A stretch of DNA of 64,000 bases from Cyclobacteriaceae bacterium (GTDB taxonomy: Bacteria; Bacteroidota; Bacteroidia; Cytophagales; Cyclobacteriaceae). Numbering within the stretch: the stretch's first letter is position 1; the number at the start of each line of letters is the position of its first letter. The notes below the pieces were generated by a model. It did not search any database. It saw only the letters and a program-made list of their open reading frames with translations, and was not told the origin of the DNA. Both the position numbers and the translations under genes were made by a program. Location of the stretch: the NCBI GenBank assembly GCA_026989535.1, contig JALSJD010000102.1:2868-66867 (forward strand), written 5' to 3'. This document shows positions 1-64,000 of this stretch, in pieces.

Positions 1-3000
1 TAGCGGGTTCGTGCTTGTTCACAAGTTCTCTATCGGGCAATAGTTTAAGGGCATTATCATAAAAATGTTCGTTACTAAAAGCAATAAGTTCTGCTTTTTT
101 ACTCCGGTAGTGCCCTTTAAGCTGAATATTCATTAAATATTGCTCACTAAGTTCTAATAAAGAATCTACCTCTAAGGCAATCTCTTCCTCTTCAATATCA
201 TCCCACCGTGCTTTGTATAAATCATTGGGTCTAAGTTGTTGGTTATCGCCAGCCACCACTAATTGATTGCCCCTAAACATAGCAGGGATGCCCCGTTCGG
301 TAAAACACTGTGAGGCTTCATCAAAAATTACAATATCAAATAATTTTTCCATCGGGAAAATGGCCGATACTGCTTCTGGAGAAGCCATCCAACAAGGAAT
401 TAAATCGAAAAGTTGCTCGCTATGATTAGCAATTAACTTTCGTAACGGCCATATTCTACGTTGTTTGGTTACTTGGTGCTTTATTTCGCGGTAGGTAACC
501 ATATTATTTAGTCGGTTGTACTCTACGTGCTCGTAAATCCTTTCTCTTGCCCTAAGAAGCAATATTTCATTACTAATCCTCAACTTCTCTCTAATATTAT
601 TCTGCAAGTCTGCTTCCATTTGCTTAAACTTGCGAGAAGAAACCGAGCGCAAAACAGGGTATTTAGTTTCAATATGATTAATCCATTGCAGCTTTAAACT
701 ATTGATTAAGATCTCCTCAAAAGCTTGATCCTCAAAAGCACCCATTGCTGCAATTATTTCATTGGCCACTTTAATTTCATAATTTGGCAACTCTTCACAA
801 AGCTTATCAAAATCACAGAGGTCGTCAAAATCATTTTCAAGCACTTCTACAATTCGTGCAAGCCATTCTGCCTCTTTTGTAATTTTGCGTAACTGATTTT
901 CGGTGTAATAAATAGACCAACGGTTCCATGCTTCAGGTATATTATCAATTACTTGATATAGCGAATTAATCTTATCGCTAAGTTCTTCAAAAGATAAACG
1001 TTCTGTATTAAAATACTCTTTAAAATTGCGATACGAATAGAATATGAGCTTTGCTCTAAATGCTTCTTTTAACGAATGATACCAGTTTTGTAAAGCACCT
1101 TTGGTAATGGCTCCTTCCTGTTTTTTTACCCAACCTTTGTTAAATAATATAGATAGGTTGTGGTCTAAATTTAACCGGTTATCAACCATTTGAATTAAAG
1201 CTTTTAAGCCTATTCTGTTGGGTTTTAAGTTATTCTTAAGCAGTACTTCGTTTACCCTTTTTCTGTCTTTTGAAAAAACCCGCCATTTAAGGTACTTAAA
1301 AACATTTCTGCGCGCTTCAATGGCTACTTGCAACGATGCTTGAATAGGGCCAATTTCTTTTTTGCTAAGGCTTTGCTCAACACCTACTCCTTTAAAACAA
1401 TTCATTAGCATTCGCTCATGGTCGGCAAGCCAAGTGTAATCCGTATCTCTGGTGTGCACTTTCATTAGTTGCCTAAACAAATCGTACACCTCTGGGTTAT
1501 GCAATTTACCTAGTAGTTCTTTAGCTCTTTCTTTTTTTTCAAGTATGCTTAAACATTCCTCAATCTCAATAGGATGATTAACAATCTCATTTGTTTGTGC
1601 TGCAATGGCTTCTTTTACCCTTGGAATCTCCTCCAAAAACTCTTGCATTCGTTTTAGCACAGAAATATCGTAAGATGAGAACGATCTTCGGTCGAGTAAT
1701 GGGTAGTTCTCTGCTCTAAAAACAGAAGCATAGTTCGCATACCTTTTAGTTCTCGCGCTTTGCTCCTCTATTTCATTAAAATTAAAATATTGATATTCTT
1801 GTTTTACATTTACCGAGGGGGCATCCAGGTTTGAGGTTAAATAGAGTTCTTTTACTGAAATGCCGCATTCAGACTCATCAAATAAAGCAAACCTAAACTC
1901 TTCCATTTCTTCGGTAAGGGCATCAATTCGTCTCGAAAATTGCCCAAACTGCCGCTCTAGTTGAATAGAATCTAAACTATTATTTAGTTGCTTATACTCA
2001 TCAATTTTATCTATTTGCCTTGCAATTTGGGCATAAATACTTTTCCTATCATTTCTAAAGTCATGCACCAAGCCCATAAAAGGTTGCATATCGAGCCTAT
2101 CAAATCGATTATAGACCACATCGAGTGCAGCTCGTTTTTGGCTAACAAGCAATACACGTTTACCTCGTGCTATAAAATCGGAAATTAGGTTAGTGATAAG
2201 TTGCGATTTGCCTGTACCTGGAGGTCCTTGTACCACAAACGATTTACCAAGCTTTGCTGCTTTTAACGCATTTTCTTGGTAAGCATCCATTTTTAGAGGG
2301 GTGTAGGTAACATCCTCTTTTACTCTATTTAAAAAGGTGTATTTGGTGTCTTCCTCTGAGGTGCTGTGCTTAGAGGCAAAAAATTCTTCTAAATCCGAAA
2401 AGATAGATTCCTCCTGCATTTTTTCATAATCGGGCACTAAATACGACCCGCTCTGCGGAAAAATTCCTAATACAGCCTCAGGAAATAACTTTAACTCTCC
2501 GTTTTTATGTAAATCATCAAAATCCTGCTTAGTAAATTCCGAAAAGTATTGAAGTACATCGGCAAAATTATCGCTATTAAAATTAAGCTCAATTTGGCTA
2601 TCTTTAAAAAATTGGTACAGGCTTGTTCTAAACACCAAATGATCGGTATCGAAATCTTCCAAGTTTCTTTCCGTCATTTCCTCGTCAATGCTAATGCCAT
2701 TATAGTACCCATAGGCTAACAAAAACGATTTATTAAGTGCCACATTCACATCGCTCCTGTGTGTCAGGCTCCATTTATTATCAGATTTTAACAAATCTAC
2801 CGGAAAAAATAATAAAGGAGCATGCACATGAGTGCCATCTGAAAACTTGCCCCTCACAAAAGGCCACCCAATGTATAAATCTCTGGAGCCGTGCTCATCA
2901 AACAAAAATTTATTTAATCGTTCAAGTCTGATGAGGTCTCTGTTAACTAAATTAACTTGCTCATCTCTGCTGTCGGCAATGGGCGTTAATGGTATTTTTT

Positions 3001-3172
3001 GTTTTCCTCCAATAAGGTTTTTAATAATAGAAAAGGAAGATTCCTTTTGCAAAAAATCAAACCTGTGCACATCAATGTATTGTCCCTTAAATAATTTACG
3101 GAGCAATAACGACTTATTATTAGCCGTTAGGTTGACTAATCTTTTTTGATAAGATTTTAGCACATTGCGCAT
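1..3172 (-). CDS. Superfamily 1 helicase (Upf1/DNA2-like, AAA_11/AAA_12 type) with DUF4011-like N-terminal region; 3' end runs off the window
   Basis: Absent from the ORF track because no stop lies in the window. My translation of the minus strand from ATG at 3172 stays open to position 1 (over 1050 codons). Motifs seen: Walker A VVQGPPGTGKSQL (about 2180-2220), motif II IVIFDEASQ (about 309-335), VVAGDNQQLRP, LKGHYRSKKAELIAFSNEHFY (about 58-120), and N-terminal DLYIGWPFVRGKF...HAPLLFFPVDL. Confidence 0.8.
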   Translation of the reverse strand, partial: MRNVLKSYQKRLVNLTANNKSLLLRKLFKGQYIDVHRFDFLQKESSFSIIKNLIGGKQKIPLTPIADSRDEQVNLVNRDLIRLERLNKFLFDEHGSRDLYIGWPFVRGKFSDGTHVHAPLLFFPVDLLKSDNKWSLTHRSDVNVALNKSFLLAYGYYNGISIDEEMTERNLEDFDTDHLVFRTSLYQFFKDSQIELNFNSDNFADVLQYFSEFTKQDFDDLHKNGELKLFPEAVLGIFPQSGSYLVPDYEKMQEESIFSDLEEFFASKHSTSEEDTKYTFLNRVKEDVTYTPLKMDAYQENALKAAKLGKSFVVQGPPGTGKSQLITNLISDFIARGKRVLLVSQKRAALDVVYNRFDRLDMQPFMGLVHDFRNDRKSIYAQIARQIDKIDEYKQLNNSLDSIQLERQFGQFSRRIDALTEEMEEFRFALFDESECGISVKELYLTSNLDAPSVNVKQEYQYFNFNEIEEQSARTKRYANYASVFRAENYPLLDRRSFSSYDISVLKRMQEFLEEIPRVKEAIAAQTNEIVNHPIEIEECLSILEKKERAKELLGKLHNPEVYDLFRQLMKVHTRDTDYTWLADHERMLMNCFKGVGVEQSLSKKEIGPIQASLQVAIEARRNVFKYLKWRVFSKDRKRVNEVLLKNNLKPNRIGLKALIQMVDNRLNLDHNLSILFNKGWVKKQEGAITKGALQNWYHSLKEAFRAKLIFYSYRNFKEYFNTERLSFEELSDKINSLYQVIDNIPEAWNRWSIYYTENQLRKITKEAEWLARIVEVLENDFDDLCDFDKLCEELPNYEIKVANEIIAAMGAFEDQAFEEILINSLKLQWINHIETKYPVLRSVSSRKFKQMEADLQNNIREKLRISNEILLLRARERIYEHVEYNRLNNMVTYREIKHQVTKQRRIWPLRKLIANHSEQLFDLIPCWMASPEAVSAIFPMEKLFDIVIFDEASQCFTERGIPAMFRGNQLVVAGDNQQLRPNDLYKARWDDIEEEEIALEVDSLLELSEQYLMNIQLKGHYRSKKAELIAFSNEHFYDNALKLLPDRELVNKHEPA

Positions 3173-3196
3173 GCCATAAAACTAAGGATAACCTTT

Positions 3197-4144
3197 TCAA
3201 AAGGTGAGGTATGAGCCAATTTTTTTAGTCCAACCTTCATCAATGGAATAAACCTTGGTTAAATCTTGCAATGATTGATACTTTCCGTGCTGGTTTCGAT
3301 AGGCAATAAGTAATTTGGCTTGAGCCCAATTTATATATGGGTGGGCAGCAAGCTCTTCTTTAGAGGCCTCGTTTATATGTATTTTTTGGGGTTTAAAATT
3401 TATTTCTATCACACCTACTTTTAATAGGTTCTCTATTGCGGCAGAATCTAACTTGTAAATTTGGTATAATTGATTGGGGCTTATAAAACCACCCAATGAT
3501 GCTCGGTAATTAACAATTCGGTTTGAGAGTTTACTCCCAATGCCTTTAACCGTTTGCAGCACCGAAGTATCGGCCTTATTTAAATCGAATGATTGTAATA
3601 CTACTGAGTTATATTTTGGCGATGGCATTCGTTTTAATTTATCACCTGGTTTTGCCGATTGATTTGAATTTGGCTTGTTTGGCTTGTAGGGCTTGTAAGG
3701 AGATTTATAGGTTGCTTTAATCCTTATATAACTTTCTATTTGAAAGTATAGTGAATCTGGAAAGTCATAGATTTTAAGTAAATCTTTGGGTGCATAAAAT
3801 TTACCACCTGCTAACCTGTACTTAGTTACTCGTTTTGCCAGCCAATTAGGAAAACCCACGTTTTGCAAAGCCTCTTGGGTTGCAGTATTTGGATCAAAAT
3901 ATGATAAGGTAATAGGTCGTTTTATAGTGCGATGATTAGATTCCGACTTATCCATTAAAGCCAATAAGCTATCGAGCTTTGCCATATCTTGCTCGTAATT
4001 GGCATAAGGAGTATGTGTAAGGGTATCCACCAACCATAACCCTGATGCACATAATAATAGGGTAAGTACAAGCCATTTAAAACCAGTATATTCACTCGTG
4101 CTAATTCCAAATAGGTTTTTCCAAATAGTTACCCAATGCTTCAT
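3197..4144 (-). CDS. ComEA-like helix-hairpin-helix DNA-binding protein, membrane anchored
   Basis: 315-aa ORF with an N-terminal hydrophobic helix and two HhH-like modules (LNKADTSVLQTVKGIGSKLSNRIVNYR; INEASKEELAAHPYINWAQAKLLIAYRNQHG). Confidence 0.65.
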   Translation of the reverse strand: MKHWVTIWKNLFGISTSEYTGFKWLVLTLLLCASGLWLVDTLTHTPYANYEQDMAKLDSLLALMDKSESNHRTIKRPITLSYFDPNTATQEALQNVGFPNWLAKRVTKYRLAGGKFYAPKDLLKIYDFPDSLYFQIESYIRIKATYKSPYKPYKPNKPNSNQSAKPGDKLKRMPSPKYNSVVLQSFDLNKADTSVLQTVKGIGSKLSNRIVNYRASLGGFISPNQLYQIYKLDSAAIENLLKVGVIEINFKPQKIHINEASKEELAAHPYINWAQAKLLIAYRNQHGKYQSLQDLTKVYSIDEGWTKKIGSYLTF

Positions 4145-4187
4145 TGCTACAAGATTGCATAATCATTAATAAAATGCAACATTATTT

Positions 4188-4421
4188 TAACCTGAATAAT
4201 TCATGAATAATCTATTACACATTCCAATTACCTACCATTCAAGCATACCGACTAAAGTACGGTACAGGCTTTGCTCGAATTTTGGTACTCAACGTCCGCC
4301 AGATGGCGGACGCCTCTCCCGATGAGAAAATCGGGACAAGCTGTTCCAAAATACTGTGCGAGCACTTGACTGTCAGATACTTGAAATGCTCATAACAAAG
4401 ATTCATGAATTAATCAGGTTA
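4188..4421. mobile_element. MITE-like non-coding element with 21-nt terminal inverted repeats
   Basis: TAACCTGAATAATTCATGAAT at 4188-4208 matches the reverse complement of 4401-4421 at 20 of 21 positions. Internal perfect hairpins are CGTCCGCC-agat-GGCGGACG and TCCCGAT-gagaaa-ATCGGGA. No ORF. Confidence 0.5.
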
Positions 4422-4450
4422 GCAAGTATTGGTTGCTACAAGCAGAAAGT

Positions 4451-4458
4451 TACCTTTG
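4451..4458 (+). promoter_or_regulatory. Candidate Bacteroidota -7 box (TAnnTTTG)
   Basis: TACCTTTG ends 5 nt before ATG 4463. Confidence 0.4.
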
Positions 4459-4462
4459 TGCG

Positions 4463-6388
4463 ATGTTTTATAAATGGCTCCTTTTTGCATGCTTACTCCC
4501 CATTAGTTTATTAGGGCAAACCACTGAAGGCGTACAAATATACCTTGAAAATAAACTCTGGGGATTAGAGAACACCAAACCCATAACACCTGCTGTTTAT
4601 GATACATTAATTAGGGTTGATGGGTGCAATTTATTTATTGCAAAAAAGCACGGCAAGGGTTTTAATTCAACCGGGGTAATAACTAGCAAAGGAAAAATTA
4701 TTATTCCTTTTAATTATTGGCAAATTACACCTTCGGCTAATGTTTTTATCGTTTCTAAATGGGAGGATAACCTCGTAACTTATGGAGTTATCAACCAATC
4801 AAATAATACTATCTTACCTATTCGTTATGAACAAATAAGCAATTTTTCTAATTTTTGGGTAGGCAAATTGTTTTCAGGAGAATTGCAATTATTTAATTTT
4901 AAAGGAGCGTTTATTAAACAGGTAAATGCTGATAGCATTTCTGTTTCAAATAATACCCAATATTTACTTATTCATAAAAGAGGAAAGGTAGGCCTTATTG
5001 GCAGCAATGGCAACGAAATATTTGCGCCAAATTATAAAAAAATAGGTAAAAAGGAGAACCGTTGGGAGGTAGAAAAATTTGCAACATGGCAAATTGTTAA
5101 TAACAAAGATACCCTTGCTCTACAAGCAGACACCGTGAAATTATGGGGCAACAACCATTTAATAGTGGGCATAAATAACAACTCCTACTTAACCAATAAT
5201 ACTAAACTTTTAAGCAAAAGTTATAAATCCATCAATGCAGTTTCGCCAACGTTAGCCATTGTAAAAAGTGAATTATTAAGTGGCGCAATTAATATAGAAG
5301 GAGAGGAGCTAATGGCTCCAACTTTTGGGCAAATGTATTACGCCAAAGGCTATTTTTATACCCAAAAAAATAACAAATGGTCTGTATATGATTCACTAGG
5401 CAAAAAAAGATCCGTGTTTAATTACGATTCTATTGGCCTTATTGCCAACGGGTTGTTTCCTATTAAACGGAATGGGAAATGGGGTTTTATGAATAGAGAG
5501 GGTAAAGAAGTAATTCATTGCATTTATGATATTGAAGCAAATTTTAGTAAAGGAAAAGCAATTATCCAGTATTTTGGCTCCACTGGTATAATCGACTTAA
5601 GTGGGCGTTGGGTTGTTAAACCTAAGGCAGAAAAAATAACAGACTATAGCTCCAATTTTTACATTTTTAAAAAGGGCAACCTCTATTATTTAAAAAACTA
5701 TGATAATGAGCTTATTTATTTTACCTCTAATAAACTCGTTTTTAGAAACGAAACCATTTACCAAATTAAAGATGGCTATACCAATAGAGTAACTTCGCTA
5801 GGTACTTTAGTTGCTAACACTCGTACGGTAACTAAAGGCAGCCAATGGTGGCAAATTATTAAAATAGGAGCTAAATATGGGTTTGAAGATTTGCAAGGCG
5901 TGCTCAAAATAACCTATCGGTACGACAGCCTCCTTCCATTTTCAGAAGGGCTTGCAGGCTTTAAGTTAAGAGGGAAATGGGGCTATATTAATGAAGATGA
6001 AATTATCCAAATTCAACCATTATACGATGAAGTAAATAAATTTAAGAACGGTATTGCATTGGTTAGTCAAAATGGCAACAAGGGGCTCGTAAAACCCAAT
6101 GGCACGTTTATTCTAAAACCTAAATTCGACCAACTTTCATTCATTGGCAATAACCTTTGGTTAGTTAAAGAAAATGGGCTGGTTGGAATTTACGATGCCA
6201 GCGGAAAGGTTATTATTCAATCCAAATTTGATCGAATTAACTATGTTAATAGCGATTTAATAATTGTAATTCGAAACGGAAAATTTGGAGTAGTTGACTC
6301 AACTGGTAAAAGTGTAATTCCAAGAATTTATGATTACATAGGGTTTGACACCAAACTTAAATTACTGATTTTAAAACAAGCTATTTAG
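4463..6388 (+). CDS. Secreted WG-repeat (KWG-type) protein
   Basis: ORF track 4433..6388. I prefer ATG 4463 (MFYKWLLFACLLPISLLGQ, signal-like). The protein has many repeats of the G(K/E)WG(F/Y)(I/M)N..G..(I/V)(I/P) type. Confidence 0.75.
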   Translation: MFYKWLLFACLLPISLLGQTTEGVQIYLENKLWGLENTKPITPAVYDTLIRVDGCNLFIAKKHGKGFNSTGVITSKGKIIIPFNYWQITPSANVFIVSKWEDNLVTYGVINQSNNTILPIRYEQISNFSNFWVGKLFSGELQLFNFKGAFIKQVNADSISVSNNTQYLLIHKRGKVGLIGSNGNEIFAPNYKKIGKKENRWEVEKFATWQIVNNKDTLALQADTVKLWGNNHLIVGINNNSYLTNNTKLLSKSYKSINAVSPTLAIVKSELLSGAINIEGEELMAPTFGQMYYAKGYFYTQKNNKWSVYDSLGKKRSVFNYDSIGLIANGLFPIKRNGKWGFMNREGKEVIHCIYDIEANFSKGKAIIQYFGSTGIIDLSGRWVVKPKAEKITDYSSNFYIFKKGNLYYLKNYDNELIYFTSNKLVFRNETIYQIKDGYTNRVTSLGTLVANTRTVTKGSQWWQIIKIGAKYGFEDLQGVLKITYRYDSLLPFSEGLAGFKLRGKWGYINEDEIIQIQPLYDEVNKFKNGIALVSQNGNKGLVKPNGTFILKPKFDQLSFIGNNLWLVKENGLVGIYDASGKVIIQSKFDRINYVNSDLIIVIRNGKFGVVDSTGKSVIPRIYDYIGFDTKLKLLILKQAI

Positions 6389-6534
6389 TGTCTGTCCGTA
6401 AGGTAAATGTTTTTATAAATAACAAATGTCAATATTCAAATAATAAATCTCAAAATGCAATTACCTAAAGACCAAACACTTGCATGGGTTGAAATTTTTA
6501 TTATTTGATTTTTGTTTATTGAAGTTTATAGACA
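6389..6534. repeat. Family-B long imperfect hairpin repeat, copy B1
   Basis: The two arms are inverted around a loop near 6462-6469. The core ACCAAACACTTGCATGGGTTGAAATTTTTATTATT is shared with 43444-43478 and, inverted, with about 8527-8550. Confidence 0.6.
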
Positions 6535-6540
6535 TAGATC

Positions 6541-7524
6541 CTATTTAATTATAGCTTTATCCCAAACTTTACCCGTTTTTTCATCAATCATTTCTATTGA
6601 TACGCTATTGCCTTTAATTTTAACGGAAAGCACGTAGTACATAGCTTTGGGTAAATCAGTAACGCTGCCACCAGCCCCTATAAATTTATACGGAGCAACG
6701 CCTTCTTTAAGTTCTTTGTTTGTCCTTTTGCCATAATACACGTCTCCTTTAATCGCATCGGCCTCCCTTTTTAATGGGTAAATAGGAGCACCAGCTCCAG
6801 CAGAAATAATATAGGTGGTAGTATTTCGTTTAGTTCGGTAGTATAGGTGATCGTGCCCGCTAAACACTGCGGTTACTTTATACTTATCAAAAAGTTTGGT
6901 AGTTGGGGTTTCCTCTCCCTCCACGTCTTTATAAGATTTTGCCCCTACTGTGTAGTGTGGCCTGTGTTTATAAATAAAAATATGCTTACCATTGGCTGAT
7001 TTTAATTCTTGCTCGAGCCAGCCTAACTTTAATGAGTCGTTTTTTACTTTAGGCCAAGGAAGCGCAATAAATTTAGCATTGCCATATTCAAAACTATACA
7101 TGGTTTTTTCCATCCCAAAAAAATTAGTAAAATTTGCTATGCCATCGCCTCCACCTGCTTCTTCATGATTGCCAACGGTTGGCCACATAGGATATTTGCG
7201 CATAAACCATCCACCCATAGAATCTAACAGTTTGTAATCTACTTTGCCTCGTTCTCCGGCACCACGGTTTACAAGGTCGGCAGTGGTTATGCAAAATTCT
7301 GGTTGTAGAGCATCTGCTCTTTTTAATACATCCGGAAAGTGGATGGAGCCTTTGGAATCGCCAAATACTAAAAAATGCATTTCGGTAGGATTCTCTCCTT
7401 TCTCCTTTTTGAGTGCCTCCATTTTAGGAATGGGATTATAAGGATTAACCGCTTTCTGCCCCTTTGTATAAAAAGCTGCTAAAACTAGTAGGGGTAAAAT
7501 CAATATTTTTTTATTGCTGAACAT
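6541..7524 (-). CDS. Calcineurin-like metallophosphoesterase, secreted
   Basis: Signal peptide plus GDSKG, GNHE and GHDH motifs. Confidence 0.8.
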   Translation of the reverse strand: MFSNKKILILPLLVLAAFYTKGQKAVNPYNPIPKMEALKKEKGENPTEMHFLVFGDSKGSIHFPDVLKRADALQPEFCITTADLVNRGAGERGKVDYKLLDSMGGWFMRKYPMWPTVGNHEEAGGGDGIANFTNFFGMEKTMYSFEYGNAKFIALPWPKVKNDSLKLGWLEQELKSANGKHIFIYKHRPHYTVGAKSYKDVEGEETPTTKLFDKYKVTAVFSGHDHLYYRTKRNTTTYIISAGAGAPIYPLKREADAIKGDVYYGKRTNKELKEGVAPYKFIGAGGSVTDLPKAMYYVLSVKIKGNSVSIEMIDEKTGKVWDKAIIK

Positions 7525-7568
7525 AATGAATGTTTGGGGTGTTTTATATTTGTTTTTTTGTAACTATT

Positions 7569-8273
7569 TTAAACATTTACTCCAAATAAGGAGCCTACAA
7601 GTGCAGTCAATCCCATGGCTATTGTACCCCAAAAGGTAATTCTAATAACTGCTTTTATAACACTAGAACCACCTGCCTTGGCTGCAATAGAACCCAAGAT
7701 TGCAAGAAATATTGTGGAAAACCCGTATAATAAATACTCTAAATTGTTGATTGCCGAAAATAAAACGACCAATAATGGCAACACCCCTCCAATAATAAAG
7801 GCTGCTCCTGATGCAAAGGCTGCTTGCAATGGTTTTGCTTCGCTAATTTCATTAATTCCAAGTTCGTCTCTAACGTGAGCACCCAACGCATCATGCTCCG
7901 TTAGTTCCTTGGCAACTGTTAATGCCGTTTCTTTCTTTAAACCTCTTTTTTCATATATTTCGGCAAGTCGTTGAAGTTCGATTTCAGGCATATCCTCCAA
8001 CTCTTGTCTTTCTCTTTCAATGTCTGCATTTTCAATATCCGTTTGCGAACTTACCGAAACATACTCTCCTGCTGCCATAGATAAAGCACCTGCAACCAAT
8101 CCGGCAACTGTTGCTAAAACAATTGGCTCTCTAGTTGTACTTGCAGCAGTAATACCAATGGCAATACTTGCGGTAGATAAAATACCATCATTTGCACCCA
8201 AAACAGCCGCTCTTAACCAATTACTTTTGTGTATGTAATGATTTGCTAAATAGTTGTCTTCTTCTTTTTCCAT
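7569..8273 (-). CDS. VIT1/CCC1-family iron/manganese transporter
   Basis: WLRAAVLGANDGILSTASIAIG, a central acidic helix region, and C-terminal TM helices. Confidence 0.8.
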   Translation of the reverse strand: MEKEEDNYLANHYIHKSNWLRAAVLGANDGILSTASIAIGITAASTTREPIVLATVAGLVAGALSMAAGEYVSVSSQTDIENADIERERQELEDMPEIELQRLAEIYEKRGLKKETALTVAKELTEHDALGAHVRDELGINEISEAKPLQAAFASGAAFIIGGVLPLLVVLFSAINNLEYLLYGFSTIFLAILGSIAAKAGGSSVIKAVIRITFWGTIAMGLTALVGSLFGVNV

Positions 8274-8411
8274 TTAAACTATATTTTTACTTTTCGTCCT
8301 GTACCCATTGCTACCAGCTGTCCTGCAAACGTAATGCTGCCATTAATAACTATCAAACCCTCAGTTTCTTAATAGGGCAAGTATTTACAGCAACCCTACT
8401 TAAACAACATT

Positions 8412-8650
8412 GAGTCCACTCCGAAAACACCTAAAACCAAAAAAGTTTCTTTTGGGCATCTTTTCACCTTTTTCAATCCGTTGATACCCAGGCATCAACG
8501 AATCTCAAAAATGAAAATCTCAAAACATGTAAGTGTTTGGTGTTTAGGTGATTGAAATTTGAGGTTTCAGCCAGTTGGCCAGACAGGTATTTGTTATTTG
8601 AATATTGTTTATTGTTATTTCTGAAAATATTGACTCTTTATAGACGGACT
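8412..8650. repeat. Hybrid repeat: left half of MITE family A fused to an inverted family-B hairpin
   Basis: GAGTCCACTCCGAAAAC at 8412-8428 and about 115 nt collinear with 56213-56330. From about 8527 onward, CATGTAAGTGTTTGGTGTTTAG...TTTGTTATTTCTGAAAATATTGAC matches the reverse complement of 43381-43497. No right TIR. Confidence 0.6.
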
Positions 8651-9718
8651 CTACTTAATATACCTAAAATCGTGCCCAGATTTTAACTGAATTAGCACTT
8701 CGTAAATAAGTTTAATGGTTCTTTCCACGTCTTCCTTATCAACTGTTTCTACCGTAGTGTGCATATATTTTAACGGAAACGAAATGAGGGCAGAAGCCAC
8801 ACCGGCATTAGAATACGCAAAAGCATCGGTATCGGTGCCTGTTGAGCGAGAGGCAGATAACCGCTGAAAATCTATCTTTTTCTTTTGGGCTACTTTAATA
8901 ATCATATCGCGCACATTATTTTGCACCGCAGGGCCGTAAGTTATAACCGGGCCTTTACCACATTGAATATCGCCACTTTTAATTTTGCTATACATGGGCG
9001 AAGCCGTATCGTGGGTAACATCTGTAATAATGGCTACGTCTGGTTGAATGCGCTCCGCAATCATTTGAGCACCACGCAACCCAATTTCTTCTTGTACTGC
9101 ATTTACAACGTACAGCCCAAAGGGGAGTTTTTTCTTTTTTTCGTGCAGCATTCTTGCTACTTCGGCTATTACATAGCCGCCCATCCGATTATCTAAGGCA
9201 CGCCCCGTGTAAAATTTATTATTGAGCTCCATAAGCTCATCTTCAAACGTAATGACAGAGCCTACATGAATGCCCAATTTTTCTACTTCTTCTTTTGAAG
9301 AACAGCCAACATCTACAAAAATATTTTTAAGGGTAGGGTTTGCTTCTTTTTCACCATGCCTTACGTGTATGGCTGGCCAGCCAAAAACTCCTCTTACAGG
9401 CCCTTTATCGGTATGCACATTTACGCGCATCGAAGGGGCAATTTGATGATCAGATCCTCCATTACGAACCACATAGATGTAACCATTTTCATTAATGTAA
9501 TTAACAAACCACGAAATCTCATCGGCATGTGCCTCAATTACTACTTTATACTTGGCCTTAGGGTTAATAACCCCCACTATCGAACCGTAGGTATCTGAAA
9601 TATATTCATCAATGTAGGGTGTAATATAATCCAGCCAAATTTTTTGCCCCGATGACTCGAACCCTGTAGGGGAGGCATTATTTAAATATTCGTATAAAAA
9701 TTTTTCGTTCTTTTTCAT
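8651..9718 (-). CDS. M42-family metallo-aminopeptidase (FrvX/YsdC-like)
   Basis: 355 aa with EAHADEI, ALDNRMGG, VQEEIGLRGA and PLKYMHT motifs. Confidence 0.85.
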   Translation of the reverse strand: MKKNEKFLYEYLNNASPTGFESSGQKIWLDYITPYIDEYISDTYGSIVGVINPKAKYKVVIEAHADEISWFVNYINENGYIYVVRNGGSDHQIAPSMRVNVHTDKGPVRGVFGWPAIHVRHGEKEANPTLKNIFVDVGCSSKEEVEKLGIHVGSVITFEDELMELNNKFYTGRALDNRMGGYVIAEVARMLHEKKKKLPFGLYVVNAVQEEIGLRGAQMIAERIQPDVAIITDVTHDTASPMYSKIKSGDIQCGKGPVITYGPAVQNNVRDMIIKVAQKKKIDFQRLSASRSTGTDTDAFAYSNAGVASALISFPLKYMHTTVETVDKEDVERTIKLIYEVLIQLKSGHDFRYIK

Positions 9719-9852
9719 GAAGATATGTTATTGGTTATACACCTACGTTAAAACTTCGGTGCATGTTATTCGTAAAAATTGGTTAATAGGTTAAATAGTT
9801 ATTGAGATTTAGCAACGTAATTCGTAATACTTAATTCAAAATATTTTTGGAA

Positions 9853-11409
9853 TTACAATGGTATGTTTCCGTGTTTTTTTCTTGGCAATGTATCTACTTT
9901 GTTTTCGAGCATTTCAAAGGCTGTTATTAGTTTTTTACGAGTTTGCTCGGGCAAAATAATTTCATCTACATAGCCTCTTTCAGTAGCTGAATATGGGTTC
10001 GCAAACTTCTCGCTGTATTCCTCTACCTTTTCTTGAAGCTTAGCTTCTTTATCCTCTGCTTCGGCTATTTCTTTTCTAAAAATAATTTCCGCAGCCCCTT
10101 TTGCCCCCATTACAGCCACTTCGGCTGTAGGCCAGGCATAATTCATATCTGCGCCAATATGTTTCGAATTCATTACATCATAAGCTCCACCATACGCCTT
10201 TCTGGTAATTACAGTTATTCTTGGCACCGTTGCTTCGCTAAAAGCATATAATAATTTGGCCCCATTTAAAATAATGCCGTTCCATTCTTGATCTGTACCC
10301 GGCAAAAATCCTGGCACATCTTCAAGCACAAGTAATGGAATATTAAAACAATCGCAAAACCGCACAAACCGTGCGCCCTTTTTACTCGAATTATTACCCA
10401 GCACACCTGCAAACGACTGAGGCTGATTGGCCACAATACCAATGCTGCGGCCCGCCAATCTGGCAAACCCAACCACTATGCTTTCTGCGTAATTTTTATG
10501 TACTTCAAAAAAACTATCTTTATCAATAATGCCATTAATAACGGCTCGCATATCATAAGGCTGATTGGGGTTATCGGGTACAATCTCATTAAGTCCTGTT
10601 CTTAATTCATCCCCCATATCGTACGGAAGCAATGGTACTTCGTCTTCACAATTTTGAGGAATATAACTAAGCAGTTTTTTAATATGATTAATGGCTTCTA
10701 CCTCATTAGCACAAGAAAAATGCGTAACTCCGCTCTTGGTGCTATGGGTGCTGGCACCTCCTAATTCTTCGGCTGTTACATCTTCTTGTGTAACCGTTTT
10801 AACCACATTGGGGCCTGTTACAAACATATAAGAAGTGTTTTCTACCATTAGCGTAAAATCTGTAATGGCAGGAGAATATACCGCTCCGCCTGCACAAGGC
10901 CCCATAATGGCAGATATTTGAGGTATCACTCCCGAAGCTCTTGTGTTTCTATAAAAAATATCAGCATAGCCACCTAATGAGACTACCCCTTCTTGGATAC
11001 GTGCTCCACCCGAATCATTAAGCCCAATAACAGGTGCTCCATTTTTCATTGCCAAATCCATAATGCGTACAATTTTTTCGGCATAGGCTTCAGAGAGCGA
11101 CCCTCCAAAAACCGTAAAATCTTGCGAAAAAAGATAAATTAACCGCCCATTTACTTTACCATAACCGGTAACTACTCCATCACCTAAAAATTTTTGTTTA
11201 TCCAAGCCAAAAGCTGTGCTTCGGTGTAAAACCAACTTGCCAAGTTCTTCAAAACTCCCTTCATCCAGCAGTAGAGCAATACGCTCTCTTGCCGTTAGTT
11301 TACCTTTTTTATGCTGGCTTTCTATTCTTTTTTTACCTCCACCTAATTCAGCTTCTTTATTAAGTTCTTCTAGTTTTCGTAATTTATCTTCTCTTGACTG
11401 ATAGCTCAT
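9853..11409 (-). CDS. Acyl-CoA carboxylase carboxyltransferase (beta) subunit, propionyl-CoA/methylmalonyl-CoA type
   Basis: Typical motifs [30 protein letters not shown] and [13 protein letters not shown]. The ORF track begins at 11517, but the conserved N-terminus starts at [10 protein letters not shown] (ATG 11409), which has a -7 box upstream. Confidence 0.85.
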
Positions 11410-11429
11410 AAAAGTATTTTTTATTGGCT

Positions 11430-11437
11430 CAAATATA
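11430..11437 (-). promoter_or_regulatory. Candidate -7 box (TATATTTG on minus strand)
   Basis: About 21 nt upstream of ATG 11409. Confidence 0.4.
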
Positions 11438-11544
11438 GGCATAAATGCAGTTGTGCAATACCTCGATTTTAAGAATCTACATGAATAATGTGGGTTAAGG
11501 TTATAAAAGACCGACAATTACTAAGGTGACTAAAAGAAGTTTTT

Positions 11545-11552
11545 TAACTTTG
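11545..11552 (+). promoter_or_regulatory. Candidate -7 box (TAACTTTG)
   Basis: 17 nt upstream of ATG 11569. Confidence 0.4.
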
Positions 11553-11568
11553 TTGAAATTTTTTTGAT

Positions 11569-12636
11569 ATGTATTCATTTGAAAAAGTAAGAGACTTTAC
11601 CAACGAAGTTTTTTTAAAAATAGGATGCTCTTCAGCAGATGCAGAGCTTGCCACCAAAGTACTTGTTTCTGCCGATTTAAGAGGAATAGATTCTCACGGA
11701 GTTGCCCGGCTTATTGGTTACATTCGACTTTGGGAAGCCGATAGAATTAACCCTACACCCAATGTAAAGCTTGTGCACGAAACACCTAGTACAGGAGTAG
11801 TTGATGGCGATGCAGGGCTTGGGCTAGTTGTTGCCCCCAAAGCAATGGCTATTGTAATAGAAAAAGCTAAAAACGTTGGTTCTGGTTGGATTTCAATTAA
11901 AAACTCAAACCACTACGGCATTGCAGGCTACCATGCCATGATGGCGTTGGAACACGATATGGTGGGTATGTCAATGACCAATGCTAGTCCTTTGGTTTCT
12001 CCTACTTTTTCGACCGAACGAATGCTGGGTACCAACCCCATTGCAGTGGCCATACCTGCAGACAAACAGCCTCCTTTTGTGGCTGATTTTGCCACCACCA
12101 CAGCAGCCAATGGAAAGTTAGAGATATTACAACGCAAGAGCGAAGAAGCTCCTATTGGCTGGATTCAAGATAAAGAAGGGCATAGCTCTACCAATCCGCA
12201 TGAACTTAAAGAAGGAGGTGCTTTATTGCCTTTAGGAGGAGATAGAGACCATGGAAGCCATAAAGGTTTTTGCCTAGGCTCTATTGTTGATATATTTTCA
12301 GGAGTATTTTCAGGTGCTAACTATGGCCCTTGGGTGCCCCCTTTTGTAAGCTTTTTACCTATGCCCGAAAATCCTGTGGGTGATGGCATTGGTCATTTTT
12401 TAGGCGCTATGCGCATTGATGGCTTTAGACCTGCCGCTGAGTTTAAAGCCAATATGGATACTTGGATAGAAAGATTCCGAAATGCTAAAAGCACCAAGGG
12501 CATGCCAAATGTAGTTATCCCGGGCGACCCAGAACGCGATTTTGAAGCTGAACGGTTAGTAAATGGAATTCCTTTAAACGAAAAAGTTGTGCTCGATTTA
12601 CAAGAGGTAGGCAAAAAGTTTGGCTTAGGCTTTTAA
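11569..12636 (+). CDS. Ldh_2-family (malate/L-lactate/sulfolactate dehydrogenase-like) oxidoreductase
   Basis: LRGIDSHGV, NSNHYGIAGY, GTNPIA and HKGF motifs. Confidence 0.8.
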   Translation: MYSFEKVRDFTNEVFLKIGCSSADAELATKVLVSADLRGIDSHGVARLIGYIRLWEADRINPTPNVKLVHETPSTGVVDGDAGLGLVVAPKAMAIVIEKAKNVGSGWISIKNSNHYGIAGYHAMMALEHDMVGMSMTNASPLVSPTFSTERMLGTNPIAVAIPADKQPPFVADFATTTAANGKLEILQRKSEEAPIGWIQDKEGHSSTNPHELKEGGALLPLGGDRDHGSHKGFCLGSIVDIFSGVFSGANYGPWVPPFVSFLPMPENPVGDGIGHFLGAMRIDGFRPAAEFKANMDTWIERFRNAKSTKGMPNVVIPGDPERDFEAERLVNGIPLNEKVVLDLQEVGKKFGLGF

Positions 12637-12834
12637 TTTTTAGTGCTCGCCTAACATAGGAATAGGAGTGGAGAGGTTTTTATAACCCGACACTGGTCTT
12701 AGGTCTCGCTGAGACCAATTCATTTTCATTACTCTTTTTATGTGCGCTGGTAAGCGCAAGAGATTACCGGGTTTTACACCCGGTAATGACGAAAAAAAAG
12801 CTCAAGTGCAAATTAAACTGAGCATTTGTAAAAC

Positions 12835-13356
12835 TTAAAGGGCAACAAAAAAGCTAATAACCCAGGGAGAGTCGTAGTATTGCCTGGCATCGTGCAACAT
12901 ATCGTAAGCTGCAATTACATTAAATGAAGAACGAGGTCCCACTCGTTGCGAAAAGCCTAGCCCTATTGGCAACCTGTCAATAGTAATTCGATTTACCCCA
13001 TCACGGTAATCTATTTGATTGATAAAAGAATATTCAGCATACCCAAAAACTTGTTTAAAGAGATTCATTCGGGCAAAAAGCAGTCCTCCATATTGGTTAT
13101 CTGTAAAATTATTAAATTTAAAATATTGGTAAGTAGCTCCAACGCCTACAGAAAACCTACTGGAAACCATGTAGCCAACTATTGGAGAAACCGTTATTAC
13201 TGTACTGTTTGAACCACCAGATAAACCAAAACCTCCCCCAAAATACACTCTATCCATAAGATTACTCTTCTCATCAATTACATAATCGCCTTTTTGCGCA
13301 AATAAATTAATAGAACCAAGTACTATGAGGGTTAAGATAATGCCAATTTTTTTCAT
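12835..13356 (-). CDS. Putative small outer-membrane beta-barrel protein
   Basis: Signal peptide MKKIGIILTLIVLGSINLFAQ and alternating hydrophobic beta-strand pattern; no specific family recognised. Confidence 0.45.
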   Translation of the reverse strand: MKKIGIILTLIVLGSINLFAQKGDYVIDEKSNLMDRVYFGGGFGLSGGSNSTVITVSPIVGYMVSSRFSVGVGATYQYFKFNNFTDNQYGGLLFARMNLFKQVFGYAEYSFINQIDYRDGVNRITIDRLPIGLGFSQRVGPRSSFNVIAAYDMLHDARQYYDSPWVISFFVAL

Positions 13357-13357
13357 A

Positions 13358-13654
13358 TTATTCTTCTGCTGTCTCCACTACAACGTATAAATCTTCCGTT
13401 GGTTTTTTCATTAAGTACTTTTCCCGAGCAAATTTTTCTAAAAGATTAGGATTGCTTAACAGTTCCTCTCGATCCTCTTTCACTTCTTCAATTTTCTCTA
13501 AATAATAGGCTTTATCGGCATTTAAGTTATCTAATTTACGTGCCAAGCTATACTGACTATATAGGTCGTTGCTATCAAAAAATGTAATCCAGATTAGGAA
13601 GAAAGCCCCCACCATTAGGTAGTAATTTTTAATAATTTTTTTAATCGACTCCAT
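13358..13654 (-). CDS. ftsB: Septum formation initiator (FtsB/DivIC family)
   Basis: 98 aa with one TM helix followed by a coiled coil (LNADKAYYLEKIEEVKEDREELLSNPNLLEKFAREKY). Confidence 0.7.
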   Translation of the reverse strand: MESIKKIIKNYYLMVGAFFLIWITFFDSNDLYSQYSLARKLDNLNADKAYYLEKIEEVKEDREELLSNPNLLEKFAREKYLMKKPTEDLYVVVETAEE

Positions 13655-13685
13655 TCTGATTCGTAATTATTTATCAAATAAAGCG

Positions 13686-13714
13686 AAAAAAAGCCTCAAT
13701 TAGGTAATTGAGGT
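13686..13714 (-). terminator. Rho-independent terminator (minus strand)
   Basis: CCTCAATT-acct-AATTGAGG stem followed by a T7 run on the minus strand, just upstream of ftsB. Confidence 0.6.
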
Positions 13715-13734
13715 TTAAAACTTTTCAATACTAA

Positions 13735-13986
13735 CCGTCATCGTGAGCCCGGAATCCCCTTAATTAAAAGTTTTAGTACTAAACAATTAGGAGACTCTTC
13801 GGGCTGTAGCCCTCTGAGTGACGTACACTCTTTTTCGAACCGTCATTCAGAAGGAGGAACGACTGAAAAATCTCTTTAAAATGGAGACCCCGCAACGGAT
13901 GCGAGGAATCGTGCTTTTTATGTACTTTGCCGGACTTGTTCCGGCATCCCCTCTTTGAAATTCTTTACTCTGCCAATGGTAGCGCA
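13735..13986. repeat. Family-C intergenic repeat, copy C1 (full unit)
   Basis: Collinear with 14312-14571 (CCGTCATyGTGAGCCCGGAATCCCCTTAATTAAAAGTTTTAGTACTA...CGTCATTCAGAAGGAGGAACGACTGAA...CCAATGGTAGCGCA). Confidence 0.8.
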
Positions 13987-14105
13987 CCCCCTTAATTAAA
14001 AGTCTTAGTACTACACAATTAGGAGACTCTTCGGGCTGTAGCCGGCTGAGTGACGTGTACTCTTTTTTGAACCGTCATTCAGAAGGAGGAACGACTGAAG
14101 AATCT
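13987..14105. repeat. Family-C repeat, copy C2 (partial, tandem to C1)
   Basis: CCCCTTAATTAAAAGTCTTAGTACTACACAATTAGGAGACTCTTCGGGCTGTAGCCGGCTGAGTGACGTGTACTC...GAACGACTGAAGAATCT. Nearly identical to the central part of C3. Confidence 0.8.
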
Positions 14106-14217
14106 GCGCAGGCAGGAATCCGCCCTGTAGGATGTTACAACTAATAAAGACTGATTAAAATTTATTATAGCCATAATGTTAATCTCTTTCCATATCTACA
14201 GATTCCTGCCTGCGCAG
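14104..14217. repeat. Mini-element bounded by a perfect 17-nt inverted repeat
   Basis: CTGCGCAGGCAGGAATC at 14104-14120 and its exact reverse complement GATTCCTGCCTGCGCAG at 14201-14217, flanking 80 nt of AT-rich DNA. It interrupts the family-C array. Confidence 0.6.
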
Positions 14218-14311
14218 GAATGACGATTTCTATTTTGCTTTTCTTTTTAATAATAGGTTAGGGGCTTGCAAAAAATGGTTTAAACTAAAACGACAAAATG
14301 TTATACACCCA

Positions 14312-14571
14312 CCGTCATTGTGAGCCCGGAATCCCCTTAATTAAAAGTTTTAGTACTACACAATTAGGAGACTCTTCGGGCTGTAGCCGGCTGAGTGACG
14401 TGTACTCTTTTTCGAATCGTCATTCAGAAGGAGGAACGACTGAAGAATCTCTTTAAAATGGAGACCCCGCAATGGATGCGTGGTCTCCATTTTTATACAC
14501 TTTGCCAGTCAGTCAGCTGGCTGATCCGGCATTCCCCTTTTGAAATTCTTTACTTTGCCAATGGTAGCGCA
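14312..14571. repeat. Family-C intergenic repeat, copy C3 (full unit)
   Basis: See C1. It contains a perfect 12-bp hairpin AAAATGGAGACC...GGTCTCCATTTT (14455-14493) that could terminate eno. Confidence 0.8.
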
Positions 14572-14618
14572 TCGAAGTAATCTATTATAGACGCTTTATT
14601 CGTTCCTCGTTTATAACA

Positions 14619-15917
<1,299 letters not shown>

Positions 15918-17009
15918 TTATTTTGTTATTAATTTTATAAAATCATCAAATAGATATTCTGAATCATGGGGGCCGGGAGAAGATTCCGGGTGATATTGAA
16001 CTGAAAATATTTTCTTCCCATTTATTTCAATACCCTCTACGGTATCATCATTAAGGTTGATATGTGTTTTAGTTACTTTCGAAGATTTCTCTACATCCTC
16101 AGCAGAAATAGAAAATCCATGGTTTTGTGAAGTAATTTCGCTCTTACCGCTTTTTAAATTTTTAACTGGATGATTTAGACCTCTATGCCCGTGGTGCATT
16201 TTATAGGTACCTATACCAAAGGAACGTGCAATTAATTGATGGCCTAAGCAAATCCCAAAAAGAGGTTTTTCTATGTTCACAATTTCTTTTACTGTAGTTA
16301 CCGCATAATCCATGGCAGCGGGGTCGCCAGGGCCATTGGATAAAAATATGCCTGCTGGATTCCACTCCATTACTTCTTTTAATGAGGTTTTGGCTGGGAA
16401 CACTTTTAACTCACATCCACGTTGTACAAAGTTTTGCAAAATGCTGCGTTTAACTCCAAAATCAAGCACGGCAATTTTAGTTTTATTACCTGCACCTAGT
16501 ATATATGGCTTAGTGGTAGATACTTTAGAGGCAAGTTCTAATCCATCCATCTGAGGAAGTTTTTTTATTTCCTCTTTTAGATTTTCTTCGGGCAACTCCG
16601 AAGTAATAATTACATTCATAGCCCCTTTATCCCTAATATGGCGTACGAGAGATCGCGTATCAACATCGGCAATGCCAACTACGCCATGCTTTTCAAGATA
16701 AGCTTGCAAGGTTTCTGACCCCATTCGGCTATTATGTTCTGAGAAGTCATTCACTATTAACCCACTAATTTTGGGAGCATCAGATTCATTTTCTTGATCA
16801 ACAGTGCCATAATTACCAATATGCGCATTGGTGTTTATAACCACTTGTCCATAATATGATGGGTCGGTATATACTTCTTGGTATCCTGTCATTCCTGTAT
16901 TAAAGCATATTTCACCCCCTGAGGTGCCAATTTTTCCAATGGCGGTTCCTTCCATTTTAAATCCGTCTTCGAGCAGTAAATAGGCTTTTGTTTTGGTAGG
17001 TGTATTCAT
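15918..17009 (-). CDS. carA: Carbamoyl-phosphate synthase small (glutaminase) subunit
   Basis: GICLGHQ, HHGHRG.NHPV and QYHPE motifs. Start is at 17009 (MNTPTKT...) or 17030; a -7 box at 17028-17035 favours 17009. Confidence 0.9.
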   Translation of the reverse strand: MNTPTKTKAYLLLEDGFKMEGTAIGKIGTSGGEICFNTGMTGYQEVYTDPSYYGQVVINTNAHIGNYGTVDQENESDAPKISGLIVNDFSEHNSRMGSETLQAYLEKHGVVGIADVDTRSLVRHIRDKGAMNVIITSELPEENLKEEIKKLPQMDGLELASKVSTTKPYILGAGNKTKIAVLDFGVKRSILQNFVQRGCELKVFPAKTSLKEVMEWNPAGIFLSNGPGDPAAMDYAVTTVKEIVNIEKPLFGICLGHQLIARSFGIGTYKMHHGHRGLNHPVKNLKSGKSEITSQNHGFSISAEDVEKSSKVTKTHINLNDDTVEGIEINGKKIFSVQYHPESSPGPHDSEYLFDDFIKLITK

Positions 17010-17027
17010 AGTTTCATTAGGTTGGCA

Positions 17028-17035
17028 CAAAAATA
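17028..17035 (-). promoter_or_regulatory. Candidate -7 box (TATTTTTG on minus strand)
   Basis: Lies upstream of carA ATG 17009 and overlaps the T-tail of the rplQ terminator. Confidence 0.35.
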
Positions 17036-17065
17036 AAAAAAGGGATTAGATAAAAATCTAATCCC
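17034..17065 (-). terminator. Rho-independent terminator after rplQ
   Basis: GGGATTAGA-tttta-TCTAATCCC perfect 9-bp stem followed by T7 on the minus strand. Confidence 0.75.
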
Positions 17066-17088
17066 TTCAATTTCCTTTCAGAAAAAAG

Positions 17089-17739
17089 TTATTTTTTATC
17101 CTCTTCTTCAGATGTATCTGCTCCATCAGAAGCATTTTCTTCTTTTGTAGATTCTTCTTTTGTTTCAGCTTTAGGGGCTTCCTTCACTTCTGCCTTGCCA
17201 GCAGGCAGGTCTTCTACCACTTCAGCATCTTCAATTACTTCGTCCGCTTTTGCTTCTACTTTCTGCTTATCGTCTGTAGCCTTGGTTGTTGCACTCGCAT
17301 CCTCTGTTTTCTTAGCTGCTCCCCCTCTTCTACTTCTACGTGTTTTAGGTTTTGCTTCAGATGCTTCTTTCTGCATTAACTCATTATAATCAACAAGCTC
17401 GATAATACACATTTCGGCATTATCACCTGCACGATTACCTGTTTTAAGGATTCGGGTGTAACCTCCAGGACGAGTCGCTATTTTTTCAGCTACCTCGTTA
17501 AAAAGCTCAGAAACAGATTCTTTATTTTGCAAATAGGAGAACACAACTCTTCGAGAATGTGTATCGTCTGTTTTCGATTTAGTTAATAAAGGCTCCACAT
17601 ATTTTCTCAATGCTTTTGCTTTAGCCACTGTAGTCGAAATTCTTTTGCTAAGAATTAAAGACGAAGCCATATTTGAAAGCATGGCAGCTCTATGCGATTT
17701 TGTTCTGCTTAAGTGATTAAATTTCTTACCGTGTCTCAT
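17089..17739 (-). CDS. rplQ: 50S ribosomal protein L17 with a roughly 95-aa charged C-terminal extension
   Basis: [25 protein letters not shown]... core, then a K/E/A/D-rich tail. Confidence 0.95.
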
Positions 17740-17745
17740 CTTATC

Positions 17746-18735
17746 TTAGTCCTCCTCAAGTTTATATTTTGCAAGATCCATTCCAAACGTTAGGTTCTTA
17801 TCAACTACTAGCTGCTCTAATTCAGCTAATGATTTCTTACCGAAGTTTCTAAACTTCATCATATCAGAAATCTCTAAACTTACTAAATCTCCTAATGAAC
17901 GCACATCTGCTGCTTTTAAACAGTTATAGGCACGTACCGATAAATCCATATCGTGAAGTGAAGTTTTGAGCAGTTTTCTCATGTGTAATAATTCTTCATC
18001 TACTGCATCTGGTTCACCAGATTCTGCTGATTCTAAGATCATATTTTGATCAGAGAATAGCATAAAATGCTGAATTAGAATTTTAGCTGCACCTTTCAAT
18101 GCATCTTCTGGGTGAATAGAACCATCCGTTTCGATGTCAAGAATTAACATCTCATAATCTGTTTTCTGCTCTACCCTTGTGTTTTCAACATTGTATTTTA
18201 CATTTTTAATAGGTGTAAAAATCGAATCGATGGGAATGTAACCGAATACTTGTTCTGTAGGCTTGTTTTCCTCTGCAGGCAAGTACCCTCTCCCTTTTTC
18301 GATAGTTAGCTCAATTTCTAAATCAGATTTCTCATCTAAATGACAGATGACATGGGCTGGATTTAAGATTTCGAACCCTGTTGTAAACTTGGCAATATCG
18401 CCCGCTGTTAATACCTTCTTATTTTTAAGGTTAACAGCAATTTTATTGTCATAAGTATCAGCAATCTTCTTAAATCGAACCATTTTTAAGTTCAAAATAA
18501 TCTCTGAAACATCTTCTACAACGCCTTCGATGGTAGAAAATTCATGCAAAACATTAGGAACTTTAATTCCGGTAATTGCATAACCCTCTAACGAAGAAAG
18601 TAATATTCTTCGAAGCGCATTACCGATGGTTACACCATATCCCTTTTCAAGAGGTTTAAAAGTAAAAAGGCCATGAAAGTCATCTGCCTTTTCCATGGCA
18701 ACTTTTTCTGGCATTTGAAACGCTAATATCGACAT
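17746..18735 (-). CDS. rpoA: DNA-directed RNA polymerase alpha subunit
   Basis: 329 aa with [11 protein letters not shown] and a C-terminal domain containing SVRAYNCLK. Confidence 0.97.
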
Positions 18736-18799
18736 AGTTTTTTAGTTAATAGTTCAGGCAATTGCTCTTGCGAACAATTGCCATGAAATAAGTTTAATA

Positions 18800-19405
18800 T
18801 TATTTAGAGTAAAGTTCAACGATTAGTTGCTCCTGAATATTTTCAGGAATATCCTCACGAATTGGTAAAGATATTAATTTACCTTTTAATTCAGAAGGTG
18901 TCCAATCTAACCAAGGGAATCTCTTAGTTGAAGTAGCTGATACACTGCTAGTTACTACTTCTAATGACTTAGATTTTTCTCGTACTTCAATCTCATCCCC
19001 AATTTTTACTGCAAAAGAAGGAATGTTAACAATTTGTCCGTTTACAGTAATATGCTTGTGCAATACAAACTGACGAGCTGCTCTACGAGTAGGAGCAATT
19101 CCTAATCTAAATACAGTGTTGTCAAGTCTGGTTTCTAATAATTGCAAAAGAATTTCTCCGGTAATACCCATTTTACGCGAAGCTTTATCAAACAAATTAG
19201 AGAACTGCTTTTCTAATACACCATAGGTGTATTTCGCTTTTTGCTTCTCCATTAACTGAACAGCATATTCAGATTGTTTTTTTCTTCTACCTCTACCGTG
19301 TTGTCCGGGAGGGTATGCTTTTTTTGTAAGTGCCTTGCTTGGTCCAAAAATTGGTTCGTTAAATCTTCGAGCAATTTTTGTTTTAGGACCTCTATATCTT
19401 GCCAT
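18800..19405 (-). CDS. rpsD: 30S ribosomal protein S4
   Basis: [15 protein letters not shown]... Confidence 0.97.
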
Positions 19406-19431
19406 TATTTACTAATCTTAATAGTCTAAAA

Positions 19432-19824
19432 TTATACTCTTCGTCTTTTTGGAGGACGACATCCATTATGAGGAAGAGGTGTAACATCCTTGATGGCTGT
19501 TACTTCAATGCCTACATTTTGTATCGTTCGAATTGCTGATTCACGGCCTGCACCAGGCCCTTTCACATACACATCTACTTTACGTAATCCTAAATCATAC
19601 GCTTTTTGAGCGCAGTCGCCAGCCGCTATCTGAGCTGCATAAGGAGTGTTCTTTTTAGAACCTTTAAAGCCCATTTTACCAGCAGATGCCCACGATATTA
19701 CCTGACCGTTTGTATTGGTCATGGAAATAATAATGTTGTTAAAAGAAGCTTTAATATGGGCTTGCCCCAATGCTTCTACATTAACTACTCGTTTCTTACC
19801 TTTATCTTTTCGCTTTTGTGCCAT
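19432..19824 (-). CDS. rpsK: 30S ribosomal protein S11
   Basis: [17 protein letters not shown]; [13 protein letters not shown] end. Confidence 0.97.
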
Positions 19825-19835
19825 ATCACTTATGC

Positions 19836-20213
19836 TTATTTAGCAGCTTTCTTTTTATTAGCAACTGTTTTTCTCTTACCTTTTCTGGTTCTGGCATTAT
19901 TTTTTGTATGCTGCCCACGAACCGGTAACCCTCTACGATGTCGAAGGCCTCTGTAGCAACCAATATCCAATAAACGTTTAATGTTTAATTGAATAGATGA
20001 TTTTAGTACACCTTCTACCTTATAGGTTTCACTAATAATGTTACGTACACTATTGGCTTCTTCTTCAGTCCAATCTTGAACTTTCTTGTCCCATTCAACT
20101 CCTGCTTCCGTAAGGATTTTTTGAGCTGAACTTCTACCAAGTCCAAAAATATACGTTAAGGCAATTTCGCCTCTTTTCTGTTGTGGAATATCTACTCCTG
20201 CAATTCTTGCCAT
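19836..20213 (-). CDS. rpsM: 30S ribosomal protein S13
   Basis: [10 protein letters not shown]... Confidence 0.97.
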
Positions 20214-20218
20214 AACAA

Positions 20219-20335
20219 TTATCCTTGACGTTGTTTGAATTTGGGATTCTTTTTGTTGATTACATAAACCTTTCCGTTTCTACGGATGATTTTGCAATCA
20301 GCGCTTCTTTTTTTTACAGATGCTCTTACTTTCAT
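20219..20335 (-). CDS. rpmJ: 50S ribosomal protein L36
   Basis: Not in the ORF track. My translation is [38 protein letters not shown]. Confidence 0.9.
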
Positions 20336-20371
20336 CGTACTTTTATTTTATTCGGTTTAACCTAAACCCAA

Positions 20372-20590
20372 TTATTTATATCTATAAACTATTCTACCTT
20401 TAGTTAAATCATAAGGAGACATTTCAAGCTTTACTTTATCTCCTGGCAAAATTTTAATATAGTGCATGCGCATCTTTCCGGATATGTGGGCAATAACCAC
20501 GTGTCCGTTTTCAAGTTCTACTCTAAACATTGCGTTTGACAATGCTTCTAAAATAGTTCCGTCTTGCTCTATCGATGCTTGTTTAGCCAT
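20372..20590 (-). CDS. infA: Translation initiation factor IF-1
   Basis: 72 aa, [29 protein letters not shown]. Confidence 0.97.
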
Positions 20591-20591
20591 A

Positions 20592-21365
20592 TTATAATTT
20601 ATATACTTCTTCTATGTATTTATGTGTTGTTAGCACTTCAACTCCTTGTTTAGTAATGGCCACCGTATGTTCATAATGTGCTGATGGTGCTCTATCCTTT
20701 GTTCGAATAGTCCAACCGTCATTTTCTTGAACGATGTCCTTTTTACCAAGATTAATCATAGGCTCAATGGCAATTACCATCCCTTCTTTCAGTTTTGCTC
20801 CTCGTCCTCTTTTACCATAATTAGGTACTTCAGGGCTTTCGTGCAATTCTTTTCCTACACCGTGGCCTACCAACTCTCTCACTACTGTGTACCCGTGGCC
20901 TTCAACAAAATGCTGAATGGCAAACCCGATATCTCCAGTTCTATTGCCAACAACTGCCTTTTCAATTCCTTTATAAAGCGACTCTTTTGTTACTTTAAGT
21001 AATTCTAATACTTCTTTCTTTACGTTACCCACTGCATAAGTGTAAGCCGAGTCGCTATGAAATCCTTTGTAGAAAACACCGCAATCTATACTTAACACAT
21101 CTCCATCTTTTAACTCCTTACCGTTAGGAAACCCATGAACAACCTGCTCATTAGGACTTACACATAAGGTGTAAGGAAATCCGTTATAATCTTTAAATGA
21201 AGGAACGCCTCCATTATCTTTAATAAACTCTTCAGCTAGCTTATCCAGCTTGTTTGTGTTAATTCCTGGTTTTATTAACTTGGCTATTTCGCCATGTACT
21301 CTCCCAAGAATATCGGCACTTTCTTTTATAATCTCAATCTCCTCTCTGCTTTTATAATTTATCAT
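20592..21365 (-). CDS. map: Type I methionine aminopeptidase
   Basis: VHG.PN, DCG, GHG.G and IEPM motifs. Confidence 0.95.
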
Positions 21366-21374
21366 TATAAAAAA

Positions 21375-22697
21375 CTAGGCAACAGCAGCTTGAGAACGCC
21401 CTTTCACTCTACCAGACTTCATCATGCCTTCATAATGTCTCATAAGTAGGTAACTTTCTATTTGTTGTAATGTATCGAGAATTACCCCAACCATAATTAA
21501 TAGAGAAGTACCCCCATAAAACTGGGCAAAGCCCATACTAACTCCTGCTAATCCGGCAAAAGCTGGCATAATAGCAACTATTGCTAAAAATATTGAACCT
21601 GGTAAGGTTACTTTAGTTAAAATATCATCTATAAACTCTGAGGTTTGTTTACCTGGTTTAATGCCCGGCACAAAACCTCCATTACGTTTTAGGTCTTCTG
21701 CAATTTGGTTAGGATTAACCGTAATTGCCGTATAGAAAAACGTAAAAATTAAAATCATTACTGCAAACAGTCCGTTATACTGCCATGAGGAGGGATCTGA
21801 AAATGCCGTACCCACATAGGCTGCGATATCACTATCATTCGCCCAAATATTAGCAATCATTGGTGGAATAAACATTAATGCTTGTGCAAAAATGATTGGC
21901 ATAACACCTGCTGAATTTACTTTTAAAGGGATGTATTGACGTTGACCACCATACACCTTATTGCCTATAACTTGCTTGGCGTACTGCACAGGTATTTGTC
22001 GTGTGGCTTGCGTAAAGGCAACTACTGCCATTACAACAAAGAATAATGCGACCATTTCTAATACTAGCACCAAGGCTCCACTCATTCCTCTCGTCATAAT
22101 TTCACTAACCAAATAGCCCGGTAATCGTGAAATAATACCAATCATAATAAGCATTGAGATACCGTTGCCAATTCCCTTATCGGTAATTTTTTCGCCTAGC
22201 CACATGGTAAACATAGTACCTGCAACCAACACAATCATTGCACTTATTCTAAAAAAATAAGGGTCGATTACGATGGCCTCAGCTGGAACAGTTGTGGCTA
22301 AATAGCCTATTGATTGTGCTAATGTAATTGCAATGGTTAATACCCTTGTAATTTGATTAATTTTATTACGACCAGATTCTCCATCTTTTTGGAGTTTTTG
22401 GAAGTAAGGAACTGCCATACCAAGTAATTGAATTACAATGGATGCCGAAATATAAGGCATTATACCTAGTGCAAAAATTGATGCCCTGGAAAATGCTCCT
22501 CCTAAAAACGTATTTAACAACCCAAAAATACCTTGCGCTTCTGGTTGAACAGCCGCCAAGATAACAGGATCTATGCCTGGTAATACCACATACGATCCCA
22601 ATCTAAAAATTATTAAAAACCCGATGGTATTTAATATCCTTACCCTAAGGTCTTCGATAGAGAAAATATGCTTTATGGTTGTAAAAAATCGTTTCAT
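21375..22697 (-). CDS. secY: Preprotein translocase subunit SecY
   Basis: 440 aa, polytopic, in the spc-operon position. Confidence 0.97.
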   Translation of the reverse strand: MKRFFTTIKHIFSIEDLRVRILNTIGFLIIFRLGSYVVLPGIDPVILAAVQPEAQGIFGLLNTFLGGAFSRASIFALGIMPYISASIVIQLLGMAVPYFQKLQKDGESGRNKINQITRVLTIAITLAQSIGYLATTVPAEAIVIDPYFFRISAMIVLVAGTMFTMWLGEKITDKGIGNGISMLIMIGIISRLPGYLVSEIMTRGMSGALVLVLEMVALFFVVMAVVAFTQATRQIPVQYAKQVIGNKVYGGQRQYIPLKVNSAGVMPIIFAQALMFIPPMIANIWANDSDIAAYVGTAFSDPSSWQYNGLFAVMILIFTFFYTAITVNPNQIAEDLKRNGGFVPGIKPGKQTSEFIDDILTKVTLPGSIFLAIVAIMPAFAGLAGVSMGFAQFYGGTSLLIMVGVILDTLQQIESYLLMRHYEGMMKSGRVKGRSQAAVA

Positions 22698-22703
22698 ATT
22701 TAT

Positions 22704-23150
22704 TTATACAGTTTCTGCTTTACCACCCACTGCTTCAATTGCCTTTACAGCTGATGCAGAAAATTTATGTACAGTTACTTCAAGCTTTGCTTTTAATTCT
22801 CCTCTACCCAATATTTTAACATTATCGTTTTTATTGGCCAAGCCATTAGCAATAAGCAGTTCAATGTTAATTTTTTTAGCTTTTGCTTTATCCGCTAGTT
22901 CTTGTAAAGTATCAAGATTAATAGCTCTGTATTCAACACGGTTAGGGTTCGTAAAACCAAACTTAGGTAAACGTCTTTGTAAAGGCATTTGACCACCTTC
23001 AAATCCTAGTTTACGCGAATAACCAGACCTAGACTGTGCACCATTATGCCCACGTGTAGAAGTACCGCCTCTACCAGAACCTTGGCCACGACCAACTCTC
23101 TTTCCACTTTTAATAGCCCCTTCTGCAGGTTTTAATGTATGTAATTTCAT
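22704..23150 (-). CDS. rplO: 50S ribosomal protein L15
   Basis: GRGQGSGRGGTSTRGHNG. Confidence 0.97.
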   Translation of the reverse strand: MKLHTLKPAEGAIKSGKRVGRGQGSGRGGTSTRGHNGAQSRSGYSRKLGFEGGQMPLQRRLPKFGFTNPNRVEYRAINLDTLQELADKAKAKKINIELLIANGLANKNDNVKILGRGELKAKLEVTVHKFSASAVKAIEAVGGKAETV

Positions 23151-23152
23151 CT

Positions 23153-23332
23153 CTATAGCTCTTTTACTGATACTAAATGGCTTACTTTTTTCACCATCCC
23201 GGCAATTTGAGGAGTCAATTCAACCTCTACCGATTTGTCTATCTTACCCAGACCCAATGCTTTGATTGTAAGCTTTTGATCATTAGGACGTTTGATAGTA
23301 CTTTTAACTTGAGAAATTTTAACTTTAGCCAT
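23153..23332 (-). CDS. rpmD: 50S ribosomal protein L30
   Basis: Not in the ORF track. My translation is MAKVKISQVKSTIKRPNDQKLTIKALGLGKIDKSVEVELTPQIAGMVKKVSHLVSVKEL. Confidence 0.9.
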   Translation of the reverse strand: MAKVKISQVKSTIKRPNDQKLTIKALGLGKIDKSVEVELTPQIAGMVKKVSHLVSVKEL

Positions 23333-23337
23333 CTTTC

Positions 23338-23856
23338 TTATCCGTTAAAAACTGTTTCTAATGTAACTCCTCTTTGCTGTGCTACTGTATAAGCATCTCT
23401 CATTTGCATTAATGCATCAAAGGTAGCTTTTACAACATTATGAGGGTTTGAAGATCCTTTAGACTTAGCCAATACATCTTTAACTCCTGCACTTTCAAGC
23501 ACGGCTCTCATAGCACCACCTGCAATTACTCCTGTACCAGGAGAAGCTGGTTTAAGTAAAACCAAACCACCGCTATATTTACCAATGGCATCGTGAGGAA
23601 CTGTATTTCTAAATAAAGGAACTTTTACCAAGTTTTTCTTAGCATCATCCACTCCTTTAGCAATGGCATCTACCACTTCGTTCGCTTTGCCTAGTCCGTA
23701 TCCAACCACTCCTTTACCATCGCCTACTACTATAATGGCAGAAAAACTAAATCTTCGACCACCTTTAACAACCTTTGCAACACGGTTGATAGAAACAACC
23801 TTTTCTTGAAGGTCGATATCGCTGGCTTTTATTGCTCTAATATTATTTTGTGACAT
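23338..23856 (-). CDS. rpsE: 30S ribosomal protein S5
   Basis: [16 protein letters not shown]. Confidence 0.97.
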
Positions 23857-23862
23857 AATTAC

Positions 23863-24210
23863 TTAAAATTTAAGACCACCCTCACGAGCGCCATCGGCCA
23901 ATGCTTTTACTTTTCCGTGGTATTGGTAACCACTTCTATCAAATAATACGGTTTTAACACCAGCAGCTTTAGCACGTTCGGCTAGCTTAGAACCTACCAA
24001 CTTTGCACTGTCTATATTACTTCCTTTAGAGCCTAACTCTATAGAGTTAGCTGCTGCAACTGTATGCCCTTTAGCATCATCTACTAATTGAGCGTAAACA
24101 GCTTTATTACTTTTAAATACGGCAAGTCTAGGACGTTCTGAAGTTCCGACTATTTTATTTCGGATACCTCTACGTATTCTTAGTCTTCTATTTGACTTCG
24201 TTAATTTCAT
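23863..24210 (-). CDS. rplR: 50S ribosomal protein L18
   Basis: RPRLAVFKSNK..YAQ; FDRSGYQYHGKVKA. Confidence 0.97.
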   Translation of the reverse strand: MKLTKSNRRLRIRRGIRNKIVGTSERPRLAVFKSNKAVYAQLVDDAKGHTVAAANSIELGSKGSNIDSAKLVGSKLAERAKAAGVKTVLFDRSGYQYHGKVKALADGAREGGLKF

Positions 24211-24218
24211 CTCGTCAA

Positions 24219-24770
24219 TTATTTAGCGGCAGTTTTACCTGCTTTTCTTCTAATTACCTCACCAACAAATTTGATACCCTTACCTTTGTATGGCTCAATT
24301 TTTCTTAGTGATCTTATTTTAGCAGCAACCTGCCCAATTAATTGCTTATCGTTACTTTCAAGCACTACCATTGGAGCTTTACCTTTAGCACTTTCCGCAC
24401 TAATTTTTACTTCTGCAGGAATCTGAAATATGATATTATGCGAATAACCTAAGGTTAGATCTAGTAAATTACCTTGAACCGAAGCTCTGTAACCAACACC
24501 AATTAGTTCTAATTCTTTTTTATACCCCTCAGAAACACCCACAACAGCATTTTGCAATAGAGATCTATAAAGACCGTGAAGGGCTTTGTGTCTTTTTTGC
24601 TCTGTTGGACGTTTGAGTATATATGCTCCGTCATTTTCTTCAAGCTTAAACTCAGCATTAATTTCCTGAGAAAGCTCCCCTTTAGGTCCCTTAAATGTAA
24701 CTACATTTTCTGCAATAGAAAGTGTTACTCCGTCAGGGATGCTAATTGGCTTATTACCTATTCTCGACAT
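24219..24770 (-). CDS. rplF: 50S ribosomal protein L6
   Basis: MSRIGNKPISIP.GV. Confidence 0.97.
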   Translation of the reverse strand: MSRIGNKPISIPDGVTLSIAENVVTFKGPKGELSQEINAEFKLEENDGAYILKRPTEQKRHKALHGLYRSLLQNAVVGVSEGYKKELELIGVGYRASVQGNLLDLTLGYSHNIIFQIPAEVKISAESAKGKAPMVVLESNDKQLIGQVAAKIRSLRKIEPYKGKGIKFVGEVIRRKAGKTAAK

Positions 24771-24782
24771 TTGTCTTTTGTA

Positions 24783-25181
24783 TTAATATACGTTACACAA
24801 TACTTCTCCACCAATATTTTGCCTTACAGCCTCTTTGTTAGTCATTACCCCTTTCGATGTGGAAAGAATGGCAATTCCTAAACCATTAAGAACTCTTGGC
24901 ATTGTATCAGTGCTTGCATATTTTCTTAAACCAGGCTTGCTTATCCTTTCTAAGCTTACAATTGCACTTTGTTTAGTGCTAGGATTGTATTTTAAAGCGA
25001 TTTTAATTTGCCCTTGGGTATTAACATCGGCTTCAAATTTATAGCTTTGGATAAACCCGTTTGCATGCAAAACCATTGTCATCTCTCTCTTTAATTTAGA
25101 AGAAGGAATATCAACGATTCTTTTGTTGGCTTTAATCGCATTTCTAAGCCTTGTTAAGTAATCTGCTATTGGATCAGTCAT
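24783..25181 (-). CDS. rpsH: 30S ribosomal protein S8
   Basis: Conserved N-terminus MTDPIADYLTRLRNA at ATG 25181. The ORF-track start at 25235 adds 18 non-conserved residues. Confidence 0.95.
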   Translation of the reverse strand: MTDPIADYLTRLRNAIKANKRIVDIPSSKLKREMTMVLHANGFIQSYKFEADVNTQGQIKIALKYNPSTKQSAIVSLERISKPGLRKYASTDTMPRVLNGLGIAILSTSKGVMTNKEAVRQNIGGEVLCNVY

Positions 25182-25280
25182 TTTTATTTTACTTAAATTT
25201 ACTGCCCGCTTTCGAAACGGGTTGCAAAAATACAAGTTATTTTTTAATATTCAAAAGTTAATTTTAACCTTTAAAATTTA

Positions 25281-25550
25281 TTACCAGCTTGCTTTAGTTA
25301 CCCCTGGAATTTTACCTTGGCTGGCCATTTCTCTAAAGGTTACCCTTGAGATACCAAACCTTCTCATGTATCCTTTAGGTCTGCCTGTCATTTTACATCT
25401 ATTGTGTAATCTAACTCTGGATGAATTCCTTGGTAATTTATCAAGTCCAACGTAATCGCCTGCTTCTTTTAATGCTTTACGCTTTTCAGCATAACGAGCC
25501 ACTAGTTTTTCTCTTTTTCTTTCGCGCGCTTTAATTGATTCTCTTGCCAT
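25281..25550 (-). CDS. rpsN: 30S ribosomal protein S14 (long form)
   Basis: 89 aa with R.RC..TGRP.G and a terminal KASW. Confidence 0.95.
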
Positions 25551-25553
25551 TTC

Positions 25554-26117
25554 TTAGTTAGAGTTAGCGTTTTTATTTTTAAAAGGCATACCAAATGCCT
25601 TCAGTAATTCGTATCCTTCTTCATCCGTATTAGCTGTAGTAACAATGGTAATGTTCATACCGCTAATTTTATTAATTTTATCAATGCTTATTTCAGGAAA
25701 AATAATTTGCTCTTTTACACCCAAGGTATAATTACCCCTTCCGTCAAATCCTTTTTCATTAACACCTCTAAAATCTCGAACTCTGGGTAAAGCAACCGTC
25801 ATTAAACGATCGAGAAATTCATACATTTGAGTTCCTCGAAGTGTAACTCTGGCACCAATAGGCATATCTTCTCTTAACTTAAAGTTAGATATCGCATTTT
25901 TTGATACAGTTTCTACTGCTTTTTGTCCAGAAATAATACTTAATTCTTCTACACCTGCATCGATTAATTTCTTATCGGCTACAGCAGCTCCAATTCCTTT
26001 ATTGATGCTGATTTTCTCAATTCGAGGCACTTGCATTGTTGACTTGTACTGAAACTTGTCTTTTAATACAGGCACGATGTCCTTAAGATATTGGTCTTTT
26101 AATCTAGGATTAGCCAT
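25554..26117 (-). CDS. rplE: 50S ribosomal protein L5
   Basis: Operon position and [17 protein letters not shown]. Confidence 0.97.
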
Positions 26118-26452
26118 TATACAACGTCTCCGGTTTTCTTAGAAAATCTTACTAATTTGCCATCTTGGAGTTTTCTACCTGTACGGGTAGCGTCTCCAGT
26201 TTTGGCGTCCACTAACATTACATTACTAATATGAATGGCAGCTTCTGTTTTTGTTATTCCACCTTCTGGGCTTGCTGCCGATGGCTTAATATGCTTTGTA
26301 ACCACATTAATTCCTTCTACAATTACCCTTCTTTTTGAGGCAATAACTTCAAGCACTACGCCTGTTTTACCATTTGCATTGCCAGCAATTACTTTAACAG
26401 TATCGCCTTTTTTTACGTGCAATTTTGGTTGCTTATTACTTTTTCTTTCCAT
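26117..26452 (-). CDS. rplX: 50S ribosomal protein L24
   Basis: KKGDTV.VIAG...GK.G.V KOW motif. Confidence 0.95.
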
Positions 26453-26454
26453 TG

Positions 26455-26823
26455 TTACAGTACTTCAGGTGCCAATGAAACAATTTTCATAAATTGCTTT
26501 TCGCGCAACTCTCTGGCCACAGGGCCAAAAATACGAGTGCCTCTAGGCTCATCGGTAGGCGTAAGCAATACAGCAGCATTGTCTTCAAAACGGATATAAG
26601 ATCCATCTTTTCTTCTTATTTCCTTTTTTGTTCTTACTATTACAGCTCTAGAAACGGTGCCTTTTTTAAGGCTACTAGAAGACATTGCACTTTTAACAGT
26701 TACAATAATTTTGTCTCCTACAGAAGCATATCTTTTTCCTGTACCTCCTAAAACTCGGATACAAAGAACTTCTTTTGCTCCACTATTATCTGCTACGCTA
26801 AGTCGTGATTCTTGTTGTATCAT
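26455..26823 (-). CDS. rplN: 50S ribosomal protein L14
   Basis: [25 protein letters not shown]. Confidence 0.97.
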
Positions 26824-26825
26824 TA

Positions 26826-27083
26826 TTATTTAGCCCTCTCGATTATTTCAACTAATCTCCATCTTTTGTTCTTGCTCAACGGACGAGTTTCCATAATTTT
26901 TACAGTATCACCGATACCGCAGTCATTGGTTTCATCGTGAGCTGAAAACTTATTAGTTTTATTAATAAACTTTCCATATAAAGGGTGCTTTACCTTACGG
27001 TTAACTGCAATAGTGATGGTTTTATCCATTTTATTGCTTACCACAACCCCTACTCTTTCTTTTCTTAAATTTCTTGATTCCAT
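26826..27083 (-). CDS. rpsQ: 30S ribosomal protein S17
   Basis: [23 protein letters not shown]. The ORF-track start at 27098 is also possible. Confidence 0.93.
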
Positions 27084-27087
27084 CGTA

Positions 27088-27282
27088 TTAGTTCTCAAGT
27101 GTTTTTGCAGTCAAAGCAGTTTCTAACCTAGCGATTAATTTACGAGTAACCTGAATTTTCATTGGGTTCTCAATTGGTGAAATAGCATGCGCAAATTTTA
27201 ATTTTTGCATTGCTTCACGTTCGCCAATCAGCTTTTGTTTAATTTCTTCGACCGACAAGGCCTTTATTTCTGAATTTTTCAT
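27088..27282 (-). CDS. rpmC: 50S ribosomal protein L29
   Basis: 64 aa, in the operon position. Confidence 0.93.
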
Positions 27283-27285
27283 GCT

Positions 27286-27708
27286 CTATTCCTCTATATA
27301 ATCGTTACGAACAGAAAACTTTGTTGCCATAGGAAGCTTTTGTTGAGCTAATCTCATGGCTTCTTTAGCAGTTTCTTTATCCACACCACCTGCTTCGAAC
27401 ATGATAGTGCCAGGCCTAACAACAGCTACCCAATACTCAGGAGCTCCTTTACCTTTACCCATCCTTACTTCCGCAGGTTTTTTAGTGATTGGTTTGTCTG
27501 GGAAAATACGTATCCATACTTGACCCTGACGTTTCATAGCTCTTGTCATTGCAATACGAGCGGCCTCAATTTGGCGACTTGTAATCCAACCTGCTTCTAA
27601 TGCTTTAATAGCAAAAGCACCAAAGGCTATTCTATGACCACGAGAAGCAAGGCCTTTAATCCTACCCTTCTGCTTCTTTCTAAATTTCGTTCTTTTTGGC
27701 TGTAACAT
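27286..27708 (-). CDS. rplP: 50S ribosomal protein L16
   Basis: [15 protein letters not shown]. Confidence 0.97.
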
Positions 27709-27799
27709 TTTTTTATACTTTTCCTACTTATTCTTATTAAGTAGTAACCAATCCTACGCCCGTTTTCTCGATAGTTATCGAAACTGGCTTGCAGGCAAA

Positions 27800-28543
27800 T
27801 TAATTTCTGTTTCTTCTGTTAGGTGCTCCACCTTCTCTACGATCGTGGCCGCCTCTACGGCCGCCACCACGCTTACCACCTTGGTTTCCAGCACCGATGT
27901 TTGGAGATAAATCACGCTTACCATATACTTCTCCTTTAAATATCCACACTTTGATACCGATGATACCATAAATAGTGTTAGACTCAGATAAAGCATAGTC
28001 GATGTCTGCTCTTAGCGTATGCAATGGAATTCGTCCATCTTTATACTGCTCAGAACGTGCCATTTCAGCCCCCCCTACACGGCCAGAAACTTTTATTTTA
28101 ATTCCTTGAGCTCCTACACGCATTGCAGATGCAATTGCTTGTTTCATGGCTCTACGGAAAGAGATTCTTGCTTTTAATTGTTGGGCGATAGATTCACCTA
28201 CCAATTTAGCATCTAACTCAGGACGTTTAATCTCAAAAATATTAATTTGAATATCTTTATTGATAAGCTTTTTAAGCTCCTCTTTAATACGATCAACTTC
28301 AGAACCTCCTTTACCAATTACCACCCCCGGACGAGCCGTGTGAATGGTTAAGGTTACTCTTTTAATTGTACGCTCAATTATAATTTTTGAAATGTTTCCT
28401 TTTGGAATACGCGCATAAACATATTTACGAATCTTTTGATCCTCAACTAGTTTATCAGCGAAGGTATCTCCACCATACCAGTTAGAATCCCAACCACGTA
28501 TAATACCTAATCTTAAACCTACAGGGTTAACTTTTTGTCCCAT
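27800..28543 (-). CDS. rpsC: 30S ribosomal protein S3 with Arg/Gly-rich C-terminal tail
   Basis: Conserved start [13 protein letters not shown] at 28543; the ORF-track start at 28588 would overlap rplV. The tail is [31 protein letters not shown]. Confidence 0.95.
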
Positions 28544-28544
28544 G

Positions 28545-28937
28545 CTATTTCTTATTATCAGATTCGTTAGACTCAGCTGCTTCTGCAACCACTTCGTTTA
28601 AGCTATCAACCACTAATGTTACGTGGTTAGAACGCTTTCTAATTCTATGTGCTCTACCTTGAGGTGCAGGACGTAAACGCTTAAGCATTTTGCCGCTATC
28701 CACTTTAATCTCTTTAATAAAAAGATCTGCTTTCTCTAGTTGAACATCTTCATTTTTATTTTGCCAGTTGGCAATCGCACTTAAAAGGAGTTTCTCCAAT
28801 TTAGCAGCCCCAACTCTAGGCTCAAACTTCAAAATACTCAATGCATTATTCACTCGCTCGCCTCTTACAAGGTCAGCCACCAAACGCATTTTTCTTGGTG
28901 AAGTAGGTACGTTATTTAATTTAGCTATAGCCTCCAT
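28545..28937 (-). CDS. rplV: 50S ribosomal protein L22
   Basis: [14 protein letters not shown]. Confidence 0.95.
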
Positions 28938-28942
28938 AATAA

Positions 28943-29221
28943 TTACCTTCTACCTTTATCTTTTTTACCAACATGACCTCTATAATTTCTAGTTGGAGCA
29001 AATTCCCCTAGTTTATGCCCTACCATGTTTTCAGTAACATATACAGGAATAAACTTATTGCCATTATGCACAGCAAAGGTATATCCAACAAAATCTGGCG
29101 AAATCATTGATCTTCTCGACCAAGTCTTAATTACAGACTTTTTACCGGATTCGCTCATTTTATCGACTTTGTTCTCAAGTCTAAAATCGATGTATGGCCC
29201 TTTTTTTAACGATCTTGCCAT
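28943..29221 (-). CDS. rpsS: 30S ribosomal protein S19
   Basis: [10 protein letters not shown]...GHKLGEF..TR. Confidence 0.97.
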
Positions 29222-30042
29222 TATTTTCTTTTCGTAATTATAAACCTATTAGAATACTTCTTCTTTGATCTGGTTTTAAAGCCTTTGGCTAAAACACCTG
29301 TTCTAGATCTTGGATGACCACCAGATGCACGGCCTTCACCACCACCCATGGGGTGATCAACAGGGTTCATGGCAACACCTCTTACTCTTGGTCTTCTACC
29401 TAACCATCTGTTTCTACCTGCTTTACCCAAGCGAACATTCATATGATCAGAGTTGCCAACCGAACCAATAGTAGCTAAACAAGTAACCAACACCATTCTC
29501 ATTTCGCCAGAAGGTAATTTAAGCGTAGCATATTTGCCTTCTCTTGCCAAGAGTTGTGCATAAGACCCTGCACTTCTTGACATGGCTGCTCCTTTGCCAG
29601 GCTTTAACTCAATATTATGAATTACAGTACCTAAAGGAATATCAGATAGGTATAGAGCGTTTCCAATTTCAGGTGCAATATCTTTACCCGAAACAATTTT
29701 TTGCCCTACTTCTAATCCTTCTGGTGCAATTATGTACGTTTTAGTACCATCCGCATAAACAGCCAATGCTACACGAGCTGATCTTGATGGATCGTACTCT
29801 ACCGACTTAATAGTTGCTGGGATACCAAATTTGTTTCTTTTAAAATCAACAATTCTAATTTTCTTTTTATGACCTCCACCAATATTGCGGATGGTCATTT
29901 TACCAGTATTGTTTCTACCACCAGATCTTTTAGACGTAACAAGCAATGACTTCTCCGGTGTTGATGAGGTAATTTCATCAAACATAGGAGCCACTCTAAA
30001 TCGCTGTCCTGGGGTTATCGGTCTTAATTTTTTTACTGCCAT
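29221..30042 (-). CDS. rplB: 50S ribosomal protein L2
   Basis: GRNN.G..T.R..GGGHK; [13 protein letters not shown]. Confidence 0.97.
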
Positions 30043-30054
30043 CTTTCTTCTAAA

Positions 30055-30345
30055 TTAAATACCGCTGTAGAAATCAATAACTTCTCCATCGGCAACAGTA
30101 ATAATTGCTTTTTTATAAGCAGCAGTTTTACCTGATACCACTCTTTGCTTAGTAAACCTAGATTTAGATTTACCGCCATAGCGCATCGTGTTAACATCGG
30201 CTACGGTTACACCGTACATTTTTTCTACCGCTTTTTTAATTTCTACTTTATTGGCATTAATATCTACCACAAAGCCATATTTACCTGACTCATTTTGAGC
30301 CGACACCTTTTCGGTGATGATAGGTCTTTTTAGTATAGCACTCAT
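30055..30345 (-). CDS. rplW: 50S ribosomal protein L23
   Basis: 96 aa, in the operon position. Confidence 0.93.
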
Positions 30346-30971
30346 GACAATAACGTTTTTTCGATTTTCTCCATTGAACCTTCAGCTATTATTAAGGTAT
30401 CTGCATTTAATACATCGTAGGTATTTAACTGCTCCGCAGTAGTTACTTTGGTGTTTTTAATGTTTCTACCTGATAAAACAACATTTGAGTCTGCACTAGG
30501 CATAACAAATAGTGTTTTCTTGTCGCTCATTTTCAAATCACCCAACATAGCCAAATAGCTTTTTGTTTTAGGGGCATCAAATGAAAAATCTTCGATAACT
30601 GAGATTGCTTTTTCTTTTGCTTTATAAGCAAGTGCCGATTTACGGGCAACTACTTTAAGCTTTTTATTTAGTTTAAAGGAATAGTCTCTTGGCTTAGGGC
30701 CAAAAACACGACCACCACCTCTGAATATTGGTGATTTAATACTACCCGCACGAGCAGTACCAGTTCCTTTTTGCTTCTTAATTTTACGAGTAGATCCTGA
30801 AATATCAGCTCTCTCTTTCGACTTGTGCGTGCCTTGGCGTTGGTTAGCTAAGTATTGCTTTACATCAAGGTAGATGGCATGATCGTTTGGCTCTACACCA
30901 AAGATATCTTTAGAAAGTTTAGCCTTTCTACCTGCCTCTTGTCCGTTTATTTTTATTATTTCAACATTCAT
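30342..30971 (-). CDS. rplD: 50S ribosomal protein L4
   Basis: [22 protein letters not shown]. Confidence 0.97.
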
Positions 30972-30974
30972 GGC

Positions 30975-31607
30975 CTACTTCGCTAATACTACAGTTGAAT
31001 TTTTAGGCCCTGGAATAGAACCATTTATAACTATCAAGTTTTTTTCAGGTATAATTTTAAGCACCTGTAAATTGGTAACCGTAGCTTTTTTGCCACCCAT
31101 TCTACCTGCCATTCTCATACCTTTAAAAACACGTGCAGGGTAAGATGCTCCACCAATAGAACCTGGTGCTCTTAACCTGTTATGCTGGCCGTGTGTTGCT
31201 TGGCCAACTCCTGCAAAATTATGTCTTTTAACAACCCCTTGAAATCCTTTACCTTTAGAGGTAGCAGAGGCATCTAAAAAATCACCTTCAACAAAAATAT
31301 CTTCAATTTTAACTTCTTGTCCTAATTGAATTCCACCTTCAAATTCATCCCTAAAATCTCTAAACTCAACAACATGTTGTTTAGGGGTGGTTTTTGCTTT
31401 GTCAAAATGACCTTTTAATGCTTTAGGGGTATTTTTTTCCTTACGCTCTCCGTAAGACAATTGAACAGCCATGTAGCCGTCAGTCTCCGTATTTTTAACT
31501 TGTGTTACTACACAAGGACCAGCTTCAATAACTGTGCATGGAATGTTCTTTCCATCGGCACCATAAAGGCTAGTCATTCCGATCTTTCTTCCTATTATAC
31601 CAGACAT
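30975..31607 (-). CDS. rplC: 50S ribosomal protein L3
   Basis: Conserved start [12 protein letters not shown] at 31607; the ORF-track start is at 31643. Confidence 0.95.
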
Positions 31608-31663
31608 TTTTTTTAATTTATTTTCCCTTTTAGGCAAAGCCACTCTTGACCCCTTTTTCTAAG

Positions 31664-31677
31664 GGACTGCAAAGATA
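31664..31677 (-). promoter_or_regulatory. Candidate promoter, TATCTTTGCAGTCC 14-mer containing a -7 box
   Basis: An identical 14-mer also occurs upstream of rpsL (35132-35145) and ssrA (39371-39384). Confidence 0.45.
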
Positions 31678-31734
31678 GCAATTAAAATTTTCTTTCCAAG
31701 AGGTGCAATACATATTTATTACACGTTGAAGTAA

Positions 31735-31767
31735 AAAGAAGAACCAACTTTAAATCGGTTCTTCTTT
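31735..31767 (-). terminator. Intrinsic terminator or attenuator hairpin between rpsJ and rplC
   Basis: Perfect 11-bp stem AAAGAAGAACC / GGTTCTTCTTT with an 11-nt loop. There is a T-rich tail on the minus strand, 19 nt after the rpsJ stop. Confidence 0.5.
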
Positions 31768-31785
31768 ATAACATATTTTTACTTA

Positions 31786-32091
31786 TCAGACCTTGATTTC
31801 AACGTCAACCCCACTAGGCAACTCAATTTTCATAAGCGCATCAACTGTTTTAGAGCTTGCAGAAAAAATATCTAGCAAACGCTTATAGGTACATAGTTGA
31901 AATTGCTCACGTGCCTTTTTGTTTACGTGTGGCGATTTAAGTACTGTAAATTTCTCTTTTACTGTGGGTAATGGAATTGGTCCATTAACCACAGCGCCAG
32001 TTGCTTTTACTGCACGTACAATCTTTTCAGATGACTTATCAACCAAGTTATGATCGTAAGACTTTAATTTTATTCTAATCTTCTGGTTCAT
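31786..32091 (-). CDS. rpsJ: 30S ribosomal protein S10
   Basis: [12 protein letters not shown]. Confidence 0.97.
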
Positions 32092-32094
32092 AAC

Positions 32095-34221
32095 TTATTT
32101 TTTAACTCCTTTAACTTCTTCAATTATTTTCTCGGCCAAGTGCTTAGGCACTGGATCGTAATGTGAGAATGTAAGTGAGGCTGATGCTCTACCCGAAGTA
32201 ATTGTTCTAAGTGCAGTAACATAACCAAACAATTCTGATAATGGCACATCTGCTTTTAAGATTTGAGCGCCAGCTTTAGAATCCATTCCTTTCATTAAAC
32301 CTCTTCGCTTATTCAAGTCACCATTAACAGGGCCTGTATATTCTTCAGGGGTTACAACTTCTACCGCCATAATTGGCTCTAATAGTTGAGGCCCTGCTAG
32401 TTTAGAGGCTTGCTTAAACCCTATACGCGCAGCCAACTCAAATGACAACGCATCTGAATCCACATCGTGGAATGAACCATGAAACAATCGCACATATAAT
32501 GAATCAACAGGAAAACCAGCTAAAGTACCGTTGGTCATAGCAAGTTTAAAACCTTTTTCAATGGAAGGAATAAACTCCTTTGGAATAACACCACCTGAAA
32601 TTTTGTTTTCAAACAGAAGACCTTCTTTACTATCTTCTCTAGGCCCCATTTCAAACACGATGTCGGCAAATTTACCTTTACCACCCGATTGCTTTTTATA
32701 CACCTCTTTGTGCTCTACAAGCTTGGTAACATTTTCTTTATAGGCAACTTGAGGAGCCCCTTGGTTAATCTCAACACCAAACTCACGTCTTAATCGGTCG
32801 ATGATAATTTCCAAGTGAAGCTCGCCCATTCCTCTAAGAATAGTTTGACCAGTTTCCTCGTCCGTATTTACTCTTAAAGTAGGATCTTCTTCAATTAGCT
32901 TGGCAATTGCCATTCCTAATTTATCAACATCTGCCTGCGTTTTAGGCTCAATGGCATAACCAATAACTGGCTCTGGGAAAGACATCGATTCCAGAATAAT
33001 TTTATGTTTTTCGTTTACAAGCGAATCGCCAGTTTTAATATCTTTAAACCCTACACCAGCAGCAATATCGCCTGCTTCGGCTACTTTAATAGGATTTTGC
33101 TTATTTGAATGCATTTGCATTAAACGAGAAATACGTTCACGCTTACCAGTACGAGCATTATACACATAAGAGCCCGCTTCTAATCTACCAGAGTAAACTC
33201 TAAAGAAACATAAACGACCTACAAATGGGTCGGTAGCTATTTTAAATGCTAAAGCTGCAAATGGCTCATCTACATTTGGCTTTCTAACTTCAATTTTATC
33301 CGTATCAGGGTTGATTCCTTCAACAGGAGGCATATCCATTGGCGATGGCAAGTAAGCACAAACAGCATCAAGCATAGCTTGAACTCCTTTGTTTTTAAAT
33401 GCTGAACCACACATAACAGGAGAGAATGACATGTCAATTACCGCTTCGCGGATTGCTTTGTTCATTTCTGCCTCTGTAATACTTTCAGGGTCTTCGAAGA
33501 ATTTCTCTAAAAGAGCATCGTCATATTCAGCTACTGATTCTATCAGTTTCTGCCTCCACTCTTCTACCGTTTCCTTTAAATCTTCAGGGATTTCTATTTC
33601 TTTATAGGTCATTCCCATATCCTCATCGTTCCAAACAATTGCTTTGTTGGTGATAAGGTCAACTACTCCTACAAAATCTTCTTCAGCTCCAATCGGGATT
33701 TGAAGAGGCACAGGATTGGCTCCTAATTTTTCTTTAATTTCATTTACTGCTTTAAAGAAATCAGCTCCAGCACGATCCATTTTGTTTACAAAACAAATAC
33801 GAGGCACTTTATACTTATCGGCTTGTCTCCAAACAGTTTCTGATTGTGGTTCTACGCCAGATACGGCACAAAATAAAGCAACGGCTCCATCTAGTACACG
33901 TAATGATCGCTCTACTTCAACCGTAAAATCTACGTGACCAGGCGTATCTATAATATTAATACCGTACTCTTTTGTTAGATCAATTTTCTCGCCTTGATCT
34001 GTCGGGTATTTCCAAGAAGTAGTGGTTGCAGCAGAGGTAATGGTAATACCACGCTCTTGCTCTTGCTCCATCCAATCCATAGTGGCAGCACCATCATGTA
34101 CCTCCCCAATTTTATGGCTTAAACCAGTATAATACAGAATACGTTCTGTAGTGGTTGTTTTACCTGCATCGATGTGCGCCATGATGCCGATATTTCTTAG
34201 GTAATTTAAATCCTTAGCCAT
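32095..34221 (-). CDS. fusA: Elongation factor G
   Basis: 708 aa with [20 protein letters not shown] and DTPGHVDFT. Confidence 0.98.
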
Positions 34222-34223
34222 AA

Positions 34224-34691
34224 TTAAAAACGGAAATGCGAGAATGCCTTGTTTGCTTCGGCCATTCTATGCGTATCATCTTTCTTTTTAATTGAACCAC
34301 CTTCACCCTTTGAGGCTGCAATGATTTCTGCTGCTAGTTTATCTGTCATGGTTTTTTCGCCTCTCTTACGAGTAAACATAATCATCCATTTCATCCCTAG
34401 CGATATTTTACGGTCGGGCCGAACCTCTAAAGGAACTTGAAATGTGGCACCACCAACTCGTCTACTCTTAACTTCTACGGTAGGACTAACGTTAGCTAGT
34501 GCTTTTTTCCAAGTTTCAAGTCCATTCTCACCAGTTTTACTTTCTACCATTGCAATTGCATCGTAGAAAATAGAATAAGCAATACTCTTCTTACCATCGA
34601 TCATCAGATTGTTAACAAACCTTGTTACAAGGGTGTCAGCAAACTTTGGATCAGGCAGAATATACCTTTTCTTAGGTTTAGCTTTTCTCAT
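34224..34691 (-). CDS. rpsG: 30S ribosomal protein S7
   Basis: 155 aa, ending ...AFSHFRF. Confidence 0.97.
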
Positions 34692-34712
34692 TTACTTCTT
34701 AAATTTTTAAAA

Positions 34713-35087
34713 TTACTTTTTTGGGCGTTTCGCACCGTACTTCGAACGTCTTTGTGTTCTGCCACTTACACCTGCAGTATCTAGCGCACCTCTAATGATG
34801 TGATATCGTACACCGGGAAGATCTTTTACTCTTCCACCACGAATCAATACAATAGAGTGTTCTTGCAAATTATGACCCTCGCCTGGAATGTAGGCATTGA
34901 CCTCTTTACCGTTAGTTAACCTTACACGGGCAACTTTACGCATAGCGGAGTTTGGCTTTTTAGGGGTAGTTGTATATACCCTGGTACAAACTCCTCTACG
35001 TTGAGGACAAGAGTCAAGAGCAGGGGACTTAGACTTTGAAGTCAACTTTTTTCTTCCCTTTCTTACTAATTGTTGAATAGTAGGCAT
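34713..35087 (-). CDS. rpsL: 30S ribosomal protein S12
   Basis: [12 protein letters not shown]...PKKPNSA.RK. Confidence 0.97.
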
Positions 35088-35131
35088 CTATCTATCTTTT
35101 TAATACGAATTTGCGGCCTTCGCAAAATTTC

Positions 35132-35145
35132 GGACTGCAAAGATA
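35132..35145 (-). promoter_or_regulatory. Candidate promoter of the str operon (TATCTTTGCAGTCC, with TTTG about 20 nt upstream)
   Basis: -7 box TATCTTTG at 35145-35138 (minus strand). A TTTG at 35169-35166 gives -33/-7 spacing of about 20 nt. Confidence 0.5.
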
Positions 35146-35264
35146 TAAAATTGGAAATTAGAATACAAAGGTTGTTAGATATTTAGGGGAGAAATAAATG
35201 GAGAGAGGTAAACTCCACTAAAAGGGGTTGCAAAAATAAGTGTTATTTTGTTAAATAAAGCATT

Positions 35265-35290
35265 AAAATGGCACGTGGGGACACGTGCCA
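35265..35290 (-). terminator. Rho-independent terminator after the HAD hydrolase gene
   Basis: TGGCACGTG-tccc-CACGTGCCA 9-bp stem followed by TTTT on the minus strand. Confidence 0.6.
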
Positions 35291-35340
35291 AGGATTAAGT
35301 TATATGCAAGGCAAAATCGGCAAGAAAGGCTCTGGGGGAA

Positions 35341-36036
35341 TCACAAAATATCCAATAACTCATCCATCTGGTTAATGGTATGAGTAGGCTCCACAGCACA
35401 TTTCTTTTTGTGCACATTATAATAAATTTGATCCATACCGTAGCTATGCGCACCTTCTATATCCGATAATGGATTATCTCCAATCATAATGCACTCCTCT
35501 TTGGGGGCTTCAATTTCATTTAGGGCAAAATCAAAAATTTCGGGTTCAGGTTTACGAAACCCTGCCCTGCCCGATGTAATTACTTTGCCAAAATATGGAG
35601 CCAACCCTCCTGCCTTAATTTTAATAAATTGAATTTCGTCAAAGCCGTTGGATAAAATATGAAATTGATATTTCGATTTAAACTTTTCGAGTACATCAAA
35701 CACTCCTGCTACCAATTTGGGCTTGGCAGAGCAGGTACTCATAAAGCTATCTTGCATGTGCATAGCTATTCCATTCAATTCAATATTTAGCTTTTTAAAA
35801 ACCCTAGGAAATCGCTCCCTTCTAATATCGGCACGAGTTACCTGACCATGATCAAATTGATCCCACAAGTTGTTGTTTACTTCTTTAAAAGCATTAATAA
35901 AAGCTGTTGCGCTTACCCCTTTAACGCCTAAATTATACGTATCAAAAAGTTCGAGTAATGTATCGAGCGAATTTTGTTGAAAATCCCATAATGTATCATC
36001 TAAATCAAAAATCAGGTGTTTTTTATCTTTTTCCAT
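35341..36036 (-). CDS. HAD-IA hydrolase, YjjG-like nucleotidase
   Basis: DLDDTLWDF motif I, SNG and a GD.P.SDI motif. Confidence 0.75.
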   Translation of the reverse strand: MEKDKKHLIFDLDDTLWDFQQNSLDTLLELFDTYNLGVKGVSATAFINAFKEVNNNLWDQFDHGQVTRADIRRERFPRVFKKLNIELNGIAMHMQDSFMSTCSAKPKLVAGVFDVLEKFKSKYQFHILSNGFDEIQFIKIKAGGLAPYFGKVITSGRAGFRKPEPEIFDFALNEIEAPKEECIMIGDNPLSDIEGAHSYGMDQIYYNVHKKKCAVEPTHTINQMDELLDIL

Positions 36037-36407
36037 TTATGTGCTGGTATTTTATTTTGCGCCAATTCGCGATTAGTACCTAAAATCTCATAGGTTTCAA
36101 TATCTTTTTCCAGTTGCTGGTCTTTTTCAATAAAATCGATAAACTGACTTATTACATCGTACACCTCATCTTTAATAAAATAAATAACCCACTGATCGAG
36201 TTTAACAGAAGAAAGCATCCCTGAGTTTTTTAAATAAGTAATATGCCTTGAAGTTTTTGTTTGACTAAAATCAAGGATGTGTTCTAAATCTGAAATAGTC
36301 ATTGCCCCTTTATTAATAAGCAAATTAAGTACACGCAGGCGTGCCTCATCACCTAATGCTTTCATTAGTTGAGTACCAATACTTAGATTAAATCTAGTGA
36401 GCCGCAT
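36012..36407 (-). CDS. ArsR/SmtB-family HTH transcriptional regulator
   Basis: ALGDEARLRVLNLL...MTISDLEHILDFSQTKTSRHITYLKNSGM. Probable start at MRLTRF (36407). Confidence 0.7.
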   Translation of the reverse strand: MRLTRFNLSIGTQLMKALGDEARLRVLNLLINKGAMTISDLEHILDFSQTKTSRHITYLKNSGMLSSVKLDQWVIYFIKDEVYDVISQFIDFIEKDQQLEKDIETYEILGTNRELAQNKIPAHKWKKIKNT

Positions 36408-36476
36408 TATTATATAAATTAAGCACAAATTAAGCAATTGATTTGCTAATCTATCTAATATAATAATTGTAATTAA

Positions 36477-36484
36477 TATCTTTG
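36477..36484 (+). promoter_or_regulatory. Candidate -7 box (TATCTTTG)
   Basis: Ends 7 nt before ATG 36491. Confidence 0.4.
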
Positions 36485-36490
36485 AGCTTT

Positions 36491-37129
36491 ATGAGCAGAT
36501 TAAAATTCATACTTAAAGGTGCTTTATTTAGCATATTAGCCCTTATTACGTTTTTATTGCCCAAAAATCTCGTTGCCCAAAGTCAAGAAATTGTACAGTT
36601 AACAGGGATGGTTGTAAGTGATAATGGCCAGACTGCCGTACCTGGAGTTCATATTTATGTGCCTAAATATGGCAGGGGTACTACCTCCAATAGTTATGGT
36701 TACTTTTCGATGCCTGTATTAGTGGGTGATGAACTGATACTGAGTTCTATAGGCTTTCTTAAGCAGCATTTTTTAATACCCCAAGGCACCAACGGAAGGG
36801 TAAATGTGGTATTTAAAATGGAAACCGATACTGTTTATTTAGAAAATATCGACATTACGCCATTCTTATCTGAAAGGATGTTTAAAGAAGCTATACTGGC
36901 GATGAATTTACCCGATGCGGGCGAAATGATTGGTAATAGGTTGGATGGAAACGCATTATCGGCCTTGGTGAGGACTATGCCTTATGATGCCAGCTTAAAT
37001 GCTAGTTACTATTTTAATCAGCAACTGTATTACATGCAAGATAATTACGGTCCAAGAGCTAATCCTTTCTTGAATCCATTTAATTGGTCTAGGTTTATAA
37101 AATCATTAGACAAAAAGAAGAAAAAATAA
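36491..37129 (+). CDS. Carboxypeptidase-regulatory-like (CarboxypepD_reg) domain protein
   Basis: Signal/TM segment, then LTGMVVSDNGQTAVPGVHIYVPKYGRGTTSNSYGYFSMPV. Confidence 0.6.
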   Translation: MSRLKFILKGALFSILALITFLLPKNLVAQSQEIVQLTGMVVSDNGQTAVPGVHIYVPKYGRGTTSNSYGYFSMPVLVGDELILSSIGFLKQHFLIPQGTNGRVNVVFKMETDTVYLENIDITPFLSERMFKEAILAMNLPDAGEMIGNRLDGNALSALVRTMPYDASLNASYYFNQQLYYMQDNYGPRANPFLNPFNWSRFIKSLDKKKKK

Positions 37130-37351
37130 ACTCTTCTCACTCACCTACCTAATAATTAAAGTGTTAAAGCTACTACAATTAGTACTGCAAGTAAAACATA
37201 AATTACTCCAATTAATATTTTAAAAAAATTAAGTTCTGACTTTTTCATTTCTGTGTAATTAGTTCTCATACCAACTATACTATCATAATGATGCCAGAAA
37301 TAATAATGCCTCTAAAACAGATATAGAGCCACTTTATAATATATGGAGTAC

Positions 37352-37396
37352 AAAAAAAGTTCCATTTTGGGACATTTGTCTTCAAAATGGAACTTT
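37352..37396 (-). terminator. Rho-independent terminator after rpoD
   Basis: Perfect 13-bp stem AAAGTTCCATTTT / AAAATGGAACTTT followed by a T run on the minus strand. Confidence 0.75.
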
Positions 37397-37419
37397 AGTT
37401 AAAAATGGGAATTGCTCTA

Positions 37420-38286
37420 TTATCCTAAGTATTGCACCAAATTCGTTGATCTGTTAGATGCACGTAACTCTCGCAATGACTTTTCTTTTAACTGGCGTAC
37501 TCTTTCGCGAGTTAAGCCAAGCTCATCGCTTATTTGCTCTAATGAAAGTGCATTTTCTCGACCTATTCCAAAAAACATTTTTAAAATCTCTCTATCTTTT
37601 GGTTTAAGGGTTGATAGCGACCGTTCTGCTTCAACAGACAACGATCCTGTATAAGCTACTCCTTTGTCAGTTTCATCAATCGACTTATCCATTAACACGT
37701 CTAATAATGAATTATCGTCTTCGTTGGCAAATGGAGCATCCATCGAAAGTTGCCTCATATTACCATCTAACGTTTTCTTTACTTCGCTCACGCTCATCTC
37801 CAGCACTTGTGCCAATTCCTCATCCGTTGGTTCTCTTTCAAGGTTTTGCTGCATTTCAGAAGCCGTTCTTCGAATACGGTTAAGCGTGCCTACTCTGTTA
37901 AGAGGCATACGTACCATTCTAGAATTTTCGGCCAAGGCCTGCATAATGGATTGACGAATCCACCATACTGCATAGGAAATAAATTTAAACCCTCTCGTAT
38001 GGTCAAACTTTTTTGCTGCTTTTATAAGGCCAATATTACCTTCGTTAATTAAATCATTTAACGTAAGGTTTCTATTTTGATATTGTTTTGCAACCGATAC
38101 CACAAATCTTAAGTTTGCACGCACTAATTTTTCTAGGGCAGCTTCATCTCCCTCTTTTATTCGTATAGATAATTCTGCTTCGTCATCCGAAGTAATCATA
38201 TCTATTCTATTTACATCCTGGAAATACTTTTCTAATGATTGGTTTTCCCTTGTTGTAATGTTCTGACTTATTTTTAATTGTCTCAT
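37420..38286 (-). CDS. rpoD: Primary-type RNA polymerase sigma-70 factor (short Bacteroidota form)
   Basis: Regions 2-4 are recognisable (ANLRFVVSVAKQY, YAVWWIRQ, LTRERVRQLKEKSLR). Start at MRQLKISQ (38286). Confidence 0.9.
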   Translation of the reverse strand: MRQLKISQNITTRENQSLEKYFQDVNRIDMITSDDEAELSIRIKEGDEAALEKLVRANLRFVVSVAKQYQNRNLTLNDLINEGNIGLIKAAKKFDHTRGFKFISYAVWWIRQSIMQALAENSRMVRMPLNRVGTLNRIRRTASEMQQNLEREPTDEELAQVLEMSVSEVKKTLDGNMRQLSMDAPFANEDDNSLLDVLMDKSIDETDKGVAYTGSLSVEAERSLSTLKPKDREILKMFFGIGRENALSLEQISDELGLTRERVRQLKEKSLRELRASNRSTNLVQYLG

Positions 38287-38313
38287 AACGCTTATGTTAC
38301 AGTAATAACGATA

Positions 38314-38321
38314 CAAAGCTA
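38314..38321 (-). promoter_or_regulatory. Candidate -7 box (TAGCTTTG on minus strand)
   Basis: About 27 nt upstream of rpoD ATG 38286. Confidence 0.4.
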
Positions 38322-38508
38322 GTAACAGTTCCGTATCTTCCTATAAGATGAATACCTAAATTGCAAAATAGGTAAATTACCTATACGCTATTTCGCATTT
38401 AATGCCCCTTATAGCCCATATATATGGTAACGACAAGATAGGTAACAATATTGGATTATGAAAATTATTTTTTTCTTAAACGAGCCGCTTGTTTCTAGCC
38501 TGTATAAT

Positions 38509-38710
38509 TCAGGTTAAATATTTCTCAAATTGGTAAGCTTTGTATTTATCGGTAAATACAATATATGTTTCAACTTTAACTGGCAATCGAGACTTTGTAT
38601 AATGAACTTCACCACGATTATGACGTACAAGCCTTTTTTCAAGGTGGTGGGTACAGCCAGTGTAGTGTGCGAGCCGTCTGCACATGTAAGTATATAAACA
38701 GTCTAGGCAT
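38509..38710 (-). pseudogene. Frameshifted small GIY-YIG (URI-domain) nuclease relic
   Basis: The minus-strand translation is spread over three frames: MPRL.. / ..VYILTCADGS / HYTGCTHHLEKRLVRHNRGEVHYTKSRLPVKVETYIVFTDKYKAYQFEKYLT. No single intact ORF. Confidence 0.5.
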
Positions 38711-38784
38711 CTTTCATTTTATTGATTAATGCCGTGGACCGCATCCACCGAAGCCCTCCTACGCTGAAGCTTCGGAGGACGAAA

Positions 38785-38801
38785 GTGGAGTCGCAGGGAT
38801 T
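38785..38801 (-). repeat. 17-nt direct duplicate of the ssrA 3' end (att-like scar)
   Basis: GTGGAGTCGCAGGGATT is identical to 38953-38969. Confidence 0.7.
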
Positions 38802-38913
38802 ACCTTTGGTTATCCCAACGCTAGGTAAAAGGGTACAAAGCATTGTAAGCCAAATGCTTCGCATTACAGGTTTTTTATTAGAGTTGACCCAAACAAGTTT
38901 GGCAAATTCTAAT

Positions 38914-38941
38914 AAAAAAAAGCCAGCCCTTTCGGGTGGCT
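38914..38941 (-). terminator. Rho-independent terminator of ssrA
   Basis: Minus strand reads GCCACCC-gaaa-GGGCTGGC followed by T8. Confidence 0.75.
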
Positions 38942-38953
38942 TTCAATACTTTG

Positions 38954-39357
38954 TGGAGTCGCAGGGATTCGAACCCTGGTCCAGATAAGGAAACCATATA
39001 CCCTCTACATGCTTAGTTTCACTTTAGGTTTTAGAGGAAGGCCGGCCGGAAACAAGCCAACTACAACCCTTAGCTACGTAGTTTCTCACCTTTAACAAGT
39101 AGCCAGTTAAAGGCCAGTTTTGCTTTTTCGACACCTCAATTCCAAATCAACAGAACAAAATTTGGGAAGATGTGGCCAGGTACCGTTCTTAACAGTAAAC
39201 CTTTTAAGCCTGCAATTTTAGCTCAAAGCTAAAATTAGGCAGCCATGGCGTAATTAGATTCGCCAAATATGGTTTGAGTATATTGATTACGGATGTTCAC
39301 TCCTCACCCGACATGCCAGTATATAATATTCGCCTACTGTCAATTCCAGTCGACCCC
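38954..39357 (-). ncRNA. ssrA: tmRNA (transfer-messenger RNA)
   Basis: 5' GGGGTCGACTGGAATTGACAG pairs with 3' ...GGTTCGAATCCCTGCGACTCCA, including the G-U pair at position 3. The tag reading frame GGCGAATCTAATTACGCCATGGCTGCCTAA encodes GESNYAMAA-stop (39235-39264). CCA is not encoded. Confidence 0.92.
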
Positions 39358-39370
39358 ATATCGTTTTATA

Positions 39371-39384
39371 GGACTGCAAAGATA
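39371..39384 (-). promoter_or_regulatory. Candidate ssrA promoter (TATCTTTGCAGTCC)
   Basis: The -7 box ends 20 nt upstream of the mature 5' end. Confidence 0.5.
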
Positions 39385-39669
39385 ATTAGATAAGAAATAT
39401 AAAATGCGAAATATGAATAAAATGTGAGATATGAGGCACCTATTCACCCATTAAAGGTTCATTTTTACCCACTAGGGTACGAAGTCTCCAAGTTTCACAA
39501 AAAGTTATGTGCTTTAAGTTATTATTTTGTGGTTCTTTGAGCCTTTTTGTCTTTGTGGCTATGCTTTTTTGGGTGAACAGTTACGATATGAGATATGAAA
39601 AAAATCTAATGTCTAAAAATCTAACGTCTAACGTCTAAAATCTTATCTCTTCTTCTTATCTTCGAGGCG

Positions 39670-40767
39670 ATGGAAAATTTTGTTGTTTCAGCACGTAAGT
39701 ACCGCCCACAGGGCTTTGAAGAAGTGATAGGTCAATCTCATATTACCACCACCCTACAAAATGCAATAGGTAATGATCATATAGCGCAAGCCATGCTTTT
39801 TTGTGGACCGCGAGGGGTAGGCAAAACTACCTGTGCGCGTATTGTGGCCAAAATGATAAACAATACAGAAGGAGAAGATGCCATTGACCTTTCGCTTAAT
39901 ATTTTTGAGCTTGATGCGGCTTCTAATAATTCGGTAGATGATATTCGTAACTTAATCGATCAAGTACGATACCCACCCCAAACCGGCAAGTATAAAATAT
40001 ATATTATAGATGAGGTACATATGCTTTCGCAACAGGCTTTTAATGCCTTTTTAAAAACGCTTGAAGAGCCTCCTTCTTATGCCATTTTTATTTTGGCCAC
40101 CACCGAAAAGCATAAAGTACTACCCACCATACTTTCGCGTTGCCAAATTTATGATTTTAACCGCATCCAAGTTTCAGACATAGCGACCCATTTGTTAAAA
40201 ATTGCCGAAGCTGAAAATATAAAAACAGAAGAAGAAGCTTTACACCTCATTGCCCAAAAGTCTGATGGAGCCTTGCGTGATGCCCTTTCGCTTTTTGATT
40301 TAATTGTTACTTTTTCGGCAGAAGGAGCCGTTTCCTATGCAGATACAGTAAGTAATCTTCACATTCTCGATTATGATACCTATTTTAAATTGGTAAGTTA
40401 TTTTTTAGAAAAGAATCAATCAGACGCATTATTACTTTTTGATGAAATTTTAAAAAATGGGTTTGATGGACATGAATTTATTATTGGCCTAGCCAATCAT
40501 TTTAGAAATTTAATGATGTGCAAGGACAATGCCACTACCCCTTTGCTAGATGTACCCAGCAGTGTGCAAGCTAAATATGCCGACCAAGCCAATCATTGCT
40601 CACTATCTTTTTTAATGAATGGGCTCAACCTTCTTTCTACATGCGATTTTGAATATAAGAGCAGAAAAAACCAACGCTTGCATATTGAAATCACTTTAAT
40701 GAAACTAACCCACTTAAATGCATTGATTAATGTTGCTCAGTTGGAGGCGAGCACCGAAAAAAAGTAG
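39670..40767 (+). CDS. dnaX: DNA polymerase III gamma/tau subunit, 0-frame (gamma-sized, 365 aa) product
   Basis: ARKYRPQ.F..V.GQ, GPRGVGKTT and IIDEVHMLS motifs. The frame ends ...GAA AAA AAG TAG. Confidence 0.92.
   Translation: MENFVVSARKYRPQGFEEVIGQSHITTTLQNAIGNDHIAQAMLFCGPRGVGKTTCARIVAKMINNTEGEDAIDLSLNIFELDAASNNSVDDIRNLIDQVRYPPQTGKYKIYIIDEVHMLSQQAFNAFLKTLEEPPSYAIFILATTEKHKVLPTILSRCQIYDFNRIQVSDIATHLLKIAEAENIKTEEEALHLIAQKSDGALRDALSLFDLIVTFSAEGAVSYADTVSNLHILDYDTYFKLVSYFLEKNQSDALLLFDEILKNGFDGHEFIIGLANHFRNLMMCKDNATTPLLDVPSSVQAKYADQANHCSLSFLMNGLNLLSTCDFEYKSRKNQRLHIEITLMKLTHLNALINVAQLEASTEKK
40743..40767 (+). promoter_or_regulatory. Candidate -1 recoding site: GGAGG, 10-nt spacer, A AAA AAG heptamer, 0-frame TAG
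   Basis: GGAGG at 40743-40747, an A7 run at 40757-40763 (heptamer 40758-40764), and TAG at 40765-40767. Confidence 0.5.
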
Positions 40768-41336
40768 CAAAGCCTATTGAAAAGGCGACCATTAGCCCCC
40801 CAGTAACGCAGGATAAACCTGAACCGCAAGCACTGCCTACGGTAAAAGTTTCGAGTACTCCTAAAAAAACAATTGGAATACCTACAATCGGCAGTGTTAA
40901 ATCTAAGCTGGCTTCGCAAAAAGAAGAAAAGAAAAGAGAACTTAGGCCTACCGAGACAAAAAAATCGAAGTCGAATAATTTTACAGATGAAGACTTAGCT
41001 AAATCGTGGACTCAATTTATTGATACTCGAAAGAAATTAGGAAACGACCAAGAAGTAGCATTTCTTAAACATAATTATGTGCGTGAGGATTCAGTAGTTA
41101 CTATACAAATTCATAATTCCATTTTAGAACTCACATTTGATAAAATTAAGGTTGAATTACAAGCGCATTTAAGGCTAACCTTACAAAACGATACTGTTAA
41201 AGTAGAGCTTGAAAAACTAGAGAGTTCGACAAAAAAAATGCTTTATACTAATAAAGAAAAGTTTGATCACTTAGCAGAAAAGTATCCTTCTTTAAAACTA
41301 TTGCAAGAAAAGTTGAGTTTAGACCCCGATTATTGA
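40764..41336 (+). CDS. dnaX: dnaX tau-specific C-terminal extension, read in the -1 frame
   Basis: The -1 frame is open from the heptamer to 41336: ..KKVAKPIEKATISPPVTQDKPEPQ...FTDEDLAKSWTQFIDTRKK...LQEKLSLDPDY. The ORF track shows only its last 85 codons (41079..41336). Confidence 0.65.
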   Translation, partial: VAKPIEKATISPPVTQDKPEPQALPTVKVSSTPKKTIGIPTIGSVKSKLASQKEEKKRELRPTETKKSKSNNFTDEDLAKSWTQFIDTRKKLGNDQEVAFLKHNYVREDSVVTIQIHNSILELTFDKIKVELQAHLRLTLQNDTVKVELEKLESSTKKMLYTNKEKFDHLAEKYPSLKLLQEKLSLDPDY

Positions 41337-41550
41337 AATTAGACCAAGTGGAGAATCGACAATGCTGAGCTAAAAACAAAGTTCATTCCTTCCGAGTACT
41401 TCGGAAGAATCCCAAATTGGTCAATTCTATATTACAGATTTCTACCTTCGAAAGAATGACGTAATGCTCTTTTTCGGGTTATTATCAGAGGGCAGGAGTA
41501 CTGTTTTCAATCCGATGGTTACCAGATGCTGAATTATTTAGAATTTAGCT

Positions 41551-41964
41551 CTAAAACTCTAAATGCTGAATTTCTTCGAGTGTTTTCTCGGTAAGAGGCT
41601 TGGTAACAAACTTAATTACATAATCATTATTCACGATTTTATCAATATCACGTTTATTATCCGAGCTGGATAAGATAATTACACGGCACTTGTCTTTAAC
41701 GATGCTTCCAAATTTTTCGTATTCGTACAGAAACACAAACCCATCTACAATAGGCATGTTAATATCTAAAAAGATAATGTCGGGCAGGCTATTTACATCT
41801 TCTTTATGCTCTGCCAAGTAGTCTAAAGCACCTTTGCCCGAGTTTTTAACAATCACATCGTCAGCGAATTTGGTTATCTCAATGATTCTTCTACTAATAA
41901 AATTATCGGTGTCGTTGTCATCGACCAACATTACTTTTTCAATTACATTAACCACTTCGCTCAT
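41551..41964 (-). CDS. Stand-alone response-regulator receiver domain (CheY-like)
   Basis: 137 aa with VDDND, FLDINMP and a conserved ...KP motif. Confidence 0.8.
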   Translation of the reverse strand: MSEVVNVIEKVMLVDDNDTDNFISRRIIEITKFADDVIVKNSGKGALDYLAEHKEDVNSLPDIIFLDINMPIVDGFVFLYEYEKFGSIVKDKCRVIILSSSDNKRDIDKIVNNDYVIKFVTKPLTEKTLEEIQHLEF

Positions 41965-42241
41965 ATTAAAACTAAAATGCTATTAAATCAAAGATATAAT
42001 AATGCTGCAATATTGCAAGGTGAAATCCATCAAATATTATCTCTCTTTTTATTTAGTGCCCCTAAGAAAACAGACGATTTTTGTCAAACAGGATTATTTT
42101 GGATAAAATTTTTATTTTCTTTCTATGAGTTGATGCCTTGCTCTGCCATAGCGGCTATGCGAAGGCGATGCCTAAGCATCAAGCGTAAGGCCACAAATTT
42201 AGAGGGATATTTTAGCCCCTTTTTTTTCTGCATTAAATAAT

Positions 42242-42325
42242 GAGTCCACTCCGAAAACTCACAAAATAAAAATCTCATCCAAAATAGCCCATTTTATGAA
42301 AGATGTCAGTTTTCGGAGTGGACTC
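42242..42325. mobile_element. MITE family A, short copy A2 (84 bp)
   Basis: Perfect 17-nt TIR: GAGTCCACTCCGAAAAC at 42242-42258 and GTTTTCGGAGTGGACTC at 42309-42325. Flanked by the direct repeat AATAAT on both sides (42236-42241 and 42326-42331). Confidence 0.8.
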
Positions 42326-42576
42326 AATAATATGTATTACTAAAAGATTAATTACAGCTAAAGTTATTTAACCATTTGGTAGCATCAAATTTTGATTTCT
42401 AACTATTCTTTCCCACAATTTTGTATCAGTAAAACTTTATAATAATACTTGGTTGATTAGGGCTATTGTCGAAAGGCAGTAGTCTTTTTTTATGAAAACC
42501 ATTGTTTTTATACAATGAGCGGCTATATTTGATTCAATATTACCAAATTGTTAACTTAAGGTTAACTTTAGATAAT

Positions 42577-43335
42577 ATGAGAATTAAGATTTTAGTCATA
42601 TTGCTTTTAACCAGTTTTGTTGGGTTTGCATCTACACCAAAGGATGATACTCATGAAAATTTTCGATTTGGCTTAGAGGAGTTCAATCAAGTTCTTTCGT
42701 ATAATACTAAAAATTCAACTCTGTTAAGTTCCAATGAAGTATTGGGCAAACATTTTACTCAATTAGAAAAGAAGCAATCAAAATATAAAAAAGAAACTCA
42801 ATTTGTAGAACATGTCTTTTATTATATTCATAAAAAACTACTCAAAAATTATGAGCAGTATGCTTCTATTAATCAAACACTAGCAACAGGTGCGTATGAT
42901 TGTGTAACAGCTACAGCAGTTTATGCACTTTTTTTAACGGAATTAGATATTCCTTATGCAGTTATAGAAACCAATTACCATATCTACGTATTGGTTTTTC
43001 CTGATACAGAAAAGGAAATTTTGCTAGAAACAACTGATCCACTCAATGGGTTTATTGATAATCCCGCAGAAATTGTTAAGCGTAAGCAATTGTATGCAAA
43101 GAGTAATTTAGAAGTTGATGAAAATCAGGTTGATTTAGCTTGGGATGTTGAAAACAACCTAAAAAATACAGAGTTAATTGGAGTACTCTTATATAACCAA
43201 AGTATTAAACAGTATAATTTGGGTAATCAAACGGAAGCCATTTCGTTAGCTATTGATGCCTTAAGTTATTATTCAAGTGCCCGAATTAAAACGTATTTAG
43301 GCTTTATAAGTAGCAATCAAACTGCTTTTAAGTAG
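42577..43335 (+). CDS. Secreted protein with a possible transglutaminase-like Cys-His-Asp core
   Basis: Signal peptide MRIKILVILLLTSFVGFAS, then GAYDCVTATAVYALF ... NYHIYVLV ... ETTDP. The family assignment is tentative. Confidence 0.4.
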   Translation: MRIKILVILLLTSFVGFASTPKDDTHENFRFGLEEFNQVLSYNTKNSTLLSSNEVLGKHFTQLEKKQSKYKKETQFVEHVFYYIHKKLLKNYEQYASINQTLATGAYDCVTATAVYALFLTELDIPYAVIETNYHIYVLVFPDTEKEILLETTDPLNGFIDNPAEIVKRKQLYAKSNLEVDENQVDLAWDVENNLKNTELIGVLLYNQSIKQYNLGNQTEAISLAIDALSYYSSARIKTYLGFISSNQTAFK

Positions 43336-43380
43336 CCGTTTTACACGAACTCACATTTATTCTTTCATGCCTAGTTAGAG

Positions 43381-43497
43381 CCTGTCCATAAAGTCAATGT
43401 TTTCAGAAATAACAAATAAATTTCAAAATGCAATCGACTAAACACCAAACACTTGCATGGTTTGAAATTTTTGTTATTGAGATTTCAGCCAGTCGGT
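43381..43497. repeat. Family-B long imperfect hairpin repeat, copy B3
   Basis: AATAACAAATAAATTTCAAAATGCAA ... TTGCATGGTTTGAAATTTTTGTTATT form inverted arms. Located between convergent genes. Confidence 0.6.
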
Positions 43498-44943
43498 CTA
43501 GCAATGCTTAATGCAAATATTCTTTTCTTCGGTAAAAAAGTTGAGGGCTTCGTCTCCACCTTCTCTGCCAACACCACTTTGTTTTACCCCACCAAAAGGG
43601 GTGCGTAAATCGCGAACTAGCCAGCAATTAACCCAAACAATACCTGCTTTTAACGCTGCTCCAACTTTGTGGGCTCTTTTCAAGTTTTGAGTCCATACGG
43701 TAGCAGAAAGCCCATATTTAGTACTGTTAGCAAGACCGATGGCTTCCTCTTCAGTGTCAAAAGGCTGTACAGTTACTACGGGCCCAAAAATTTCTTCTTG
43801 GTTTGTGCGGCAGCTTTCATCAAGGCCAGTGATAACCGTGGGTTGCACAAAATAGCCATTTTTACATCGGCCTTTTGGGTTGTAGGCATTGCCACCTGCA
43901 ACTACTTTTCCTCCTTCTAAGCGGGCTAAACTTATGTAATGCAGTATTTTTTCTTGGTGTTGTTCACTTACCACCGCTCCGGCTTTAGTCTCTTCTTCCA
44001 AAGGGTCGCCTACTTGCATAACTTTCACTTTTTCTACAAAGGCAGTTAAAAACTTATCGTAAGTACCTCGTTGCACATAAATACGCGAACCACATAAACA
44101 AATTTGACCTTGGTTGGCAAAAGAGGAGCGAAGGGTGGTCGCAAGAGCCTCTTCAAAATCACAATCATCAAAAATAATATTGGGGTTTTTGCCGCCTAGC
44201 TCTAACGATAATTTTTTAAACATTGGAGCCGCAATAGTGGCTATTTTTTTACCAGTGGCAGTGCCACCCGTAAACGAAATGGCTGGAATATTTGGGTGAG
44301 CAACAATGGCTTCGCCCACTTGTTGGCCTAAGCCGTGTACAATGTTTAGTACACCAGCAGGCAAGCCTGCTTCTATGCAAATCTTACTTAGCAAGTAGGC
44401 CGTCATGGGTGTAACCTCCGAAGGTTTGGCTACCACACAATTACCGCTGGCAAGAGCTGGGGCAATTTTCCAGGTAAATAAATAGAGCGGCAAATTCCAA
44501 GGTGAAATGCACCCTGCAATACCCAAGGGTTCACGTACCGTATAATTAATGCCTTTATCAGCAGTAATATGCGCTTTGGTACTTTGGTTAATAATGGCTT
44601 TGGCATAAAACCTAAAATTGGCTGAGGCCCTAGGAATATCAACTGTTCGGGCTAGGCTAATGGGTTTTCCATTATCAATGCTCTCGGCTTTGGCTAGGGC
44701 TTCTAGATGGGCATCAATAAGGTTGGCTATTTTTAGTAACATCTCTGACCGGTCTTCAATGGGCATTTTTCCCCACTCAGCTTTCGCTTTTTCAGCCGCT
44801 TTTACAGCTAGTTCCACATCGGCTGCACTAGAATCTGGAATATTAGAATACACCTCCCCAATCGCAGGGTTGATATTATCTAAGTACTTGCCTGTGGTAG
44901 GCTCTAGTAATTTGCCATCGATGTAATTCAGTATTTTTTCCAT
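43498..44943 (-). CDS. NAD(P)-dependent aldehyde dehydrogenase
   Basis: 481 aa with ELGGKNP, the catalytic region FANQGQICLCGSR and EEIFGPV. Confidence 0.9.
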   Translation of the reverse strand: MEKILNYIDGKLLEPTTGKYLDNINPAIGEVYSNIPDSSAADVELAVKAAEKAKAEWGKMPIEDRSEMLLKIANLIDAHLEALAKAESIDNGKPISLARTVDIPRASANFRFYAKAIINQSTKAHITADKGINYTVREPLGIAGCISPWNLPLYLFTWKIAPALASGNCVVAKPSEVTPMTAYLLSKICIEAGLPAGVLNIVHGLGQQVGEAIVAHPNIPAISFTGGTATGKKIATIAAPMFKKLSLELGGKNPNIIFDDCDFEEALATTLRSSFANQGQICLCGSRIYVQRGTYDKFLTAFVEKVKVMQVGDPLEEETKAGAVVSEQHQEKILHYISLARLEGGKVVAGGNAYNPKGRCKNGYFVQPTVITGLDESCRTNQEEIFGPVVTVQPFDTEEEAIGLANSTKYGLSATVWTQNLKRAHKVGAALKAGIVWVNCWLVRDLRTPFGGVKQSGVGREGGDEALNFFTEEKNICIKHC

Positions 44944-45092
44944 TGCGTGGTATTAAATTCATCAATATTTTTTTGTTTGGATTAGAATGTTCAAGGCTTG
45001 TGAAGTTAAAAATAACAGGAGCTTATCATTTGTAAGAGACTGCTATTTTTAACAAAGTAACGAAGAAATTGGGCTTTCTAAACGAACATTTA

Positions 45093-45869
45093 TTACAAAC
45101 ATCCTGTTCTTCCTCCATCTACCGGCACATTAATTCCATTAATATAACCCGCAGCAGGCGATGCCAAAAAAGCTACAACTGCCCCCACTTCATTGGGTTG
45201 TGCAAAGCGTTTGGCAGGCACTTCTGCTTGCATTGCTTCGCTTACTTCTTTAATCGATTTTTGCAGCTTTTGGGCTTTACTTTCAATAATGGATGAAAGC
45301 CTTGCTGTATTGGTTGCTCCTGGCAATACATTATTGATGGTAATGCCAAAACAGCCCAGTTCGTTGGCCAATGTTTTAGACCAACTGGCTACGGCTCCTC
45401 TAATAGTGTTTGAAACGCCCAACCCATTTAACGGCATTTTAACCGAGGTGGAAATTATGTTAATAATACGGCCATAGCCTTCCGACACCATAAAGGGCGT
45501 AAGGGCTTGTGCCAATAATTGATTGTTTAATAAATGATTGGCAAAAGCCGTTGTAAACTCGGTAATATCAGCATCTACCGCTTTACCTCCCGGTGGACCA
45601 CCAGTATTATTTACCAAAATATGAAATTCATCATGGGTGGAAACAACTTCTTTTACTTGGTTATTATCCGAAAAATCGGCCACTAAAGTGGAGTGCTTTT
45701 GGTTTTTACTAGCATCTAACGTTGCAAGTGCTTTATTCAGCTTTTCGCTATTACGTGCAAAAAGAGTAACATTAGCTCCCAAAATTGCTAGCTCTTGTGC
45801 GGCTGCAAGCCCTATTCCTTGCGTACTGCCACATACTAAGGCATTTTTACTGGTTAAGTCTAAATTCAT
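45093..45869 (-). CDS. Short-chain dehydrogenase/reductase (SDR)
   Basis: GSTQGIGLA, NNTG and INNVLPG motifs. Confidence 0.85.
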   Translation of the reverse strand: MNLDLTSKNALVCGSTQGIGLAAAQELAILGANVTLFARNSEKLNKALATLDASKNQKHSTLVADFSDNNQVKEVVSTHDEFHILVNNTGGPPGGKAVDADITEFTTAFANHLLNNQLLAQALTPFMVSEGYGRIINIISTSVKMPLNGLGVSNTIRGAVASWSKTLANELGCFGITINNVLPGATNTARLSSIIESKAQKLQKSIKEVSEAMQAEVPAKRFAQPNEVGAVVAFLASPAAGYINGINVPVDGGRTGCL

Positions 45870-46125
45870 TTGAATTGATTTGTAGTAAATATAAAAATCA
45901 TTTGAATCTAAGGAAAGAAAAATAAGCGTTATTGAGTTAAGCTGCTAATGAATTTAACCACAAAATGCACAAAGAAGCACTAAAGCTATTTCTTTGCGCC
46001 TTCGCTACTCTTTCGTAGTACTACGTAGAAGGGGCTGAGGCTTCACCGCCTTCGCTAAAGGCTTTAGTTGATTTCGTAAGCGTTGTGAAAACTTCCTGTC
46101 TTTATGGCTAGGCAGGAGACTTTCT

Positions 46126-46389
46126 TTGCATAAGGAGATATACTATTTTTTAGAGAAGGGTGAATGTGATTTTATTGTATTTAAAAATAAAAAAATCCAT
46201 AAAATCATTCAGGTTTGCTATACGTTAAATCAAGATAATATGAAACGTGAACTAAATGGCATATTTGAAGCACTTGCCCATTTTAAACTAAAAACTGGCA
46301 CTATAATTACCTTAAATCAAAAAGATTGCTTTCAGCAAAATGGCATGGTTGCCAATGTGCTACCCGCCTATACTTTTTTAGCAACATGA
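46126..46389 (+). pseudogene. C-terminal remnant of an AAA-ATPase (DUF4143-type) gene
   Basis: GECDFIV....KIHKIIQVCYTLNQDNMKRELNGIFEA...FKLKTGTIITLNQKD resembles the C-terminal nuclease-like module of AAA_14/DUF4143 ATPases. No upstream ATPase portion is present. Confidence 0.5.
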
Positions 46390-46464
46390 TAAATTTTTAA
46401 TTTGCCGTGTTTTTTTGCTTTAATTTGTCGATTCTTTACTTTATTGGAACTTAGCCAAAATTGT

Positions 46465-47736
46465 TTAATGAGCTAATCGTTGCATTCTATTGGCATCCAG
46501 TGCCAGCAAAATAAATACGAGTGTTGTAAACGAAATAAGGGATGAGCCTCCATAACTAAAAAATGGGAGAGGAATACCAATAACAGGAAACAGGCCGATG
46601 GTCATACCAATGTTTACCATAAAATGAAAGAATAATATACTGGCAACCGAGTAGCCATACACGCGTGCAAAACGCCATTTTTGTCGTTCGGCAATTTGCG
46701 TAATCCGAAGTAATAATGCGGTAAATAATACGATTACAAGCATAGAGCCAATCCATCCTTGTTCTTCTCCTATGGTGCAAAAGATAAAATCAGTACTTTG
46801 TTCGGGCACAAAATCAAACTTAGTTTGGGTGCCTTTTAGGTAGCCTTTGCCCCCAAACCCACCTGAGCCAATGGCAATTTTCGATTGGGTTACATTCCAG
46901 CCTGCTCCCAAAGGATCGGCATTAGGGTTGAGCAATACTAATATTCTATTTTGTTGGTGGGGTTTTAATAAGTTATCAAACGCATACCCTACACTATGGT
47001 ACATACCTATAATGGCTGCTCCTAAAATAAAAATGAGCGCAGCACGTTTAATGCTTTTACGATTTAAATAGATAGCCAGTGCCATCGTTACTACTACGGG
47101 TGTCCAAAAGTAAAAGTTATTTTCAACCAATAATGCCAATAAAAAAATAATAGCAGAAGCAACACCTACTACTAAAGGAATTGGCGACATGCCTTCTCTA
47201 AAAAGCACTAAAATAAACATTAAAAACACAAGTGCTGTACCTGCATCGCCTTGTGCAATAATAAGTACCATAGGTATGCTAATAATAAGTACCACAGAAA
47301 AAGCATTCTTTAACCTGCTTATTTTAAAATTAGGCTTACTTACATATTTAGCCAGTGCTAAGGCGGTAGCAAATTTGGTAAACTCCGAAGGTTGAAATCT
47401 GAATGGACCAATTTCAAGCCATGATTTTGCTCCGTTAACCTCTCGTGCAAAAATCATTACTACCACTAACAGTACTATAAAAATAATCCAAATAGGGTAG
47501 GCAAGTGTGTCGTATATTTTATAATCTAAAGATAGGATTACAATAGCAACTATAATGGCAATGCCAATAAAAGCCATTTGCTTGCCAGCATTATGGCTAA
47601 AACTAAAAAAGCCAGAAGTGCTGTCAGCATCATAAACGGCTGCATAAACATTAATTACACCAAATAATACCAGCAGGCCATACAGTATAATGGTCATCCA
47701 GTCTAATTGATTAACTAAGCCGTCTGTTCTTTTCAT
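46465..47736 (-). CDS. rodA: Rod shape-determining protein RodA (SEDS family)
   Basis: 423 aa, polytopic, with DFIF and PFFSYGGSS motifs, downstream of mrdA. Confidence 0.92.
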   Translation of the reverse strand: MKRTDGLVNQLDWMTIILYGLLVLFGVINVYAAVYDADSTSGFFSFSHNAGKQMAFIGIAIIVAIVILSLDYKIYDTLAYPIWIIFIVLLVVVMIFAREVNGAKSWLEIGPFRFQPSEFTKFATALALAKYVSKPNFKISRLKNAFSVVLIISIPMVLIIAQGDAGTALVFLMFILVLFREGMSPIPLVVGVASAIIFLLALLVENNFYFWTPVVVTMALAIYLNRKSIKRAALIFILGAAIIGMYHSVGYAFDNLLKPHQQNRILVLLNPNADPLGAGWNVTQSKIAIGSGGFGGKGYLKGTQTKFDFVPEQSTDFIFCTIGEEQGWIGSMLVIVLFTALLLRITQIAERQKWRFARVYGYSVASILFFHFMVNIGMTIGLFPVIGIPLPFFSYGGSSLISFTTLVFILLALDANRMQRLAH

Positions 47737-49550
47737 TCAAAATCTCCTTTTAAAACGTAGGGTTCAAAATATAATGCTGCACTATCTTTTTTAAGGTATT
47801 TTTCAATAAGTAAGCCTGAAATAGCAGCCGCTGCTCGTGCTCCTTGCCCTGCATTTTCAACATATACCGAAACGGCTATTTTAGGATTATCTCTTGGTGC
47901 AAAAGCAATAAAAACGGAGTGGTCGGGATTAGGGTCATTTTGCACGGTGCCTGTTTTTCCACATACTTCTATGTCTTTTAATTTAGCTCGGTATTGGCCT
48001 GTGCCACTTTTAATTACCTCAGCCATCGCTTCAACTGCCACCTCAAAATAAGCGGAGTCAACACCTGCATAATGTTTTTTAGTATAGATGGGCAAAGGCT
48101 GCCCCGTATTACTGATGGATTTTACAAGGTGTGGTTTATAATAATACCCTCTGTTGGCCACCGTAGCCGTAAAATTGGCCATTTGAATAGGCACTACTAA
48201 ATTTTCTCCTTCGCCAATAGCCAATGAATAAATATTAGAAAATTTCCATTCTCTGCCTTTATAGGCTCGGTCATAGTATTTTGAATCTGGAATTAACCCT
48301 CCTTTTTCACCCGGTAAATCAATGCCTAATGGGGCCCCAAATCCAAATTTTTTAATGTACGCATTCCATTTATCGAGCCCAATTTTAGCATCTTTATATG
48401 GGCTGTCTTCTACATGTTGCACCACCATTTTACGCATTACTTGGTAGAAATATGGGTTGCAAGAGTTCTTGATAGCACCCACTAATTTTTCGGAGGTGCC
48501 AAAGGGGTGGCTGCCTCCATTATGGCAACCTATAAGGTTGGTATTGCATTTAAATCTGGTATATGGTGTAATTACACCTTCTTGCATGGCCACCAACGAC
48601 TGTACAATTTTAAAGATACTCCCTGGCCTATAAGCCGCCATTAAAGCCCTGTTAAAGAGTGGTTTAAGCGAATCTTGTTTGATAGTGCTAAAATTTTTGC
48701 TAAAATTTTTGCCTGATAATAATCCGGGGGCATACGAAGGAGCAGAAACAATACTCAAAATTTCGCCTGTTGAAGGCTCTATGGCTACAATGCTGCCTGA
48801 TTTTCCTTTCATTAGCTTTTCCGCATATTCTTGAAGGGCTCTATCAATAGTTGTAGTAACAGAAAAGCCAGGAACAGCTAATGTGTCAAACTTACCCTCT
48901 TTAAATTTCCCTTTTTCAACACCTCTAACATTTCTAATTTTAAATTGCTTGCCACGCAAGCCTCTTAAGTAAGTTTCGTAATTAGATTCTAGCCCACTTT
49001 TGCCAATATAATCTCCACTGTGGTAATAGTTTATTGTATCCTTGGAGAGCTCATATTTACTAATTTCACTGATGTAGCCTAGCGCATTGGCTAAAATTGG
49101 ATAAGTGTAAGAGCGTGTAATTCGTGGCTGAAGAACAAATCCGGAAAACTCATCCAAATGGTCTTCAAATTTTGAGAAATCCTCAAGGGAAATTTGCTTG
49201 ATAAACAACGATGCTTTTACGTAAGAATAGGCTTTTGCTTTTTTAGTTTTTGCATCAAATTCTTTAATAGTTATGCCTACCAACCCACAAAAACGTGCTG
49301 TATCTATATTTTTTATTTGAGCAGGAATTACGAGTAAATCAAAGATAGCTTTGTTGGCTACCAGTATTTCTCCATTTCTGTCATACATTAAACCTCTAAA
49401 AGGGTATTCAATTTCTTCCTGAATAATATTATTATCGGCAGCTGTTTTATAACTGTCATCTAATACTTGCAATAAAAATAGTCTCACAGAAAATATGATG
49501 GCTACTAAAACGAAAATACCTTGGATAATATACCCTCTCGATTTATTCAT
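47733..49550 (-). CDS. mrdA: Penicillin-binding protein 2 (elongasome transpeptidase)
   Basis: PGSIFK (SxxK), SCN and KTGT motifs. Confidence 0.92.
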   Translation of the reverse strand: MNKSRGYIIQGIFVLVAIIFSVRLFLLQVLDDSYKTAADNNIIQEEIEYPFRGLMYDRNGEILVANKAIFDLLVIPAQIKNIDTARFCGLVGITIKEFDAKTKKAKAYSYVKASLFIKQISLEDFSKFEDHLDEFSGFVLQPRITRSYTYPILANALGYISEISKYELSKDTINYYHSGDYIGKSGLESNYETYLRGLRGKQFKIRNVRGVEKGKFKEGKFDTLAVPGFSVTTTIDRALQEYAEKLMKGKSGSIVAIEPSTGEILSIVSAPSYAPGLLSGKNFSKNFSTIKQDSLKPLFNRALMAAYRPGSIFKIVQSLVAMQEGVITPYTRFKCNTNLIGCHNGGSHPFGTSEKLVGAIKNSCNPYFYQVMRKMVVQHVEDSPYKDAKIGLDKWNAYIKKFGFGAPLGIDLPGEKGGLIPDSKYYDRAYKGREWKFSNIYSLAIGEGENLVVPIQMANFTATVANRGYYYKPHLVKSISNTGQPLPIYTKKHYAGVDSAYFEVAVEAMAEVIKSGTGQYRAKLKDIEVCGKTGTVQNDPNPDHSVFIAFAPRDNPKIAVSVYVENAGQGARAAAAISGLLIEKYLKKDSAALYFEPYVLKGDFE

Positions 49551-50065
49551 CGCGCACCTGATTTTTTGGAGAATAGATATTGGGTAATGATGACTACACT
49601 AAACGTAAAAAAAGTAGATAAAATAATTTTTTGAATAGTAAAAAGGAATAGGTGAAAACCTCCTGCTTCAACAATAAAAAGCCACGAATGGTGTAAGAAA
49701 ATAAGAATAAGGGCATAAGTAGAAAACCAACTAAATCCCATAAGAGTAGGGGTGGGTCTTGCTCCTAGCGGATACCCGCCATGAGGTGTAAAAACCTTAA
49801 ATAGCATAGGACGCAAATACATTAAAAGCACCGAAGCCGAGGTATGAACGCCCAATGTATTTGAAAAAACATCAACTGTAACACCCGTGGCAAAACCAAT
49901 AAGCATAGCTGCGATAATACCTAACTCAAATTGAAAGCTTAGTAAAAAACCAACATAGATAAAGGCAAACCCTTTTCCTAAAAACACCATTTTATTAAAT
50001 AAAAGTACTTGGAAAAGTATATAGCTAAAAAAAGTAACCAGCTTAATTATGTTGTCCTTATTCAT
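49547..50065 (-). CDS. mreD: Rod shape-determining protein MreD
   Basis: 172-aa polytopic membrane protein in the mreBCD position. Confidence 0.75.
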   Translation of the reverse strand: MNKDNIIKLVTFFSYILFQVLLFNKMVFLGKGFAFIYVGFLLSFQFELGIIAAMLIGFATGVTVDVFSNTLGVHTSASVLLMYLRPMLFKVFTPHGGYPLGARPTPTLMGFSWFSTYALILIFLHHSWLFIVEAGGFHLFLFTIQKIILSTFFTFSVVIITQYLFSKKSGAR

Positions 50066-50877
50066 TCTTCAACGGTTTGAGTTAACGAATCAATTTGGGG
50101 CAAGTCTTTGTTAAGAACCACCTCTACTAACGATAAATTTGTAAAGTCGTTTACCAGTTTAATTTGGATGTCAAAAAAGGAGGCATCTTCGGGCAATACT
50201 AATTTACTTATAATGCCAATGGTAATACCACTGGGGTAAATGGCATTAAAGCCACTGGTTGTAACGGTATCGCCAATGGCTAAATTATAATGGCGGGGTA
50301 CATAAAGTACTTTGGCATATTCGGGCGATTTTCCATCCCATTGCACGGTGCATAAATTTATTTTATTTTTAATTTCTGCTGAAATCTTTACATCTACATC
50401 TAACACAGATACTACCGTTGAGTAGTTTTTTCCTGCCCTCTTTACTTTGCCAACAATTCCGCTATTGCCAATTACGCCCATGCCCGGTTGCACCCCTTGG
50501 TTGCTTCCTGCATTAATAGTAAGCGTGTTATTAAGTAGATATACGTTGTTATTAACTATTTTAGAATTAATGAAGGAAAAATTACTAATCGTATCTACAC
50601 TATTATCTTCTCCCAGTTTTTTTAATAACGCTAAATACTTTGCTCTAAGCAAGGCATTTTCTTTACTCAGCTGCTGGTTAGTAGTGGTTAAACTAAAATA
50701 GTTATTGATGTTATTAGCTGACTCTAATAAAGAACCCACTACATAATTAGTAGAGTTAAAAAATGTTACACGGTTATAGTTTGAGTTTTGAACCACTAAA
50801 AAAAAAGCGGCTGATTCAAGTAATATAAATACTAAAAAAGCTCTGTATTTGTGTAAAAACAGTAAAAAACTGCGCAT
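50062..50877 (-). CDS. mreC: Rod shape-determining protein MreC
   Basis: TM helix, coiled coil and a beta-rich domain, in the operon position. Confidence 0.85.
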   Translation of the reverse strand: MRSFLLFLHKYRAFLVFILLESAAFFLVVQNSNYNRVTFFNSTNYVVGSLLESANNINNYFSLTTTNQQLSKENALLRAKYLALLKKLGEDNSVDTISNFSFINSKIVNNNVYLLNNTLTINAGSNQGVQPGMGVIGNSGIVGKVKRAGKNYSTVVSVLDVDVKISAEIKNKINLCTVQWDGKSPEYAKVLYVPRHYNLAIGDTVTTSGFNAIYPSGITIGIISKLVLPEDASFFDIQIKLVNDFTNLSLVEVVLNKDLPQIDSLTQTVEE

Positions 50878-50881
50878 TGGC

Positions 50882-51910
50882 TTATGTCATTAGCACAGGT
50901 TTGTACTGGTTCAGGTTTTTCATTGCAATGCCTGTTCCTCTAACCACTGCTTTTAACGGGTCTTCCACTACGTGAATAGGTAGCTTTGTTTTTAAAGCTA
51001 ATCTTTTACTTAACCCTCGCAATGAAGCACCTCCACCTGTTAAGTGAATGCCTCTGTCGTAAATATCAGCTGACAGTTCTGGGGGTGATATTTCGAGTGC
51101 TTTAAGCACGGCTTCTTCTACCTTAGATACTGATTTGTCTAAAGCAAAGGCTATTTCAGAATAAGAAGCTTTAATTACTTTAGGGATGCCTGTCATTAAA
51201 TCTCTACCTCTGATTTCATAATCTTCAGGGCCATCGTCTAACTCGGTTAAGGCAGACCCCACTTCAATTTTTACACGTTCGGCAGACCTTTCTCCAATGA
51301 GTAGATTATGCTGCCTACGCATATAATCCAGAATATCTTTATTAAACGTATCGCCTGCAATTCGAATAGATTGGTTGCTTACAATGCCTGAGAGCGCAAT
51401 TACAGCAATTTCTGTAGTCCCCCCCCCAATATCAACAATCATAGAGCCCATAGGCTCTTCAATGTCGATGCCTGTGCCAATAGCAGCGGCAATGGGTTCA
51501 TAAATCATATACACCTCTTTGGCTCCAGCGTGCTCGGCCGAATCTCGTACCGCTCTTTTTTCCACTTCAGTAATGCCCGAAGGAATGCAGATTACCATTC
51601 GGTGCGATTTTGGGAAGATACTTCTACTTCCTTCATCAATCATCTTTATCATTCCTCTAATCATATGCTCTGCCGCATGAAAATCAGCAATTACACCATC
51701 TTTTAGTGGGCGAATGGTTCGTATATTGTCATGCGTTTTTTCGTGCATTTGCATAGCTTGCCGGCCAATGGCCAAAACTTTGTTTGTGCTGCGGTCAATC
51801 GCAATAATGGAAGGCTCGTCCACCACAATTTTGTCATCTTTTATAATTAATGTGTTGGCGGTTCCTAAATCAATGGCTAAGTCACTGGAAAAAAAATCGA
51901 AAAAACCCAT
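50882..51910 (-). CDS. mreB: Rod shape-determining protein MreB
   Basis: DLGTANTLI and DIGGGTTEIAV motifs. Confidence 0.97.
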   Translation of the reverse strand: MGFFDFFSSDLAIDLGTANTLIIKDDKIVVDEPSIIAIDRSTNKVLAIGRQAMQMHEKTHDNIRTIRPLKDGVIADFHAAEHMIRGMIKMIDEGSRSIFPKSHRMVICIPSGITEVEKRAVRDSAEHAGAKEVYMIYEPIAAAIGTGIDIEEPMGSMIVDIGGGTTEIAVIALSGIVSNQSIRIAGDTFNKDILDYMRRQHNLLIGERSAERVKIEVGSALTELDDGPEDYEIRGRDLMTGIPKVIKASYSEIAFALDKSVSKVEEAVLKALEISPPELSADIYDRGIHLTGGGASLRGLSKRLALKTKLPIHVVEDPLKAVVRGTGIAMKNLNQYKPVLMT

Positions 51911-52017
51911 ACTAGTTGTTAAATATTAGTAGTAAAATAAAATTTTGTTGTTGCACTATTTACCAAGCTGACTAAAATACAAATTAGTTTTAATTTATGG
52001 CTTAAAACTAATCCATT

Positions 52018-53541
52018 TTAATGTTTAAAGTGCCTTGTTCCTGTAAAAACCATTGAGATATTATGATTATTGCAATAATCGATGGAATCTTGGTCTTTTT
52101 TGGAACCTCCAGGCTGAATAATGGAAGTGATGCCTGCTTTGTTGGCGGCTTCCACACTATCTGCAAAAGGAAAAAAAGCATCAGAGGCCAGTGCTGCTCC
52201 TTCTACCGAAAACCCAAAAGTCTCCGCTTTTTTAATGGCTTGTTGCAAAGCATCTACCCTAGAGGTTTGCCCCACACCACTGGCCAACATTTGCCCCTCT
52301 TTAACCAGTATAATGGCATTCGACTTGGTGTGCTTGCAAATTTTAGAGGCAAATAATAAATCGGCAATTTCTTGTGTAGTAGGTTGTTTAGTGGTTGCCA
52401 TAGTTAAACCCGCTTTGGCATCGGTGGTGTTATTGGCCGATTGCTGAATTACACCTCCTAATAAAGATTTAAACACTACTTTATCCTGCGGATAATTTTT
52501 GAGTTGCAAGAGTACCCTGTTTTTTTTTGATTGCAAGATGGTTAATGCGGCATCGCTAAAAGAAGGTGCAATCAATACTTCCATAAAAAGTTTGTCAATT
52601 TCTAGGGCAGTTTCTTCATCAATGGCGGTGTTGGATATTAACACACCTCCAAAAGCAGAAAGTGTATCTGCTTCAAAGGCTTTTAAATAAGCATTTTTTG
52701 TTGTGTTGGCCACTGCCACCCCACAGGCATTGGTGTGTTTTAGTATGGCAAAAGCAGTTTCGTCTTCAAATTCTTTAATTAAACTAATGGCCGCTTCAAT
52801 ATCTACTAAATTATTATACGATATTTCTTTACCGTGCAATTGGGTAAATACCTTGTCTAACTCTCCATAAAAAGTTCCTTGCTGATGCGGGTTTTCGCCA
52901 TATCGTAAGGGGCGTTCTTGGGTAATGCTATGTTTAAAAGCAGGTATGTTTTCTTCTGCATTAAAATAATTAAAAATAGCCGTATCGTAATGAGAGCTCA
53001 CATTAAAAGCATAAGCAGCAAATCTTTTTCTTTCGGCCAAGGTGGTTTCTCCATTTCCGTTCTCAAGAATATTAAGCAGTTCAGTATATTGATTTCTTGA
53101 GCTTATAATAAGTGCATCTTTATGATTTTTAGCAGCGGCTCTAATTAACGAAATGCCCCCAATATCAATTTTCTCAATAATGGCTTCGTCTAAAGCTCCA
53201 CTATTCACCGTTTCTTCAAAAGGATATAAATCAACAATGGTCAGGTCTATGGGTGGAATATTGTGCTCCTTAGCTTGTGCAACATCCTTATTATTATCCC
53301 TTCGGTATAAAATGCCTCCAAAAACCGCAGGGTGCAGGGTTTTTACACGCCCTCCAAAAATAGAAGGGTAGCCCGTTAAATCTTCAACAGGCGTAGCCTT
53401 AATGCCCAAATCATTTATAAATTGTAGGGTGCCACCGGTAGAGTATAATTTAACACCTAGTTCATTTAGCTTTTTAATGATGGGTGCTAGGTTGTCTTTA
53501 TGAAAAACAGAAATAAGTGCAGAGGTAATTTTCTTTTGCAT
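52018..53541 (-). CDS. purH: Bifunctional AICAR transformylase / IMP cyclohydrolase
   Basis: ALISV..K, GGRVKTLHP and GSKKDQDSI...RHFKH motifs. Confidence 0.97.
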   Translation of the reverse strand: MQKKITSALISVFHKDNLAPIIKKLNELGVKLYSTGGTLQFINDLGIKATPVEDLTGYPSIFGGRVKTLHPAVFGGILYRRDNNKDVAQAKEHNIPPIDLTIVDLYPFEETVNSGALDEAIIEKIDIGGISLIRAAAKNHKDALIISSRNQYTELLNILENGNGETTLAERKRFAAYAFNVSSHYDTAIFNYFNAEENIPAFKHSITQERPLRYGENPHQQGTFYGELDKVFTQLHGKEISYNNLVDIEAAISLIKEFEDETAFAILKHTNACGVAVANTTKNAYLKAFEADTLSAFGGVLISNTAIDEETALEIDKLFMEVLIAPSFSDAALTILQSKKNRVLLQLKNYPQDKVVFKSLLGGVIQQSANNTTDAKAGLTMATTKQPTTQEIADLLFASKICKHTKSNAIILVKEGQMLASGVGQTSRVDALQQAIKKAETFGFSVEGAALASDAFFPFADSVEAANKAGITSIIQPGGSKKDQDSIDYCNNHNISMVFTGTRHFKH

Positions 53542-53558
53542 GGCTATTTTGTAAGCCG

Positions 53559-53566
53559 CAAAAGTA
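53559..53566 (-). promoter_or_regulatory. Candidate -7 box (TACTTTTG on minus strand)
   Basis: 18 nt upstream of purH ATG 53541. Confidence 0.4.
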
Positions 53567-53828
53567 CCCGATTTTGCAATTATTAGTTATAATCATCCGA
53601 ATAAAAACGCACTAACAGCTATAAAAAGAAATTAACCTCTTTGCCGGATTTATTCCGGCATCCCCCTTTTTATGCATCTAACGAAGAACCGCCTGTGAAT
53701 CCACCCAGTTGGCGGACAGAGGATGGAATAGTTTTTTTAGGCTATGATATAAATGTGGGCACTACCTACGGCACTTTAAAAATTAACGCTTCTTTGCTAG
53801 AGCCCTCTTTGTCCCGATTTAGCAATTA

Positions 53829-54419
53829 TTAGTTTGATTCGGAAAGCAATTTTTCAACAACTTTTAAAATAGTTTCCGGATAGTGTTTATGCTCCAACAT
53901 GTGAATTTTGGCAGCCAGTGAGTCTGCGGTGTCGTTGGGTGCTACAGGGCAAGTAACTTGTGTGATTATACTGCCTTTATCGTATTGGTTATTTACATAA
54001 TGAATGGTGATACCGGACTGTTGTTCTTTATTTTTAATAACTGCTTCGTGCACAAAATGACCGTACATTCCCTTACCTCCATAATTGGGCAGTAAAGCAG
54101 GATGTATATTTAGCAGGGTGAAATTTTTCACGAGCTGCGTGGGTACAAGCCACATAAACCCTGCTAATATTATTAAATCAATTTGATTGTTTTTTAAATG
54201 CGCCAAGATTGCAGGGCTTTTATAAAAATCTTCTTTAGTAAATGATTTAGTTTTAATACCAAATTTTTTGCCTCGGGTTAAAGCATAGGCCGCTGGATTA
54301 TTGGAGTAAATACATTTAATATCTACCAATTTATTACCCTTAAAATAGTCGAGTATGGCTTGTGCATTAGTGCCACTGCCCGAAGCAAAAATGGCTATAT
54401 TTATGGATGTCTTTCCCAT
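53829..54419 (-). CDS. purN: Phosphoribosylglycinamide formyltransferase
   Basis: ASGSGTNA, NIHPALLP and G.T.H.V motifs. Confidence 0.92.
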   Translation of the reverse strand: MGKTSINIAIFASGSGTNAQAILDYFKGNKLVDIKCIYSNNPAAYALTRGKKFGIKTKSFTKEDFYKSPAILAHLKNNQIDLIILAGFMWLVPTQLVKNFTLLNIHPALLPNYGGKGMYGHFVHEAVIKNKEQQSGITIHYVNNQYDKGSIITQVTCPVAPNDTADSLAAKIHMLEHKHYPETILKVVEKLLSESN

Positions 54420-54534
54420 TAATCTAAATGCACATTTTGAAAAAAAATAAATACTAAAAATAACATAAATAGCGGGTTTTCAAAGCTTGAGATTGGTTTG
54501 AGTTCATTTTCAAAATGTTTATGAATAGTTCAGG

Positions 54535-55377
54535 TTAAATTAATATCATGCTGGCAATGCCTATTACCATAATTGCTTTAGCAACAGTACTTAGTTTGGC
54601 GTAATCCTGTTTTTTATCAGCGTAAAAAAGTTTGATACAAAGAAAACCAAGAATAAGGAGGAGGGTAATTAAAAAGGGTATAAATAAATGCCATTGGTTG
54701 GTTATAAAAATAACAACTGCAATAAAAAAACTAATAACCCCATAAATTGTTTTTTTAGTATTAGACACCCCAATAGCAATAGGCAATGTTTTGCACCCAA
54801 ACTTTTCATCTCCTTCCATATCTTCCAAATCCTTTATAATTTCTCTAATAAGCGAAATAAAAAAAGCAAAAATGGCATACATTAAAATGGATTCTAAATT
54901 GGTATAATAATGTAAATACACCACAAAAACCGATAGCCCAGTGAGGAAGCTAACCGTTAAATTTCCCCATAGCGGGAGTCGTTTTAACTGGTTAGAATAA
55001 AGCCAAAGCAAAAATGCCGCAAGCATATTAACGCCCAATATCCACCAAGAAACAAAACCGCCTAATACAATGCCTGTAAAATTAAATATAGAATGGATGA
55101 TAAGCACTTGCCTTCTTTTAATATGCTTGCCAATTACCACGCGCGCTGGCTTATTTACATAATCTATTTTTATATCGTAATAATCGTTGATGAGGTAGCC
55201 GGCAGAAGCAATTAACAGGGTAGAAATAATTAAAATTAAAAAAGGAACATCTAATACTAATGCCTGAATGCTAACTGGTTTTACTAAAAATAAAGCCACC
55301 ATAAATTGTGTGATGGCAATAATGGCAAGGTTCGGAAACCGAATGAGTTTTAATAGTTGTAGTAAATTAGTCATCAT
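54535..55377 (-). CDS. UbiA-family prenyltransferase
   Basis: Polytopic, with NDYYD and a DxxxD-like second motif (DLEDMEGDEKFG). Confidence 0.8.
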   Translation of the reverse strand: MMTNLLQLLKLIRFPNLAIIAITQFMVALFLVKPVSIQALVLDVPFLILIISTLLIASAGYLINDYYDIKIDYVNKPARVVIGKHIKRRQVLIIHSIFNFTGIVLGGFVSWWILGVNMLAAFLLWLYSNQLKRLPLWGNLTVSFLTGLSVFVVYLHYYTNLESILMYAIFAFFISLIREIIKDLEDMEGDEKFGCKTLPIAIGVSNTKKTIYGVISFFIAVVIFITNQWHLFIPFLITLLLILGFLCIKLFYADKKQDYAKLSTVAKAIMVIGIASMILI

Positions 55378-56167
55378 ACTCGGGTTGGTAATAATTTACT
55401 ATTTGTTGGGTGATGAGCCTGTACAACTCTTGCCTTTCGGGTTGAGGAGCCAATAATTCCATCTGGGCATCCAGTACTTCAAAATCGCCTCTTTTTGCTG
55501 GGCCTGTTTGTGCATTTTTTGGGTCTAACTCAATGGCCTTGGCAATGGATTGCTCTAATAGAGGCTGTAACAAAGATAGGTCTAAGTCCGATTCTTTTAG
55601 AATGGCTTGCGATTGGGTGAGTATCCAATTGGTAAAATTATTAGCAAATACTGCGGCCAAATGTAATTGCTGCCGTTGGCTGGAAGAAATATTATATACA
55701 TTGGATGAAACCTGTTTGGCCAATTTTGTAAGTGCATTTCTAGTAAAATTATTTTCAGCTTCTACAAAAAAAGGAATCTCACTAAAATTAGCTCGTTGGT
55801 GTTTTGTAAATGTTTGTAGCGGATAAAAAACCCCAATATTTGAAGAGGCTAAATAACCCAATGTACTCAGTGGAACGGAGCCAGACGTATGCGCTATTAG
55901 TATGTTATCGGGTAAAATAATTTCTTTGGCCACTTCTTCAATGGCATCATCGGCAACCGCAATAAGGATGACATCGGCCTCATTACTCGAAAAATCTAAA
56001 TCGGTTTTTACTTGCCCTTCATATAATTTACCTGCAAGCTTTTGGGCGTTTTCGGGGTTGCGGCTGTAAATATTTCGAACCGAGGCCCCTGCATTTTCAA
56101 GTGCAGGGGCTAGGTTCCAAGCCAAGTTGCCTGCCCCAACAAAATCGATTTTTAGTGCCTTGCCCAT
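55367..56167 (-). CDS. Rossmann-fold NADP-oxidoreductase-like protein (DUF2520 type)
   Basis: FVGAGNLAWNLAPAL N-terminus; C-terminal PAKRGD motif. Confidence 0.65.
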   Translation of the reverse strand: MGKALKIDFVGAGNLAWNLAPALENAGASVRNIYSRNPENAQKLAGKLYEGQVKTDLDFSSNEADVILIAVADDAIEEVAKEIILPDNILIAHTSGSVPLSTLGYLASSNIGVFYPLQTFTKHQRANFSEIPFFVEAENNFTRNALTKLAKQVSSNVYNISSSQRQQLHLAAVFANNFTNWILTQSQAILKESDLDLSLLQPLLEQSIAKAIELDPKNAQTGPAKRGDFEVLDAQMELLAPQPERQELYRLITQQIVNYYQPEYDD

Positions 56168-56212
56168 ACGTTTTTGCAGTTAACCACTCAAGTGTATTTT
56201 TTTATCTTAGTT

Positions 56213-56372
56213 GAGTCCACTCCGAAAACACCCAAAACCAAAAAAGTCTCTTTTGGCGACCTTTTCATTTTTCTCAATTAGCTGATACTCAGGCATCACC
56301 GAATCTTGAAAAATGAAAATCTCATCCAAAATAACTCTTTTTGTGAAAATTGCCTGTTTTCGGAGTGGACTC
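56213..56372. mobile_element. MITE family A, full copy A3 (160 bp)
   Basis: Perfect 17-nt TIRs (56213-56229 and 56356-56372). Flanked by a perfect 6-bp direct repeat TTAGTT (56207-56212 and 56373-56378). Confidence 0.85.
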
Positions 56373-56411
56373 TTAGTTCAAATCGTTAATCTTGATGTAA
56401 ATATCATACTT

Positions 56412-57539
56412 ATGCGACATCTAATCTACATTTTATCAATTTCAATAATTGGATTTTTTTCATGTGAGCAAAAAACTGCCCAAGAATACGATGAACCAAC
56501 TGAGGTAGAACTTCATGCTTTAGCCGATTCCTTAGCGCATAAATTTATTATTGTGGATGGGCACGTTGATATTCCTTATCGTATGTGGAACAACCCAGAA
56601 GATATTTCGGTACGTACAAAAAATGGACATTTTGATTATGTGAGAGCTAAAGAAGGAGGACTAGATGCACCTATTATGTCCATTTATATTCCTTCTGCGA
56701 GGGAAGATAATGGGGCTAAAATGCTGGCAGATAGTTTAATTGAGTTGGTTGAAAATATGGCCAGGGAGCATCCTGATAAATTTGCCATTGCTACTAACCC
56801 TGCTCAAATTAAGGCGCAATTTGCCAAAGGGCTTATTTCATTGCCCATGGGGATGGAAAACGGAGCACCCATTGCCCACGATTTAACTAACGTGCAATAC
56901 TTTTATAATCGGGGGATTAGGTATATCACCTTAACCCACGCAAAGGCAAACCATATTTCAGATTCCTCGTATGACAGCATACGGTTGTGGAATGGACTTA
57001 GCCCGTTTGGAGAGAAAGTGGTTGCAGAAATGAACCGTGTGGGCATTATGGTGGATATTTCGCACGTAAGCGATAGTGCTTTTTATGATGTGTTGGCCAT
57101 TACAAAAGTGCCAGTAATTGCCTCTCACTCTAGTTGCAGGCATTTTACGCCCGGTATGGAGCGTAATATGTCGGATGATATGATAAAGGCATTGGCAAAA
57201 AATGGTGGTGTAGTTCACATCAATTTTGGGTCGTTCTTTTTAGACCCTGCTTTTGCCAATAAAAATAGAGATACCACTTATTTTGCCAAGGCATCTCAAA
57301 TTGCTGATAATGTAGATCGTGTGGTAGAACTTGCAGGTATTGATTATGTAGCCTTTGGCTCTGATTTTGATGGCGTAGGCGATTTGCCAGAAGATGTAAA
57401 AGACGCCTCTCAATTACCCAATGTGTTGTATGAACTTTTAAAAAGAGGCTATTCTGCAAAAGACATTGAAAAAATATGCAATAAAAATACCTTTAGAGTT
57501 TGGCAGCAAGCAGAGGACTTTGCAGTTTCTCAAAATTAA
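56412..57539 (+). CDS. Membrane dipeptidase (peptidase M19), lipoprotein-like
   Basis: DGHVDIPYR, the LTH region and FGSDFDG motifs. I place the start at MRHLIYILSISIIGFFSCEQ (56412); the ORF-track start at 56313 reads through the MITE. Confidence 0.85.
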   Translation: MRHLIYILSISIIGFFSCEQKTAQEYDEPTEVELHALADSLAHKFIIVDGHVDIPYRMWNNPEDISVRTKNGHFDYVRAKEGGLDAPIMSIYIPSAREDNGAKMLADSLIELVENMAREHPDKFAIATNPAQIKAQFAKGLISLPMGMENGAPIAHDLTNVQYFYNRGIRYITLTHAKANHISDSSYDSIRLWNGLSPFGEKVVAEMNRVGIMVDISHVSDSAFYDVLAITKVPVIASHSSCRHFTPGMERNMSDDMIKALAKNGGVVHINFGSFFLDPAFANKNRDTTYFAKASQIADNVDRVVELAGIDYVAFGSDFDGVGDLPEDVKDASQLPNVLYELLKRGYSAKDIEKICNKNTFRVWQQAEDFAVSQN

Positions 57540-57778
57540 TGCTAGCAAAGGACGACTTGTACTCTAAAGCGCAACTTGCTTTACGAAATGGCAACGACAA
57601 AGAAGAAATTTGGGTTGCCTATAAAGGGGTTATTTATGACGTTGGTGATTCGAAACTTTGGCGAAATGGCCAGCATTATGAGCATTGGGCAGGGCAAGAT
57701 TTAACAGATGAATTGAAAGATGCACCTCACACCAATAAAGTATTCGCCAAATTTAATATTATAGGACACCTCTATTAA
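57539..57778 (+). CDS. Small cytochrome b5-like heme/steroid-binding domain protein
   Basis: IWVAYKGVIYDVGDSKLWRNGQHYEHWAGQDLTDEL. ATG 57539 overlaps the upstream stop (TAATG). Confidence 0.6.
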   Translation: MLAKDDLYSKAQLALRNGNDKEEIWVAYKGVIYDVGDSKLWRNGQHYEHWAGQDLTDELKDAPHTNKVFAKFNIIGHLY

Positions 57779-58029
57779 TTAATTTTGCCCTCTGTTAGAA
57801 ATAAAGTGCTTAGATGCAAGGCAGAATCGACAAAGAAGGCTGGTTGCCTTTTTGTCGATTATAACGAAGCAGATAAGTGCTTTAATCTAACCCAAAGGAG
57901 CTTTTTATGAGGATCGTGCTCTTCGTTGTGCTTTCTAGTCAGGCAACTAGCCTGCCTTTGAAACCACGCCTCGATCACAAACCTCAGAAAAAGCCAGAGG
58001 GTACAAGTAATTAATAGAGGTGTCCTATA
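57761..58029. repeat. 269-bp nested palindrome: 34-nt outer inverted arms with an inner roughly 100-nt hairpin
   Basis: ATAGGACACCTCTATTAATTA...CCCTCTG at 57761-57794 against the reverse complement of 57996-58029 (first 21 nt identical, about 28 of 34 overall). The inner arms are 57793-57840 and 57846-57891. Confidence 0.65.
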
Positions 58030-58046
58030 GGAAAACTAAAAAACTA

Positions 58047-58883
58047 ATGTGGTTAATAGCAGACAGTGGTTCCACCAAAACGGAGTGGATTTTATTTGAT
58101 TCTACCGGGCAAATGCAAACAGTAACTACCGCAGGGCTTAATCCCCTATACCTCTCTGAAACAGCGTTTATTGCTGAATTAGAAGACCCGATTTTGGTTG
58201 ATTGGGCAAGCCAAGTTACACGGGTATGGTTTTATGGAGCAGGATGTGGAGATACCAAAATAAACTATACTACTGCTAATTGGCTAAAATCATTTTTTGT
58301 AAAAGCGCATGTAAATGTAGCCTCAGATTTGTTGGGCGCTGCCAGAGCCACATGCGGAACCAGCAAAGGAATAGTGGCTATTTTAGGAACGGGTTCTAAT
58401 AGTTGCTATTACGATGGCAAGGGTATTAAAATGCACATTAAACCACTTGGGTTTATTTTGGGCGATGAAGGAAGCGGTGCGGCTCTTGGCAAGGCTTTGT
58501 TAAAAAAGTTGCTAAGAGATGAGTTTTCGTCTAATTTATCTAAATTAATTTACAAAGAAATTGGGCTAGACTATCACAAAATAATTAGTAAAGTTTATAA
58601 AGAAGAATGGCCGAATCGTTTTATAGCTTCTTGTGCTAAAGCGTTATTCTTATACAAAGAAGAAGCGGAAATCGAGAAAGTTTTAAGGAAGGAATTTGAT
58701 ACGTTTACTTTATTGATAAAAAAATATGAGTCAACCTTAAAAATTAATCTCATTGGCTCAATTGGGTTTTATTTTAAAGATTTTATTGCAACAAGTTTGC
58801 AAGATCAAGGGCTCGAAATTGGGAAGGTATTAAAATCGCCCACAGAAGCATTGGTTGGGTATCATCTTCAAAATAAGGATTAA
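58047..58883 (+). CDS. BadF/BadG/BcrA/BcrD-type ATPase, N-acetylglucosamine kinase-like
   Basis: LIADSGSTKTEW, GAGCG and ILGTGSN motifs. Start at MWLIAD (58047). Confidence 0.75.
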   Translation: MWLIADSGSTKTEWILFDSTGQMQTVTTAGLNPLYLSETAFIAELEDPILVDWASQVTRVWFYGAGCGDTKINYTTANWLKSFFVKAHVNVASDLLGAARATCGTSKGIVAILGTGSNSCYYDGKGIKMHIKPLGFILGDEGSGAALGKALLKKLLRDEFSSNLSKLIYKEIGLDYHKIISKVYKEEWPNRFIASCAKALFLYKEEAEIEKVLRKEFDTFTLLIKKYESTLKINLIGSIGFYFKDFIATSLQDQGLEIGKVLKSPTEALVGYHLQNKD

Positions 58884-59470
58884 ACTTTTTCGATTTTTGC
58901 TAGCAACGGAATTAAATAATTAGTGCCAGTTTTTGACTCGCAGCATAAAGCACGGGTTCTACGTGATTTTACTTTTTTAAATACCCGTTGTTTAAAAATA
59001 AATTCATCTCCTTCATCAATATCTTTTATATACGTGGCGTTTTTATCGCTGCTAGAAAATAAAATAGCCCATAACTGTGGGTCGGCAGAAAGGGACGCTT
59101 TCGGGTTTTTCAAATGTTTTGCCAAAACTGAGAGTAACTCATTATTAAATATAGTAGGGTTTAACACGGGCAACATTAATTTTTTAAAAGCATTTTTCCA
59201 TTCCCATCCGTGTGGTTTTGCAGTTCTGCCATATTGCAGCATTACTTCCAAATGAGCTAATTCGTGTAAATAAGTAATTAAAAATAAAGGTTTGGATAAA
59301 CCTCTGTTAATGGAGATAATATGTGTTTTTGAGTTAGGCCAATGTTTATAATGCCCAAATTTAGATTTGCGGTTAAAACTTAGGTCTAGCCTAAAAGAGT
59401 ACTGTTTACTTACGGTTTTGCAATACTCAATGGCATTTTTAGGAAGGTATTGCTCAAATACGTCTGTCAT
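58880..59470 (-). CDS. SprT-like zinc metalloprotease domain protein
   Basis: HELAHL (HExxH) in a 196-aa soluble protein. Confidence 0.55.
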   Translation of the reverse strand: MTDVFEQYLPKNAIEYCKTVSKQYSFRLDLSFNRKSKFGHYKHWPNSKTHIISINRGLSKPLFLITYLHELAHLEVMLQYGRTAKPHGWEWKNAFKKLMLPVLNPTIFNNELLSVLAKHLKNPKASLSADPQLWAILFSSSDKNATYIKDIDEGDEFIFKQRVFKKVKSRRTRALCCESKTGTNYLIPLLAKIEKV

Positions 59471-59484
59471 AATTTGTAAAAATA

Positions 59485-59517
59485 AAAAAGGAGAAAACCA
59501 TTGGCCTTCTCCTTTTT
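59485..59517 (-). terminator. Rho-independent terminator after the lipoprotein gene
   Basis: AAAAAGGAGAA / TTCTCCTTTTT 11-bp stem with a T-rich tail on the minus strand. Confidence 0.6.
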
Positions 59518-59535
59518 ATAAACGTTAGAATGTTA

Positions 59536-59763
59536 TTATTCTTCAGTTGATTCTTCTGAGTGCTCCCCTTCCATTTCCGTAGCAGTAGAGTCAGCTTCCA
59601 CTTCTTCAGCTGGAGCTACTACTTCTTCAACAACTTCAACTTCTTCAGCTGCAGGAGCCGCTTCTTCTGTTGTTGCTTCTTCAGTTGAAGAACTCTCTCC
59701 ACCGCAGGCAACCATACCAAACGCAAAGCCAACTGCGAGCAATAATGTTAATAATTTTTTCAT
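59536..59763 (-). CDS. Small acidic lipoprotein
   Basis: Lipobox LLAVGFAFGMVAC followed by a low-complexity E/A/V/T-rich segment. Confidence 0.6.
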   Translation of the reverse strand: MKKLLTLLLAVGFAFGMVACGGESSSTEEATTEEAAPAAEEVEVVEEVVAPAEEVEADSTATEMEGEHSEESTEE

Positions 59764-59834
59764 AATTATGTTAGATTAAAAATGTTAGTAAATGCTAAAT
59801 TTCTGAAAAAATCAGAATAATCCTAATTATAAGC

Positions 59835-61142
59835 TTATTTTTTTCTAAAATAGACCCTTACAGGTACTCCTTCTAAATTAAAATGGCTCCTTAATTTGTT
59901 CTCTAAAAACCGTTGGTAAGGTGCTTTTATGTACTGAGGCAAATTGCAGAAAAAAGCAAAACTTGTTGCTTGGGTTGGTAGTTGAGTAATGTATTTAATC
60001 TTAATGTGTTTTCCTTTTAATGCGGGTGGCGGATATCGTTCTATTTCAGGTAAAATTGCATCATTCAGCTTAGAGGTGGCTATTTTTTGTGCTCGATTTT
60101 CATATATTTCAACCGCTAATTCAATGGCTTTAAAAATTCGCTGCTTGTTTATTACCGAAGTAAACACAATAGGCGCATAGCTCAAAGGACCCAATTTTTG
60201 CTTCATTTCCTCTCTAATTTTAACTGCCGTATTAGTTTCTTTTTCCACCAAATCCCACTTATTAATCATTATTAAAACGCCTTTGCCATATTTGTCGGCT
60301 AATGCTATAATGTTAACATCTTGGGCTTCTAGTCCCCGCTCGGCATCAATTAAAATAATACAAATATCGCTGTCTTGCAGCGATTGTAAAGCTCTTAAAA
60401 CAGAGTAAAATTCAATATCCTCCGTAACTTTAGATTTTTTACGAATACCCGCGGTATCGGTTAAGATAAAATCCTTGCCAAATAAATTATAGCGTGTATT
60501 TATAGAATCACGAGTGGTGCCTGCCTGGTCGGTAACTATGTTTCGGTCGGTGCCCACCAAGGCATTTACAAAGGAGGATTTGCCTGCATTGGGGCGGCCT
60601 AAAATGGCAATTCTTGGAATGCCCTCATCAGGGTTGCCTTTATCTTCCGATTCAAAAGTTTTAACCACGGCATCTAATAACTCTCCCGTACCAGAGCCAT
60701 TGGAAGAAGAGATAGGGAAAACTTCATCGAATCCTAGTGCATAAAATTCGCCTGCCATAAAGCTCATTTCGGTGGTATCAGATTTGTTTACAGCAACAAA
60801 TACGGGCTTGCCTACTTGCCTAACTACTTTGGCAAAATCCTCATCTAATCCAGTTAGCCCATCTTTAGCATCTACCATAAAAATGATGCACGAAGCTTCG
60901 CCCAAGGCAAGTTTCACTTGGTCGCGAATGGCTCCCTCAAAAATATCATCCGATCCACTTACATACCCTCCGGTATCAATAGTGGTAAAATGTTTGCCCG
61001 TCCATTCGGCATAGCCGTATTGCCTGTCACGGGTTACGCCACTTTCATTATCCATTATAGCGGTTCTTTTTTCTACCAGTCGGTTAAAAAAAGTTGATTT
61101 GCCCACATTGGGTCTTCCTACTATTGCAACTATGTTTGCCAT
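59835..61142 (-). CDS. der: Ribosome-associated GTPase Der (EngA), double G-domain
   Basis: GRPNVGKST and GRPNAGKSS P-loops plus a KH-like C-terminus. Confidence 0.95.
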   Translation of the reverse strand: MANIVAIVGRPNVGKSTFFNRLVEKRTAIMDNESGVTRDRQYGYAEWTGKHFTTIDTGGYVSGSDDIFEGAIRDQVKLALGEASCIIFMVDAKDGLTGLDEDFAKVVRQVGKPVFVAVNKSDTTEMSFMAGEFYALGFDEVFPISSSNGSGTGELLDAVVKTFESEDKGNPDEGIPRIAILGRPNAGKSSFVNALVGTDRNIVTDQAGTTRDSINTRYNLFGKDFILTDTAGIRKKSKVTEDIEFYSVLRALQSLQDSDICIILIDAERGLEAQDVNIIALADKYGKGVLIMINKWDLVEKETNTAVKIREEMKQKLGPLSYAPIVFTSVINKQRIFKAIELAVEIYENRAQKIATSKLNDAILPEIERYPPPALKGKHIKIKYITQLPTQATSFAFFCNLPQYIKAPYQRFLENKLRSHFNLEGVPVRVYFRKK

Positions 61143-61202
61143 TTTATCTCTTTATTGTGTTGCCACGAATTTATTAAAAATATTCACTTTTTAAGTCGAT
61201 AC

Positions 61203-61265
61203 AATGAGAGAATGAGAGAGTAAAAATAATTCTCCTTTACTATAGCATTCTCTCATTCTCTCATT
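61203..61265. repeat. 16-bp perfect inverted repeat built from CATTCTCTCATT units
   Basis: AATGAGAGAATGAGAG at 61203-61218 pairs with CTCTCATTCTCTCATT at 61250-61265. A third CATTCTCTCATT lies at 61279-61290. Confidence 0.6.
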
Positions 61266-61296
61266 CAATCATTTTTTCATTCTCTCATTTCTTTAA

Positions 61297-62175
61297 CTAG
61301 TACCCGAATCCTTTAATGGTCAGTTTTTTCTTTCGCCAATCATCGGCCACTTTTACATACGTTTCCAAATGAATTTTTTTATTAAAAAATATTTCCATAT
61401 CCTGCCTAGCAGCAATGCCTACTTTTTTTAAGGCTTCGCCTTTATGACCTATAATGATTCCTTTTTGGCTTTTGCGCTCAACGTAAATTAAGGCTCTAAT
61501 TCTAATTATTTTCTTATCCTCTTTAAATTCTTCAACGATTACCTGTGTGCTGTACGGCACTTCCTTTTTATAGTTTTGAAAAATTTTTTCACGTACAATT
61601 TCTTCCACAAAAAACTTTTCGGGTTTATCGGTTATTTCATCTTTAGGAAAATACGCTTCGTGTTCAGGCAGCAATTCTAAAATGGTATCAAAAAGTACAT
61701 GTATATTTTCGCCTTTAAGTGCTGATACTTCAATGGTTTTGGCAGGTGTAAACACCTCGTGCCAATACGCAATCTTATCATAGGCTTGCGAACCTGTTGA
61801 TAAATCAATCTTGTTCATTATCATTATCACTGGTTGGCTAAGGCTCTTAAGTCTTTCTATAAACTCTTCATCGTGCTTTTCGTATAAATCAGTTACAAAA
61901 AGAATAATGTCTGCATCTTCTAACGAAGTGCTCACAAAACGCATCATTGCATTTTGTAGTTCGTACTGAGGCTTAATAATGCCAGGGGTATCAGAATAAA
62001 CCACTTGAAAATCTTCGCCACTCAAAATACCCATAATGCGGTGGCGGGTAGTTTGCGCTTTTGAGGTAATTATAGAAAGGCGTTCGCCTACCAGTTGGTT
62101 AATTAATGTTGATTTGCCTACATTGGGTTTACCAATGATACTTACAAACCCTGCTTTATGCTTTTTATCTGCCAT
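61297..62175 (-). CDS. era: GTPase Era
   Basis: GKPNVGKSTL, DTPG, NKID and a C-terminal KH domain. Confidence 0.95.
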   Translation of the reverse strand: MADKKHKAGFVSIIGKPNVGKSTLINQLVGERLSIITSKAQTTRHRIMGILSGEDFQVVYSDTPGIIKPQYELQNAMMRFVSTSLEDADIILFVTDLYEKHDEEFIERLKSLSQPVIMIMNKIDLSTGSQAYDKIAYWHEVFTPAKTIEVSALKGENIHVLFDTILELLPEHEAYFPKDEITDKPEKFFVEEIVREKIFQNYKKEVPYSTQVIVEEFKEDKKIIRIRALIYVERKSQKGIIIGHKGEALKKVGIAARQDMEIFFNKKIHLETYVKVADDWRKKKLTIKGFGY

Positions 62176-62191
62176 ACAAAATAATATGTGG

Positions 62192-62199
62192 CAAAGGTA
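62192..62199 (-). promoter_or_regulatory. Candidate -7 box (TACCTTTG on minus strand)
   Basis: 17 nt upstream of era ATG 62175. Confidence 0.4.
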
Positions 62200-62322
62200 T
62201 TTGTTTTTAATTTATGACCCTCTACTTTTGTACTCCCTTAGCAAAAGGCTAGGATTAAATAGTAAAACATATTTAAAATTTGGTGCGAGGCACGAGCCGT
62301 TCGAACGGGTTTTAAATAAATA

Positions 62323-62358
62323 ATATATCGCAGGGTGGAGTTATCGGGAGTAGCTCGT
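62323..62358 (+). pseudogene. Degenerate duplicate of the 5' half (plus 6 upstream nt) of tRNA-fMet
   Basis: ATATATCGCAGGGTGGAG..TAGCTCGT compared with ATATATCGCGGGGTGGAG..TAGCTCGT at 62411-62446. No anticodon arm or 3' half. Confidence 0.55.
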
Positions 62359-62416
62359 TTAGAAATGTATAATTTCTCTGAACATGAGACAGCGATACTA
62401 TTTTGTAAAAATATAT

Positions 62417-62489
<73 letters not shown>

Positions 62490-62634
62490 CTACAAAGGGT
62501 GTCGCATGCGATGCCCTTTTTTTATGGCTTTTTTTGTAGTTGATTTCTAATTTACAGCTACTTAGCGAGACGCTCAGACCAGTAAAAGATTGGTTTAGTG
62601 TTCTCTAATACATAAACGCAATAAATCAGAATAT

Positions 62635-62913
62635 TTATTTTGTGAGTAATTTCATTTGAATTATAAATTTAGGATCAATTGACTTTATTATATTTTGTGA
62701 TCCGTTAATAAAAGAAACAGTTGTATCATTAACCCAATTAATTTTTGCAACTAATTTACTTAATTCTGGATCTGAGCTTACCGTTCTAATAACATATTGA
62801 GGATACCCAATATTAGTTATTTGAATATATTTTTTAATAAGAGCCCTCCATTTGTTAAGATCTATTGAATTAATTATAGCTTTATTTTTTTTACGTTTTT
62901 GTCTTAATGTCAT
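62635..62913 (-). CDS. Hypothetical protein (92 aa, basic N-terminus)
   Basis: ORF only, in an AT-rich islet downstream of the tRNA; no motif recognised. Confidence 0.3.
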   Translation of the reverse strand: MTLRQKRKKNKAIINSIDLNKWRALIKKYIQITNIGYPQYVIRTVSSDPELSKLVAKINWVNDTTVSFINGSQNIIKSIDPKFIIQMKLLTK

Positions 62914-62942
62914 AGCTTAACTGGTTTATTATGGATTGAGAT

Positions 62943-63179
62943 TTATATTAGCCATTTAGTTACAATACTTAGTAATACAGCATAGGCCTCATCACTACCT
63001 AATTCTCCTGCTTTTGAAAATGACTGACATGCTGCATCCTTCTTATTTTGTTTAATATACACTAAACCAATGTTAACGTATGCACTCTGCACATATATTC
63101 CATCTTTAAATAAACTTTCTGTATAAAGTGCATTATAAAAGTCTTTTAAACTCTTTTCAAAATCATTTAATTCAAGCAT
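62943..63179 (-). pseudogene. Fragment of a TPR/Sel1-like repeat protein
   Basis: The 78-aa ORF has ..NIGLVYIKQNKKDAACQSFSKAGELGSDEAY... Further TPR-like text (YQGLGVYSKK) lies upstream in another frame (about 63240-63290), which suggests decay. Confidence 0.4.
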
Positions 63180-63450
63180 ACATAGTCCTCTTAAATTATA
63201 TGAGGATTTTTAATGATGATTCATCATTAAAAAACATATAACTCTATCCAAAATAGATTTGATTACTTTTTGGAATACACACCAAGACCCTGATAACTTA
63301 ATCATCTAAAATCCAAGTTTGAGCCTCCGTCATCTGGTGGGTAACTTGGGAGGGTTAAATAAATTCGGAATACGACTTAGAGTTGTGGCCTCGAATGGCT
63401 TATAAGTTAGATTCAGAGTCCCTTGCAGAATACTCTGAGTGCGAATATTA

Positions 63451-63684
63451 TCATTTTAACAATATGAATTGAATTATTCTATTAGTCTGAATATAAGTCT
63501 TATTGATATGATTTTCGTCTTGATTTTCAGTCCAAATCAACTTTTCAACTCCATCTCCTAATACTATACCTTTTACATATCCTGTATAAATAGTATCTTG
63601 ACCAGTTATGATTTTAACATTCAATTTTTTCTCGTACGATTCAAAAAATTTGTCAATAAGTTCAGATCTAGAAATTTGTTTCAT
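63451..63684 (-). CDS. Hypothetical protein (77 aa)
   Basis: ORF only; no motif recognised. Confidence 0.3.
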   Translation of the reverse strand: MKQISRSELIDKFFESYEKKLNVKIITGQDTIYTGYVKGIVLGDGVEKLIWTENQDENHINKTYIQTNRIIQFILLK

Positions 63685-63817
63685 CTTCTTTTAATTTTTA
63701 CGATCAGAGGATAAGATAATTCAACAACATGTCAACAAAAATACACTCAAAACCTCACAAATCCGTCACAAATAAACCTAATCTATTTTCTATATCGAAT
63801 AATATCGGTCCCCAACT

Positions 63818-63849
63818 GGCGCAAGTTTAGCGATAGCGTAACTTGTGCC
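63818..63849. repeat. REP-like hairpin immediately downstream of the transposase gene
   Basis: GGCGCAAGTT-12 nt-AACTTGTGCC, a 10-bp stem with one G-T pair. Confidence 0.45.
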
Positions 63850-63902
63850 TTTAATGCCTTTAAGGGTTTACAACCCGTTATATTTTTCACTCTTTACCAC
63901 TA

Positions 63903-64000
63903 TTACTCTATAAATTTAATAGTTAGCAAACCTTTTATTCCTGCATAATCTCTTGCACTGCTGTATAAATAATGTGCTGGTTCTTCTACAATTCCTGCTT
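63903..64000 (-). CDS. C-terminal end of an IS200/IS605-type Y1 (RAYT-like) transposase; 5' part outside the window
   Basis: The minus-strand frame reads ..AGIVEEPAHYLYSSARDYAGIKGLLTIKFIE-stop. The xxYxYSSARxYxG tail is, from memory, typical of REP-associated tyrosine transposase-like proteins in Bacteroidota. Only 32 codons are visible. Confidence 0.5.
   Translation of the reverse strand, partial: AGIVEEPAHYLYSSARDYAGIKGLLTIKFIE

Follow-up and report, generated by a model that had tools for sequence, protein, structure and literature searches.

A dnaX gene split at a conserved A7 heptamer downstream of an SD-like motif, with tau probably made by -1 ribosomal frameshifting

The stretch of DNA analyzed here (the window, 64,000 nucleotides) carries a dnaX gene that is divided between two reading frames. 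The host of this split gene is a marine Cytophagales-like bacterium. The features at and around the junction are as follows.

39670 to 40767, forward strand: dnaX ORF1 (0 frame), 365 codons that start with the ATG at 39670, end in LEASTEKK and are closed by the TAG at 40765-40767
40743 to 40747, forward strand: SD-like GGAGG exactly 10 nt 5' of the heptamer, a proposed 5' stimulator that would pair with the 16S anti-SD
40758 to 40764, forward strand: slippery heptamer A AAA AAG in X_XXY_YYZ phase, within the A7 run at 40757-40763 plus G40764
40765 to 40767, forward strand: 0-frame stop codon TAG directly 3' of the heptamer, which ends the short product and may stimulate the shift
40764 to 41336, forward strand: dnaX ORF2 (-1 frame), 190 codons beginning VAKPIEK, plus the stop TGA at 41334-41336
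40772 to 40786, forward strand: candidate small 3' hairpin GCCU-AUUGAAA-AGGC of 4 bp, starting 7 nt after the heptamer

ORF1 reads GAA AAA AAG TAG at its 3' end, and the -1 frame is already open from 40731. A preliminary description of this locus had placed the end of the 0 frame at 40767 after 365 codons, a correctly phased A AAA AAG at 40758-40764, a GGAGG exactly 10 nt before it and a -1 frame open for 190 codons to 41336 that encodes the tau-specific part, and all of this was borne out by our analysis. ORF1 matches positions 1-364 of the 614 in NCBIfam NF011531 (E=1.4e-186) as well as the Pfam families DNA_pol3_delta2, DNAX_ATPase_lid and DNA_pol3_gamma3 at residues 232-353. It comprises clamp-loader domains I-III and is a gamma-like product if there is no recoding. 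ORF2 matches positions 439-612 of the same NCBIfam model (E=2e-19) and consists of a tau-specific linker (approximately residues 1-70) followed by a globular C-terminal domain (approximately residues 71-190; Pfam DUF8439), with PF28557 called on the homologous ORFs of relatives. Judged from these matches, both halves of the split gene are dnaX. A search of PDB chains with the sequence of the C-terminal part gave no match, and an AF2 model of it (pLDDT ~90 for residues 71-150) had no significant Foldseek match in the PDB. The weak Foldseek matches are to the E. coli tau C-terminal chains 5fku_E (E=0.043), 2aya and 5fkv_E, a suggestive likeness that we keep out of the evidence. Differences in ORF2 among relatives are distributed 2047/1325/3937 over the three codon positions, and the -1 ORF is therefore under purifying selection. 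Gene callers split this dnaX into a ~365-aa "gamma/tau" protein and a separate DUF8439 ORF, and annotation pipelines should join the two.

The annotation of a separate downstream DUF8439 ORF would fit a reading in which ORF2 is translated alone, by internal initiation or termination-reinitiation, with the tau C-terminal domain acting in trans. This reading is scarcely credible given that the called starts differ among relatives and that conserved sequence (KKTIGIP..., FTDEDL...) begins before them. Because ATG, GTG and TTG are absent over the first 23-117 codons of the -1 ORF across relatives (the first canonical start is codon 105 here) and the position of the start varies, we take independent initiation of ORF2 to be excluded. 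Furthermore, the -1 frame opens just 2-4 codons 5' of the junction in most relatives, so the shift must take place at the heptamer. Protein clusters that are 73-100% identical to ORF1 are all 364-378 aa long and end in EKK or EKKK, and full-length single-ORF DnaX orthologues, which also speak against two separate proteins, are found only at identities of 64% or lower.

Neither sequence motif is unusual by itself. The window holds 75 copies of AAAAAAG and 74 of GGAGG, both strands counted, and an in-frame A_AAA_AAG occurs in 5 of its 45 long ORFs. It is the combination of the two at the exact ORF junction, together with strict conservation, that exceeds chance. Whether A7, the immediate stop and GGAGG are shared by relatives had been left by the preliminary description as a point to check, and alignment shows that GGAGG, GAAAAAAAG and an adjacent TAA or TAG are common to 13 distinct relatives with A7, with identities of 63-100% (mean 73%) in the flanking DNA. 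In 393 aligned nt there are just three invariant runs of at least 5 nt, namely ATGAA, GGAGG and GAAAAAAAGTA, with the last of these located at the heptamer and invariant throughout the A7 clade. Invariant third-codon positions number 10 of 80, five of them inside the two motifs, and both third-codon positions of GGAGG are among the A7-type relatives without variation. The motif is kept in all 13 even though the codons there encode L/S/V-E-A/E/G. Ten sequences have it 10 nt and two have it 13 nt from the heptamer, and the latter two have a second GGGGAG ~9 nt 5' of the heptamer. The -1 (+2) relation between the frames holds in every split relative examined for it.

This conservation bears directly on the reading that the split reflects a homopolymer sequencing or assembly error, a recent inactivating mutation or DNA-level phase variation between A7 and A8. 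One more A would indeed fuse the frames and homopolymers are error-prone, but 13 distinct sequences, obtained from different samples and with different assemblers, share the A7 run, and L114, an independent assembly of the identical sequence, repeats the site exactly. No A8 allele occurs among the 13 distinct relatives or in this second assembly. Tau is essential in E. coli, which also counts against an error or an inactivating mutation, as does the purifying selection on the -1 ORF. The probability left to this reading is thus very small. A pseudogene or assembly artefact was likewise considered and rejected, as the frame disruption is conserved and the -1 ORF is under purifying selection.

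Since dnaX is split at a conserved slippery A-run, the long form tau could be made only through a programmed -1 shift, and programmed recoding of some kind almost certainly makes tau here. The preliminary description had offered three explanations for the split, of which ribosomal frameshifting is the one we favor, transcriptional slippage is less probable and error or mutation fell to the 13 relatives, the independent assembly and the missing A8. It had also proposed detection of the junction peptide ...STEKKVAKPIEK... as a test, which has no power to separate frameshifting from slippage, the 555-aa product being identical in either case.

A comparison of run lengths across the phylogeny is informative about the route. 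The A7 sequences form a monophyletic clade (100/100 bootstrap), which is joined by a clade that has A10 at the homologous site (93/100), and the outgroups, L001 among them, have A10 as well. These A10 sites of the sister clade and outgroups mostly lack GGAGG. Across the short runs (A6/A7, n=13), GGAGG is present in 12 and GAGG in one, with a TAA or TAG adjacent in 13/13, whereas GGAGG occurs in three of the long runs (A10/A11, n=21) and the stop lies 0-12 nt after the run; because all of the A7 sequences form one clade, this association of A7 with the SD-like motif amounts in essence to a single evolutionary event, with L096, an A6G lineage, as a weaker further case. A contig survey that mostly reached distant Bacteroidota gave, among the matches listed, 10 split loci out of 79, all of them A10/A11, with L001 the only near relative among those matches. 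The A7+SD cassette thus appears, from the distribution of these sequences, to be derived from an A10 version of the same split gene.

We favor ribosomal frameshifting over slippage because the A10 sister clade and outgroups mostly lack GGAGG. In transcriptional slippage as the main route, an extra A on the A7 run would give an A8 mRNA that fuses ORF1 and ORF2, with GGAGG conserved for another reason. Several observations fit this reading. An A10 run occupies the homologous site in the sister clade and in many other Bacteroidota and Chlorobi, and runs of this length were assigned to transcriptional realignment by analogy with the A9 site of Thermus (Antonov 2013, PMC3711429), with the same argued there for A7-A9 dnaX sites. 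In addition, a -1 relation corresponds to a +1-nt insertion, which is the commonest product of slippage. Slippage is usually evident from a run length of nine in many genomes (Baranov 2005, PMC1088944), and the A7 run is shorter than this threshold, which we count for the ribosomal route, although length thresholds do differ among organisms. Slippage also has no known role for an invariant GGAGG at the E. coli spacing, an always-adjacent stop or a conserved downstream island, features that are mostly missing from the A10 sites. No upstream nascent-RNA stem-loop able to promote slippage at a short run was found, the consensus energy being a negligible -1.6 kcal/mol. Taken together, slippage as the main route is unlikely.

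A further reading is that both routes contribute, with a low level of A7 slippage on top of SD-stimulated frameshifting, and that A10 sites near SD-like motifs may combine them in a like manner. In several A10 sites (L002, L007, L098, L063, L092, L005), GGAGG or GAGG precedes the last heptamer by 5-12 nt, and either route would give the identical protein, but the SD-like motifs in the vicinity of A10 runs do not keep a conserved position. We consider such a combination quite improbable.

In agreement with the preliminary description, no strong 3' stimulatory structure was found; folds of 40765-40850 and 40700-40800 have z-scores of -0.45 and -0.50, respectively, and there is only the 4-bp GCCU/AGGC hairpin (-4.7 kcal/mol, z -0.69). 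This hairpin is retained in 11 of 13 relatives, is broken in L087 and L088 and shows no covariation, and this weakness counts against the ribosomal route. Its segment is the only conserved island in an otherwise variable linker, and its 3' arm uses the rarer AAG/GAG codon, AAA being 3.4-fold commoner than AAG in the window. Rfam at gathering thresholds returned only tmRNA and tRNA over the window and nothing relevant in 40650-40900 at E values of up to 10. The only tRNA found in the window is tRNA-Met, and a tRNA-Lys(CUU), if present in the host, would make AAG less shifty.

On this evidence, SD-stimulated -1 ribosomal frameshifting is probably the route to tau. Non-shifting ribosomes would read GAA AAA AAG, stop at TAG and release the 365-aa gamma-like subunit comprising domains I-III, whatever use the cell may make of this short product. 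A fraction of ribosomes, the size of which would depend on the efficiency of the shift, would move one nucleotide backwards on A AAA AAG as tRNA-Lys exchanges its pairing with AAA-AAG for AAA-AAA. These ribosomes would resume at GTA (40764) and extend the chain by 190 residues, made up of a disordered linker and then the C-terminal domain, giving a tau of 555 aa. Three elements may stimulate the event: pairing of the 16S anti-SD with GGAGG 10 nt 5' of the heptamer, the slow-to-decode stop codon right after the heptamer and, perhaps, the weak 4-bp hairpin 7 nt downstream. With the heptamer A_AAA_AAG by itself, frameshifting reaches 14-16% in vitro in E. coli-based systems (bioRxiv 10.1101/2025.10.02.679949). 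We infer from the combination of these features that the shift is ribosomal rather than transcriptional.

An important caveat concerns the SD-like motif. The anti-SD is kept occluded in ribosomes of Bacteroidia, and no stimulation by the SD is seen at the prfB frameshift site of wild-type Flavobacterium johnsoniae (Naeem 2024, PMC10798248). Furthermore, gene starts in the window show no SD enrichment (5/45 versus 6/45 in a control window). Because of this occlusion and lack of enrichment, an SD stimulator may work poorly here. Together with prfB, the strictly conserved GGAGG makes two cases of a recoding site that has a conserved internal SD beside it in a phylum reported to ignore SD, and it bears on why Bacteroidia retain an intact anti-SD. 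One conjecture, which we regard as rather improbable, is that A10 slippage gave way to E. coli-like, SD-stimulated -1 ribosomal frameshifting (A7+GGAGG+stop) within one family-level Bacteroidota lineage, with the tau:gamma ratio set by the fraction of free anti-SD. The ratio would then track elongating ribosomes with a free anti-SD, since Bacteroidia normally sequester it under bS21/bS18/bS6, and if true, replisome composition would be coupled to the state of the ribosome. Tau is the link from the clamp loader to the polymerase and helicase. Consequently, replication of the chromosome in these bacteria would require non-standard decoding. With two solutions at the same codon of dnaX, the A7+SD clade and the A10 clade that is its sister offer a natural comparison for how one of the two mechanisms, ribosomal frameshifting and transcriptional slippage, comes to replace the other.

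The layout found here has counterparts in several known systems. The inverted gamma/tau logic claimed in the preliminary description stands as to its layout, with the 0 frame giving the short form and the -1 frame carrying tau, but not as to its novelty, since Antonov et al. 2013 (NAR 41:6514, PMC3711429) had already described a reversed two-ORF dnaX, which Atkins et al. 2016 (PMC5009743) also mention. The former set includes Bacteroidetes (Flavobacterium, Cytophaga, Capnocytophaga) and Chlorobi; its Bacteroidetes members have A10 runs, for which transcriptional realignment was the assigned mechanism, while the dnaX of Chlorobium phaeobacteroides has A7 (PMC3711429) with E. coli-like stimulators (PMC5009743). 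Neither of these two papers reports an experimental test of the two-ORF cases. As in that class, ORF1 (domains I-III) stops where domains III and IV meet, at or just after the poly-A tract, the tau C-terminal part follows directly downstream in the -1 frame so that the long product needs recoding, and both architecture and tract are conserved in related taxa (13 distinct A7 and 21 distinct A10/A11 sites). Unlike the published Bacteroidetes cases, the Cytophagales-like clade studied here combines A7+G with an adjacent stop and with a GGAGG that is strictly conserved 10 nt 5' of the heptamer.

The resemblance to E. coli dnaX extends to an identical A AAA AAG in the same phase and at the equivalent point of the protein, past domain III, and to an SD-like element exactly 10 nt 5' of it; MG1655 has AGGGAG, 10 nt and A AAA AAG, in line with the preliminary description. 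In a cassette of the E. coli type a single tRNA-Lys (UUU anticodon) reads both AAA and AAG, which makes AAG shift-prone. The two genes differ in that the shift in E. coli gives the short gamma with tau as the 0-frame product, in the strong 11-bp-class stem-loop 6 nt downstream there as against at most a 4-bp hairpin here, and in the host, as SD pairing is reportedly not used in the group to which ours belongs. The dnaX of Thermus thermophilus (Larsen et al. 2000, as summarized in PMC1088944 and PMC5009743) similarly has a poly-A tract at a comparable position and two products, but its A9 lies in one long ORF and slippage leads to the short form, whereas here an A7 lies in a split gene and recoding leads to the long form. 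Bacteroidia prfB (PMC10798248) shares a conserved internal SD-like element by a recoding site with an adjacent stop in an anti-SD-sequestering lineage, but it uses a +1 shift, a short SD spacing and an autoregulatory circuit that senses RF2. Thus, to an inverted tau/gamma layout that was already known, this locus adds an apparent switch from A10 to A7+SD and a conserved SD-like motif in a group with ribosomes reported to ignore SD.

The dnaX gene is split between two reading frames at a slippery heptamer, in agreement with the preliminary description: the 3' end of the 0 frame (ORF1, a gamma-like short product) reads ...CAG TTG GAG GCG AGC ACC GAA AAA AAG TAG, with GGAGG upstream of the heptamer and the tau-specific C-terminal part following in an open -1 frame (ORF2).

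39670-40767, + strand: dnaX ORF1, start ATG at 39670, stop TAG at 40765-40767, 365 codons
40743-40747, + strand: GGAGG, 10 nt 5' of the heptamer
40757-40763, + strand: A run of seven (A7), next base G
40758-40764, + strand: heptamer A AAA AAG, phase X_XXY_YYZ
40764 to TGA at 41334-41336, + strand: dnaX -1 frame (ORF2), 190 open codons, beginning VAKPIEK...

The window has a GC content of 37% and carries AAAAAAG 75 times and GGAGG 74 times, counted on both strands, with an in-frame A_AAA_AAG in 5 of 45 long ORFs. Since both motifs are frequent, the significance of the site comes from its location and conservation. Short tandem repeats are located just 5' of the dnaX start (39600-39638), consisting of a 15-nt unit, AAAAATCTAACGTCT, in 2.1 copies and the 7-nt unit TCTAACG in 2.7 copies.

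ORF1 contains the Pfam DnaX ATPase, lid and domain III modules and matches positions 1-364 of 614 in NCBIfam NF011531 'DNA polymerase III subunit gamma/tau' (E=1.4e-186), and the -1 ORF matches positions 439-612 of the same family (E=2e-19). Homologues of the -1 ORF in relatives are assigned to Pfam DUF8439 (PF28557). Gene callers working on split-dnaX genomes list this C-terminal domain of Bacteroidota tau (40971-41333 in the window; L081-L090 among the relatives' loci) as an ORF of its own with unknown function. An AlphaFold2 model of the -1 ORF has a disordered linker of ~70 residues followed by a confident globular domain (pLDDT about 90). A Foldseek search of the PDB with this domain gave no significant match; the weak matches include E. 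coli tau C-terminal chains (5fku_E, E=0.043, and 2aya), a likeness of the modeled DUF8439 to E. coli tau domain V that is suggestive only.

A protein search with a conceptually fused 555-aa sequence returned clusters 73-100% identical to ORF1 that were all 364-378 aa long and ended in ...EKK or ...EKKK, with full-length proteins of 560-650 aa appearing only at 64% identity or below. DNA from relatives was gathered by exact-protein look-up and by a metagenome scan with the peptide pattern HFR[ND]LMMCKD, which lies ~85 codons 5' of the site, so that the scan did not select for any form of the site. GGAGG, GAAAAAAAG and an immediate TAA or TAG are present in 13 distinct sequences, as a proposed comparison with relatives' dnaX had sought; the window site is repeated base for base in a second, independent assembly (L114), and no A8 allele was seen among the collected relatives' sites. 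Over the final 110 codons of the -1 ORF, differences by codon position (2047/1325/3937) indicate purifying selection on this frame. The sharing of the site by 13 sequences, its recurrence in L114 and this selection rule out a sequencing or assembly error or a pseudogene, and the error or mutation entertained in the preliminary description is not borne out. A two-gene arrangement is also ruled out, as the first ATG, GTG or TTG of the -1 frame is 23-117 codons downstream at a variable position, with conserved sequence beginning earlier. For most relatives the -1 frame is open from just 2-4 codons before the junction, which pins the shift to the A run. That recoding takes place at the window dnaX is well supported and very likely.

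Eleven A7 sequences that align without gaps were compared, with flanking identities of 63-100% at the DNA level (73% on average). Over the 393 aligned positions, invariant runs of at least 5 nt are limited to ATGAA, GGAGG and GAAAAAAAGTA. Just 10 of 80 third-codon positions 5' of the stop are invariant, five of them inside GGAGG or the A7G run. GGAGG is retained despite overlapping codons for L/S/V, E and A/E/G, and GAG accounts for just 27% of the window's Glu codons. Ten sequences place GGAGG 10 nt from the heptamer and two place it 13 nt away, the latter having a one-codon insertion plus GGGGAG ~9 nt before the heptamer. The sole conserved island in the variable linker 3' of the site, AGCCU-N7-AAGGC, can pair as a 4-bp hairpin from 7 nt after the heptamer; this pairing is weak, at -4.7 kcal/mol (z -0.69), and shows no covariation; 11 of 13 sequences retain it and two break it.

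An A10 run at the homologous position, with the tau part likewise in the -1 frame, occurs in the loci of the closest other lineages (L090-L092, L098, L103, L105, L106 and L112) and in the Roseivirgaceae MAG L001. Among the matches listed for 79 mostly Bacteroidota genomes, a sample and not a census, ten have a split dnaX, all with A10 or A11 and none with A7. In a neighbour-joining tree of ORF1 proteins, which is a simple distance tree, the A7 sequences form one clade (bootstrap 100/100) that is joined to an A10 clade (93/100); L001, also with A10, branches off outside these. From this placement A10 is probably the ancestral state, with A7 derived from it. Of the 34 distinct split sites, 13 have short runs (A6 or A7), and each of these carries an SD-like element (GAGG in L096, GGAGG in the other 12) and a stop immediately after the heptamer. 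Among the 21 long runs, only 3 have GGAGG at a distance of 5-16 nt, and the stops of the long-run sites are 0-12 nt after the run. At the L096 site (PDWI01003828.1), ...GAGGAATTGCGAAAAAAGTAG, an A6G heptamer in CGA AAA AAG TAG is followed at once by the stop and preceded by GAGG at 7 nt. This lineage is distant and its closest sampled relative is A11, which hints at a second, independent run shortening. Additionally, the A10 sites L002, L007, L063, L098, L092 and L005 carry GGAGG or GAGG at differing distances of a few bases ahead of the run, and ribosomal frameshifting might contribute there. L063 (WTJH01000105.1, a Flavobacteriales MAG) has TAA directly after A10 and a downstream frame that is seemingly +1, not -1 (124 versus 36 open codons before the contig end), which may reflect either an altered polarity or an error in the assembly. 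Some relatives (L097/L110 and P0110) have an uninterrupted dnaX whose corresponding position holds KKK in frame (...GIAKKKLTT..., ...EQVKKKTFKG...), and the Lys-rich domain III/linker boundary seems to be a place where recoding recurs.

We hold with moderate confidence that -1 ribosomal frameshifting at the heptamer would be the main route to the long product. This is favored because the SD-like element at E. coli spacing, the ever-adjacent stop and the conserved 3' island are translational signals; they go with the short run and not the long run, and to our knowledge have no role in RNA polymerase slippage. It is also favored because no upstream hairpin of the kind boosting slippage on short tracts is present at the window site, and because A7 is below the length of usual slippage, which is evident from run length nine in many genomes (PMC1088944). 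These points argue against transcriptional slippage as the route, although Antonov et al. made a case for transcriptional realignment at dnaX sites with short poly-A runs as well (PMC3711429); we regard slippage as unlikely, the operation of both routes as rather less likely still, and the remaining alternatives together as very improbable. What counts against SD-stimulated frameshifting is that Bacteroidia ribosomes occlude the anti-SD and that in wild-type Flavobacterium johnsoniae the prfB SD is without stimulation, with frameshifting only about 7% (PMC10798248). There is also no SD enrichment at window gene starts (SD-like motifs 5' of 5/45 predicted starts versus 6/45 in the control), and A is at -3 in 22/45, the pattern expected for Bacteroidia-type initiation, both from rough start calls on the 45 long ORFs. 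The A7 sequences furthermore represent essentially one evolutionary event, which counts against the ribosomal reading. The 16S rRNA, rpsU and tRNA-Lys genes are absent from the 64-kb window. Both routes give the identical protein, ...STEKK-VAKPIEK..., and are thus separable at the RNA level only.

The surroundings of dnaX include a tmRNA gene (38951-39357, - strand; Rfam 132 bits; ARAGORN tag peptide GESNYAMAA) about 300 nt 5' on the opposite strand, adjoined by a 58-aa GIY-YIG domain ORF (38509-38685, - strand; Pfam E=2e-8). A relative's locus, L084, has two 78-aa GIY-YIG ORFs 5' of dnaX (124-360 and 467-703, - strand), and such ORFs may represent small nuclease genes that are mobile or in decay. 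Conserved synteny across the clade comprises dnaX, next a 137-aa single-domain response regulator in opposite orientation (41551-41964, - strand) and then an SLT/LysM protein.

What is new is a Cytophagales-like clade with a complete, strictly conserved cassette of A7, SD-like element and stop, together with evidence that this cassette probably descends from A10 ancestors. The clade has a Cyclobacteriaceae label in one NCBI MAG record and was found in marine and hydrothermal metagenomes. An internal SD is thus seen to be under selection in a lineage seemingly without SD pairing for initiation. The inverted gamma/tau layout pointed out previously, in which recoding is needed for long tau, is present but not new, having appeared earlier in Antonov et al. 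and Atkins et al. The Antonov list of 17 genes from 12 genera has A10 in nine genes, including those of Flavobacterium johnsoniae, F. psychrophilum, Cytophaga hutchinsonii and Capnocytophaga ochracea, and A9, A8 and A7 in Chlorobi (PMC3711429). In E. coli MG1655 dnaX, read directly, a 10-nt spacer separates AGGGAG from A AAA AAG and the known stem-loop follows 6 nt later, in line with the heptamer and SD spacing given in the preliminary description. The window dnaX has this heptamer and spacing in common with E. coli, but not the strong stem-loop or the product polarity, and its A7 run is unlike the run length of the Thermus slippage type. Its features are those that define the two-ORF dnaX class.
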